Below are positions 1 to 32,000 of a stretch of DNA of 32,000 bases, piece by piece. Source of the DNA: Patescibacteria group bacterium. GTDB taxonomy: Bacteria > Patescibacteriota > Patescibacteriia > 2-01-FULL-39-33. The translations under genes and the position numbers were made by a program. The DNA is taken from NCBI GenBank assembly GCA_041649575.1, contig JBAZMW010000004.1:103131-135130 (forward strand), given 5' to 3'. The notes under the pieces are model-generated. The model worked only from the letters and a program-made list of their open reading frames with translations. It made no database searches and was not told where the DNA came from. Positions within the stretch are counted from its first letter, which is position 1, and the number at the start of each line of letters is the position of its first letter.

Positions 1-93
1 AGAGCCACGCTCTAATGCTCAAAAGAGAAAGGATTAGACGCAAGCAAAAAACGCCAGGTAGCCGAAAAGACCCCATGGGCTTATGAGACAAAC

Positions 94-118
94 AGCCCAC
101 CATTTTTGGCGGGCTTTC
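94..118 (+). terminator. putative rho-independent terminator of an upstream gene that lies outside the window
   Basis: Hairpin AGCCCACCA (94-102) / TGGCGGGCT (107-115) with one mismatch and a TTTT loop, followed by a short T-rich run. Confidence 0.45.
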
Positions 119-129
119 TGGTTATGATC

Positions 130-158
130 TTGACTTTTAGCCGAAAATGAGCTATTAT
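130..158 (+). promoter_or_regulatory. putative sigma70-type promoter for rplS
   Basis: TTGACT (130-135), 17-nt spacer, TATTAT (153-158), about 40 nt upstream of the rplS start. Confidence 0.5.
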
Positions 159-195
159 TTAGAAAGTAAAATAATTAAATTTTAAGTTAAAACAC

Positions 196-561
196 ATGTC
201 CGAAGATAAAAAAAATAAGGAGGTTAAAAGCAATTGGCTGGAAACGATTTTGCCAAAAATCAGACCCGGTGTGACGATTAAAGTCCATCAAAAAATCAAA
301 GAAAAGAATACCAAAGGCGAAGAAAAACAAAGAGTCCAAATTTTTGAAGGTATTGTCTTGGCTCGCCGTGGTGGCAGTCAAAAAAATGCCACCATCACCG
401 TGCGTAAAGTGGCTGCTGGTGGAATTGGCGTAGAAAGAATTTTTCCCTTGTTTTCGCCCAATATCGCCAGAATAGAAGTAACCAAATCGGCCCAAGTCAA
501 TCGAGCCAAACTCTATTACTTAAGAAGTTACAAAAAGAAGCTCAAAGAAAAACAGGCATAG
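196..561 (+). CDS. rplS: 50S ribosomal protein L19
   Basis: 121 aa. The pattern ...IRPGVTIKVHQKIKE...KQRVQIFEGIVLARRGGSQKNATITVRKVAAGGIGVERIFPLFSPNIARIEV... matches my recollection of the bL19 family. AAGGAGG SD at 216-222 is internal; the upstream region is A-rich. Confidence 0.93.
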   Translation: MSEDKKNKEVKSNWLETILPKIRPGVTIKVHQKIKEKNTKGEEKQRVQIFEGIVLARRGGSQKNATITVRKVAAGGIGVERIFPLFSPNIARIEVTKSAQVNRAKLYYLRSYKKKLKEKQA

Positions 562-636
562 ATATTCTTGGACGGCGGAGTATTGATCCAAAATTTTAGC
601 CGGCTGATTTTTTATAAAATTGAACAACTTAGTCGC

Positions 637-721
637 GCGGACGTGGCGGAATTTGGTATACGCGCAAGCTTGAGGTGCTTGTGGCCGCAAGGCCTTGGAG
701 GTTCAAGTCCTCTCGTCCGCA
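637..721 (+). tRNA. tRNA-Leu (anticodon GAG), class II with long variable arm
   Basis: Acceptor GCGGACG/CGTCCGC. Anticodon arm CAAGC-TTGAGGT-GCTTG (anticodon GAG). Variable arm GGCC-GCAA-GGCC. T arm GGAGG-TTCAAGT-CCTCT. Discriminator A. No encoded CCA. Confidence 0.9.
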
Positions 722-771
722 TTGATTTTACGGAGTATGCTTGTTCCGGTCTTCTTTCATGCTTTCATAGA

Positions 772-953
772 GGGCGGTTAGCTCAGTTGGTTAGAGCGCC
801 TCGTTTATTTACCCTGTTGAATAGGCACATTTAGCTCAGTTGGTTAGAGCGCCTCGTTTACACCGAGGAGGTCAGAGGTTCGAATCCTCTAATGTGCAAA
901 TAGTCCAACAGGGCGGGTCGAGGAGGTCAGAGGTTCGAATCCTCTACCACCCA
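772..953 (+). other. split tRNA-like scaffold: a 5' half (772-807) and 3' half (919-953) flank an intact tRNA-Val
   Basis: GGGCGGT + D arm + CCTCG + TTTA at 772-807. CGAGG + AGGTC + T arm + ACCACCC + A at 919-953. Acceptor strands pair at 6/7 positions. Segment 778-807 is identical to 831-860, and 919-946 is identical to 864-891. A bridging 8-bp helix forms between 812-819 and 906-913. Confidence 0.6.
825..898 (+). tRNA. tRNA-Val (anticodon TAC)
   Basis: Acceptor GCACATT/AATGTGC. D arm GCTC-AGTTGGTTA-GAGC. Anticodon arm CCTCG-TTTACAC-CGAGG. Variable loop AGGTC. T arm AGAGG-TTCGAAT-CCTCT. Discriminator A. Confidence 0.92.
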
Positions 954-1021
954 ATAGTTAACAGGGCAGGTTGAGGGGTTGTGCGTATCAGTGTAAACTT
1001 TAAACAAGTAAAATAATAAAA

Positions 1022-1276
1022 ATGCTAGTGAGAATAATCGTTGGCATTATTGGAGCGGTAGTTGGATTTCTGATGGTTTTTCGGCCAAAATTTTTTTTGG
1101 ACGCCATCGGCGAGCAGGCTTGGATGGAAAAAGTTTTTGGTTCGGGCGGTGGCATTTCCGGCTACAAGGTGATGGGAGTGGTGATTGTGATAATTTCTTT
1201 TTTGATCATGACTGGGTTAATTGAGGGGGTGCTAATGGCGATTTTTGGGCCGTTGATTTTTGCCGGTCGGAGTTAG
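1022..1276 (+). CDS. small hydrophobic membrane protein, hypothetical
   Basis: 84-aa ORF with two or three hydrophobic segments (IIVGIIGAVVGFLMVF; VMGVVIVIISFLIMTGLI; MAIFGPLIFA). No family recognised. Confidence 0.55.
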   Translation: MLVRIIVGIIGAVVGFLMVFRPKFFLDAIGEQAWMEKVFGSGGGISGYKVMGVVIVIISFLIMTGLIEGVLMAIFGPLIFAGRS

Positions 1277-1289
1277 GCGATTTTTAAAA

Positions 1290-1365
1290 GGGCTGTTAGC
1301 TCAGTTGGTAGAGCATCGCGTTTGCAACGCGGGGGTCGGGAGTTCGAATCTCCCACAGTCCACCA
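1290..1365 (+). tRNA. tRNA-Ala (anticodon TGC) with encoded CCA
   Basis: Acceptor GGGCTGT/ACAGTCC gives the G3:U70 wobble typical of tRNA-Ala. Anticodon loop TTTGCAA. T arm GGGAG-TTCGAAT-CTCCC. Ends ACCA. Confidence 0.93.
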
Positions 1366-1366
1366 T

Positions 1367-2209
1367 TTAATCGACGGCAACATTTTTTGCCGTTTTTTTA
1401 TTTTTTAAATAGTCTTCCTCTATTAATTCTTTAACAAAAGCATTAAGATCAATTTTGCGTCCAGCCAGTTTTAACGCCTCGAACATGTTAAAAAGTGCCT
1501 CATAAATATTCTCATTTCTGACAACCAATACTAAATTTTTCTCAAAGTTTATCATCATAACTGTCTTCTTAAAGATTATGATGTCCATATCAAAGTCGAC
1601 AACAGCATTATTCACCACATAACAAACCACCATCCTGTCGGTATAAATTTCCAGCTGGTCGGCTGGAAGATTTTCCAAATAACCTAGGGAATCCTCGCCA
1701 ATAATGCCTTCAATAATAATTCTATATTTTTTAAATTCACTTTGAATAGAACTCAAATATGACTTTTCTAGATTGACTGAGGCGGCCACCGATCTATTGC
1801 CCTGAATCGCCAAAACTCGACTATTATAACCGGCTGTCAGGACTTTTTCATAAGCGGCCATAATGTTTTTTTTGCCTTTGATTACTTCTACCCCGATTTC
1901 CGACGGTAATTGTATTGTCTCCCGACCATCGTCCGAACCAAGATAAAGATACAAGCCCTTCATTAATTTTCTAATCTCTTCTTCTTCGCGCATCAGCCAC
2001 TCATAGTGGCCTCGTACCCTAATCCTTTGCACCAAACCACGCTTTTGTAGTCTTTGCAATAAAAAATTAACAGTAGTCCGTTTGACCAAAGATGTCTTTG
2101 CCAAATCAATCGGTCTTAGCGGTCCGCACTCTTTAAGCGCCTGGACTATCTCAAACTCTTTTTTATTAAGACCCAATATTCTAAGGCCCGTTTTTGAAAC
2201 ACTTGTCAT
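1367..2209 (-). CDS. TrmB/MarR-like winged-helix transcriptional regulator with an uncharacterised C-terminal domain
   Basis: 280 aa. The N-terminus LRILGLNKKEFEIVQALKECGPLRPIDLAKTSLVKRTTVNFLLQRLQKRGLVQR has the wHTH pattern of TrmB-type regulators. It has the same architecture as the CDS at 21024-21809. Confidence 0.7.
   Translation of the reverse strand: MTSVSKTGLRILGLNKKEFEIVQALKECGPLRPIDLAKTSLVKRTTVNFLLQRLQKRGLVQRIRVRGHYEWLMREEEEIRKLMKGLYLYLGSDDGRETIQLPSEIGVEVIKGKKNIMAAYEKVLTAGYNSRVLAIQGNRSVAASVNLEKSYLSSIQSEFKKYRIIIEGIIGEDSLGYLENLPADQLEIYTDRMVVCYVVNNAVVDFDMDIIIFKKTVMMINFEKNLVLVVRNENIYEALFNMFEALKLAGRKIDLNAFVKELIEEDYLKNKKTAKNVAVD
1374..1406 (+). terminator. rho-independent terminator after tRNA-Ala, overlapping the 3' end of the convergent CDS
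   Basis: Stem ACGGCAA (1374-1380) / TTGCCGT (1387-1393) followed by TTTTTTTATTTTTT. Confidence 0.7.
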
Positions 2210-2226
2210 TATTTAATTATAAATAA

Positions 2227-2243
2227 TGACAAAATTATTGTCA
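2227..2243. promoter_or_regulatory. palindromic candidate operator upstream of the TrmB-like gene
   Basis: TGACAA-AATTA-TTGTCA (perfect 6-bp arms), 18 nt upstream of the start codon at 2209. The 11-mer ATTATTGTCAA (2234-2244) recurs at 21951-21961. Confidence 0.35.
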
Positions 2244-2376
2244 AAATATTTATATAATATTATCTAAATTTAAACAAATAATCATCTCTAATCAAAAAAC
2301 GTTGATTAACCGCCATTAAAAGATTATCCTAAAGAGTGGCTTAGCTGAAAAACCTAAACGAGAAAGGGAAATCGCC

Positions 2377-2571
2377 ATGAGAGAGATAACCCCAGCCAAA
2401 TCACGTTGTGTTCTCGGCGCCTGTCCCAGGGTATATGTTGATGACGAGGGAAGCGCCTTCGTTGTCGGCACCGCCGTGGCCGCAGATCATCGGATGTCGA
2501 ATTTACACCTGGGAGCCGGCGAAGCGATCGTCAGGCTGCCGGAGGAGATTCTGCGCAATCTGCAACCATAG
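2377..2571 (+). CDS. small orphan protein (64 aa), GC-richer than its neighbours
   Basis: ORF MREITPAKSRCVLGACPRVYVDDEGSAFVVGT...GEAIVRLPEEILRNLQP. A-G rich SD-like GAAAGGGA lies 7-8 nt upstream. Possible promoter TTGATT-17-TATCCT at 2303-2331. Its own terminator is at 2593-2629. An alternative frame (2408-2737) is also open, so the frame choice rests on the SD and terminator position. Confidence 0.5.
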   Translation: MREITPAKSRCVLGACPRVYVDDEGSAFVVGTAVAADHRMSNLHLGAGEAIVRLPEEILRNLQP

Positions 2572-2592
2572 GCAAGCAGCGACGCCAATTAT

Positions 2593-2629
2593 ACGGCCAA
2601 GTTCGAGAGAATTTGGCCGTTTACCTTTT
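2593..2629 (+). terminator. rho-independent terminator
   Basis: Stem ACGGCCAA (2593-2600) / TTGGCCGT (2613-2620) followed by TTACCTTTT. Confidence 0.6.
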
Positions 2630-2673
2630 CATCGATTTCCTATCGCTAATCAACTCTTGTTAACCACGGCAAT

Positions 2674-3270
2674 ATGGCTAAAACTTTTCTCAAAAAATTG
2701 GTACGACGTTGCCTCCGACAGGAACTTCAAAAAGTGATCAAACAAACAGACTGTGATTTAATTGTGGACATTGGTTGCGGCAATGGCGAAATTTGGTCTG
2801 GATTGTTAGATAAACGGATTATTAAAATATTCGGGGTCGACGATTCTGCAAGAATCACTAGCCTAACCAATGGAACCAATGTCTACGATCATCTGTTTAT
2901 GGCTGACGCCAGCCAGCTGCCATTTCCTAACAACCATTTTGATATTTCGGTTATAAGCTTATTACTACACGCTGTAGACAGGACCAAGAGAGGCTTGATT
3001 CTAAAAGAAGCCAGGAGGGTTACCAGGCCTGGCGGTTTTATATTTATTTTTGATTTCGCCTTTCCTGCTACTCAAAATTTGATCGGTAAATTGTTTAAGT
3101 GTTTTTTTGAATGCGAAGAGCGGCTAATCGGAGAAGTCAATCCGAATCATTATCAAAATTATCTGGATTTTTTGAGAGATGACGGACTAGCCAAATTTTT
3201 AAAAAGTAAAAATTATTATAAAAAGAGTTGTTTTTTTAAAAATTTTGATGTTATAATAATTCAAGTCTAA
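2674..3270 (+). CDS. class I SAM-dependent methyltransferase
   Basis: 198 aa. Motif I VDIGCGNGE. Downstream acidic and hydrophobic motifs (IFGVDDS; FDISVISLLLHAV; LKEARRVTRPGGFIFIFDF) are typical of Methyltransf_11-type enzymes. Confidence 0.75.
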   Translation: MAKTFLKKLVRRCLRQELQKVIKQTDCDLIVDIGCGNGEIWSGLLDKRIIKIFGVDDSARITSLTNGTNVYDHLFMADASQLPFPNNHFDISVISLLLHAVDRTKRGLILKEARRVTRPGGFIFIFDFAFPATQNLIGKLFKCFFECEERLIGEVNPNHYQNYLDFLRDDGLAKFLKSKNYYKKSCFFKNFDVIIIQV

Positions 3271-3313
3271 ACCAAAAATTAAAACGCTTTTCATAAGAAT
3301 AATTAAACTCAAC

Positions 3314-3694
3314 ATGTCCCAAAAAAACAAAGAATTGTGTCATGACTGTGACCATTGCTGCAATTATGCGGCGGTAGAAATCGATAAGCCCACAACCAAG
3401 CGCGATTACCAGAATGTCATTTGGCTACTGCACCATAAAAATGTCCGTGTCTACATCGATGAAGAACGAGCCTGGATCTTGGAGTTTGTGACGCCATGTG
3501 AATTTATAAATAAAGACAAATTATGTTCGATTTACGAGAAGCGTCCGCTAATGTGTCGGGAATACCTGCAGGAAGACTGCGTCCGTTATAGCAAAAATAG
3601 CCCAGAAAAGCATGCCTTTGAAAAGGCAGCCGATTTAATCAGGTATTTGGAGAAAAAAGGAATTGACTACCAATTCAGAAAAAGTAAAAAATAG
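3314..3694 (+). CDS. YkgJ-family (UPF0153) cysteine-cluster protein
   Basis: 126 aa. N-terminal CHDCDHCC and distal C..(x)..CSIYEKRPLMCREY match the CxxCxxCC ... CxIYxxRPxxCRxY signature of this family. Confidence 0.7.
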   Translation: MSQKNKELCHDCDHCCNYAAVEIDKPTTKRDYQNVIWLLHHKNVRVYIDEERAWILEFVTPCEFINKDKLCSIYEKRPLMCREYLQEDCVRYSKNSPEKHAFEKAADLIRYLEKKGIDYQFRKSKK

Positions 3695-3713
3695 TTTGAC
3701 CTGTGGAAAACTA

Positions 3714-3742
3714 TTGTTGACACGTTTTTTTTGTGGTATAAT
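3714..3742 (+). promoter_or_regulatory. sigma70-type promoter with extended -10
   Basis: TTGTTG (3714-3719), 17 nt, TG-n-TATAAT (TG at 3734-3735, TATAAT at 3737-3742). An overlapping TTGACA at 3717-3722 has only a 14-nt spacer. Confidence 0.6.
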
Positions 3743-3817
3743 GAATTTAATTGAAATAACTTTTTTAATTTTATTTCAAGATGAAAAATCTATTTAATGG
3801 AAGGGGGTGATTCTCAA

Positions 3818-3868
3818 ATGGCAAAAAAGAAGGCAAAAAAGAAAGTTGCAAAAAAGAAAAAGAGATAA
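3818..3868 (+). CDS. 16-aa polylysine micro-ORF (MAKKKAKKKVAKKKKR)
   Basis: ATG at 3818 is preceded by GGAAGGGGGTGA (SD, about 8 nt). Stop TAA at 3866-3868. It lies between the promoter at 3714-3742 and the long terminator hairpin at 3885-3949. Too short for the ORF track. Confidence 0.4.
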   Translation: MAKKKAKKKVAKKKKR

Positions 3869-3884
3869 AAGTTTTCTCAAGCGC

Positions 3885-3968
3885 AAAATCCCCGTCTGCC
3901 CGTTTTGGTTCTTAAGGTCAGTTGAAGCGAGGCGAGCAGAGGGGATTTTGTGTTTTTGTTTTTATTTT
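3885..3968. terminator. long imperfect hairpin with T-tract; terminator for the micro-ORF transcript and possibly bidirectional for the convergent endoQ-like gene
   Basis: AAAATCCCCGTCTGCC... (3885-3902) pairs with ...GGCGAGCAGAGGGGATTTT (3928-3949), followed by TTTTGTGTTTTTGTTTTTATTTTTTT. Confidence 0.65.
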
Positions 3969-3969
3969 T

Positions 3970-5214
3970 TTAGAGCAACTTTTTTTGAACAGTTTTTACG
4001 GCAGCGGTCTTGATGGCTATTTGGCCGTAGATACCGTCGTAGCCGGGAGTGATTTCGACTCGGCCGAGTCGGACGCTGATAATTCTTTCGGCGATCTCCG
4101 GCCGGGCGATTTTTTTTAACTGCTCTTCGGTTAAGTCGATCAGAATTTCGAATTCACAATATTTTTTGATCAGATTAAAATATTCGGTTTGGACTTTTTT
4201 TGAATTTTTGCCAACCCCGAAGCTGTCGGCGATAATTTCTTGTAACGGTATTAGACTTTTGTAGGGAATATTTTTGGGAGAGTCGCTGTTTTTTTGATCG
4301 GCCAGCTCGTTAACTCGGTGAAGCACCCCTAAGGTCAGGGGTTTTTTACAAAGAGGACAGAGGTTGTTATTTTTTTTGCTTACTGCCGGGCTGGAGAGGT
4401 AGCGGCAAGCGGCGTGGCCGTCGAAATGATATTTGCCTTCTTCGGGAAAAAATTCAATAGTGTAGAGGAATTTGTTTTTATCTTTCTCTTTGATGAGGCG
4501 GCTAATTTCCTGGTAGCTCAATTGGCCGTCAGTTATTTCAAACACATTGGCCTCGCGGCCAAGATTGGCTGGCGAATGGGCATCGGAATTGGAGAGCAAG
4601 GTAATTCTATCCAGGGCCGATAATTGCCAATTCATTTTTGGATCGGAAGACAAGCCGGTTTCAATGGCGTGGATATAAGGAGTGATTTCTTCGAAGCATT
4701 CAGCCAGAGAATCAAAACCAGACTTGGAACCAAAAACAGCAAACCAAGGAGTCCAGGCATGAGCGGGAACAACCAAACTCTGTTGGTTGATGTTTAAAAT
4801 AATTTTAGCCAGCTCTTTGGCCGACAGGCCAATAATCGGCCGGCCGTCGGATTTAATATTAAAGCCCCGTTTTTCAAAGTCGGCAATAATTTTTTCAACG
4901 GTCGTGATATCGGGAACCAAAAGGCAGACATGGATTCTTCTGGTTTTGCCGCCCTGCGAGTAGATACAGCTGATTTCCGTACCCAAGACAAATCTGACAA
5001 GACTGTCGCTGTCTTTTAGACGATAAAGCCCCGGCTCGGCTTCGATCAGTTTGTCTTTTATTTCTTTGAACCACTTGGGATGAGTGAAATCTCCGGTGCT
5101 GACAATCTTTATGCCCTTATATTGGCACCAAGAGTCAATATTTTCCAAGGTCAAGTCACGCGAGCAACCTCGGGAATAGGCGGAATGGATATGTAAGTCG
5201 GCAATGACGCGCAT
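3970..5214 (-). CDS. endonuclease Q-like PHP-domain protein (TIGR00375-type)
   Basis: 414 aa. It has N-terminal MRVIADLHIHSAYSRG (PHP metal site), STGDFTHPKW, VPAHAWTPW, ETGLSSD, SNSDAHSPANLGRE and a Zn-finger-like CPLCKKPLTLGVLHRVNELAD. The C-terminal ...ITPGYDGIYGQI is colinear with my recollection of Pyrococcus/Bacillus EndoQ. Confidence 0.75.
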   Translation of the reverse strand: MRVIADLHIHSAYSRGCSRDLTLENIDSWCQYKGIKIVSTGDFTHPKWFKEIKDKLIEAEPGLYRLKDSDSLVRFVLGTEISCIYSQGGKTRRIHVCLLVPDITTVEKIIADFEKRGFNIKSDGRPIIGLSAKELAKIILNINQQSLVVPAHAWTPWFAVFGSKSGFDSLAECFEEITPYIHAIETGLSSDPKMNWQLSALDRITLLSNSDAHSPANLGREANVFEITDGQLSYQEISRLIKEKDKNKFLYTIEFFPEEGKYHFDGHAACRYLSSPAVSKKNNNLCPLCKKPLTLGVLHRVNELADQKNSDSPKNIPYKSLIPLQEIIADSFGVGKNSKKVQTEYFNLIKKYCEFEILIDLTEEQLKKIARPEIAERIISVRLGRVEITPGYDGIYGQIAIKTAAVKTVQKKLL

Positions 5215-5285
5215 AGGGCTAATAGCTTATTGCTTATGGTTTAATAATGAATGAATTGATTTTAGCATCGGGAGTTTTTTTTGGC

Positions 5286-5680
5286 AAAAAGAAAGCGCCA
5301 CATGTTACAAACAGAGGTGACGCGGTTTGGAGAGTGTCAAGAGTATTTAGCCTTATGAGGACTAATCAAGGGGCGACCCTGGGTTAGTTTCTCACATCTT
5401 CAGATGACTAAAGAGCGGTCATCTTACTCGTGAAGCTGCTGCGGGAGCTTTGTCGGGGAGAGGTCCCAACTCAATTTGTAACTCCCGTGAAACGGTCGCA
5501 CTCGTTCCGATTAACAGCCTCCGCGACACCGTTTTTGGTCTATCATGCGCGTATTTCCCAAAAACCGGTTTGGGCTCTGCCAGCTTCAGAAGAATCGGGC
5601 GCTCCTCTCTTGTCCGTGATCCTTCTTATACCATTACGGGGGGCATCGATTTTTCTTTTCTCGTCTCTCGAAACTCTCCT
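5286..5680 (-). ncRNA. unclassified structured RNA candidate (about 395 nt)
   Basis: No convincing ORF on the minus strand. Own promoter at 5687-5715 and terminator (stem 5295-5301/5317-5323 with T-run). 5'/3' closing helix GGAGAGT (5673-5679 rc) / ACTCTCC (5329-5335 rc). Several internal hairpins are listed in the findings. GC is well above the flanking intergenic DNA, as for the rRNAs. Confidence 0.55.
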
Positions 5681-5686
5681 ATCACT

Positions 5687-5715
5687 AGTATAGACTCATT
5701 AGGCAGAAAAGTCAA
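5687..5715 (-). promoter_or_regulatory. sigma70-type promoter for the structured RNA candidate
   Basis: On the minus strand: TTGACT (5715-5710), 17 nt, TATACT (5692-5687). Confidence 0.6.
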
Positions 5716-5825
5716 TGTTATTTTTTTGGCAAAAAAAAGAAGGCGGCTTCACCACAATTGTGATGACTCCACCAACTAAGTCGGATCGGCCGACGGACAA
5801 CTCGGGTTCAGCAGGTCACAGTCGT

Positions 5826-5960
5826 CTACACGACGATACCAGCTCTGCCACCCTGCACCTGGATAACGGTCAGACCATAGAGGCAGAAGAAATAGAAGCC
5901 AGCTTGATCTAGCTGGCAATCCTCTCGGCCGCATTTCTTACACTTACACTTCTGCTCCAT
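5826..5960 (-). CDS. 44-aa Cys-rich small protein (MEQKCKCKKCGREDCQLDQAGFYFFCLYGLTVIQVQGGRAGIVV)
   Basis: ATG at 5960 is preceded by AAGGAG with a 7-nt spacer, 16 nt after the stop of the upstream small CDS. Stop TAG at 5826-5828. Below the ORF-track length cutoff. It competes with a plus-strand 65-aa ORF (5715-5912) that lacks an SD. Confidence 0.45.
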   Translation of the reverse strand: MEQKCKCKKCGREDCQLDQAGFYFFCLYGLTVIQVQGGRAGIVV

Positions 5961-5976
5961 ACCCTTTCTCCTTCAG

Positions 5977-6189
5977 TTAGGCCCGCACATCAAGCAGCCG
6001 GCCGGAGTGATTTCCCGTAGAGATCAGTCGTGGCGATCTCGGAGCCGGGCTTCTGTTGATAGACTTCAGGTAACAAGAATGACACAATAGCCCTCTCCGG
6101 TCGAAGATCACCTTGGTTTGTCCGCAGTGACTACAAGGGGCGACTAGCGGCCTTGATTCGGCACATGAAATACTGACACGAGAGATCAT
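5977..6189 (-). CDS. 70-aa zinc-ribbon-like small protein
   Basis: I prefer the internal start MISRVSISCAESRPLVAPCSHCGQTKVIFDRRGLLCHSCY... at 6189 because GGAGGGAAGGG lies immediately upstream. The track's longer start (6282) runs through the 5S terminator hairpin. Two CxxC pairs are present. Confidence 0.5.
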   Translation of the reverse strand: MISRVSISCAESRPLVAPCSHCGQTKVIFDRRGLLCHSCYLKSINRSPAPRSPRLISTGNHSGRLLDVRA

Positions 6190-6273
6190 GACCCTTCCCT
6201 CCTGACGCTCAAAAATGTTCAAGCTAGTATTATAAATAGCACAATTATTTATGGTTGTAAAGATAAATAAAAA

Positions 6274-6291
6274 TCCCGCCAAAAGGCGGGA
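6274..6291. terminator. bidirectional hairpin terminator downstream of 5S rRNA
   Basis: TCCCGCC-AAAA-GGCGGGA, flanked by A-runs upstream and T-runs downstream on both strands. Confidence 0.7.
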
Positions 6292-6305
6292 CTAGTTTTT
6301 AAATC

Positions 6306-6422
6306 CAGGGTCCGGGCGCTGACCTACTTTCCCCATTGAAGAGTATCATCGGCTCAGGAGGGCTTAACTACTGAGTTCGGGATGGGATCAGGTGTGACCC
6401 CTCTGATAGAAGCACCCAGACT
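6306..6422 (-). rRNA. rrf: 5S ribosomal RNA
   Basis: The reverse complement reads ...TCTGGGTGCTTCTATCAGAGGGGTCACACCTGATCCCATCCCGAACTCAGTAGTTAAGCCCTCCTGAGCCGATGATACT...GGGAAAGTAGGTCAGCGCCCGGACC, which matches the 5S consensus. Ends are approximate. Confidence 0.9.
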
Positions 6423-6473
6423 CTGGATTCAAAAATTTTTTGATAAGCAATAATCGTAATCACAATTCTTGCG

Positions 6474-9597
<3,124 letters not shown>

Positions 9598-9962
9598 TCA
9601 CAAGAATTTCAATTACGATTGGAATTCTTGCTCGACTAATTGCTTATCTTTCTACTTCTTTTTTGAGAATAATTGAGAATATTTAATTGTCAAAGTTCTC
9701 TTTTTCATCTTTTTTTCCTTTTAGCGTCCAGAGTGAGGACAACAAATCTTTTTATTGGCCGGCTTTGGGCGTTAAAAAAACCGCCTTGCTCCAAGCGGTG
9801 TTTCTAGCAGCGCAAAAAATGCCCGTTAGCTTGGAGAATGATTAGTGAAATAGTTGATGACTCTCATAAAGCGATGTTAACTAGTTTAAACTAATTGTTG
9901 TTTTTTGTCCAGGCTTTATTTTTTGAATAAGCTGTGGATAATCTATAATTGTTATTACTTTA

Positions 9963-9991
9963 ATTATATAGTTTTCTTAATTATTTGTCAA
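9963..9991 (-). promoter_or_regulatory. consensus sigma70 promoter for the 23S-5S unit
   Basis: On the minus strand: TTGACA (9991-9986), exactly 17 nt, TATAAT (9968-9963). It overlaps the stop codon of the upstream miaB-like CDS. No 16S lies between it and the 23S. Confidence 0.7.
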
Positions 9992-11196
9992 TATTGGGGT
10001 GGTTTTTTTTGCTCATTTGCCAGGTGTTTTTTAGTAAAATAGCTAAATTTACCCAATTTTATATAATCATCTACTTTTTTGTTAATCAATTTGTCTAAAA
10101 CGTGAAAACGGCGTTTTTTTTCGATAAATGGCACATTGTCGGTGAACTTTTTGGCAGCCATGGTGCCAATTCGAGGTGAATAACAAGCGATATAGGCTAG
10201 ATTAAAACCCACCTTCTTATATAAGTCGACGGTTCGACCAAATTGTTTCACAGTTTCGCCAGGAAAACCCACAATAATATCGGTGGTAAAACTAGCATCG
10301 GGCACTTGTTTTTTTATTTTTTTTATTAACTTTAAATATTCTTCCCTAGTATAGAGGCGGTTCATCTTTTTCAAAATGGTATTGTCACCAGCTTGGACCG
10401 GCAAATGGATTTCACGGTTGATTTGAGGATGGCTGGCAATCACTTTAATCAGTTGGTCGGAAAAATCCCAAGGGTTGGCAGAAATAAAGGATATTTTTTT
10501 GAATTTTTTTATTTTGGCGATTTCTTCCAGAAGATAGGGAAACAAGGTCGGAATTCTAGTTTTACCTAAACTTTTTACTAAGATCGGCTCAACTTTTTTA
10601 CCATCGGGCAATTTGAATTTTTTGTTTTTAACGACTAAGTCTGCGCCGTAGGAATTTACATTTTGTCCGATGAGCGTGATTTCGCTGTAGCCACGTCGTG
10701 CCAGATTCTTGGCTTCTTTAATTATATCAATAAAGGATCGGGAAATTTCTCGGCCGCGCGCCAAGGGTACAATGCAATAAGAGCAGGCGTTATTACAACC
10801 GTTGCCGATAGAAACAAAAGCATGTCTTTTGTCTGATCTGGTTGGCGACAGTGAGAAAAATTTTTCTATCGGTACGCATTCACAATCAGCGGAGATTTTT
10901 TTTAATTTTCCTCTTCTGACGCCCGATGGCTCGCGGCTAGCTGCGCCGACTAAACAACCAGTAATTATTATTTTTAACTGGGGATTTTTTTTCTGAAGCT
11001 GTTTTAATTTTTTAATTAAGCCATAGGCGCGATTCTCGGCCGCTTCGCGGACAACACAAGTGTTAATAATAGCCACAGTAGCTGTGGCTGGGTTGTTGGT
11101 TGGTCGGTAGCCGAGTTTTTGGTAGCGGCTGACAATTTTTTCCGAGTCGGCGACATTGCCTTGGCAACCGAAAGTTTTGAGGTAGAAAGTTTTCAT
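9988..11196 (-). CDS. miaB: MiaB-family radical SAM methylthiotransferase
   Basis: The start is taken at MKTFYLKTFGCQGNVADSE (typical MiaB N-terminus). Radical SAM motif GCNNACSYCIVP. The UPF0004 N-domain cysteines are present. The 15 extra N-terminal codons in the ORF track lie inside tRNA-Leu and are rejected. Assignment to MiaB rather than RimO/MtaB is not certain. Confidence 0.8.
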   Translation of the reverse strand: MKTFYLKTFGCQGNVADSEKIVSRYQKLGYRPTNNPATATVAIINTCVVREAAENRAYGLIKKLKQLQKKNPQLKIIITGCLVGAASREPSGVRRGKLKKISADCECVPIEKFFSLSPTRSDKRHAFVSIGNGCNNACSYCIVPLARGREISRSFIDIIKEAKNLARRGYSEITLIGQNVNSYGADLVVKNKKFKLPDGKKVEPILVKSLGKTRIPTLFPYLLEEIAKIKKFKKISFISANPWDFSDQLIKVIASHPQINREIHLPVQAGDNTILKKMNRLYTREEYLKLIKKIKKQVPDASFTTDIIVGFPGETVKQFGRTVDLYKKVGFNLAYIACYSPRIGTMAAKKFTDNVPFIEKKRRFHVLDKLINKKVDDYIKLGKFSYFTKKHLANEQKKPPQY

Positions 11197-11282
11197 GGTG
11201 CCTTGGGAGGGACTCGAACCCTCAATCCCTTGCGGGAACATGCTCCTAAGGCATGCGCGTATACCAATTCCGCCACCAAGGC
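11196..11282 (-). tRNA. tRNA-Leu (anticodon TAG) with encoded CCA
   Basis: The reverse complement reads GCCTTGGTGGCGGAATTGGTATACGCGCATGCCTTAGGAGCATGTTCCCGCAAGGGATTGAGGGTTCGAGTCCCTCCCAAGGCACCA. Anticodon loop CTTAGGA. Long variable arm. The terminal A of CCA is the A of the miaB ATG. Confidence 0.9.
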
Positions 11283-11330
11283 ATATTGCTAATCAAAATG
11301 ATTTTGCCGTCTATATTTTTTAACCGTTAA

Positions 11331-11386
11331 GTATACCAATTCTCCGCCTCGGCTTCGCCTTCGGCGAGACGAGCGCCACCAAGGCC
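11331..11386 (-). pseudogene. tRNA-Leu 5' fragment interrupted by a 25-nt GC-rich hairpin
   Basis: GTATACCAATTC...CGCCACCAAGGC repeats 11259-11282 but carries TCGGCTTCGCCTTCGGCGAGACGAG (11349-11373) inserted between duplicated CGCC tetramers. Confidence 0.6.
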
Positions 11387-11399
11387 TAAAACTATCTTT

Positions 11400-11428
11400 A
11401 AGATAATTAAAAAGCGCTATTTTGTCAA
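11400..11428 (-). promoter_or_regulatory. putative promoter for the tRNA-Leu/miaB transcript
   Basis: On the minus strand: TTGACA (11428-11423), 17 nt, TATCTT (11405-11400). Confidence 0.5.
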
Positions 11429-11477
11429 TAAAAAAATAATGATATAATAAATAAAAAATAATTAACAAAAATAAAAA

Positions 11478-14048
11478 ATGAACAGGAGGATTTTTTTATT
11501 TGTCTCTGTGATTCTGACAGGGATTTTTTTGTCGGGAAATATCTCTGCGGTTCTGGCACAAGACATCATACCGGTAAACAGCGGCGATTTATCTGTGTTT
11601 ACCGATTGGGCTTGTACCAATTGCGGGCAAGGGTCGCCATCGGGAAACAAGTATATAATTATGACAGCCAGCAGCTCCGTCCTGATTTCGCCGATAGTTG
11701 ATTTGAGCGCCTATACTAATCAGAAATTGGATTTTAAAGCGCGGACATATGGCGGTGTCAGCACCAGCAGCCCGGAAGTAACCATAAAAATTTCCACGGA
11801 CAGCGGGGTTAATTGGAATTTATTGGCCGGCGCTTTGGCGACCACCACTAATTTGACGGCGCAACCGACCATTGATTTGTCCGCTTATAACAGTTTCGCG
11901 AAGATAAAATTTGAGTCCTTGGGAGCGACCGGTTCCCAAGGAGTCGGCCTGGATGATATTGCCCTCACCGGGCTGTCAATAAACAATCCGCCCGTGGCGC
12001 TAATAAGCATGAGCACAACGACCGCGGAAGTAAATCAAATAATAAATTTCGACGCCAGCGCTTCGGCCGACGACGGCACTATCGTTGGCTATGATTGGGA
12101 CTTGGGCAATGGCGCGACAAGCAGTGGCTCACTAATTGCTTATGCCTATCCGGCGGCGGGAAATTTCACAGTCAACTTAACCGTGACCGATGACGGCGGA
12201 CTGGCTAATACTACCAGCACGGTAATTACCATTAATGATTTAACCGCGACCTCCACACCAGCAGAAATAAAAATTGGTGACGTGGTGATAAACGAATTTT
12301 TATCTTATGCGGAAACCGGCGACAAAGAGTGGGTGGAGTTTTACAACAACAGCACCTCGACCATTGATTTAAACGGCTGGACTCTAAGCGACAATTCTTC
12401 GACCACCACGATTTCTGGAATTATCGAGGCTACCGGCACGGCGCGATTTTTGGTTTGGGAATTTAGTAGCGGCAAGCTAAACAATGCCGGCGATATTATC
12501 ACCATAAAAGACGGGACGGGAAAAATAATCGATCGGGTGGCCTATGGCGATTTCGATGATGGCGATAAAGACGACAACGCTCCGGAGGCGGGAAAAAATT
12601 ATACTACCGCCAGAAAAGTTGACGGCTTGAACTCTGGCAGTAATAAAAGTGATTTTTTAGAAACTATTACCCCGACCAAAGGATTACCAAACATTATTAC
12701 ACCAAAACCCGCTCCCCCCTCTTCGGGTGGCGGTGGCGGAGGCAGCGCCGCACCCAGTCGTCAGCCAAAAGAGCAGCCCAAAGTAGCCACGACCACGGAA
12801 AAGATAGTTGTTAATTTTTCGGGAAAGATTATCATCAATGAGCTACTGCCCAATCCCGACGGCGATGATGAGGAAGGAGAATTTATTGAACTCAAAAATC
12901 TAGACGACAGGGAAATTAATCTGGCTGGTTGGCAACTAGCCGACAACAGTAATAAAAAATACACACTCGCCTCTTCAACTATAACAGTAGGAGGATTTTT
13001 GGTGGTAAAAAGGATTGATTCGCAAATCGCCTTAAATAATTCCGGCGTGGAAGCGGCTAATTTGTATTCACCAGACGGCAAGCTGGTCGACCGTGTAGAA
13101 TATATTGGCCCGGCTAAAGACGATTGTTCTTACAGTCGTAATAAAGATGGCAAGTGGCAGTGGAGCGTTAAGCTGACTCCGGGAGAAGAAAATATTTCCG
13201 AAAGCGAAGAGACGGCTCTAACCGCGACTGGTGCAGAAGAAGAAGCTGACAACGAGCCGACAGCGGCCAAAAAAACCAGCGCTACAAAAGCGAAAGACTC
13301 CAGCGGTGGCGCTAAAACTACAAAAGTAGCAACCAGTTATTATGTCGGCGAAGTGGCTTTGGAAAAAATTCGGGAGCTGGAATTGGGAGCTAAAATTAAA
13401 GTCAAAGGCGTGGTAGCGGTGGAGCCCGGTGTTTTGGGCAGCCAAATTTTTTATCTGGCTGGTTCCGGGATACAGGTTTATTGTTATAAAAAAGATTTTC
13501 CAAATTTAAAACCCGGAGACTACATCGAGGTTAGCGGTGAATTGTCGGAAAGCGGCGGCGAGAGAAGAATAAAAATAACTCAAAAAAGCGATATTAGTAT
13601 TTTGGCCGGCGGCAAAAATCTAGAGCCGGAGAAAGTAGCCACGGCCGATGTTGGCGAGGATTTGGAGGGGTCGCTAGTGACGGTGGAGGGAGAAATAATT
13701 GAAATAAAAGGTAGCAACCTATATTTGGATGACGGTTCGGGAGAAACCAAGGTTTATATTAAGAGTTCAACGGGAATTGTTTTGAAAACTTTGGGTTTGC
13801 AGGAAGGAGAAAAGGTTAAAGTTACTGGCATTATTTCCCAAACCAGTGGTGGTTATCGGCTGCTGCCTCGTTATCAGAAAGATTTGGAAAAAATAGGAGA
13901 GGTCAAAGGAGCGACAGAAGCCGCGCCGCCAGTTAGCGTCCAAAAAAGTTCAGTCTGGCTGAAATATCTAGCGGCAATTATTGGATTTTTACTGGTGGTG
14001 ATTGGCTGGCTGGTTAAAAAATACGTGTTGCCAAAAAAATCAAGCTGA
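11478..14048 (+). CDS. secreted or anchored multidomain surface protein: PKD domain, two lamin-tail (LTD) domains, OB-fold-like C-terminal modules and a C-terminal TM anchor
   Basis: 856 aa.
- N-terminal signal-like MNRRIFLFVSVILTGIFLSGNISAVLA
- PKD-like FDASASADDGTIVGYDWDLGNG...NFTVNLTVTDDGG
- LTD-like VVINEFL...EWVEFYNNSTSTIDLNGWTLSD and IIINELLPNPDG...EFIELKNLDDREINLAGWQLAD
- Gly/Pro linker
- C-terminal hydrophobic WLKYLAAIIGFLLVVIGWLV followed by KKY. Confidence 0.65.
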   Translation: MNRRIFLFVSVILTGIFLSGNISAVLAQDIIPVNSGDLSVFTDWACTNCGQGSPSGNKYIIMTASSSVLISPIVDLSAYTNQKLDFKARTYGGVSTSSPEVTIKISTDSGVNWNLLAGALATTTNLTAQPTIDLSAYNSFAKIKFESLGATGSQGVGLDDIALTGLSINNPPVALISMSTTTAEVNQIINFDASASADDGTIVGYDWDLGNGATSSGSLIAYAYPAAGNFTVNLTVTDDGGLANTTSTVITINDLTATSTPAEIKIGDVVINEFLSYAETGDKEWVEFYNNSTSTIDLNGWTLSDNSSTTTISGIIEATGTARFLVWEFSSGKLNNAGDIITIKDGTGKIIDRVAYGDFDDGDKDDNAPEAGKNYTTARKVDGLNSGSNKSDFLETITPTKGLPNIITPKPAPPSSGGGGGGSAAPSRQPKEQPKVATTTEKIVVNFSGKIIINELLPNPDGDDEEGEFIELKNLDDREINLAGWQLADNSNKKYTLASSTITVGGFLVVKRIDSQIALNNSGVEAANLYSPDGKLVDRVEYIGPAKDDCSYSRNKDGKWQWSVKLTPGEENISESEETALTATGAEEEADNEPTAAKKTSATKAKDSSGGAKTTKVATSYYVGEVALEKIRELELGAKIKVKGVVAVEPGVLGSQIFYLAGSGIQVYCYKKDFPNLKPGDYIEVSGELSESGGERRIKITQKSDISILAGGKNLEPEKVATADVGEDLEGSLVTVEGEIIEIKGSNLYLDDGSGETKVYIKSSTGIVLKTLGLQEGEKVKVTGIISQTSGGYRLLPRYQKDLEKIGEVKGATEAAPPVSVQKSSVWLKYLAAIIGFLLVVIGWLVKKYVLPKKSS

Positions 14049-14077
14049 TTTTTGCCAGCTTTTTATTAAAAATAATA

Positions 14078-15037
14078 TTAACCGCGCCAAAGGAGAAAAA
14101 CCAAATAAATTAAGTAGGCGCAGACCAGGCCAATGCCCTCATAGCGTTCAATGTGTCCTTTGCGCTTGCCGGTCAAGACGAAATAGAAAAGAACAAAGGT
14201 GGCAATGATTAAGACGGTGATGTCGATATTGAGCTGGGCGTTGAAAGCCAATGGCCGGATTAAGGCGCTGACGCCTAAAATAAAAGAAGTATTAAAAATA
14301 ATTGAGCCGATAATGTTGCCAACGGCAAAGTCGGCATTCTTTTTAAAAGCGGCAGTGGCTGAAGTGATAATTTCTGGCAAGGTGCTGCCTATCGAAATAA
14401 CAGTCAGGCCAATAAGCGCTTGACTTACGCCCAAGGATTTAGCCAGGCTGGTGGCGCTACCAACCACCCAATTGCCGCCTATACACAATCCGACAATGCC
14501 GATAACAATGTAGGCCAAAGACAGCGGGAGGCGATGTTCTGTAAAATCGGAGTGCTCGTTTTTTTTGGCTTTGGCGATGCCAAGAGTGTAATAAATAAAA
14601 ATCAAAAAAAAGCCTAATAGAATAATTCCGTCCCAACGGCTGATGGCCAGTGAGTCGCCGCTATTTAAGAGCAGGTTGTTGGCCAAAATAATTAAGATGG
14701 CGATGGCCAAAAGTCCCAGCGGAATTTCACGCCAAGTGGTATTGCTTTTGATTTTAATGGGATAGACAATCGCTGCGATACCGCCGACCAAGAGGATGTT
14801 GGAGATATTGGCGCCAATGGCATTGCCAATAGCCAGGTCGGCTGAATTTTTGAAATTTGACAGGATGTTGACGATTAATTCTGGTAGCGAGGTGCCAAAG
14901 GCGACAATAGTCAGCCCGATGGCTAAATTGGAGATTTTGAATTTTTTGGCTAGCGAAGAGGCGCCATCAACCAAAAAACCGGCGCCTTTAATGAGAAAAA
15001 TAAAACCTAAGATTAAAAGAGTGAGGTTGGCCAGCAT
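14078..15037 (-). CDS. CaCA-family sodium/calcium exchanger (YrbG-like)
   Basis: 319 aa and polytopic. Two alpha-repeat signatures: GLTIVAFGTSLPELIVN and GLTVISIGSTLPEIITS. Confidence 0.85.
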   Translation of the reverse strand: MLANLTLLILGFIFLIKGAGFLVDGASSLAKKFKISNLAIGLTIVAFGTSLPELIVNILSNFKNSADLAIGNAIGANISNILLVGGIAAIVYPIKIKSNTTWREIPLGLLAIAILIILANNLLLNSGDSLAISRWDGIILLGFFLIFIYYTLGIAKAKKNEHSDFTEHRLPLSLAYIVIGIVGLCIGGNWVVGSATSLAKSLGVSQALIGLTVISIGSTLPEIITSATAAFKKNADFAVGNIIGSIIFNTSFILGVSALIRPLAFNAQLNIDITVLIIATFVLFYFVLTGKRKGHIERYEGIGLVCAYLIYLVFLLWRG

Positions 15038-15049
15038 GGGATGACTATT

Positions 15050-17554
15050 TTAGATTAAGGTCACATTAGCCACAGTGTCCTTTTCTTCCTTGAAGCGCAT
15101 AACGCGGACACCCTGGGTATCGCGGCCGAGGACATTGACGTCTTTGACGCTCAAACGAATCACCTGTCCCTGATTGGAAATGACAATCAGGTCATTAGTG
15201 TCGCTATAGATGATTTTGCCGCTGACTATTTTTCCTGTTTTAGAATTAATTTTGGCGGTTTTGATGCCGCTGCCGCCACGTCCCTGCACTTTATAGGCGT
15301 TAAGCTTAGTCTGTTTGCCAAAGCCATTTTCCATAATTACCAGCAGGTTGGCGATCTTGTCATCTTTTTGGTTGAAGATTCCCATGCCGACAATTTTGTC
15401 GTTGGTTTTTAGTTTAAGGCCGCGGACACCGGAAGCAGCGCGACCCATTGGCCGCACATTGGCTTCTTTGAAACGGATCGCTTGGCCGTTGGCGGTGACT
15501 AGGATGATATTTTCGTCGCCTTTGGAAGGCATGACCCATTCCAAATTGTCGTTGTTTTTGATTTTGATGGCGATGAGCCCGGAGCGGCGGACGTTGGTAA
15601 AATCTTCGATGGGCGTTTTTTTGATAGTGCCGCCACTAGTAACCATAACTAAAAATTTATCGTTTTCGACATTAGTCAAAGGCAGAATGGCAGAAACTTT
15701 TTCGTTGGGCGCGAGCTGTAAAAAGTTGACTAACGCCTGGCCCTTGGCGGTGCGGGAGGCTTGAGGCACATCATAGCCCTTGAGCTGGAAAACGCGGCCG
15801 CGGTTGGTAAAAAACAACACATCGGCGTGAGTGGAAGTGAGGAAAAAGTGCTCCACGCTGTCTTCTTCTTTGGTGGTGAGCCCGATAACGCCTTTGCCGC
15901 CACGCCCTTGTTTTTTGAAGGTGTCGGGGGGCAGGCGTTTGATATAGCCGTCATTGGTGACCATGACGATCATTTCTTCATTGGGCACCAAATCTTCCAT
16001 GGTGAAACTGTCGACGCCGTGGGCGACAATTTGCGTTCGGCGCGGCTGGGAATATTTATTTTTTAGTTCGATAATTTCTTCTTTAATGATACTCAAAATT
16101 CTGGCGGGAGATTTGAGGATTGTCTCCAATTCTTTAATCAACTTTTGTTTTTCTTTAAGTTCGGTTTCCACCTTGATTCTTTCCAGGTTGGCCAATTGTT
16201 GCAGGCGCATCTCTAAGATGGCTACGGCCTGTCGGTCGCTAAGTTTGAATTTTTTGATTAGATTTTCTTTGGCCTGCTCTTTGTCTTTGGATTTTTTAAT
16301 GGTGTCTATCACTTGGTCGATTTTGGCCAAAGCCAAAACCAAACCTTCCAAAATATGAGCCCGGTCTTTGGTTTTTTCCAGATCAAAGCGTGTCCGGCGA
16401 GTGATTACTTCTTGGCGGTGTTTGAGGTATTCTTCCAAAATGGTTTTGAGCGTCAGAATGCGGGGCTGGATACCGTCAACCAAAGCCAGCATATTGAAAT
16501 GAAAAGTGGTTTGCAGGGCGGTATGCTTGAAAAGTTGATTGAGAATTTTCTTGGGGTAGGAATCTTTTTTTAACTCGATAACTATGCGCACGCCGTCCTT
16601 ATTGGATTCGTCGCGTAAATCTTTAATGCCTTCGATTTTTTTGTCTTTGACCAGCTCGGCGATTTTTTCCAAAAGCACCGCCTTATTGGTTTGATAGGGT
16701 ACCTCGGAAACAATAATTTGATTGCCGCCGCCTTTCATTTCTTCGATATTGGTTTTGGCGCGGCAAACAATGCCGCCTTTGCCGGAGGCGTAGGCCTGCT
16801 TGATGTCTTTGAGGCTGTAAAGAATACCGCCAGTCGGTAAGTCCGGGCCTTTAATAAATTTCAGCAAATCGTCAAGATCGCAATCAGGATTGTCGATCAG
16901 ATGCACGGTGGCTTCAATCACTTCGTTGAGGTTGTGCGGGTAAATATTGGTAGCCATGCCGACGGCGATGCCCTGGGTGCCATTAATCAAGAGGTTGGGC
17001 AGCTTGGCTGGCAAAACCAGCGGTTCCTGATGAGCGCCGTCGTAGTTGGCAACAAAATTGACAGTGTTTTTGTCGATGTCAAAAAGCATCTCCTCGGCAA
17101 TGCCCGAGAGTTTGGTTTCTGTATAACGCATAGCGGCGGCGCTGTCGCCATCCATTGAGCCGAAGTTGCCCTGGCCGTTGACCAGCGGATAGCGCAGAGA
17201 GAAATTTTGCGCCAGGCGCACCAAAGTATCGTAAATAGCCATATCGCCATGCGGGTGGTATTTGGCCATTACTTCGCCGACCACGTTAGCCGATTTTCTG
17301 AATTTGGCGTTGGCTTTCAGGCCGATGTCCCACATCGCGTAAAGCACACGGCGGTGAACCGGTTTTAGGCCGTCCCGGACATCCGGCAGAGCGCGGGAAA
17401 CAATAACCGACATGGCATAATCCAAATAACTCTGCTGGACCTCCAGGCTGATTGGCTGGGCAAAAACATTTGGTTCGCTAACGGAATTATTTTCGGTCGT
17501 TGAAATATTAGTGGTTTTGTTTTCTTCTTTGGCTGCTGTTTTTTTCTTGGCCAT
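15050..17554 (-). CDS. gyrA: DNA gyrase subunit A
   Basis: 834 aa. It has [39 protein letters not shown] and AAMRYTE (catalytic Tyr region), plus a C-terminal beta-pinwheel repeat region. Confidence 0.97.
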
Positions 17555-17558
17555 AAGT

Positions 17559-18449
17559 TTATTTTATAAATTTAAGACTGGATAAAATTTGGCTAAAGAC
17601 CGGCTCGAATAAGTCCTGGCCGCCTCGCGAATAAACATTAATTTCATAAATATTTTTTTGCTGGCCAGCATAGACCAAATAAGAAATATCTTTTTCTTCC
17701 ATTGTTTGTTTTAGATATTTTAAGGCCGGCTGTCCGTCGATAAAGAGCTTATTCTTGTCTGGCAGGTAATCGCTCAAATCCCCTTGATTTAATTTGAGCC
17801 ATTCTTCCAGTTTCAGTTTATTAGTGCTGGTTTTTTTAGTGATGATTACCTGGCCCAAAATTTTGGGCGTGCTGGTGGCCGGGCTGTAGCTGGTGAGCAT
17901 CAGGGTGTCGGCTGCTTCTTTTTTATACCAGTCGGGCGGATAGCGCAAGGAAAGGTTTAGGATTTCCGAAGAGTGTTGCGGCCAGTTGTCGCTGTTTAGG
18001 TTAATTTGCAGTTTTTGAATGATGTCGTTTTTTACTTGTTCCAGCTGGCTTTTTTGTTCTGGGACGGCAGTTTCTTGGGCCAGATTTTTCTGGGAGTCGT
18101 TAATGATGCCGCGCAGATCGGTCAGAGCCTGATCAAGGTTTTGTCCCAGGTCGTAGTCGCTACTGCTTTTTAACGCCTCTTTAACATTATTTTTCATCGT
18201 CCAAAACCAAAAAACCAAGACTATCAAAGCCAAAACTCCAACCACCAGCCAGGTTAGTTTTGATTTTTTTTCAACCTCACCGTCTGGCTCATTAATGACA
18301 ATATAGCTGTTTTTTTTCGCTGCCGCTGTTTCAGCTGGTTTGGCCGTGTTGATGCTGGGAGCGGAAATCTTTTTTCTGCTTCTAATAATTTTCTTGCTGG
18401 CACCTTTGGCGCCGCCGGTTTTGGTTTTTTTGCTTTTAGCCGCAGGCAT
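17559..18449 (-). CDS. hypothetical membrane-anchored protein
   Basis: 296 aa. It has a Lys/Ala-rich N-terminus and one TM segment ([19 protein letters not shown]). It ends 4 nt before the gyrA start (operon-like). No family recognised. Confidence 0.6.
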
Positions 18450-18461
18450 GGGAGAAAATGA

Positions 18462-19109
18462 TTAAGGTTTAAAAATAATAATTTTGGTTTCTTCTTGAGG
18501 CAGATCTTTCTTGTTGATTTTTAGTTTGTCCAAAGTTTCGCTGGGCAGGCCAGACTCCTTTAAAAATTTTTCCACTCCGTCCACCTGCTCTTTAAAAAGA
18601 GGGCTTTTGTAGTGCATTGGTATCACCAGGCGCGGTTCGACTTCGCCAATGATCTCGTTGGCTTTCTTGGCGTCAATAGTAAAAACACCGCCAACAGGAA
18701 TCATTAGAATATCAACATCACCCAATTTTTCTATCTGTTCGTCGCTAAGCAGATGCCCCAAATCTCCCAAGTGCACCAGATTTATCCCTTCCGTATTGAT
18801 ACGGTAGATGATGTTAGCGCCTCTTTCTTGGCCGGCTTGCTCGTCGTGCCAGGCAGGGATGCCGTAGATAAAGATGCCTTTGGTCTCATATTCGCCGGGG
18901 CCTCTGACGACGAAAGGATCTCCCATAATGGCGTTTAAGTTATTATGGTCGTCGTGATCGTGAGAGATGGTGACTACGTCGGCCTTGAATTTAGGAACGC
19001 CTGAAGAGCAGAACTGAGTGCCATAAGGATCGGTGGCAATAATTATTTCTTCGCCATTATTCTTGGTTTGGATTTTAAAACAAGAATGGCCGAGCCATTG
19101 AATTTGCAT
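18462..19109 (-). CDS. MBL-fold metal-dependent hydrolase (UPF0173-like)
   Basis: 215 aa. It has MQIQWLGHSCFKIQT and a histidine cluster TISHDHDDH. Size and pattern are typical of the short beta-lactamase-fold hydrolases. Confidence 0.75.
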   Translation of the reverse strand: MQIQWLGHSCFKIQTKNNGEEIIIATDPYGTQFCSSGVPKFKADVVTISHDHDDHNNLNAIMGDPFVVRGPGEYETKGIFIYGIPAWHDEQAGQERGANIIYRINTEGINLVHLGDLGHLLSDEQIEKLGDVDILMIPVGGVFTIDAKKANEIIGEVEPRLVIPMHYKSPLFKEQVDGVEKFLKESGLPSETLDKLKINKKDLPQEETKIIIFKP

Positions 19110-19146
19110 AAGTTTAATGCTAAGATTATTGAGTTAATACAAAAAT

Positions 19147-19175
19147 ATTTTACAACATTTTTAGTTTTAATTCAA
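19147..19175 (-). promoter_or_regulatory. putative promoter for the hydrolase-hypothetical-gyrA-antiporter gene string
   Basis: On the minus strand: TTGAAT (19175-19170), 17 nt, TAAAAT (19152-19147). Confidence 0.5.
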
Positions 19176-19182
19176 GTGATTC

Positions 19183-19254
19183 GTCCTCGTAGTTCAGTGG
19201 ATAGAACAAGGGACTCCTAAGCCCTAGACACAGGTTCGATTCCTGTCGAGGACA
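19183..19254 (+). tRNA. tRNA-Arg (anticodon CCT)
   Basis: Acceptor GTCCTCG/CGAGGAC. D arm GTTC-AGTGGATA-GAAC. Anticodon loop CTCCTAA, with an A:G mismatch at the stem closing pair. T arm ACAGG-TTCGATT-CCTGT. Discriminator A. Confidence 0.8.
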
Positions 19255-19308
19255 TAAAAGAAAAATAGAAAATTAATCGGCGGGGTGAGATTCCTGTCGA
19301 GGACATAA
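19238..19308 (+). repeat. 21-bp direct repeat of the tRNA-Arg 3' end (att-like)
   Basis: GATTCCTGTCGAGGACATAAA occurs at 19238-19258 (T loop through the acceptor 3' strand plus 4 nt) and again at 19288-19308. Confidence 0.8.
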
Positions 19309-19317
19309 ATAAAGAAG

Positions 19318-19345
19318 CCGTTAGCCGGAGCAATCCGGCTAACGG
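19318..19345 (-). terminator. hairpin terminator of the radical SAM gene
   Basis: 12-bp stem CCGTTAGCCGGA / TCCGGCTAACGG with a GCAA loop. On the minus strand it is followed by CTTCTTTATTTATG. Confidence 0.65.
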
Positions 19346-19362
19346 TTGTTTGTGCTTGGTCT

Positions 19363-20910
19363 CTAATCCCAGAAGCCTTGACCGAGCGCTGACTCCAAAT
19401 GGAAATTGAATTCCCAGAATGACCTTTCCAGCCGCGGATTCCGCCCAACCATCTGCCGCGCCTGTTCGCCGTACCTTCCAGGCGAGTAGAATCGTCGGTA
19501 GATGTCTAGGCGCATCTTTTGTAGCTCTTCCGGCGTAGCACTTGGAATGCGAATGATCGGGTAATCCGTGGAGAACTTACTCAAGTCTTCAGTCACTAGT
19601 CCCCCGGCCTGGCGGATTGTCTCATACTGCTCGCTGCCGGGTGAAGGCATCATCCAGGAAAGACGAATCTCGTCGCAGGGAACTTCGCAGATGGCATCGG
19701 CTTCCGCCTGCAGGTCTTCCACGCTCTCGCCCCAATCGCCGAGAATGTAGTAGAACTTGGAAAGCAACCCGATGTTGCGTAAGGTGTGTGCGAGATCGGA
19801 TGCTCGCTTCCTCCACTGGGCGATATCCGGCGCCCCGCTCTTCTTTTGACAGATGAGCGACTCAACGCCAATGCCCACCTCGGTGCAACCACCGCGCTTC
19901 ATGTGCTCGAATATCTGGATATCGGCATCAGCGCGAGCCATGGCATACCAGGGCAGCCCAGTGCGGCCAAGTTCTTGGCAAAGATGGGTAATCCGAGGCA
20001 AGCCGCCGCCGTAGAAGTTGAGATCCACCGCGAAGCCGAAGTTTACTCCGAGCTGCTCTTGGCACTGCCGCACCTCGTCGATGATATTGCCAACATCGCG
20101 GTACATCACCTTGGGTCTAGAGCCGTCTTTGGGAAACATTTTGTTCGACTGGCACCAGAAGCAGTTTCTGGGACAGCCACGTGACCAGACGAACAGTGCC
20201 GCTCGTTGCTTGCTCGGGGCAGGATAATACAAGCCAAAACGACGGTTGCGGCTCATCATTTCCGGCGTGCGCAAGGGAACGGGGTTGAGGTTGGGATCGA
20301 AGCGGGAGAAGTTGTTGACCCACAGCTCGCCTGCCCGATAGATCACGCCGCGAATTTCCTCTCGGTTGATGTGACCGTGGAAGTATTCCGACAAGTCACC
20401 CAGTGTCCAATCCGCTTCTCCGCAAACCACGAAGTCGAACAATTCAAGGCTGTTTCCGACAAATTCCTTTTCTTCTTCCGGCGCGACCGATCCCACAGTG
20501 GCTGAGCTGAGCTCTTGAGCCAGGTTGAGCGCATGATAACCGCCCAATACTGTCCGAATTTGAAATCGCCGTGGTTCTGGTGTCTGTTTGATCCGTCTGG
20601 CGATCTCGGCCACAATCGGATAGTTGTAGGTCATGCAGGAGAAAGCCACGATGTCGGGGTCGCCTTCCAATACTTCCTCCATACTAATGTTCGCCGAGTT
20701 GGGAAATACAACACGAACTTCGTAGTCGTGGTTCCTAAGCCATGAGGCCACATAACATGCTCCGATCGGTTCGTGTACCCGCGGAGCGATGCCGATCTGA
20801 TCCAGGCAAATCCCACTTCCCGCCCTTTTTTCCACCACGCACTTGGCGCTCCCCGGATCAACGATGTTGATTCTTCTTGCTCCGTACATACTCGAATCTC
20901 GCATCTCCAT
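19363..20910 (-). CDS. B12-binding-domain radical SAM enzyme (class B), function unknown
   Basis: 515 aa from MEMRDSS (AGGAGG lies 6 nt upstream; the track's earlier ATG overlaps this SD). The N-terminal Rossmann-like region (GACYVASWLRNHDYEVRVVFPN...DPDIVAFSCMTYNYP) precedes SRGCPRNCFWCQS (CxxxCxxC). Many spurious overlapping ORFs in other frames indicate raised GC. Confidence 0.75.
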   Translation of the reverse strand: MEMRDSSMYGARRINIVDPGSAKCVVEKRAGSGICLDQIGIAPRVHEPIGACYVASWLRNHDYEVRVVFPNSANISMEEVLEGDPDIVAFSCMTYNYPIVAEIARRIKQTPEPRRFQIRTVLGGYHALNLAQELSSATVGSVAPEEEKEFVGNSLELFDFVVCGEADWTLGDLSEYFHGHINREEIRGVIYRAGELWVNNFSRFDPNLNPVPLRTPEMMSRNRRFGLYYPAPSKQRAALFVWSRGCPRNCFWCQSNKMFPKDGSRPKVMYRDVGNIIDEVRQCQEQLGVNFGFAVDLNFYGGGLPRITHLCQELGRTGLPWYAMARADADIQIFEHMKRGGCTEVGIGVESLICQKKSGAPDIAQWRKRASDLAHTLRNIGLLSKFYYILGDWGESVEDLQAEADAICEVPCDEIRLSWMMPSPGSEQYETIRQAGGLVTEDLSKFSTDYPIIRIPSATPEELQKMRLDIYRRFYSPGRYGEQARQMVGRNPRLERSFWEFNFHLESALGQGFWD

Positions 20911-20974
20911 GACTAACCTCCTCATCCCTTTTCAGGTTGTAAGGTTCTCTGTACGCCAAGCGATCAATTTAAAA

Positions 20975-20993
20975 GCCGAGCGATTGGCTCGGC
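20975..20993 (-). terminator. hairpin terminator of the TrmB-like gene
   Basis: GCCGAGC-GATT-GGCTCGGC. On the minus strand it is followed by TTTTAAATT. Confidence 0.55.
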
Positions 20994-21023
20994 CACATGA
21001 ATCGCTTGATTGTAAAGATAACT

Positions 21024-21809
21024 TTAAACTTGATGTTCCAAAAATTTCCACATCATCTCAAAATAAATTCGATGCGTCTGCGCGAAGTCCTTGCTTTCAA
21101 TCACCACAATAATGTTTTCTTCCCTAGTAGAAAACATAGCCAGCTTGTCGCCGAAGATTATTTCCGAGGAGGGAAATTCAAAACCCTTTGGCGCTAGTCT
21201 GGTCTCTCGATCATATTGTTTGTCAGCTGACTGCATCTTGAGCGCCAACTCAGAACTCTCATTAATCGCTCGGCTGGAAATACCAGCTTTGATTTTTCTT
21301 TTTTGTATTTCCCACAGGAATTCTTCACCAACAAATTTAACAAAAGTCTCAATACGCGCAATACTCAAAAAATCTGTGCCGCCAAAATTTAAAATTTCGT
21401 TCCAAACTTTTCTAAACCCATCTTCTCCGGTATAAACTCTGATTTGCGGCTTGAAATCCGATTCGGCCACGATAGTTTTTATCAGTGGCAAAATTTCCTC
21501 TACGGCTTGTTTGGAACGGCTAAGACGATCATGCTGCGCGTCCAAAAGCGAGTAAAGAGTGTTGGTCGGGCTTTCCACGACAATCCTTCTTTTTTTACCG
21601 CGTTTCACCTCGGCTAGATAACCTTTCTTTTTCAACCGCTCCACTAAATCATAGGCGGTCCCGCGGCTAAGCTGGGTGTCTTTGGCAATAGAAATGATGC
21701 TGGAATCGGCGTTTTGCAGAATCGACAAGTAAACTAGAGTTTCTTTGTCTGATAATCCTAGTTGTGAAAGGGCGTCAGTTATTTGCGTTTGCTGAATTTT
21801 ATTCAACAT
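21024..21809 (-). CDS. TrmB-like winged-helix transcriptional regulator (paralogous architecture to 1367-2209)
   Basis: 261 aa. LSQLGLSDKETLVYLSILQNADSSIISIAKDTQLSRGTAYDLVERLKKKGYLAEVKRGKKRRIVV. Confidence 0.75.
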   Translation of the reverse strand: MLNKIQQTQITDALSQLGLSDKETLVYLSILQNADSSIISIAKDTQLSRGTAYDLVERLKKKGYLAEVKRGKKRRIVVESPTNTLYSLLDAQHDRLSRSKQAVEEILPLIKTIVAESDFKPQIRVYTGEDGFRKVWNEILNFGGTDFLSIARIETFVKFVGEEFLWEIQKRKIKAGISSRAINESSELALKMQSADKQYDRETRLAPKGFEFPSSEIIFGDKLAMFSTREENIIVVIESKDFAQTHRIYFEMMWKFLEHQV

Positions 21810-21980
21810 ATAATTTTATTATTTTGTTAATATTTAGTCAATTATATCCGTCTTTTTTTTAAAAATAATACTTTATTATATTTAAATTTAGATAATAAGT
21901 AGCTAATAAAAAAATGACGGATTACATCGTCATTATATATTATTCTAAATATTATTGTCAAGTTTTTATGTATTTTATTA

Positions 21981-22009
21981 TTGACAAAACATTGTTTGTG
22001 TGCTATAGT
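21981..22009 (+). promoter_or_regulatory. near-consensus sigma70 promoter
   Basis: TTGACA (21981-21986), 17 nt, TATAGT (22004-22009). Confidence 0.65.
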
Positions 22010-22051
22010 AATAGTACAGTTCACTAACCGAAGCCCATAACCGAAGGAGAA

Positions 22052-22354
22052 ATGGCGATGAAGAAAACGGTGTTATCGGAAGCTCTGCCGCGGGCGAACA
22101 AAGGACAATTCTTTCTGTTCCTGGTTCGCATGATGCGCCGCAATGGCGTCGGCTGCAAGGATCGTCGGCGCATGATGAACGCACTCCGCGCCGGTCTCGA
22201 GGCCAGCGTTTGGGCCGCCATCGGGCGTGCCAAGACCGCGGCAACGATTGCCAAACGCCTTGCGTCGGCTGCGATCGCTGGCGGTCACAAGGGCCGGGAG
22301 AACCACCTGCAATTCATCTTCCAGCTCTGTGTCGTGCCTGGGTTGCCGTCGTAG
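22052..22354 (+). CDS. orphan basic protein (98-100 aa), GC-rich
   Basis: AAGGAG at 22044-22049. ATG at 22052 is only 2 nt away, so the ATG at 22058 (MKKTVLSEAL...) is the better-spaced start. The promoter is upstream and the terminator downstream. Five other ORFs overlap in other frames, so the strand and frame were chosen from the signals. Confidence 0.5.
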   Translation: MAMKKTVLSEALPRANKGQFFLFLVRMMRRNGVGCKDRRRMMNALRAGLEASVWAAIGRAKTAATIAKRLASAAIAGGHKGRENHLQFIFQLCVVPGLPS

Positions 22355-22397
22355 CTCTAGACAAACACTGCCGGCCTCGCCTCGCACAAGTAGTACC

Positions 22398-22432
22398 CCA
22401 CGTGTTCCTCGGAGCACGTGGCTTTAATTTTG
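22398..22432 (+). terminator. rho-independent terminator
   Basis: CCACGTG (22398-22404) / CACGTGG (22415-22421) followed by CTTTAATTTT. Confidence 0.6.
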
Positions 22433-22445
22433 TCTAAATTTATAT

Positions 22446-22481
22446 AAAAAAAACGACGGCAACGAGGGGAGTCGTTGCCGT
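22446..22481 (-). terminator. rho-independent terminator for the convergent minus-strand gene
   Basis: ACGGCAACGA (22456-22465) / TCGTTGCCGT (22472-22481). The plus-strand A8 run (22446-22453) gives a U-run on the minus strand. Confidence 0.7.
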
Positions 22482-22515
22482 AGACGTGTGCAAAAAAGGC
22501 GGTGTGCTGGTCTGG

Positions 22516-22824
22516 TCAGCCTCTTGCGAAGCAGCAGACATCCGGCGGGGTTCGTCTGGCGGTTGACCCTCTCGTCATCCTCTGACGATTGTGGTGGAAG
22601 AAGAAGACGTCGCCCTTGAGACTGGCCCAGCCGGTAACCGTTGAGCGGTTGACCTGAATTCTGGCCGCCATCTTGGTCTGTCGCCGATCAAGATAGTCCG
22701 GCTCAAGCTCACCATCTTTGATCTTCCAGGGAAGATTGACACATCGTATCTGCAACCTGTCGATGACTCTGCCATCTGGCAAAACCACCAACGTTTTACC
22801 TGTTTTTCTCCAAATTGGCTTCAT
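22516..22824 (-). CDS. orphan small protein (102 aa) with a possible HTH-like segment
   Basis: The start is taken at MKPIWRKTGK (GGGAG lies 8 nt upstream). The segment QTKMAARIQVNRSTVTGW resembles an HTH recognition region. This is a weak, pattern-level call only. Confidence 0.45.
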   Translation of the reverse strand: MKPIWRKTGKTLVVLPDGRVIDRLQIRCVNLPWKIKDGELEPDYLDRRQTKMAARIQVNRSTVTGWASLKGDVFFFHHNRQRMTRGSTARRTPPDVCCFARG

Positions 22825-22868
22825 TTGCGCATCTCCCATGGGCTAGAGACCAACAACATACTAACTAA

Positions 22869-22897
22869 ATTTTATTTCTCTTAATGTTTTTTGTCAA
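22869..22897 (-). promoter_or_regulatory. near-consensus sigma70 promoter for 22516-22824
   Basis: On the minus strand: TTGACA (22897-22892), 17 nt, TAAAAT (22874-22869). Confidence 0.6.
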
Positions 22898-23040
22898 ATA
22901 AGGTTTATTTTTGTTAAAATTAGGTAAAAAATACTAAAATTAGGCAGATAAAAACAAGAAATTATTTTTTATTTTAAGCAAATCTATGTTTATAGGTATT
23001 TTATTAAATTTTGTGGACAAACTGTGTTTTTAGTGGATAA

Positions 23041-23060
23041 ATGTCTAGACATGTCTAGAC
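23041..23060. repeat. perfect tandem 10-mer ATGTCTAGAC x2 in a divergent promoter region
   Basis: ATGTCTAGACATGTCTAGAC. Each unit contains the palindrome TCTAGA. It is flanked by GTGGACAAA / GTGGATAAA motifs at 23022-23040. Confidence 0.8.
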
Positions 23061-23129
23061 AAAAGTCATACGGAAAGAGTAGTTTTGGTCAACGGATATT
23101 TTAAAATAAAGATAAAAAGATAAATAATA

Positions 23130-23158
23130 TTGACTGATTTTTTATTATTTTACATAAT
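23130..23158 (+). promoter_or_regulatory. sigma70-type promoter
   Basis: TTGACT (23130-23135), 17 nt, CATAAT (23153-23158). Confidence 0.55.
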
Positions 23159-23240
23159 TAAAAATAGCACCTTAGTGAACAAAACTCGGAAAAGCAGCGA
23201 GTTCCCTGTGAAATGGCGGATAAAACGGAAGGAGGGGGTT

Positions 23241-23732
23241 ATGAAGAAGCTGTGCTCGTTATCGCTAGCAGTGTTTGTCTGTTTGTCGGCATTCTGGTGG
23301 TTTTCCAACAAGGCCAGCGCCCAGGAAAAACCGGTATTTTATGTGAAGACGGTGTTGCCTTTGAGCCACGGTTCGGAGCTCAACGAAGTCTATCTGGAGA
23401 AGATGGAGGCGCAGAGGGCAGTTCAGAAAGCCGAAATCTGGCGTAAAATTTTGGCTGAAAGAGCCAAAATAGCCAGAATTCTCCCCAAACTCACAGACAG
23501 AGAAGACTCGCAGGCGGCGATGAACTACATGCGGTCGGTGGAGTGCTTGGAGGCCGAGCCGGGCAGCATAGACGATCTCTACCAGGAATACCGGCGGATC
23601 AAGGGTGAGGAAATGGTGGTTCGGGTAAAGGGAGACTACGAACCAGGCCAGATACTGTCGGCTCTGCCCGAAGAGGCATCTGTCGGCGGCAATGGTGGGA
23701 GCGATCGGGCCAAAGACGAGAAACAGCGCTAG
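23241..23732 (+). CDS. orphan secreted protein (163 aa) with signal peptide
   Basis: The internal start MKKLCSLSLAVFVCLSAFWWFSNKASAQE is preceded by GGAAGGAGGGGG. It has a signal-peptide-like N-terminus with an ASA-Q cleavage-type site. The rest is charged and helical. Confidence 0.55.
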   Translation: MKKLCSLSLAVFVCLSAFWWFSNKASAQEKPVFYVKTVLPLSHGSELNEVYLEKMEAQRAVQKAEIWRKILAERAKIARILPKLTDREDSQAAMNYMRSVECLEAEPGSIDDLYQEYRRIKGEEMVVRVKGDYEPGQILSALPEEASVGGNGGSDRAKDEKQR

Positions 23733-23868
23733 AGGGAAATCTGTTTGGCTGTCTCGAGTTTTGTATAAATGGTCTGACCAGCGGTCGGGCCGTTTTTTTG
23801 TCTAAAATTGTTAGTATTTTTGGCTGTATTATTTTTTATTACTGGTGGATAAATTATAATAAATATTA

Positions 23869-23942
23869 ATGTTTCACAAATGTTTCACGGCTTATTTTAC
23901 TCTAAATTTAAACGAAATTTGAATGTTTCACAAATGTTTCAC
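23869..23942. repeat. iteron-like direct repeats: four copies of ATGTTTCAC arranged as two 20-mers
   Basis: ATGTTTCACAAATGTTTCAC occurs at 23869-23888 and identically at 23923-23942 (54 bp apart). The unit spacing is 11 bp within each 20-mer. Confidence 0.85.
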
Positions 23943-23957
23943 AGAAATTTTTTTGAA

Positions 23958-23998
23958 AATAAAGAAGCTCACGCCGGTCGTTTTCACGAGGCGTGAGC
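23958..23998 (-). terminator. rho-independent terminator of 24024-24596
   Basis: GCTCACGCC (23967-23975) / GGCGTGAGC (23990-23998). The minus strand continues with TTCTTTATTTTC. Confidence 0.65.
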
Positions 23999-24023
23999 AG
24001 GTACGAAGCTGCCGACTTCTTTT

Positions 24024-24596
24024 TCAGAAGCGCAGCAGCAGTCTTGGACGACGCAGACCGACTATCCGGAGCGTGATGCTCTGTCTTGGCGGTTTGTTCT
24101 GGTTGAGGTCGACGACTTTCACCCAAAACCCGTAGTCGGTTTTGACGATATCACCCTTTTTGACACGGAAAGCTTTGAACTTGCGCCATTTCCGGCCAAA
24201 CAGTTGGTTGTGGCGGCATTCGCCAAAGACCGGCAAGAAGTCGTTGGGGTCGTTCTTGGCGAAGGTGAAAGTGACGCAGACACGGCTGATGAAATCCTCC
24301 ACTATGTCGCAGCGCTGATTCAGGCCCAGGCAGATTGTCTCTTGCTCCAGCTGCCATTGCCAACCCAGATAAGTCCACAGTCTTCCGAATATGATGACGA
24401 CCACCATGACGGCCGCCAGCATTAACGGATATTTGGCTACGGCCAGCCCGGCGCCAGCATAGATAGGCAAGCTGGCGATGATGCTTGCGAAAAGGATCAT
24501 CTTGAGCCAGTCCTCAAACCATTTTTCGCAAATAAGCAAGGGAAAGGAAGGCGGAGCTTCTTCCCGGGGGAGTTCTTGCAGCGCCTGTAGATTCAT
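24024..24596 (-). CDS. orphan membrane protein (190 aa)
   Basis: The start MNLQALQ is preceded by GGAGGA (7-nt spacer). Two hydrophobic helices (ILFASIIASLPIYAGAGLAV; LMLAAVMVVVIIFG) precede a Cys-containing soluble C-terminal region. Confidence 0.55.
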   Translation of the reverse strand: MNLQALQELPREEAPPSFPLLICEKWFEDWLKMILFASIIASLPIYAGAGLAVAKYPLMLAAVMVVVIIFGRLWTYLGWQWQLEQETICLGLNQRCDIVEDFISRVCVTFTFAKNDPNDFLPVFGECRHNQLFGRKWRKFKAFRVKKGDIVKTDYGFWVKVVDLNQNKPPRQSITLRIVGLRRPRLLLRF

Positions 24597-24678
24597 GACA
24601 TTATCCTCCAAAGTTGACCTAAAGCCCAAGGTGCTATTTAGAAAATAGCTTAAAAAGCTCTAATTGTAAAGGATTATC

Positions 24679-24707
24679 TTGCCAAACCTGGTTTTTTTTG
24701 ATAAAAT
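24679..24707 (+). promoter_or_regulatory. sigma70-type promoter
   Basis: TTGCCA (24679-24684), 17 nt, TAAAAT (24702-24707). Confidence 0.55.
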
Positions 24708-24781
24708 ATTTTTTGTTCAACCTGGGACATTGGGCATCAAGCAGGACAGCCTTAAGAAGCGGAAGGAGGTGAGTTTTTGAG

Positions 24782-25015
24782 ATGAAGACTTTCGGCGAAA
24801 TCTGTTCGACTCTTGCTATTCTAGCTTGCGTTGTGGTTTTGTCACTGGGTGTGTTACACGCCTGGAAGGACGGCGCCAACGACAGTATAAGCGAAATCGA
24901 TCAGAAGCTGGAGCGCATGCGTTCCATGTCGCCCCAGCAGTACTACGACGCGGAGAAGAAGGAGTTGCTCCGCGTCAAGGGGAACACCGAGGTGTTTCTG
25001 GCTTCTCTGCCTTGA
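24782..25015 (+). CDS. orphan small membrane-anchored protein (77 aa)
   Basis: GGAAGGAGG SD lies 11 nt upstream. It has an N-terminal hydrophobic segment ICSTLAILACVVVLSLGVL followed by a charged tail. Confidence 0.55.
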   Translation: MKTFGEICSTLAILACVVVLSLGVLHAWKDGANDSISEIDQKLERMRSMSPQQYYDAEKKELLRVKGNTEVFLASLP

Positions 25016-25096
25016 GTATTCGGTGGTTTGGCGCGCAGTCAAACCACCGGTAAATAGATATTAAAGTAATTAATTATAATTCGGGCCTTTAGCTTC

Positions 25097-25125
25097 CGCC
25101 TTGGCTCGTCTTGCTCACCAAGGCG
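25097..25125 (+). other. hairpin whose arms equal the acceptor-stem strands of tRNA-Leu(TAG)
   Basis: CGCCTTGG (25097-25104) / CCAAGGCG (25118-25125). GCCTTGG and CCAAGGC are exactly the 5' and 3' acceptor strands of the tRNA at 11196-11282. Confidence 0.5.
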
Positions 25126-25126
25126 A

Positions 25127-25278
25127 GACAGACAGTTGGCTAGAGGAATCGCCCCACACCTTTTGGGCCCTTAGCTCATCTGGTAGAGCGCATCCATGGC
25201 ATGGATGAGGTGACCGGTTCGATCCCGGTAGGGTCCAAAAGGTGTGGGGAGGTCAAGGGTTGAAATCCCTTAATGTCA
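25127..25278 (+). other. degenerate tRNA-Val-like scaffold enclosing tRNA-Ala(GGC)
   Basis: The 5' side CAGTTGGCTAGAG (25133-25145) matches the tRNA-Val D loop at 12/13 positions. The 3' side GGAGGTCAAGGGTTGAAATCCCTTAATGTCA (25248-25278) lies within a tract (25246-25283) that aligns to tRNA-Val 865-903 at about 30/39 positions, with compensatory T-stem changes. A 13-bp helix (25152-25164 with 25237-25249) holds the inner tRNA. Confidence 0.5.
25165..25237 (+). tRNA. tRNA-Ala (anticodon GGC)
   Basis: Acceptor GGGCCCT/AGGGTCC (G3:U70). D arm GCTC-ATCTGGTA-GAGC. Anticodon arm CATCC-ATGGCAT-GGATG. T arm ACCGG-TTCGATC-CCGGT. No encoded CCA. Confidence 0.9.
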
Positions 25279-25381
25279 AAAAGTAGTATAATAACTGACG
25301 AAGTTAGTTTTTTAGGCCATTATAAATGTGGCTTTTTTTATTTAAATTTAGAAAAAATATTAATATTTTTAATAATTGCTA

Positions 25382-25410
25382 TTGACAAATTTTTGCATAT
25401 ATGCTAATAT
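25382..25410 (+). promoter_or_regulatory. near-consensus sigma70 promoter
   Basis: TTGACA (25382-25387), 17 nt, TAATAT (25405-25410). Confidence 0.6.
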
Positions 25411-25434
25411 TATTTTACGGAAAGGAGGTGGACA

Positions 25435-25476
25435 ATGGCGTGGGCAATTCCCGAGTTAGCTTGGGAAGGCCCCTAA
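25435..25476 (+). CDS. 13-aa micro-ORF MAWAIPELAWEGP (or the 5' part of a small RNA)
   Basis: AGGAGG (25423-25428) lies 6 nt before the ATG at 25435. TAA at 25474-25476. The 61-aa ORF in the track starts inside the -10 element and is rejected. Confidence 0.35.
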   Translation: MAWAIPELAWEGP

Positions 25477-25503
25477 ACACACCGGAGTTCCCCGACTATA
25501 CCC

Positions 25504-25580
25504 ACCCTGGAAAAGCTTTTATGCGGTTGTCGCGACTGCGCGATCAGATCGTCTCTAAGAGCGCCCAGGGTCTTTATTTT
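25504..25580 (+). terminator. possible terminator or structured 3' region of the short transcript
   Basis: ACCCTGG (25504-25510) pairs with CCAGGGT (25565-25571), followed by CTTTATTTT. The enclosed 54 nt is GC-rich with internal pairing potential. Confidence 0.4.
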
Positions 25581-25668
25581 GTCTAATTTATAGTTCTAAA
25601 ATCATTCCATGGTTCTTATAGATAAAATATAATGGCCAATAAGATTGTTTTTTATTTTTGAATAACGA

Positions 25669-25697
25669 TTGACGAATTGGGTCTAATATTGTAAAAT
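25669..25697 (+). promoter_or_regulatory. sigma70-type promoter
   Basis: TTGACG (25669-25674), 17 nt, TAAAAT (25692-25697). Confidence 0.6.
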
Positions 25698-25776
25698 GGC
25701 GGTAATATTGGACAGGTGTCCAATGGGTCATTGGTGAAGTTTCACAGTAGAACCGTACCTTGAAAGGAGATCTCCC

Positions 25777-26664
25777 ATGGAGGCGAGAAAGATCGCGATG
25801 GCGTGTTTCATCGGTGGTGCGTTTTGTTGCGCGGTAGCGTTGGCGCTGACGCCGGTCTACTGGTGGCTTGGCATCATCGCGGGAGTGGCGGGCGGTTATG
25901 TCAGCTATGAGTTTCGCGAGGTGCGCAAAGCGATCCCCATCGCTCTGCGCGCCGCCGGGCAGGGAAGCGTGCAGTTGTGGGACAGGGCGAAAGCCCTGGT
26001 TTCCAAGCCTCACCCGTTCCTTTACTCTGGCGCAGCCCTTGCATTGCCGCTCTTTGTGTTTTGGCTTGGCCCGGCAATACTGTCCGATTGGGCGAAAGGG
26101 CCGTTTTCCAGCGTCTTGGTCGTGCCTTTGATGTTTGTCATGTACTGCGAGGTATCATTCATACTGGGCGTGTTTTTCGTCGTCCCTGCTTTCATAGGCG
26201 CCAGATTCGGCGAACGATGCTATTGGTGGCCTTTCACTATATTGGTCAGTTATCCAGAGGAGGTGGCTGAAGAGCTTGAAGCAGGAGGTCTTCGGCGCGA
26301 ACCGCTGAATTATCGGAACTTTGTTCGTTGGTTCGCGGAAGGACTGGGACTCACGATTCTGTTTTTTACGTGGACGCTCTGGGTGTATCTCGCTATTGGT
26401 GTATGGATGGCGTTTTGCTTCCTCGGCCGGTTCGCGTGGCACCTGTTCAGGCTGGTCCACTCGCAGAAGCGGGCGCTCTGCGCGATCGACGGGACAATAG
26501 GCGGCGTCGTGAGCTATGTCTGGCTCGCCTCGTCGGCCACGTCGTTTCCGGAACAGGCGGTACTCGTCGTCTTCGGCGGACTCCTTGGCGCCGCGCTCGG
26601 CGTGGCGAACTGGGAGATCGTTTCCAAGCGAATCCTGCGCCTGGCTCATGTGAGAAGTGCCTAG
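25777..26664 (+). CDS. orphan polytopic membrane protein (295 aa), GC-rich
   Basis: GAAAGGAG SD lies 7-8 nt upstream. At least 6 hydrophobic helices are rich in W/F/G. It is bracketed by a promoter and terminator. Antisense ORFs of 141 and 177 aa lack such signals. Confidence 0.65.
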   Translation: MEARKIAMACFIGGAFCCAVALALTPVYWWLGIIAGVAGGYVSYEFREVRKAIPIALRAAGQGSVQLWDRAKALVSKPHPFLYSGAALALPLFVFWLGPAILSDWAKGPFSSVLVVPLMFVMYCEVSFILGVFFVVPAFIGARFGERCYWWPFTILVSYPEEVAEELEAGGLRREPLNYRNFVRWFAEGLGLTILFFTWTLWVYLAIGVWMAFCFLGRFAWHLFRLVHSQKRALCAIDGTIGGVVSYVWLASSATSFPEQAVLVVFGGLLGAALGVANWEIVSKRILRLAHVRSA

Positions 26665-26699
26665 ATTCACAACGCAGAGTTGAACCAAGCTGACGGCCC

Positions 26700-26757
26700 G
26701 GCCCCGCGCGGTTTACAGGATGGTCCTGTACGACATCGCACGGGGCCTTCTTTTTTT
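26700..26757 (+). terminator. rho-independent terminator
   Basis: GGCCCCG (26700-26706) / CGGGGCC (26741-26747) enclose a TACAGGA-TGG-TCCTGTA hairpin, followed by TTCTTTTTTT. Confidence 0.6.
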
Positions 26758-26903
26758 GATTAAATTATTTAATTTTTCATTCCCAATAAAACGAGGCGTT
26801 CTTTTGCACTCTTTTTGCACTTGTGGATTATTTTTAAATGATTTATAATTCTGATAATTTAAAGAAGCTAGGCAGGTTTTTGTAAAAATAACAAAAAAAT
26901 AAT

Positions 26904-27788
26904 ATGGAAAATCAAGAAAATAAGCCAGAAAACGCTCAAGAGCAGCTGCCGATCACAGAAACTCCGCTTGAGGCAAAGCCGGCAGAAAGCCAGCTGCCGG
27001 AAAGAGCGGAAAACGAAGATGCGTCAGCGGAAATTTTAGACGACAAAGGGCGGGAGGCGGCTGCCAAGCCGGAAGAAGCCGTGGCAGAAACGACAGCGCC
27101 AGAACCAGAAAAATTAGAGGAAGTTTCGGGAGGTTTGCCTGCGGAGAGACCATCTACTAAAAGAAGCATTATTACAACAGTGATTGTTTTGGTGGTAATA
27201 GTTTTGGTTTTTTGGTATGTCAGCAAAGAAAATAGCAAGGAAACGGTTCCAGCAAACAACGAAGCGGAAAATGCCAACATCTCGGTTAATAGCAATATGG
27301 AGAATGGCGAGGTAAAAATTATCGGCGAGGGCAATAACAACCAGGAAATCAAACAACCAGAGGAAACGGCAACAACCGGTCAGGGAGAAGAAAGTTACAA
27401 GATAGTCGCTTATTATAGCAACACCAAAAATGATCCGGGAGCTCAAGATTGCAGCCGGGTTTATGCCCTCGAGCGGCCGGGCGAAAAAAAATACGATTCC
27501 GAAGTGGTCAATGCGGTGCGTGGTCTGTTGGCGCCTTTGACCGAAGCGGAGCAAGCCGATGGCTGGGTTTCTAACATTCCGGCCGGGGCGGCCCTAAGTT
27601 ATGTCAAAGTTGAAAACGGTATGGCTATTGCCAATTTTAACTCGGCTTTGGGTCAGGTCGGCGGTTCTTGCGCGGTAGCGGCCATTCGAGCGCAAATTGA
27701 AAGAACTTTGACGCAGTTTTCTTACATCAAAGCCGTGACCATTTGCGTTAATGGCAATTGCAACCAGGAAGAGATTTTACAGCCCTAG
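26904..27788 (+). CDS. membrane-anchored GerMN-domain protein
   Basis: 294 aa. It has an acidic N-terminal region and a TM segment IITTVIVLVVIVLVFWYV. The C-terminal region (YKIVAYYSN...VYALERP...AVRGLLAPLTEAEQADGWVSNIP...VENGMAIANFNSAL...AAIRAQIERTLTQF) fits the GerM N-terminal-like domain pattern. Confidence 0.6.
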   Translation: MENQENKPENAQEQLPITETPLEAKPAESQLPERAENEDASAEILDDKGREAAAKPEEAVAETTAPEPEKLEEVSGGLPAERPSTKRSIITTVIVLVVIVLVFWYVSKENSKETVPANNEAENANISVNSNMENGEVKIIGEGNNNQEIKQPEETATTGQGEESYKIVAYYSNTKNDPGAQDCSRVYALERPGEKKYDSEVVNAVRGLLAPLTEAEQADGWVSNIPAGAALSYVKVENGMAIANFNSALGQVGGSCAVAAIRAQIERTLTQFSYIKAVTICVNGNCNQEEILQP

Positions 27789-27809
27789 GGATTAAGTTGT
27801 CATAAATAG

Positions 27810-27836
27810 ATCCGCCCTTAAACGGGCGGATTTTTT
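27810..27836 (+). terminator. rho-independent terminator
   Basis: ATCCGCCC-TTAAAC-GGGCGGAT followed by TTTTT. Confidence 0.8.
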
Positions 27837-28017
27837 GGTTGGAAGTTATGCACAGTCGGGCCCTTTACTTGGCTGGCTGTTTTTTATTATAATTAAACTA
27901 TCATTTATCAATATAAAGATATTTATAAAAAGATTTTAACAAAAAGATTTTTAAATAAAGATATCAACATAAAGACATAATAAATTATCAAATCAAAGGT
28001 CAAAAATAGAGGCGATT

Positions 28018-28230
28018 ATGCAAGTCGACGCCAAAAAGCTGGGTCAGAATATCAAAAAATTACGGTTTAGACTGGGGATTTCGCAAGAGACTCTGGCCCG
28101 CCGAGCGGATTTGAAACTTTCCAATGTAGCTAAATTGGAGGGCGGTTTTAATTTCAATCCGACTCTGGCCACGCTGATTGCCATCGCTAAAATCATTGCC
28201 GACGGCAGTATTGATCGTTTGCTTAGATAA
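28018..28230 (+). CDS. XRE-family helix-turn-helix transcriptional regulator
   Basis: 70 aa. LGQNIKKLRFRLGISQETLARRADLKLSNVAKLEGG is a classic Cro/C1-type HTH. Confidence 0.85.
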   Translation: MQVDAKKLGQNIKKLRFRLGISQETLARRADLKLSNVAKLEGGFNFNPTLATLIAIAKIIADGSIDRLLR

Positions 28231-28233
28231 AAA

Positions 28234-31200
28234 ATGACGGAAAACCAATTAAAACCAAAAAATAATATCAAGAGAATATTAAAGATTTTCAATCTGGTGT
28301 TTTTGGTTGTGGTTTTGACGGCTCTAGTCTCTGTTGAGCCGGCCAAGAGCTGGCTGGGCAATCAGCTTAGCCCTTTAAGAAGCACTTTGGGCCAGTCGGC
28401 GACGCTGATAAAAAATGATTTGGCCAAGGGCTGGGCGGCGCTGAAAAATCGGCCCGGCCAAGTGGCGGGAGAAAGCGTTCAGGCTGGTCAAGAAAAAAAT
28501 CAGCCGGCCTCCAAAACGGATAAAAAGTCTTTTCAGGCCGAAGTTCGAGCTTGGGGCAACCAGCTTATCGGCCAGCTGGCTTGGTGGAAGAAGACTATAG
28601 AGAATTGGTGGCAGAAAGAAAAGACGGAGACTAATGGAGATTTGTCCAAGCCATCAGCCGGATTCGATAATTTATTCCAAACCACCGCCGGTAACGCCGA
28701 TACCAAAAATAGTTTATTGACAGTGGCAAAGGAGATGATTCAGCCACTGCCGTCGGCAGAAGTTTTGCCAACAATTACCAAGCAACCGGAAAAAAAGGAA
28801 ACGGCTCGGCCGGCGGTTATTGAAAATAAGCCGATTAAGATCGTTGAAAGAGTGGTTGAAAAAGTGAAAGAAATTGAGAAGCTAGTCTATCTGGACAAGA
28901 AAGAAGAACCAATAGTGCCAGCGAATAATTTTTTGGAAAATAATAATTTTTTGACGGGAATAAAGGGAGAATTTTTGCAGGGAGACAATCGTTTTGGAGG
29001 CACTTTAAGTTTTGCGCCCAATACTATTATTGATTTTGGCGGGGCTAGAATTTTTAATTGGCCATTTTTCCAGCAGCCGGTTGGCGCTGGCGCTAGCGGC
29101 GGCGGTTCGTCCTCCGGCTCTTCGGCGTCGGGTGTAACCGACCACGGCGCTCTGACCGGCCTAAGCGACGATGATCACACGCAATATGGCGCTTTGGCTC
29201 AAAATGAAACTGTAAGCGGAGCCTGGACTTTCACCGGCGATGTCGACATCAGCAGTTCGACCATTGATTCTTTGACGGTCAATGGCGAGCATTTTGTCGA
29301 CTTGACCGGACTGGGGCTGGCTAATGATAATTATTCTCTAAGGGTTAATACTTCCACTTTGGGACTAACTACCTCTGAAATTACAGAGGGTTCCAGTCAA
29401 TATTTTACCAATGCCCGGGTTGCCAGCTATATAAGTAGCTCTTCTACTATAGCTTTTGGCGGCTGTGCCAGCGGCCAGATTTTAAAATGGAACGGTAGCG
29501 CTTGGGCGTGCGCGGCCGACGACACTCTGGCTGGCGGTGAGACCGACCCGCTCTTTACTACCTGGAACGGCTATCTACATAATCGTTTTACCTCGGTTAA
29601 TGCCACCACCACCAATGCCGATAACCTCGTTGTCTATTCCGCTCTCACCTTACCCAACAACTCCATTACTGACGCCATGCTGGCCAACGACATCACCGCC
29701 TCCAATTATTTGTCTTTGTCTTCCTACTTTGCCACCACCACCTGGGCCGGGGGCAACAACAATCTGGTGGTGAGCGGCAACGTCACCTCCACCTCGCTTT
29801 GGCTGGGCGGCGCCGGCACGGCTAACAACTTAGACATGACCAATGACCTGTACGTAGCCGATGACGTGGAAATTGACGGCTCGCTCTGGGTTCAAAGTGC
29901 CACCACCACCGACTCCCTCTATGTGGGCGGCTATGCCTCGACCACTGGAGGACTTTACAGCCAGGGCAATCTCCATATTGGCGGCACTGCTTCATTTGAC
30001 GGCCTGGTCTCTGGCGCCGGCCTAACCTTGGCCCAGCAGAACTTCTGGAACACCACCTCTACTTGGGCGGGCTTTGTGGCTAACTTCAATAGCAATTTAA
30101 ACAACACTACCACTTGGGCTGCCTATGATGCTAACTGGGTTAGAAATTACAACGCTACCACCACGCTCAAAGATTTCACGCCCAGTGATTATCTCTCTTT
30201 TACTGTTTGGTATTCTTCTACTACTCGAGAAGCCATGAGGCTTAATGGCCAAGTCGCTTCTTACTATACTGACGCCACTAATTTAACCGTGGAAGTCACA
30301 GATAATTGGACAGGGCAATTTAATGGCCAAGCCTCCACTTATTACGCCACCTCCTCCGGCCTTTCTACCAAGCTGGCGGTTAGTGAGTTTGAGACTTATT
30401 TTAACAGTAGTCTTAATACTACCACTACCCTGGATTTGACCACCTTGGCCGTTAATAACTTAACAGTTAATACTACTATAGCCTTGCCCAACAACTCCAT
30501 TACCGATGCCATGCTGGCCAATGACATCACCGCCTCCAATTATTTGTCTTTGTCTTCCTACTTTGCCACCACCACTTGGGCCGGGGGCAACAACAATCTG
30601 GTGGTGAGCGGCAACGTCACCTCCACCGGCAGTCTTTGGGTTTCCAATATTGCCACTTTAGCCACCACGACGATGGCAATGGGAAGCAAGATTGGCAGCG
30701 CTGACTTAAATTATTATGTAATGATGGATAAATTTTTAGTCCCAGCCGGTGGTGATTATGCAGGTAGTATTTTCCCAGTTTGGAAAAGCTATATCGATTT
30801 AACCTGGCAAGGCACACCGGTTGGTTTGCTTAAAAGTAGTAATAATTTCAGTGACTCGGTAGCAATTTTAGAAGATGCTGATGGAAACGTTAATCCAAGC
30901 TTTAGTTTTGCTAACTATGATGTGACTGATACTGCCGATATAGAATATGCAACCAAAACCGACCAGCTACTATTTACTGGAGCTAGCGGTGGCTATACCT
31001 TTGACGACGACCTGTCTGTTACTGGCAGCGCCACCACCACGGTTCGTTTGGTGGTTGGCACCACCAACCCCACCAATAATTGGGGCAAACTCTGGGCCGG
31101 AGGAGATCTCTTTATCAATGGTATCACTACTTCCACCTCGCTTTGGCTGGGCGGCGCCGGCACGGCCAACAACTTAGACATGACCAATGACCTGTACGTA

Positions 31201-32000
31201 GCCGATGACGTGGAAATTGACGGCTCGCTCTGGGTTCAAAGTGCCACCACCACCGACTCTCTCTATGTGGGCGGCTATGCCTCGACCACTGGAGGACTTT
31301 ACAGCCAGGGCAATCTCCATATTGGCGGCACTGCTTCATTTGACGGCCTGGTCTCTGGCGCCGGCCTAACCTTGGCCCAGCAGAACTTCTGGAACACCAC
31401 CTCTACTTGGGCGGGCTTTGTGGCTAACTTCAATAGCAATTTAAACAACACTACCACTTGGGCTGCCTATGATGCTAACTGGGTTAGAAATTACAACGCT
31501 ACCACCACGCTCAAAGATTTCACGCCCAGTGATTATCTCTCTTTTACTGTTTGGTATTCTTCTACTACTCGAGAAGCCATGAGGCTTAATGGCCAAGTCG
31601 CTTCTTACTATACTGACGCCACTAATTTAACCGTGGAAGTCACAGATAATTGGACAGGGCAATTTAATGGCCAAGCCTCCACTTATTACGCCACCTCCTC
31701 CGGCCTTTCTACCAAGCTGGCGGTTAGTGAGTTTGAGACTTATTTTAACAGTAGTCTTAATACTACCACTACCCTGGATTTGACCACCTTGGCCATTAAC
31801 AACTTAACAGTTAATACTACTATAGCCTTACCCAACAACTCCATTACTGACGCCATGCTGGCCAACGACATCACCGCCTCCAATTATTTGTCTTTGTCTT
31901 CCTACTTTGCCACCACCACCTGGGCCGGGGGCAACAACAATCTGGTGGTGAGCGGCAACGTCACCTCCACCTCGCTTTGGCTGGGCGGCGCCGGCACGGC
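28234..32000 (+). CDS. giant repeat-containing surface protein, 5' partial (more than 1255 aa, runs off the window)
   Basis: I translated frame 1 from the ATG at 28234 codon by codon to 32000 and found no stop. It is absent from the ORF track, presumably because no stop lies in the window. It has an N-terminal TM anchor ILKIFNLVFLVVVLTALV. It is Thr/Asn/Gly-rich with many N-x-T/S sites and carries the motif DHGALTGLSDDDHTQY. It contains 278-aa near-identical repeats. It starts 3 nt after the XRE stop. Confidence 0.8.
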   Translation, partial: MTENQLKPKNNIKRILKIFNLVFLVVVLTALVSVEPAKSWLGNQLSPLRSTLGQSATLIKNDLAKGWAALKNRPGQVAGESVQAGQEKNQPASKTDKKSFQAEVRAWGNQLIGQLAWWKKTIENWWQKEKTETNGDLSKPSAGFDNLFQTTAGNADTKNSLLTVAKEMIQPLPSAEVLPTITKQPEKKETARPAVIENKPIKIVERVVEKVKEIEKLVYLDKKEEPIVPANNFLENNNFLTGIKGEFLQGDNRFGGTLSFAPNTIIDFGGARIFNWPFFQQPVGAGASGGGSSSGSSASGVTDHGALTGLSDDDHTQYGALAQNETVSGAWTFTGDVDISSSTIDSLTVNGEHFVDLTGLGLANDNYSLRVNTSTLGLTTSEITEGSSQYFTNARVASYISSSSTIAFGGCASGQILKWNGSAWACAADDTLAGGETDPLFTTWNGYLHNRFTSVNATTTNADNLVVYSALTLPNNSITDAMLANDITASNYLSLSSYFATTTWAGGNNNLVVSGNVTSTSLWLGGAGTANNLDMTNDLYVADDVEIDGSLWVQSATTTDSLYVGGYASTTGGLYSQGNLHIGGTASFDGLVSGAGLTLAQQNFWNTTSTWAGFVANFNSNLNNTTTWAAYDANWVRNYNATTTLKDFTPSDYLSFTVWYSSTTREAMRLNGQVASYYTDATNLTVEVTDNWTGQFNGQASTYYATSSGLSTKLAVSEFETYFNSSLNTTTTLDLTTLAVNNLTVNTTIALPNNSITDAMLANDITASNYLSLSSYFATTTWAGGNNNLVVSGNVTSTGSLWVSNIATLATTTMAMGSKIGSADLNYYVMMDKFLVPAGGDYAGSIFPVWKSYIDLTWQGTPVGLLKSSNNFSDSVAILEDADGNVNPSFSFANYDVTDTADIEYATKTDQLLFTGASGGYTFDDDLSVTGSATTTVRLVVGTTNPTNNWGKLWAGGDLFINGITTSTSLWLGGAGTANNLDMTNDLYVADDVEIDGSLWVQSATTTDSLYVGGYASTTGGLYSQGNLHIGGTASFDGLVSGAGLTLAQQNFWNTTSTWAGFVANFNSNLNNTTTWAAYDANWVRNYNATTTLKDFTPSDYLSFTVWYSSTTREAMRLNGQVASYYTDATNLTVEVTDNWTGQFNGQASTYYATSSGLSTKLAVSEFETYFNSSLNTTTTLDLTTLAINNLTVNTTIALPNNSITDAMLANDITASNYLSLSSYFATTTWAGGNNNLVVSGNVTSTSLWLGGAGT
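29794..30627 (+). repeat. 834-bp in-frame repeat unit, copy A
   Basis: Begins TCGCTTTGGCTGGGCGGCGCCGGCACGGC. It is nearly identical to 31138-31971 (offset 1344 bp, which is 448 codons). The last roughly 170 bp of the unit also occur at about 29620-29793. Confidence 0.9.
31138..31971 (+). repeat. 834-bp in-frame repeat unit, copy B, directly followed by the start of copy C (31972-32000)
   Basis: I saw only about 8 substitutions relative to copy A. 31972-32000 repeats the first 29 nt of the unit. Confidence 0.9.

Follow-up and report, generated by a model that had tools for sequence, protein, structure and literature searches.

Given that an intact tRNA-Val(UAC) gene in this Patescibacteria contig lies between the two halves of a second tRNA-Val gene, we asked how the arrangement arose and whether the interrupted outer gene still works. 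The window (the whole 32,000-nt stretch of DNA analysed here) was compared with loci from relatives and metagenomes (designated L001 onwards). We conclude that a self-compensating mobile tRNA cassette has probably split the resident gene and replaced its function.

Anatomy of the nested tRNA-Val locus

The locus belongs to a conserved cluster (rplS, tRNA-Leu, tRNA-Val, a small membrane ORF and tRNA-Ala(UGC), in that order in L001-L018), and comprises the following features:

637-721, + strand: tRNA-Leu(GAG), the upstream neighbour (ARAGORN and Rfam; synteny kept in L001-L018).
772-807, + strand: 5' half of the outer tRNA-Val, resident-type and putatively displaced, with acceptor GGGCGGT (772-778), D arm, anticodon-stem strand CCTCG (799-803) and TTTA (804-807).
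808-824, + strand: cassette left arm, with tail TTTA (808-811; TTCA in most relatives), helix 5' strand CCCTGTTG (812-819) and spacer AATAG (820-824), supported by the junction motif TTTATTYACCC in junction-matched contigs and by helix covariation.
825-898, + strand: inner tRNA-Val(UAC), intact, with acceptor GCACATT/AATGTGC (ARAGORN; Rfam tRNA, 76 bits; no stem mismatches).
899-918, + strand: cassette right arm, with spacer AATAGTC (899-905), helix 3' strand CAACAGGG (906-913) and tail CGGGT (914-918; CAAGC or CAGGC in relatives).
919-953, + strand: 3' half of the outer tRNA-Val, with anticodon-stem strand CGAGG, V loop, T arm, acceptor ACCACCC (946-952) and discriminator A953.
954-985, + strand: an older, outermost layer, recognised by its alignment to 900-930.

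The insert (808-918) is 111 nt long, 74 nt of which are tRNA, and it separates an outer 5' half ending in ..CUCGUUUA from an outer 3' half opening with CGAG. An earlier note on this DNA, made from its letters, had described the halves as repeats of the inner gene in nested rather than tandem order, and this was borne out: 778-807 and 831-860 are identical 30-mers (30/30), and 864-891 and 919-946 are identical 28-mers (28/28). By our own arithmetic, the chance expectation for an exact 30-mer repeat in 32 kb is about 4e-10. The outer acceptors GGGCGGT and ACCACCC pair at 6/7 positions, the sole mismatch being C-A, and the proposed 8-bp helix is real, as CCCTGTTG and CAACAGGG are exact complements. 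The tRNA scan that the note had called for returned the inner tRNA-Val(UAC) only, with both ARAGORN and Rfam, and ARAGORN intron mode left the outer gene uncalled. When 808-918 was deleted in silico and CAC was put back, ARAGORN called a complete tRNA-Val from the outer halves. The RNA fold of the 182-nt stretch is a nested double cloverleaf (MFE -67.6 kcal/mol, z = -3.7). From its sequence, the inner tRNA-Val(UAC) is the predicted functional copy as well as the cargo of the cassette.

The third copy of the trailer also exists: 954-985 aligns with 900-930 through ATAGT..AACAGGGC.GGT.GAGG before the similarity decays. It consists of a second right-arm copy (ATAGTTAACAGGG CAGGT) and the decayed start of a 3' half (TGAGGGGTTGTGCG), whose 5' partner is no longer recognisable. 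An alternative parse, in which 911-953 was an internally deleted tRNA, did not survive comparison, since in 24 other loci the homologous stretch corresponds to the conserved end of the helix followed by a CAAGC tail and contains no acceptor strand.

Recurrence in relatives and metagenomes

The nested anatomy was also found in relatives L003, L077, L022, L039 and L068, and in nearly all of 46 metagenome contigs that carry the junction pattern, a sample found via one junction sequence and biased toward that sequence. These loci share an outer 5' half ending ..CTCG TTTA, a left arm of TTCA-CCC and helix, a complete tRNA-Val(UAC), a right arm of helix and GGG-CAAGC, and an outer 3' half opening CGAG. 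Across the 31 distinct nested loci that we parsed, the inner gene was an intact tRNA in every case, and insert length was uniform (approximately 110-130 nt) across dozens of loci. Dozens of ultra-small CPR/Patescibacteria bacteria thus show the nesting, which can be attributed neither to chance nor to faulty assembly; the earlier note was right to take a second site in the window as an argument against chance. No description of nested tRNA genes in CPR bacteria was found in a full-text literature search.

Relatives without the structure (L009, L011, L012, L016 and L017) have tRNA-Val 1-12 nt past tRNA-Leu and no fragments. The GGG-type acceptor of the outer halves belongs to the working tRNA-Val in relatives L003, L005 and L007, while the GCAC type is the commonest among Buchananbacteria relatives; the host of the window is itself a Buchananbacteria-like CPR bacterium. 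The apparent lack of an intact tRNA-Val in L023 was set aside as uninformative, as a 100-N scaffold gap lies inside that gene.

Flanking helix and junctions

Comparison of orthologous loci, as the earlier note had proposed, revealed strong covariation in the flanking helix. Among 25 distinct sequences, 95.3% of aligned cells pair (32-55% in slid controls), and double-sided changes are seen in 8 of the 11 helix pairs; none of 500 shuffles matched the observed paired cells, double-change cells, pair types or covariation score. Complementary arms of 8-14 bp without coding capacity are present in all loci, as in MITEs and palindromic elements. The internal-loop motif TTTATTCA/CAAGC (8 nt/5 nt) is conserved on the side that the search pattern left unconstrained, and would also suit an RNA motif recognised by a protein.

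Neither junction chemistry nor RNA family could be matched to a known class. No identical direct-repeat core is shared between the aligned junctions (CTCGTTTA followed by TTYACCC, and GGGCAAGC followed by CGAG), and no target-site duplication of fixed length is consistent, a possible 2-nt CA at the Val junctions failing at D-loop and T-loop junctions. The element therefore fits no known transposition or site-specific recombination chemistry. Direct reading of the 25 aligned junctions revealed no BHB motif, which has two 3-nt bulges flanking a 4-bp helix, and the TTTATTCA/CAAGC loop cannot be drawn as one. Permissive Rfam searches of the window and of 11 relatives' loci returned tRNA and rRNA only, with no family for the arms, the GC hairpins or the structured insert of about 110 nt; no group I intron core, which typically exceeds 200 nt, was detected, and only tRNA matched the insert even at E <= 10.

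When the window helix was broken in silico, the inner cloverleaf became 317-fold less probable (about 600-fold when the cloverleaf was drawn by hand), and a compensatory change restored its probability. Over the 31 loci, the same break caused a more than 10-fold drop in 10, little or no change in 14 and a shift the other way in 7. The helix was accordingly rejected as a general folding insulator and is no more than a weak idea in that role. The processing scaffold suggested previously is thus possible in a weak form, in that the helix preserves the inner fold of the window in silico, but it does not extend across loci.

Fate of the outer copies

Stem mismatches were concentrated in the outer genes (20/441 in callable outers versus 1/651 in inner tRNAs; Fisher p = 1.3e-7), and 10 of 31 outers could not be called even after removal of the insert, because of GC hairpins or truncation. 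Hairpin inserts occur in outer halves and never in inner tRNAs. Displaced halves were thus shown to accumulate mismatches, GC-rich palindromic inserts and truncations, and relaxed constraint on relics is the best explanation for the sequences of the outer halves at 772-807 and 919-953. The remaining 21 outers can still form a full cloverleaf, 11 of them with zero stem mismatch, indicating either that insertions are recent or that some selection keeps the halves matched. In 783 kb containing 385 tRNAs, none was interrupted by a hairpin alone and lacked an intact copy with the same anticodon. Together with a payload that is always the host isoacceptor, this is as expected if interruption kills the gene.

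Multi-layer loci (L077, L084, L114, L115 and L126) show that cassette insertion is repeated and that layers can stack. In 15 of 17 loci, the inner copy is as far from the outer copy as tRNAs of different loci are from each other. In the window the two bodies are identical (58/58 nt) and the acceptor stems differ at 9/14 positions, fully compensated; L084 contains four identical 55-nt 5' units, and its inner and outer copies are identical. Acceptor stems were considered as an immunity determinant, but identical bodies with different acceptors, as seen in the window tRNA-Val and in tRNA-Phe of L086 and L095, were not general in the 17-locus test.

Related insertions at other sites

Like-in-like nesting was found in other isoacceptors: Phe (L086, L095), Leu-UAA (L122), Ala (L106, L082), Pro (L086, L089) and Val-GAC (L119). 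The same kind of element was thereby shown to nest Phe, Leu, Ala and Pro tRNAs via D, anticodon or T loops. Related structures elsewhere in the window are:

25083-25151, + strand: site 2 outer 5' fragment, with acceptor-like GGGCCTT, TAGCT, a GC hairpin insert, CAGTTGGCTAGAG and GAATCG.
25152-25249, + strand: site 2 cassette, with CCCCACACCTTTT (25152-25164), tRNA-Ala(GGC) (25165-25237) and AAAAGGTGTGGGG (25237-25249) (ARAGORN and Rfam).
25250-25278, + strand: site 2 outer 3' fragment, with V loop AGGTC, degenerate T arm AAGGG TTGAAAT CCCTT and acceptor-like AATGTCA (read directly).
19255-19305, + strand: remnant past tRNA-Arg(CCT) (19183-19254), with spacer, arm ..CGGCGGGG, tail TGAG and a 16-nt copy.
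9266-9371, - strand: 105-nt insertion in a terminal hairpin of 23S rRNA (Rfam LSU alignment, 105 nt in place of 4).

The recurrence noted earlier at about 25127-25278 is real but less tidy, as its two outer acceptor strands match poorly; the AATGTCA strand resembles the Val 3' end AATGTGCA. Its 13-bp helix is perfect, stacks directly on the tRNA-Ala(GGC) acceptor and lies inside a 20-nt inverted repeat (95% complementary), replacing the anticodon arm as in tRNA-Val(GAC) of L119. The GC hairpin insert (38 nt, approximately 25095-25132) has the same position and sequence type as one in the Val 5' remnant of L005. Past tRNA-Arg(CCT), 19290-19305 is a 16-nt exact copy of that gene's own 3' end, starting from the T loop, which the earlier note had missed; its GGGG+TGAG/TAAA T-loop junction also occurs in L089 (Pro) and L106 (Ala). 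The 23S rRNA insertion carries TTTATTTACCCCGTTAAAT..ATTTAACCGGGGTTCG, that is, the junction motif and helix family of the tRNA-Val cassettes, and matches the left arms of L077 and L087 at 19/20 positions.

Exchange between genomes

All-pair identities between cassettes and outers were noisy owing to hairpin inserts, and direct contig-to-contig BLAST was clearer. L088 and L089 share 163 nt at 98% identity plus one 55-nt stretch, L086 and L121 share 151 nt at 92%, and L098 and L115 share 147 nt at 90%. Over several kb of these contig pairs, only shorter or weak tRNA-type matches align beyond the module. A module of about 150 nt that is 90-98% identical between contigs with essentially no other DNA in common implies horizontal movement, and at the level of contig comparison the putative cassette is shown to move between unrelated genomes. 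As in homing, transfer was into a homologous site, with the same module present in tRNA-Val of otherwise unalignable contigs. The outer T arms of L086 and L121 are unrelated, and inner tRNAs are about as different from their own outer copy as from tRNA-Val of other loci. In L104 and L119, repeats recombine within one population. Viral contigs contained no match to the junction pattern and two chance matches, in coding DNA, to the right-junction pattern, giving no sign that phages carry the cassette.

Proposed mechanism and candidate enzyme

We propose that the resident tRNA-Val(UAC) was split in its anticodon loop by a mobile DNA cassette of about 110-130 nt that has no protein gene of its own, its arms (5' ..TTYA-CCC[helix] and [helix]GGG-YRRR 3') enclosing a presumably working tRNA-Val. 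As the cargo supplies the very tRNA that insertion destroys, insertion would be tolerated in a genome with probably one gene per tRNA. Insertion would take place at the DNA level, driven by a trans-acting enzyme that cleaves intact tRNA genes or the loops of hairpins, and the broken gene may then be repaired from a cassette-bearing copy in a homing-like manner. The identical bodies and different acceptors of the window could reflect later gene conversion between layers that was unable to reach the terminal 7 nt. The helix may persist as a hairpin required for movement of the element, or as a clamp on the correct fold of the inner tRNA in a repetitive transcript.

Small GIY-YIG nucleases encoded beside relatives' tRNA genes appear to be the best candidate enzymes. 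The nested Val of L002 encloses a GIY-YIG ORF (PF01541, E = 6.8e-13); L006 and L022 have a tRNA-Leu 5' fragment, a GIY-YIG ORF and an intact tRNA-Leu in that order; and 8 of 10 distinct GIY-YIG homologues lie within 225 nt of a tRNA gene. Examples of such tRNA-adjacent ORFs are at 3934-4182 in L002 and 3585-3809 in L022. A search for GIY-YIG homologues gave no match in the window, and no nuclease, integrase or transposase gene lies near its three sites (20 ORFs scanned, first 28 kb). Free-standing GIY-YIG homing endonuclease genes are known to take the place of part of a host gene, the resident part surviving downstream as a relic, as in Allomyces macrogynus mitochondrial atp6 and with the phage T4 Seg enzymes, including SegB in a tRNA cluster. 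In both cases a selfish insertion brings a functional copy and leaves the resident sequence as a decaying fragment, and GIY-YIG genes occur in or beside such structures in L002, L006 and L022. Unlike those systems, the window cassettes have no endonuclease gene, a whole tRNA is carried inside the loop of the old gene, whose two halves both persist, and the hairpin arms and YRRR tail have no counterpart there. SegB is also mentioned in PMC13096335.

The Rickettsia palindromic elements and yeast mitochondrial GC clusters are small, GC-rich mobile palindromes that can land in genes, RNA genes among them. Like these, the elements described here are short GC-clamped hairpins in an AT-rich genome, occupy structured-RNA genes (tRNA fragments and 23S rRNA) and lack a transposase; no palindrome of that class is known to have a tRNA gene as loop cargo or to target a gene for the same isoacceptor.

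Alternative explanations

An explanation at the RNA level is unlikely. It would make the outer gene a functional tRNA, or a scaffold resembling one, with another tRNA as its 'intron'. RNase P and a 3' nuclease would free the inner tRNA, and the helix-held outer halves would be ligated or act as a two-piece RNA. The perfect nested double cloverleaf of the MFE fold, the covarying helix, the conserved junction motif and the 21 cloverleaf-competent outers are in its favour, as are insertion points at positions that respect RNA structure (D, anticodon, V and T loops) and a related hairpin within a presumably functional 23S rRNA gene. Insertions in CPR rRNA are reported absent from transcripts in a passage of PMC9297842 that cites Brown 2015, which also counts for this explanation. 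However, the outer loop keeps TTTA and at most one C, such that no two-cut splice gives a 7-nt loop, and the outer tRNA is callable only with CAC added by hand, ARAGORN intron mode finding nothing. There is neither a BHB motif nor a group I intron match, outers are significantly richer in stem mismatches with a third of them wrecked, and the outermost layers decay. The 'intron-like element carrying a tRNA' of the earlier note is a fair description of the DNA anatomy, while RNA splicing is unsupported. Bacteria are not known to have a protein-based tRNA splicing system, and no recombinase, splicing endonuclease or RNA ligase was found among the 20 window ORFs scanned, the cassette itself being without an ORF. 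A bacterial 'tRNA within a tRNA', with the inner gene excised by end-processing enzymes and the clamped outers ligated or forming a two-piece tRNA-like RNA, is a still more doubtful proposition; the same machinery would then remove plain GC hairpins from tRNA fragments and 23S rRNA. Excision of this kind, if true, would be a first for bacteria: a system of tRNA splicing, or of split tRNAs, that depends on proteins. In archaea, some introns encode another RNA. Archaeal disrupted tRNAs have BHB introns at many positions, transposing introns, and split or tri-split genes with complementary leaders (PMC10714607, PMC4390854), and they share with our loci several interrupted loops, a helix that juxtaposes halves, and RNA inside RNA. 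Here, in contrast, the host is bacterial, BHB motifs are absent, removal does not restore the anticodon loop and the outer halves decay; unlike those of split or permuted tRNA genes, the halves are collinear and enclose an intact gene whose anticodon is the same. These observations argue for replacement at the DNA level and against splicing.

The structure could also be local in origin, arising by replication slippage, by template switching or by unequal recombination between tRNA-Val copies in tandem, with no mobile element involved. The identical bodies of the window, the identical units and copies in L084 and the recombining repeats of L104 and L119 are compatible with this, but tandem duplication and deletion would leave identical rather than complementary spacers. 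The fully compensated acceptor differences, the same arms and junction motif in otherwise unrelated contigs, and inner and outer copies that diverge like different-locus tRNAs in 15 of 17 loci also make it improbable. We give even less credence to a conventional tRNA-gene integration that was later almost entirely deleted. Integrative elements and plasmids target tRNA genes and leave tRNA fragments behind (PMC9897764), a comparable archaeal case being the tRNA-Thr of Caldiarchaeum, disrupted by a recombinase-bearing element (PMC3293823). Our loci share the tRNA target, anticodon- or T-loop insertion and a displaced fragment beside an intact gene, and 3' duplications that start in the anticodon or T loop, such as the 16-nt repeat of the window tRNA-Arg, are a classic att signature. 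Those elements, however, are kilobases in size and have their own recombinase gene; they rebuild the target gene from a partial copy, and the same core repeat lies at either end of them. The window element, at about 120 nt, has a complete tRNA and no core repeat. Both halves are duplicated, the inner tRNA is equipped with a matched acceptor stem of its own, no identical core is common to the two junctions, and the 20 scanned ORFs include no integrase; random deletion remnants would not be uniformly 110-130 nt in dozens of loci. Repeat-induced misassembly or chimerism, which the earlier note had also raised, is hardly credible. Short repeats do trouble assemblers here, as the gap inside tRNA-Val of L023 illustrates, and copy numbers (the four units of L084, the L104 variant) could be artefacts. 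As a general explanation it is excluded: many studies and many different assemblers produced the 31 distinct nested loci, whose helices covary and whose sequences are lineage-specific and mutually compensating. The scar of a tRNA-targeting insertion, one of the readings offered previously, is the one that the evidence supports.

Implications for Patescibacteria

Mobile elements known to make use of tRNA genes are large and rebuild the gene from a partial copy. The putative cassette barely exceeds its cargo and places a whole tRNA in the loop of the gene it replaces, so that genes stack in Russian-doll fashion. In practical terms, tRNA annotation and assembly break at nested loci. If the proposed mechanism is true, it would explain the tRNA fragments and odd spacers of CPR genomes, and would unite the small GIY-YIG nucleases encoded beside tRNAs with the GC palindromes of tRNA and rRNA genes in one selfish-element system. 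It would also provide a route for horizontal exchange of an essential single-copy tRNA gene, and explain why acceptor stems of tRNA-Val are very different among related bacteria.

Structure of the nested tRNA-Val locus

The nesting described in the earlier note was confirmed in the sequence: 778-807 and 831-860 are identical over 30 nt, as are 864-891 and 919-946 over 28 nt, and the outer acceptor strands GGGCGGT (772-778) and ACCACCC (946-952) pair at 6/7 positions. The proposed 8-bp helix also holds, CCCTGTTG (812-819) being exactly complementary to CAACAGGG (906-913), and a third copy of the trailer is present at 954-985, decaying further on. By our own arithmetic, the chance expectation for exact repeats this long in 32 kb is about 4e-10. 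The sole tRNA called in 760-990 was the inner tRNA-Val(UAC) at 825-898 (76 bits; ARAGORN and Rfam), and the intron-option ARAGORN run that the note had suggested as a check still returned this gene only, with no outer gene. Removal of 808-918 in silico with CAC restored gave an ARAGORN call of tRNA-Val, and the RNA fold of 772-953 was a double cloverleaf, one nested in the other (-67.6 kcal/mol, z = -3.7). We refer to the two complementary arms with their complete tRNA cargo as the cassette, or module, and to the split gene around it as the outer gene.

Bacterial 23S and 5S rRNA genes lie in the window, and its L19 protein is nearest to those of Candidatus Buchananbacteria and other Patescibacteria (CPR) MAGs (<=74%). 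The order rplS, tRNA-Leu(GAG), tRNA-Val(UAC), small membrane ORF, tRNA-Ala(UGC) is kept across L001-L018 (L-numbers denote relatives' loci or metagenome contigs). The Leu-to-Val gap is 1-12 nt, with nothing between, in L009, L011, L012, L016 and L017, and 80-600 nt, with tRNA-Val fragments, in others. Two acceptor types of tRNA-Val occur in relatives, the commoner GCACGCT/AGCGTGC and a GGGxxxT/AxxxCCC type (L003, L005, L007); the window holds both, an intact GCAC type inside a broken GGG type. Its inner and outer genes differ at 9/14 acceptor positions and are identical in the anticodon and T stems, an exception among the loci that may be due to later gene conversion between inner and outer copies, unable to reach the terminal 7 nt.

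Recurrence and covariation of the flanking helix

The same anatomy was found in L003 and L077, with junctions ..CTCG TTTA/TTCA CCCC.. and ..GGGG CAGGC/CGAG.. (slash, junction), and variant nestings in L022, L039 and L068. Scanning metagenomes for the left junction yielded 46 contigs, and almost every one had the complete architecture; the right junction was conserved as GGG plus CAAGC or CAGGC although the search pattern left it unconstrained. The inner tRNA was intact in 31/31 distinct loci (Val(UAC) in 30, Ala(UGC) in L082), and the outer halves re-formed a callable tRNA-Val in 21/31 once the insert was removed in silico.

Covariation, which the earlier note had proposed to seek for the 812-819/906-913 helix in related loci, was strong. 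Across 25 distinct aligned junction-plus-helix sequences, 95.3% of cells were paired and 8/11 helix pairs had changed on both sides; 0/500 shuffles matched the observed paired cells, double-change cells, pair types or covariation score, and sliding the partner strand lowered pairing to 32-55%. The flanking helix is real. With the helix broken in silico, the inner cloverleaf of the window became 317-fold less probable (about 600-fold less when a hand-drawn cloverleaf was used), and compensation restored its probability; of the 31 loci, only 10 behaved this way.

Decay and stacking of displaced genes

Stem non-pairs numbered 1/651 in inner tRNAs versus 20/441 in callable outers (p = 1.3e-7), a few of the 20 coming from outers with an already damaged 5' part. 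The remaining 10/31 outers were uncallable because of truncation or GC-rich hairpins (CCYGCC..GGCRGG) in the D, V or T loops. No such hairpins were seen in inner tRNAs, and no hairpin-only interrupted tRNA lacked an intact same-anticodon copy nearby in 783 kb (385 tRNAs). The outer anticodon loop is reduced to TTTA; no two-cut splice of the outer gene gave a 7-nt anticodon loop, and neither a BHB motif nor a group I intron signal was found. Layers are stacked in L077, L084, L114, L115, L126 and at 954-985 of the window, where the outermost is the most decayed. The module has inserted repeatedly and the displaced halves decay; the outer halves are probably relics.

Three loci showed irregularities. 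In L084 (2140-2480), a 55-nt unit (5' half and left arm) stands in four identical tandem copies ahead of an intact tRNA-Val, with the right arm and 3' half present just once, after it, which points to tandem amplification or an assembly artefact. L023 has 100 N (3940-4039) exactly within its tRNA-Val gene, from D loop to T loop, which looks like a scaffold gap from repeats at such loci. L104 and L119, of one genome, are 100% identical over 6.7 kb, yet their nested tRNA-Val loci differ: in L104, fusion of the inner 5' part to the outer 3' half makes a chimeric tRNA whose acceptor strands do not match. Either the population truly contains this recombinational deletion, or the repeats were collapsed artefactually.

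Displaced tRNA fragments also carry small inserts. One is a structured element (~70-110 nt; consensus CGGG-TTGG-AAGCGA..hairpins..CCAA-CCC-AGGA) that interrupts Val, Leu and Gly fragments at the T loop, D loop or V region and has no Rfam match at E <= 0.1. Another is a near-perfect 20-nt palindrome, CCTGCCTGCCGGCAGGCAGG, which recurs in distantly related CPR genomes, often at one and the same D-arm position, and points to a palindromic insertion element that is active and site-selective.

Small inserts in displaced tRNA fragments
L001, about 3800-3880, minus strand: structured element
L002, 2790-2900 and 3600-3700: structured element
L003, 3541-3650: structured element
L006, 3945-4030: structured element
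L008, 4195-4290: structured element
L013, 3585-3690: structured element
L022, 3400-3560 and 4296-4314: palindrome CCTGCCTGCCGGCAGGCAGG
L006, 3414-3452: palindrome CCTGCCTGCCGGCAGGCAGG
L116, L126 and L013: palindrome CCTGCCTGCCGGCAGGCAGG

Other hosts and other sites in the window

Nesting extends to tRNA-Phe within tRNA-Phe (via the D loop in L086, just ahead of the anticodon loop in L095), tRNA-Leu(UAA) within Leu(UAA) (L122), tRNA-Ala(UGC) within Ala via the T loop (L106) and tRNA-Val(GAC), its helix replacing the outer anticodon arm (L119); in L086 and L089, a tRNA-Pro is bounded by the same arms and tail. The shared form is 5'-CCCC(helix)..cargo..(helix)GGGG plus a four-base tail (CAAG, TGAA, TAAA or TGAG). 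Wherever the identity of the outer gene was readable, the cargo had the host gene's anticodon. In L082, the acceptor (G3-U70) and D arm of the outer gene are alanine-type but its anticodon stem is valine-type, with a standard TTTATTCA/CAAGA junction and with tRNA-Ala(UGC) as cargo, which suggests that the mobile unit can take in anticodon-stem strands and that cargo is exchangeable.

Further sites in the window
25165-25237: tRNA-Ala(GGC) on a 13-bp helix within a hairpin-riddled tRNA-like shell
19255-19305: after tRNA-Arg(CCT) (19183-19254), a spacer, ..CGGCGGGG and TGAG, followed by 16 nt that exactly repeat that tRNA's 3' end
9266-9371, minus strand: 105-nt insertion in a terminal hairpin of 23S rRNA (6472-9598), in place of a 4-nt hairpin loop in the Rfam model

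The 16-nt copy (19290-19305) starts in the T loop, and 19255-19305 is a third tRNA-replacement scar, of T-loop type. The 23S insertion contains TTTATTTACCCCGTTAAAT..ATTTAACCGGGGTTCG, the junction motif and helix seen in the L077 and L087 tRNA-Val cassettes. The 23S and 5S rRNA genes are adjacent (6311-9598, minus strand) and no 16S gene was found anywhere in the 32-kb window; the rRNA operon is therefore apparently unlinked.

Mobility of the module and candidate catalysts

Contig pairs shared 163 nt at 98% plus one 55-nt stretch (L088/L089), 151 nt at 92% (L086/L121) and 147 nt at 90% (L098/L115), and were otherwise unalignable over several kb, save shorter or weak tRNA-type matches. The conserved stretch includes the non-tRNA arms and spacers, and L086 and L121 have unrelated outer T arms. 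Averaged over 17 loci, inner genes differed from their own outers about as much as from other loci's tRNA-Val (acceptor, 0.40 versus 0.36; anticodon stem, 0.30 versus 0.29-0.39; T stem, 0.29 versus 0.27-0.38), so the inner gene is usually foreign to its locus. These comparisons show the module to be horizontally mobile.

Insertion would have occurred at the DNA level, catalysed in trans, with a family of small GIY-YIG nucleases as lead candidates. Such genes (about 80 aa) adjoin tRNA genes, 6 at <=50 nt and 8/10 distinct homologues at <=225 nt. In L002, one is located within the nested Val gene (PF01541, E = 6.8e-13), and L006 and L022 share the order tRNA-Leu 5' fragment, GIY-YIG ORF, intact tRNA-Leu; none was found in the window. 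Neither a target-site duplication nor a shared core was seen at the cassette junctions.

tRNA-adjacent GIY-YIG genes
L002, 3934-4182
L006, 3489-3731
L021, 3731-3943
L022, 3585-3809
L023, 3492-3725
L028, 737-949
L062, 3971-4156
L121, 5046-5276

Known analogues and alternative explanations

Endonuclease-driven replacement of gene segments with a retained relic is known from Allomyces atp6 and the T4 Seg enzymes, and GC-rich palindromic elements from Rickettsia and yeast mitochondria; both are among the four closest analogues. The others are the tRNA fragments that integrating elements leave (PMC9897764, PMC3293823) and archaeal disrupted tRNAs (PMC10714607). In none of the four does a whole-tRNA cargo on hairpin arms go together with stacking and with insertion in a loop of the gene that matches the cargo, and a full-text literature search found no description of such nested tRNA genes in CPR bacteria.

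A role of the nested transcript in RNA-level splicing or as a scaffold would fit the attractive fold, the helix covariation and the loop-specific insertion positions, but is unlikely given the missing outer anticodon loop, the decay of the outer halves and the rule that cargo and host gene match. Purely local duplication, which would account for L084 and the window's identical inner and outer bodies, leaves the complementary arms, the compensated acceptor differences and the spread among unrelated contigs unexplained, and we likewise give it little credence. A deleted integrase element is improbable. Assemblies do break at such loci (the L023 gap; L104 versus L119), and an assembly artefact is nonetheless very improbable. 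The explanation we favour, and consider probable, is that a mobile cassette split the resident tRNA-Val in its anticodon loop and replaced its function.

Follow-up and report, generated by a model that had tools for sequence, protein, structure and literature searches.

A complete tRNA-Ala(GGC) gene in an uncultured member of the Patescibacteria (CPR) lies nested in the anticodon arm of a decaying Val-like tRNA gene, at positions 25083-25278 of the window (the whole 32,000-nt stretch of DNA analyzed here), and comparable nests recur in other bacterial contigs. The reading that we favor, with a probability of about 0.55, is that this 25-kb locus is an ORF-less relic of invasion cassettes that replace tRNA genes, in which the scaffold is a pseudogene and the helix around the tRNA-Ala is one end of a cassette, retained as a clamp in the RNA. 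That nested tRNAs often lie near a small GIY-YIG gene suggests selfish cassettes that break a tRNA gene while bringing their own replacement, and repeated invasion and replacement of tRNA genes fits the overall pattern better than a dedicated scaffold RNA. We found no report in the searchable literature of bacterial tRNA genes nested in another tRNA's anticodon loop, and no Rfam family for such an arrangement.

Anatomy of the 25-kb nest

The locus consists of the following features.

25075-25080, + strand: TATAAT, a putative -10 box with no good -35 box, read from the sequence
25083-25094, + strand: tRNA-Ala-like 5' fragment GGGCCTTTAGCT, corresponding to nt 1-12
25095-25129, + strand: repeated hairpin element TCC-GCCTTGG-CTCGTCTTGCTCA-CCAAGGC-GAGAC, from folding and homologous copies
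25130-25151, + strand: 5' remnant of the outer tRNA, D-loop-like AGTTGGCTA, then GAG, G, and AATCG, from alignment to the Val D-loop
25152-25164, + strand: clamp 5' arm, the outer anticodon stem CCCCA and then CACCTTTT, from folding and repeat search
25165-25237, + strand: inner tRNA-Ala(GGC), intact, with G3.U70 and CCA not encoded, from ARAGORN and Rfam
25237-25249, + strand: clamp 3' arm, A73 plus AAAGGTG and then the outer anticodon stem TGGGG, from folding and repeat search
25250-25278, + strand: 3' remnant of the outer tRNA, with variable loop AGGTC, T arm AAGGG-TTGAAAT-CCCTT, and acceptor strand AATGTCA, from the Val alignment and as an orphan T-arm
25292-25341, + strand: two terminator-like hairpins with T runs, closing the unit (scan: 25314-25334 plus T run)

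The inner gene is a canonical bacterial tRNA, called by ARAGORN at 25164-25238 and by Rfam at 25165-25237, where its cloverleaf scores 56.2 bits against an RF00005 gathering score of 29; its acceptor strands, GGGCCCT/AGGGTCC, give the alanine identity pair G3.T70. The clamp arms CCCCACACCTTTT (25152-25164) and AAAAGGTGTGGGG (25237-25249) are perfectly complementary over 13 bp and, together with the acceptor stem, make up an inverted repeat of 20 nt with 95% complementarity. Folding and repeat searching thus bore out the claim of an earlier, sequence-only reading that the tRNA-Ala is held by perfect 13-bp arms in an acceptor helix of about 20 bp, and the folding that it had proposed as a check gave a continuous helix in the minimum free energy (MFE) structure (-87.1 kcal/mol, z = -5.5), with none of 200 shuffles as stable. 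The predicted MFE and centroid folds both contain about 20 bp of uninterrupted double-stranded RNA (13 + 7 bp), a stem length that would suffice for RNase III, which may cleave there. The perfect 13-bp repeat also has the form of the terminal inverted repeats of MITE-like elements; however, no direct repeats that would mark a target-site duplication flank the clamp arms, and the copy number is low: the 42 kb of genome examined contain no second clamp of this type, here called gamma, and only one was found elsewhere, in contig L134.

Upstream, a promoter scan called no promoter at 25075-25080. The Ala-like 5' fragment, which is part of a direct repeat (25080-25094 versus 25162-25176, 13/15 identical), may represent the outermost layer of the nest. 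As the sequence-only reading had noted, the adjacent hairpin reproduces the acceptor strands of tRNA-Leu(TAG) without a mismatch in its arms, GCCTTGG (25098-25104) and CCAAGGC (25118-25124). It is, however, a copy of a repeated element, of which this genome has a homologous copy 16 kb off, placed after nt 12 of a 5' fragment of tRNA-Gly (L215, 8873-8910), and a related insert within a Leu(TAG) 5' fragment at 11346-11373. Downstream, the first terminator-like hairpin reads TAACT/AGTTA followed by GTTTTTT.

A Val-like scaffold around tRNA-Ala

The flanks of the clamp derive from a Val(TAC)-type tRNA gene. The 3' flank matches the tRNA-Val at 865-903 at 29/37 positions, trailer included, with an alignment score of 28 compared with at most 15 for all other tRNAs in the window, and CAGTTGGCTAGAG in the 5' flank matches the Val D-loop at 12/13 positions; neither score was reached in 2,000 shuffles, so that both resemblances, first noticed by eye, withstood formal control. 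Moreover, when CACCTTTT-tRNA-AAAAGGTG was swapped for the Val loop, ARAGORN called a tRNA-Val with the anticodon stem CCCCA/TGGGG. Two further details were confirmed as noted before: the T stem is AAGGG/CCCTT where Val has AGAGG/CCTCT, and the T-loop TTGAAAT is without C56.

What found no support was the suggestion that this scaffold is a maintained functional RNA. Its D stem is broken, C56 is gone, and its acceptor is mismatched; the outer anticodon loop is absent, and the outer tRNA as a whole is degenerate and chimeric, with an Ala-like 5' stub and a Val-like 3' half. The 5' remnant (25130-25151) aligns also with the repeated hairpin element at the Gly locus, and this kinship to an element from another tRNA locus argues against a maintained scaffold RNA. 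The best reading of the scaffold is a pseudogene with no decoding role.

A sister nest and tRNA debris in the genome

A second nest, Val inside Val, lies at the other end of the window and comprises the following parts.

772-976, + strand: sister nest overall
772-807 and 919-953, + strand: halves of the outer Val gene
812-819 and 906-913, + strand: clamp CCCTGTTG / CAACAGGG, then CGGGT
825-898, + strand: inner Val(TAC)
954-976, + strand: decayed third copy of the 3' module

In this nest (772-953), the inner and outer tRNA bodies are 100% identical, the acceptor stems differ, a third 3' repeat follows, and three anticodon-loop nucleotides are missing from the outer gene. A related contig, L011, retains the syntenic order Leu(GAG)-Val(TAC)-orf-Ala(TGC) with an un-nested Val, whose acceptor, GGGCGAT, is that of the outer Val gene in the window. 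The outer gene at 772-953 is therefore the old resident tRNA-Val, and the outer gene is ancestral. The sequence-only reading had regarded the two loci as instances of one arrangement. The second nest does exist, but its clamp is GC-rich and of a separate type, here called alpha, and given these different clamps the loci are not two copies of one RNA family.

Fragments of tRNAs are abundant at the tRNA loci of the source genome. In the window, the 3' 17 nt of Arg(CCT) are repeated and Leu(TAG) has the 5' fragment with its hairpin insert. At the Gly(GCC) locus of this genome, the tRNA has its own 5' fragment, with the same hairpin element, and a 3' fragment as flanks. An assembly artefact was ruled out: the repeats are shorter than the assembler k of 141, from position 25200 on, 4478 nt recur without a difference in a Logan assembly of run SRR8542065 (L002), and nests occur also in many unrelated metagenomes. 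Homologues of the neighboring 295-aa protein (57-60% identity) occur in unrelated contexts, which left no orthologous locus to align.

Nests and clamps in other contigs

Motifs resembling a T-arm are rare outside predicted tRNAs, with only 10 in 1.48 Mb (both strands), three of which lie 17-31 nt past a tRNA, namely, in the two window nests and in L067. Metagenomes were scanned for a second T-arm shortly after a tRNA, which yielded 67 tRNAs with an orphan T-arm behind them; both outer halves are present at about 12 of these. The existence of these further nests answers the search that the sequence-only reading had called for, and its proposed refutation, that no further instances exist, fails. 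The contigs are bacterial, low in GC, and CPR-like; large ORFs on L120, L121, L129, L146, and L178 match bacterial FtsH, LigA, AlaRS, and ClpA. Preservation of the outer halves varies between intact and heavily decayed. In eight nests, the outer and inner tRNAs share their anticodon loop and the insert sits between nt 35 and 36 (35|36), and in isotype-matched nests, conserved complementary clamps stand on both sides of the inner tRNA. Most nests match in isotype; the 25-kb locus differs, with Ala inside a Val-like gene. ARAGORN in intron mode at 82 CPR loci returned mostly chimeras of neighboring tRNAs and one true nest, L067. At permissive thresholds, Rfam returned only tRNA matches for the 25-kb locus, five nests, L067, L123, and element S.

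Clamps are conserved across differing tRNA isotypes in unrelated contigs. The only homologue of the 25-kb clamp, in L134, encloses a different inner tRNA and retains 13/13 pairs, two of which are changed on both sides. The covariation expected by the sequence-only reading is thus seen as two compensatory pair changes in a comparison of two sequences, which is not significant in the shuffle control. In six instances, the U.G and C.A pairs of the alpha clamp occupy the same positions. The "GCCA" of this clamp can be read equally well as a CCA end or pseudo-acceptor stem or as part of a palindromic site, TGGCRGGCRGG..CCYGCCYGCCA. The same clamps were also found around non-tRNA sequence or around nothing. 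A role for the clamp as a promoter was rejected because of wrong spacing. An attP-like junction (Y then X) was matched only twice in viral contigs, both of 66-68% GC, and the two matches look like chance; the order X...Y was found in one viral contig (L213/L214), with repeated clamp-like hairpins and without a tRNA.

Association with GIY-YIG endonuclease genes

Nests are associated with a small endonuclease gene. GIY-YIG ORFs were present on 3/12 nest contigs and on 1/108 other contigs of the same scan (Fisher p = 0.003), a link that comprises four contigs in a sample selected by the T-arm pattern. The ORF matches the GIY-YIG family (Pfam E = 2e-14) and encodes a bare catalytic domain of 81-87 aa. 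It lies beside a tRNA in L134, L190, L120, L217, L222, L226, and L229. Four more lineages of the CPR have a homologous 85-aa GIY-YIG ORF that overlaps the first 10 nt of an intact tRNA and comes after a 5' tRNA fragment (nt 1-21) and a conserved element of 72-76 nt; in L217, the outer 3' fragment is also retained. At the HEG-selected loci, the stop codon of the ORF is the TAG of tRNA nt 8-10. In L134, the ORF starts 13 nt past the outer tRNA, beyond the whole nest rather than inside it. Neither a GIY-YIG gene nor a degenerate remnant was found in the window or in 10 kb upstream; a SegB-like cassette, in the sense of a GIY-YIG ORF beside a tRNA, is thus present in L134 and absent at the 25-kb locus.

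A proposed model of tRNA-replacing cassettes

We infer the insertion mechanism, the endonuclease target, transcription, and all processing steps from these arrangements. A short module of DNA would, in this and other CPR lineages, land in a resident tRNA gene, either in the D-loop or in the anticodon loop between nt 35 and 36. Its cargo would be a complete tRNA with complementary ends, in relatives often together with the 81-87-aa GIY-YIG gene. The resident gene would be split into 5' and 3' pieces and its function taken over by the incoming tRNA, after which the old halves would decay and the endonuclease gene could disappear. At least two layers would be stacked at 25083-25278, from the Ala-like 5' stub with the hairpin element, through the Val-like outer tRNA, to the inner tRNA-Ala, and one upstream promoter would drive the whole unit. 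Because the 13-bp clamp lengthens the acceptor stem of the tRNA-Ala, the inner cloverleaf would fold apart from the tRNA-like debris. RNase III may cut the 20-bp helix first, and ordinary enzymes (RNase P, RNase Z or exonucleases, and CCA addition) would release the inner tRNA.

More broadly, and more tentatively than for the locus itself, we propose that such nests are footprints of an undescribed class of CPR mobile cassettes with palindromic conserved clamps, often driven by the 85-aa GIY-YIG protein and homing to the tRNA D-loop or to 35|36. They would be tolerated through their substitute tRNA and not through splicing, and the clamps would be cis elements for homing or for precursor processing.

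Several observations count against the cassette model: the absence of a GIY-YIG gene or remnant from the window and the 10 kb upstream, the Ala/Val-like isotype mismatch with a chimeric outer tRNA, the position of the L134 ORF after the whole nest, and an endonuclease link drawn from four T-arm-selected contigs. The model also leaves unexplained why the insert position is fixed at 35|36 and why clamp sequences are conserved, and the perfect 13-bp helix beside an eroded scaffold, together with the compensatory changes in L134, could reflect an RNA function outside the relic model.

Alternative explanations

Such a function is the core of one alternative, which we consider unlikely: the outer tRNA-like structure and the clamp would be maintained because the precursor needs them, and they might recruit RNase P, RNase III, or modification enzymes, set the amount of tRNA-Ala, or form a stable two-piece tRNA-like RNA. 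The perfection of the helix amid eroded surroundings, the 13/13 pairs in L134, the constant U.G and C.A positions of the alpha clamp, the compensatory T-stem differences at the 25-kb locus and in L190, L208, and L120, and folds far more stable than shuffles all speak for it. However, the D stem, C56, and acceptor pairing are lost at the 25-kb locus, outer halves elsewhere vary in preservation as relics would, the two-sequence covariation is not significant, the same clamps surround non-tRNA sequence or nothing, and no Rfam family matches.

An equally unlikely alternative dispenses with mobile elements, viewing the duplications and inverted repeats as debris of local rearrangement by replication slippage, template switching at tRNA quasi-palindromes, or gene conversion between paralogues. 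It would account for the identical inner and outer Val bodies, with their repeat period of 53-55 nt, for the many partial duplications near tRNAs in this genome, and for the lack of an endonuclease gene in the 42 kb examined. It leaves unexplained why the same clamps surround different isotypes in unrelated contigs, why the junction is constantly 35|36, why inner and outer acceptor stems are completely different, and why GIY-YIG ORFs are enriched.

Since tRNA genes are classic integration sites, the nests might instead be scars of phage or ICE elements of the integrase type, later lost with their att-site duplications left behind. A 3' fragment copied alone from the anticodon loop, as in L156, L093, L135, L165, and L194 and, in the window, at Arg(CCT), is what such scars would look like. 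Nests, however, have 5' and 3' halves around a complete tRNA, their inserts measure merely 88-120 nt, no integrase gene lies nearby, and precise excision leaves no duplication, which makes this explanation improbable. At the 25-kb locus itself, an att-site duplication was rejected on the same grounds (no integrase, an 88-nt insert, and a 5' half also present).

Least probable, and to our minds very improbable, is that the inner tRNA serves as the intron of a split tRNA, excised by RNase P and RNase Z while the clamp joins the outer halves as in Nanoarchaeum, with the halves ligated or working as two pieces to give a second functional tRNA. The ARAGORN intron option does call outer genes with "introns" of 98-118 nt, the outer halves in L190, L129, L120, L148, and L208 add up to an anticodon loop of the normal 7 nt, and complementary GC-rich stretches come after the 5' half and before the 3' half. 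Yet no bulge-helix-bulge (BHB) motif, with 3-nt bulges 4 bp apart, can be drawn at the junctions, the insert is at 35|36 instead of 37|38, and we know of no tRNA-splicing endonuclease in bacteria. A rebuilt outer tRNA would repeat the inner anticodon and thus add nothing; furthermore, the outer loop is gone from a degenerate outer tRNA at the 25-kb locus, and three loop nucleotides are missing at 772-953. A BHB intron was likewise rejected, the helix at the 25-kb locus being continuous and perfect and both junctions in alpha nests facing each other where the anticodon stem ends, as was a spliced product as the needed tRNA, as readable outer loops equal the inner loops and none exists at the 25-kb locus. 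A group I intron was dismissed because the insert, at 88 nt, is too short for the catalytic core, which takes roughly 200 nt at the least; the last nucleotide of the 5' exon, moreover, is G, C, A, or T depending on the nest rather than always U, and no Rfam intron family was matched at E <= 10 at the 25-kb locus or in the other nests checked.

Relation to known systems and implications

The closest precedent for an endonuclease gene among tRNA genes is SegB, a free-standing GIY-YIG homing endonuclease from the tRNA gene cluster of T-even phages, which cuts within tRNA genes and is widely co-located with tRNAs (PMC2988022; PMC13096335). In both systems, the GIY-YIG gene lies directly among tRNA genes. 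The nests differ in residing on CPR cellular chromosomes rather than in phages, in having a tRNA nested in the loop of another, conserved clamps, and element S, and in an ORF that encodes a bare domain of 81-87 aa and has no counterpart in the window. Disrupted tRNA genes of archaea include those with BHB introns, the split tRNAs of Nanoarchaeum, tri-split tRNAs, and transposing introns (PMC4090602; PMC4390854; PMC10714607). They share with the nests an interruption of the anticodon loop, GC-rich complementary joining sequences, and similar inserts across isotypes, whereas the nests are bacterial, lack a bulge-helix-bulge, and have their junction at 35|36. Since the nest insert is a complete tRNA with the same anticodon, splicing is unnecessary, unlike in the archaeal genes.

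Integrative elements directed at tRNA genes bring along a copy of the part they displace. There, as in the nests, a resident tRNA is disrupted, the sequence of the invader preserves function, and partial tRNA copies remain. A nest, in contrast, brings a whole tRNA and not a 3' end alone, within an insert of about 100 nt and with no integrase, and the halves of the old gene lie on either side of the new one. The processing stems of bacterial rRNA and tRNA operons and mascRNA, a tRNA-like punctuation cut from MALAT1 by RNase P and RNase Z, are similar in that an RNA lies within a long flanking helix or is excised by tRNA-processing enzymes; the nest helix differs in lengthening the acceptor stem of a tRNA inside a tRNA-derived scaffold.

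For annotation, tRNA finders run with an intron option give false intron-containing or chimeric tRNAs at nests, and a tRNA half standing alone can pass for part of a split gene. Through their conserved clamps and fixed 35|36 junction, the nests offer a testable handle on the origin of disrupted tRNA genes, which to our knowledge has been studied so far in archaea only. If the cassette model is true, insertion into an essential gene would be made harmless by a full replacement copy, a new strategy beside self-splicing introns, inteins, and integrative elements that restore a 3' end. It would also assign a specific task to the small GIY-YIG proteins, which are very common, and imply fast turnover of tRNA genes in the tiny genomes of the CPR.

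A tRNA-Ala gene nested in a Val-type tRNA

The locus at 25083-25278 is a nest, an intact inner tRNA gene between the 5' and 3' halves of an outer one, in which the inner tRNA-Ala takes the place that the anticodon loop would have in a degenerate tRNA of Val type. Complementary arms, termed the clamp, flank the inner gene.

25075-25080: TATAAT of the locus's transcription unit, read from the sequence
25083-25094: GGGCCTTTAGCT, copy of nt 1-12 of an Ala-type tRNA (repeat search)
25095-25129: repeated hairpin element
25152-25164: clamp 5' arm, CCCCACACCTTTT, abutting the inner tRNA
25165-25237: intact tRNA-Ala(GGC) (ARAGORN and Rfam, 56.2 bits), with G3.U70 and without encoded CCA
25237-25249: clamp 3' arm, AAAAGGTGTGGGG, abutting the inner tRNA

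The 3' flank matches the 3' half and trailer of tRNA-Val(TAC) at 29/37 positions and the 5' flank agrees with the D-loop of that tRNA at 12/13, scores attained by 0/2000 shuffles in each case; Val is the best partner for both flanks, with other window tRNAs nowhere near. When the Val loop was swapped in for CACCTTTT-tRNA-AAAAGGTG, ARAGORN called the scaffold a tRNA-Val with anticodon stem CCCCA/TGGGG. Thus, the nested arrangement described in the sequence-only reading holds. So does its proposal that the arms extend the acceptor stem into a helix of about 20 bp: stem and arms form a 20-nt inverted repeat in a repeat search, and the predicted fold of 25090-25290 (-87.1 kcal/mol, z = -5.5, far more stable than shuffles) shows the helix unbroken, together with the cloverleaf of the inner tRNA and an outer hairpin corresponding to a T arm. 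Two terminator-like hairpins 3' of 25292, from a terminator scan and the sequence, close the unit. An assembly artefact was rejected because the repeats are far below the assembler k of 141 and, from 25200 on, the window does not differ from the Logan assembly of run SRR8542065 (L002).

Recurrence and polarity of nests

Predicted tRNAs aside, 1.48 Mb of fetched loci (both strands) contains only 10 T-arm-like motifs, and three of these, in the two window nests and the Liptonbacteria contig L067, follow a tRNA by 17-31 nt. Further nests, for which the sequence-only reading proposed a search, were recovered from metagenome contigs. A scan for paired T-arms spaced 25-50 nt apart yielded at least 120 loci; among the matches listed, a complete tRNA precedes an orphan T-arm in at least 67, and the outer 5' half is also present in at least about 12 of those. 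Nest contigs have a GC content of 33-47%, and large ORFs on five (L120, L121, L129, L146, and L178) match bacterial families (FtsH, NAD-dependent LigA, bacterial AlaRS, and ClpA). In eight nests (L190, L129, L120, L148, L208, L146, L121, and window locus 1), outer and inner tRNAs have a common anticodon loop, and the outer loop is split at 35|36, e.g., TTTG|TAA, CTTC|TAA, or CTTA|TAA.

772-953: window locus 1, Val(TAC) nested in a Val gene, with a third, decayed 3' module copy at 954-976
L190 1277-968 and 646-243, minus strand: tRNA-Thr nest of at least three layers, outermost acceptor GCCGGGG/CCCCGGC, with an "empty" clamp site
L067 1660-1925, minus strand: tRNA-Val(TAC) in a helix within a highly structured 266-nt RNA (z = -6.0), its closing elements being an acceptor-like stem, GCGCGCC/GGCGCGC, and a T arm

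In six contigs (L156, L093, L135, L165, L194, and L203), the 3' part of the tRNA, from the anticodon loop or stem, is copied 0-17 nt after the gene with no 5' half; these duplications are a separate, att-like kind.

At locus 1 (repeat period, 53-55 nt), inner and outer Val bodies are 100% identical over 30 + 28 nt (778-807 = 831-860; 864-891 = 919-946) and their acceptor stems are unlike each other, which fits gene conversion confined to the homologous segments or in-place copying. The window shares its Leu(GAG)-Val(TAC)-small ORF-Ala(TGC) order with a relative, L011, whose Val(TAC) is un-nested and has the outer-type acceptor of locus 1 (GGGCGAT/ATCGCCC), so the outer Val is the old resident and the inner is the newcomer. 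At the syntenic site, the L011 Ala(TGC) (1571-1646) is near-identical to the window Ala(GGC) at 25165-25237 save for the anticodon arm, and the window's own Ala(TGC) (1290-1365) is unlike it in sequence. By such comparison, loci seem to have exchanged tRNA genes.

Clamps

Many nests have a GC-rich clamp in which CCTGCCCGCCA(TA) precedes and (TA)TGGCAGGCGGG follows the inner tRNA. In L190, L123, L208, and L067, its arms pair over 10-13 bp, and the positions of a U.G and a C.A do not vary. Locus 1 has a diverged form, CCCTGTTG/CAACAGGG followed by CGGGT, with CC-to-TT balanced by GG-to-AA. GC-rich clamps also surround a 75-nt non-tRNA sequence in L123 and a mere short loop in L067 and at a second site in L190. 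A cargo-free clamp-type hairpin lies about 45 nt after a tRNA-Arg (L067 2335-2356), and a viral contig lacking a tRNA there (L213 1610-1728 = L214 6462-6580) has tandem hairpins with CCTGCCCGCCA...TGGCAGGCGGG arms within a larger repeat unit.

The clamp at 25152-25249 differs from the GC-rich type and has one homologue, in L134, where CCCAGCACTTTT/AAAGGTGCTGGG encloses a tRNA-Ile(GAT) within an Ile-like outer tRNA. Between the two, 13/13 clamp pairs are kept, with two two-sided changes and one one-sided change; pairing falls to 38-65% when the partner strand is slid along, and a shuffle control on these two sequences only was not significant (127/500). We regard a role for clamp or scaffold in RNA processing as unlikely. 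The scaffold had been proposed to be a maintained RNA structure, a claim borne out in part: the nest and its recurrence stand, and the Val-like scaffold itself would be a pseudogene in decay.

GIY-YIG ORFs and element S

ORFs for GIY-YIG endonucleases were found on 3/12 nest contigs vs 1/108 other contigs (Fisher p = 0.003; metagenome scan, among the matches listed). A protein search returned 502 homologues, the few with source names being mainly from CPR phyla.

L190: 81-aa GIY-YIG ORF (Pfam E = 2e-14), preceded by the 5' fragment of a tRNA-Trp and followed by a complete tRNA-Trp
L134: homologue starting 13 nt past the outer tRNA of the nest
L120: homologue between two tRNA-Met genes, flank duplicated
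L166: homologue adjoining a tRNA-Ile
L217, L222, L226, and L229, 2001-2258: 85-aa ORFs whose ends fall within the acceptor stem of the tRNA that follows, these tRNAs differing between lineages (Ile-TAT, Val-CAC)
L217 1919-1990; L222 1917-1992 and 2365-2437; L229 1919-1990; L134 1821-1914: copies of element S, a conserved double hairpin

The anticodon loop of the L190 tRNA-Trp fragment contains a hairpin bordered on both sides by a duplicated TCCA. Across the contexts compared (13 loci), the 85-aa ORF overlaps the initial 10 nt of the intact tRNA in 4/4 lineages, its stop codon being the TAG of tRNA nt 8-10, and a tRNA 5' fragment (nt 1-21) followed by element S lies about 90-110 nt upstream of the ORF, likewise in 4/4. 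Element S (72-76 nt, z = -6.6; 94 nt in L134) has the layout CCCGAC..GACGGG, CCCGCCATAAT..GGGCGGGG, AGC and always sits between the D-loop GGTA and GAGC of the 5' fragment; in L134, it is in the D-loop of the outer tRNA. One L222 copy has no ORF downstream, and L217 also retains the outer 3' fragment. Clamps, nests, and element S matched no Rfam family beyond tRNA, and neither a gene nor a remnant of GIY-YIG type was present in the window or the 10 kb upstream of it.

Host and tRNA debris

The window forms the end of a contig 133-135 kb long, from an uncultured member of the Patescibacteria (CPR) whose GyrA has its best relatives in Magasanikiibacteriota, Falkowbacteria, and similar MAGs (at most 71% identity). 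Its 23S-5S pair is bacterial. The 23S match (6311-9598, minus strand, 5S adjoining) spans 3127 nt vs a 2925-nt model and so probably includes an insertion of about 200 nt; upstream, 16S is absent, and a MiaB-like radical-SAM gene and tRNA-Leu(TAG) occupy its place.

Fragments of tRNAs occur at 5/8 tRNA loci examined within 42 kb (Val, Ala(GGC), Gly(GCC), Leu(TAG), and Arg(CCT)). The hairpin at 25095-25129, earlier tied to tRNA-Leu, is confirmed as a hairpin and is a repeated element, with a homologue after nt 12 of a tRNA-Gly 5' fragment 16 kb off in the same genome.

L215 (same contig) 8861-9212, about 0.6-0.9 kb before the window starts: tRNA-Gly(GCC) with its own nt 1-12 plus a TCC-hairpin element like 25095-25129; T-arm and acceptor 3' strand copied 135 nt downstream
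11331-11385, minus strand: copy of tRNA-Leu(TAG) nt 1-24, upstream of that gene, with a hairpin of 28 nt, CTCGTCTCGCCGAAGGCGAAGCCGAGGC, related to 25095-25129, inserted after nt 12
19183-19305: last 17 nt of tRNA-Arg(CCT), GATTCCTGTCGAGGACA, plus TAAA, with a second copy 34 nt downstream, ahead of a terminator

Interpretation

We favor, at a probability of roughly 0.55, the reading that 25083-25278 holds stacked relics of cassettes that invade tRNA genes. Each cassette would insert in a tRNA gene and supply a replacement tRNA, and its endonuclease gene would have been lost here. Constant 35|36 junctions, clamp sequence conservation, and element S are left unaccounted for by this model, as are the isotype mismatch and chimeric outer tRNA at the reviewed locus. 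Use of the inner tRNA like an intron is highly improbable. Under the cassette model, the 13-bp helix would be the cassette's inverted-repeat end and, in the transcript, may keep the inner cloverleaf apart from the surrounding tRNA-like debris. Release of the tRNA-Ala would fall to RNase P, RNase Z, and possibly RNase III.

Among known systems, SegB-type endonucleases in association with tRNA genes come closest to the nests, and archaeal disrupted tRNA genes are next. Phage SegB is a GIY-YIG homing endonuclease located among tRNA genes, within which it cuts, driving recombination of the tRNA 5' region with its own 3' end (PMC2988022; PMC13096335). In sum, tRNA nesting is recurrent and apparently undescribed, and at this locus it may record cassettes substituting their own tRNA for that of the host gene.
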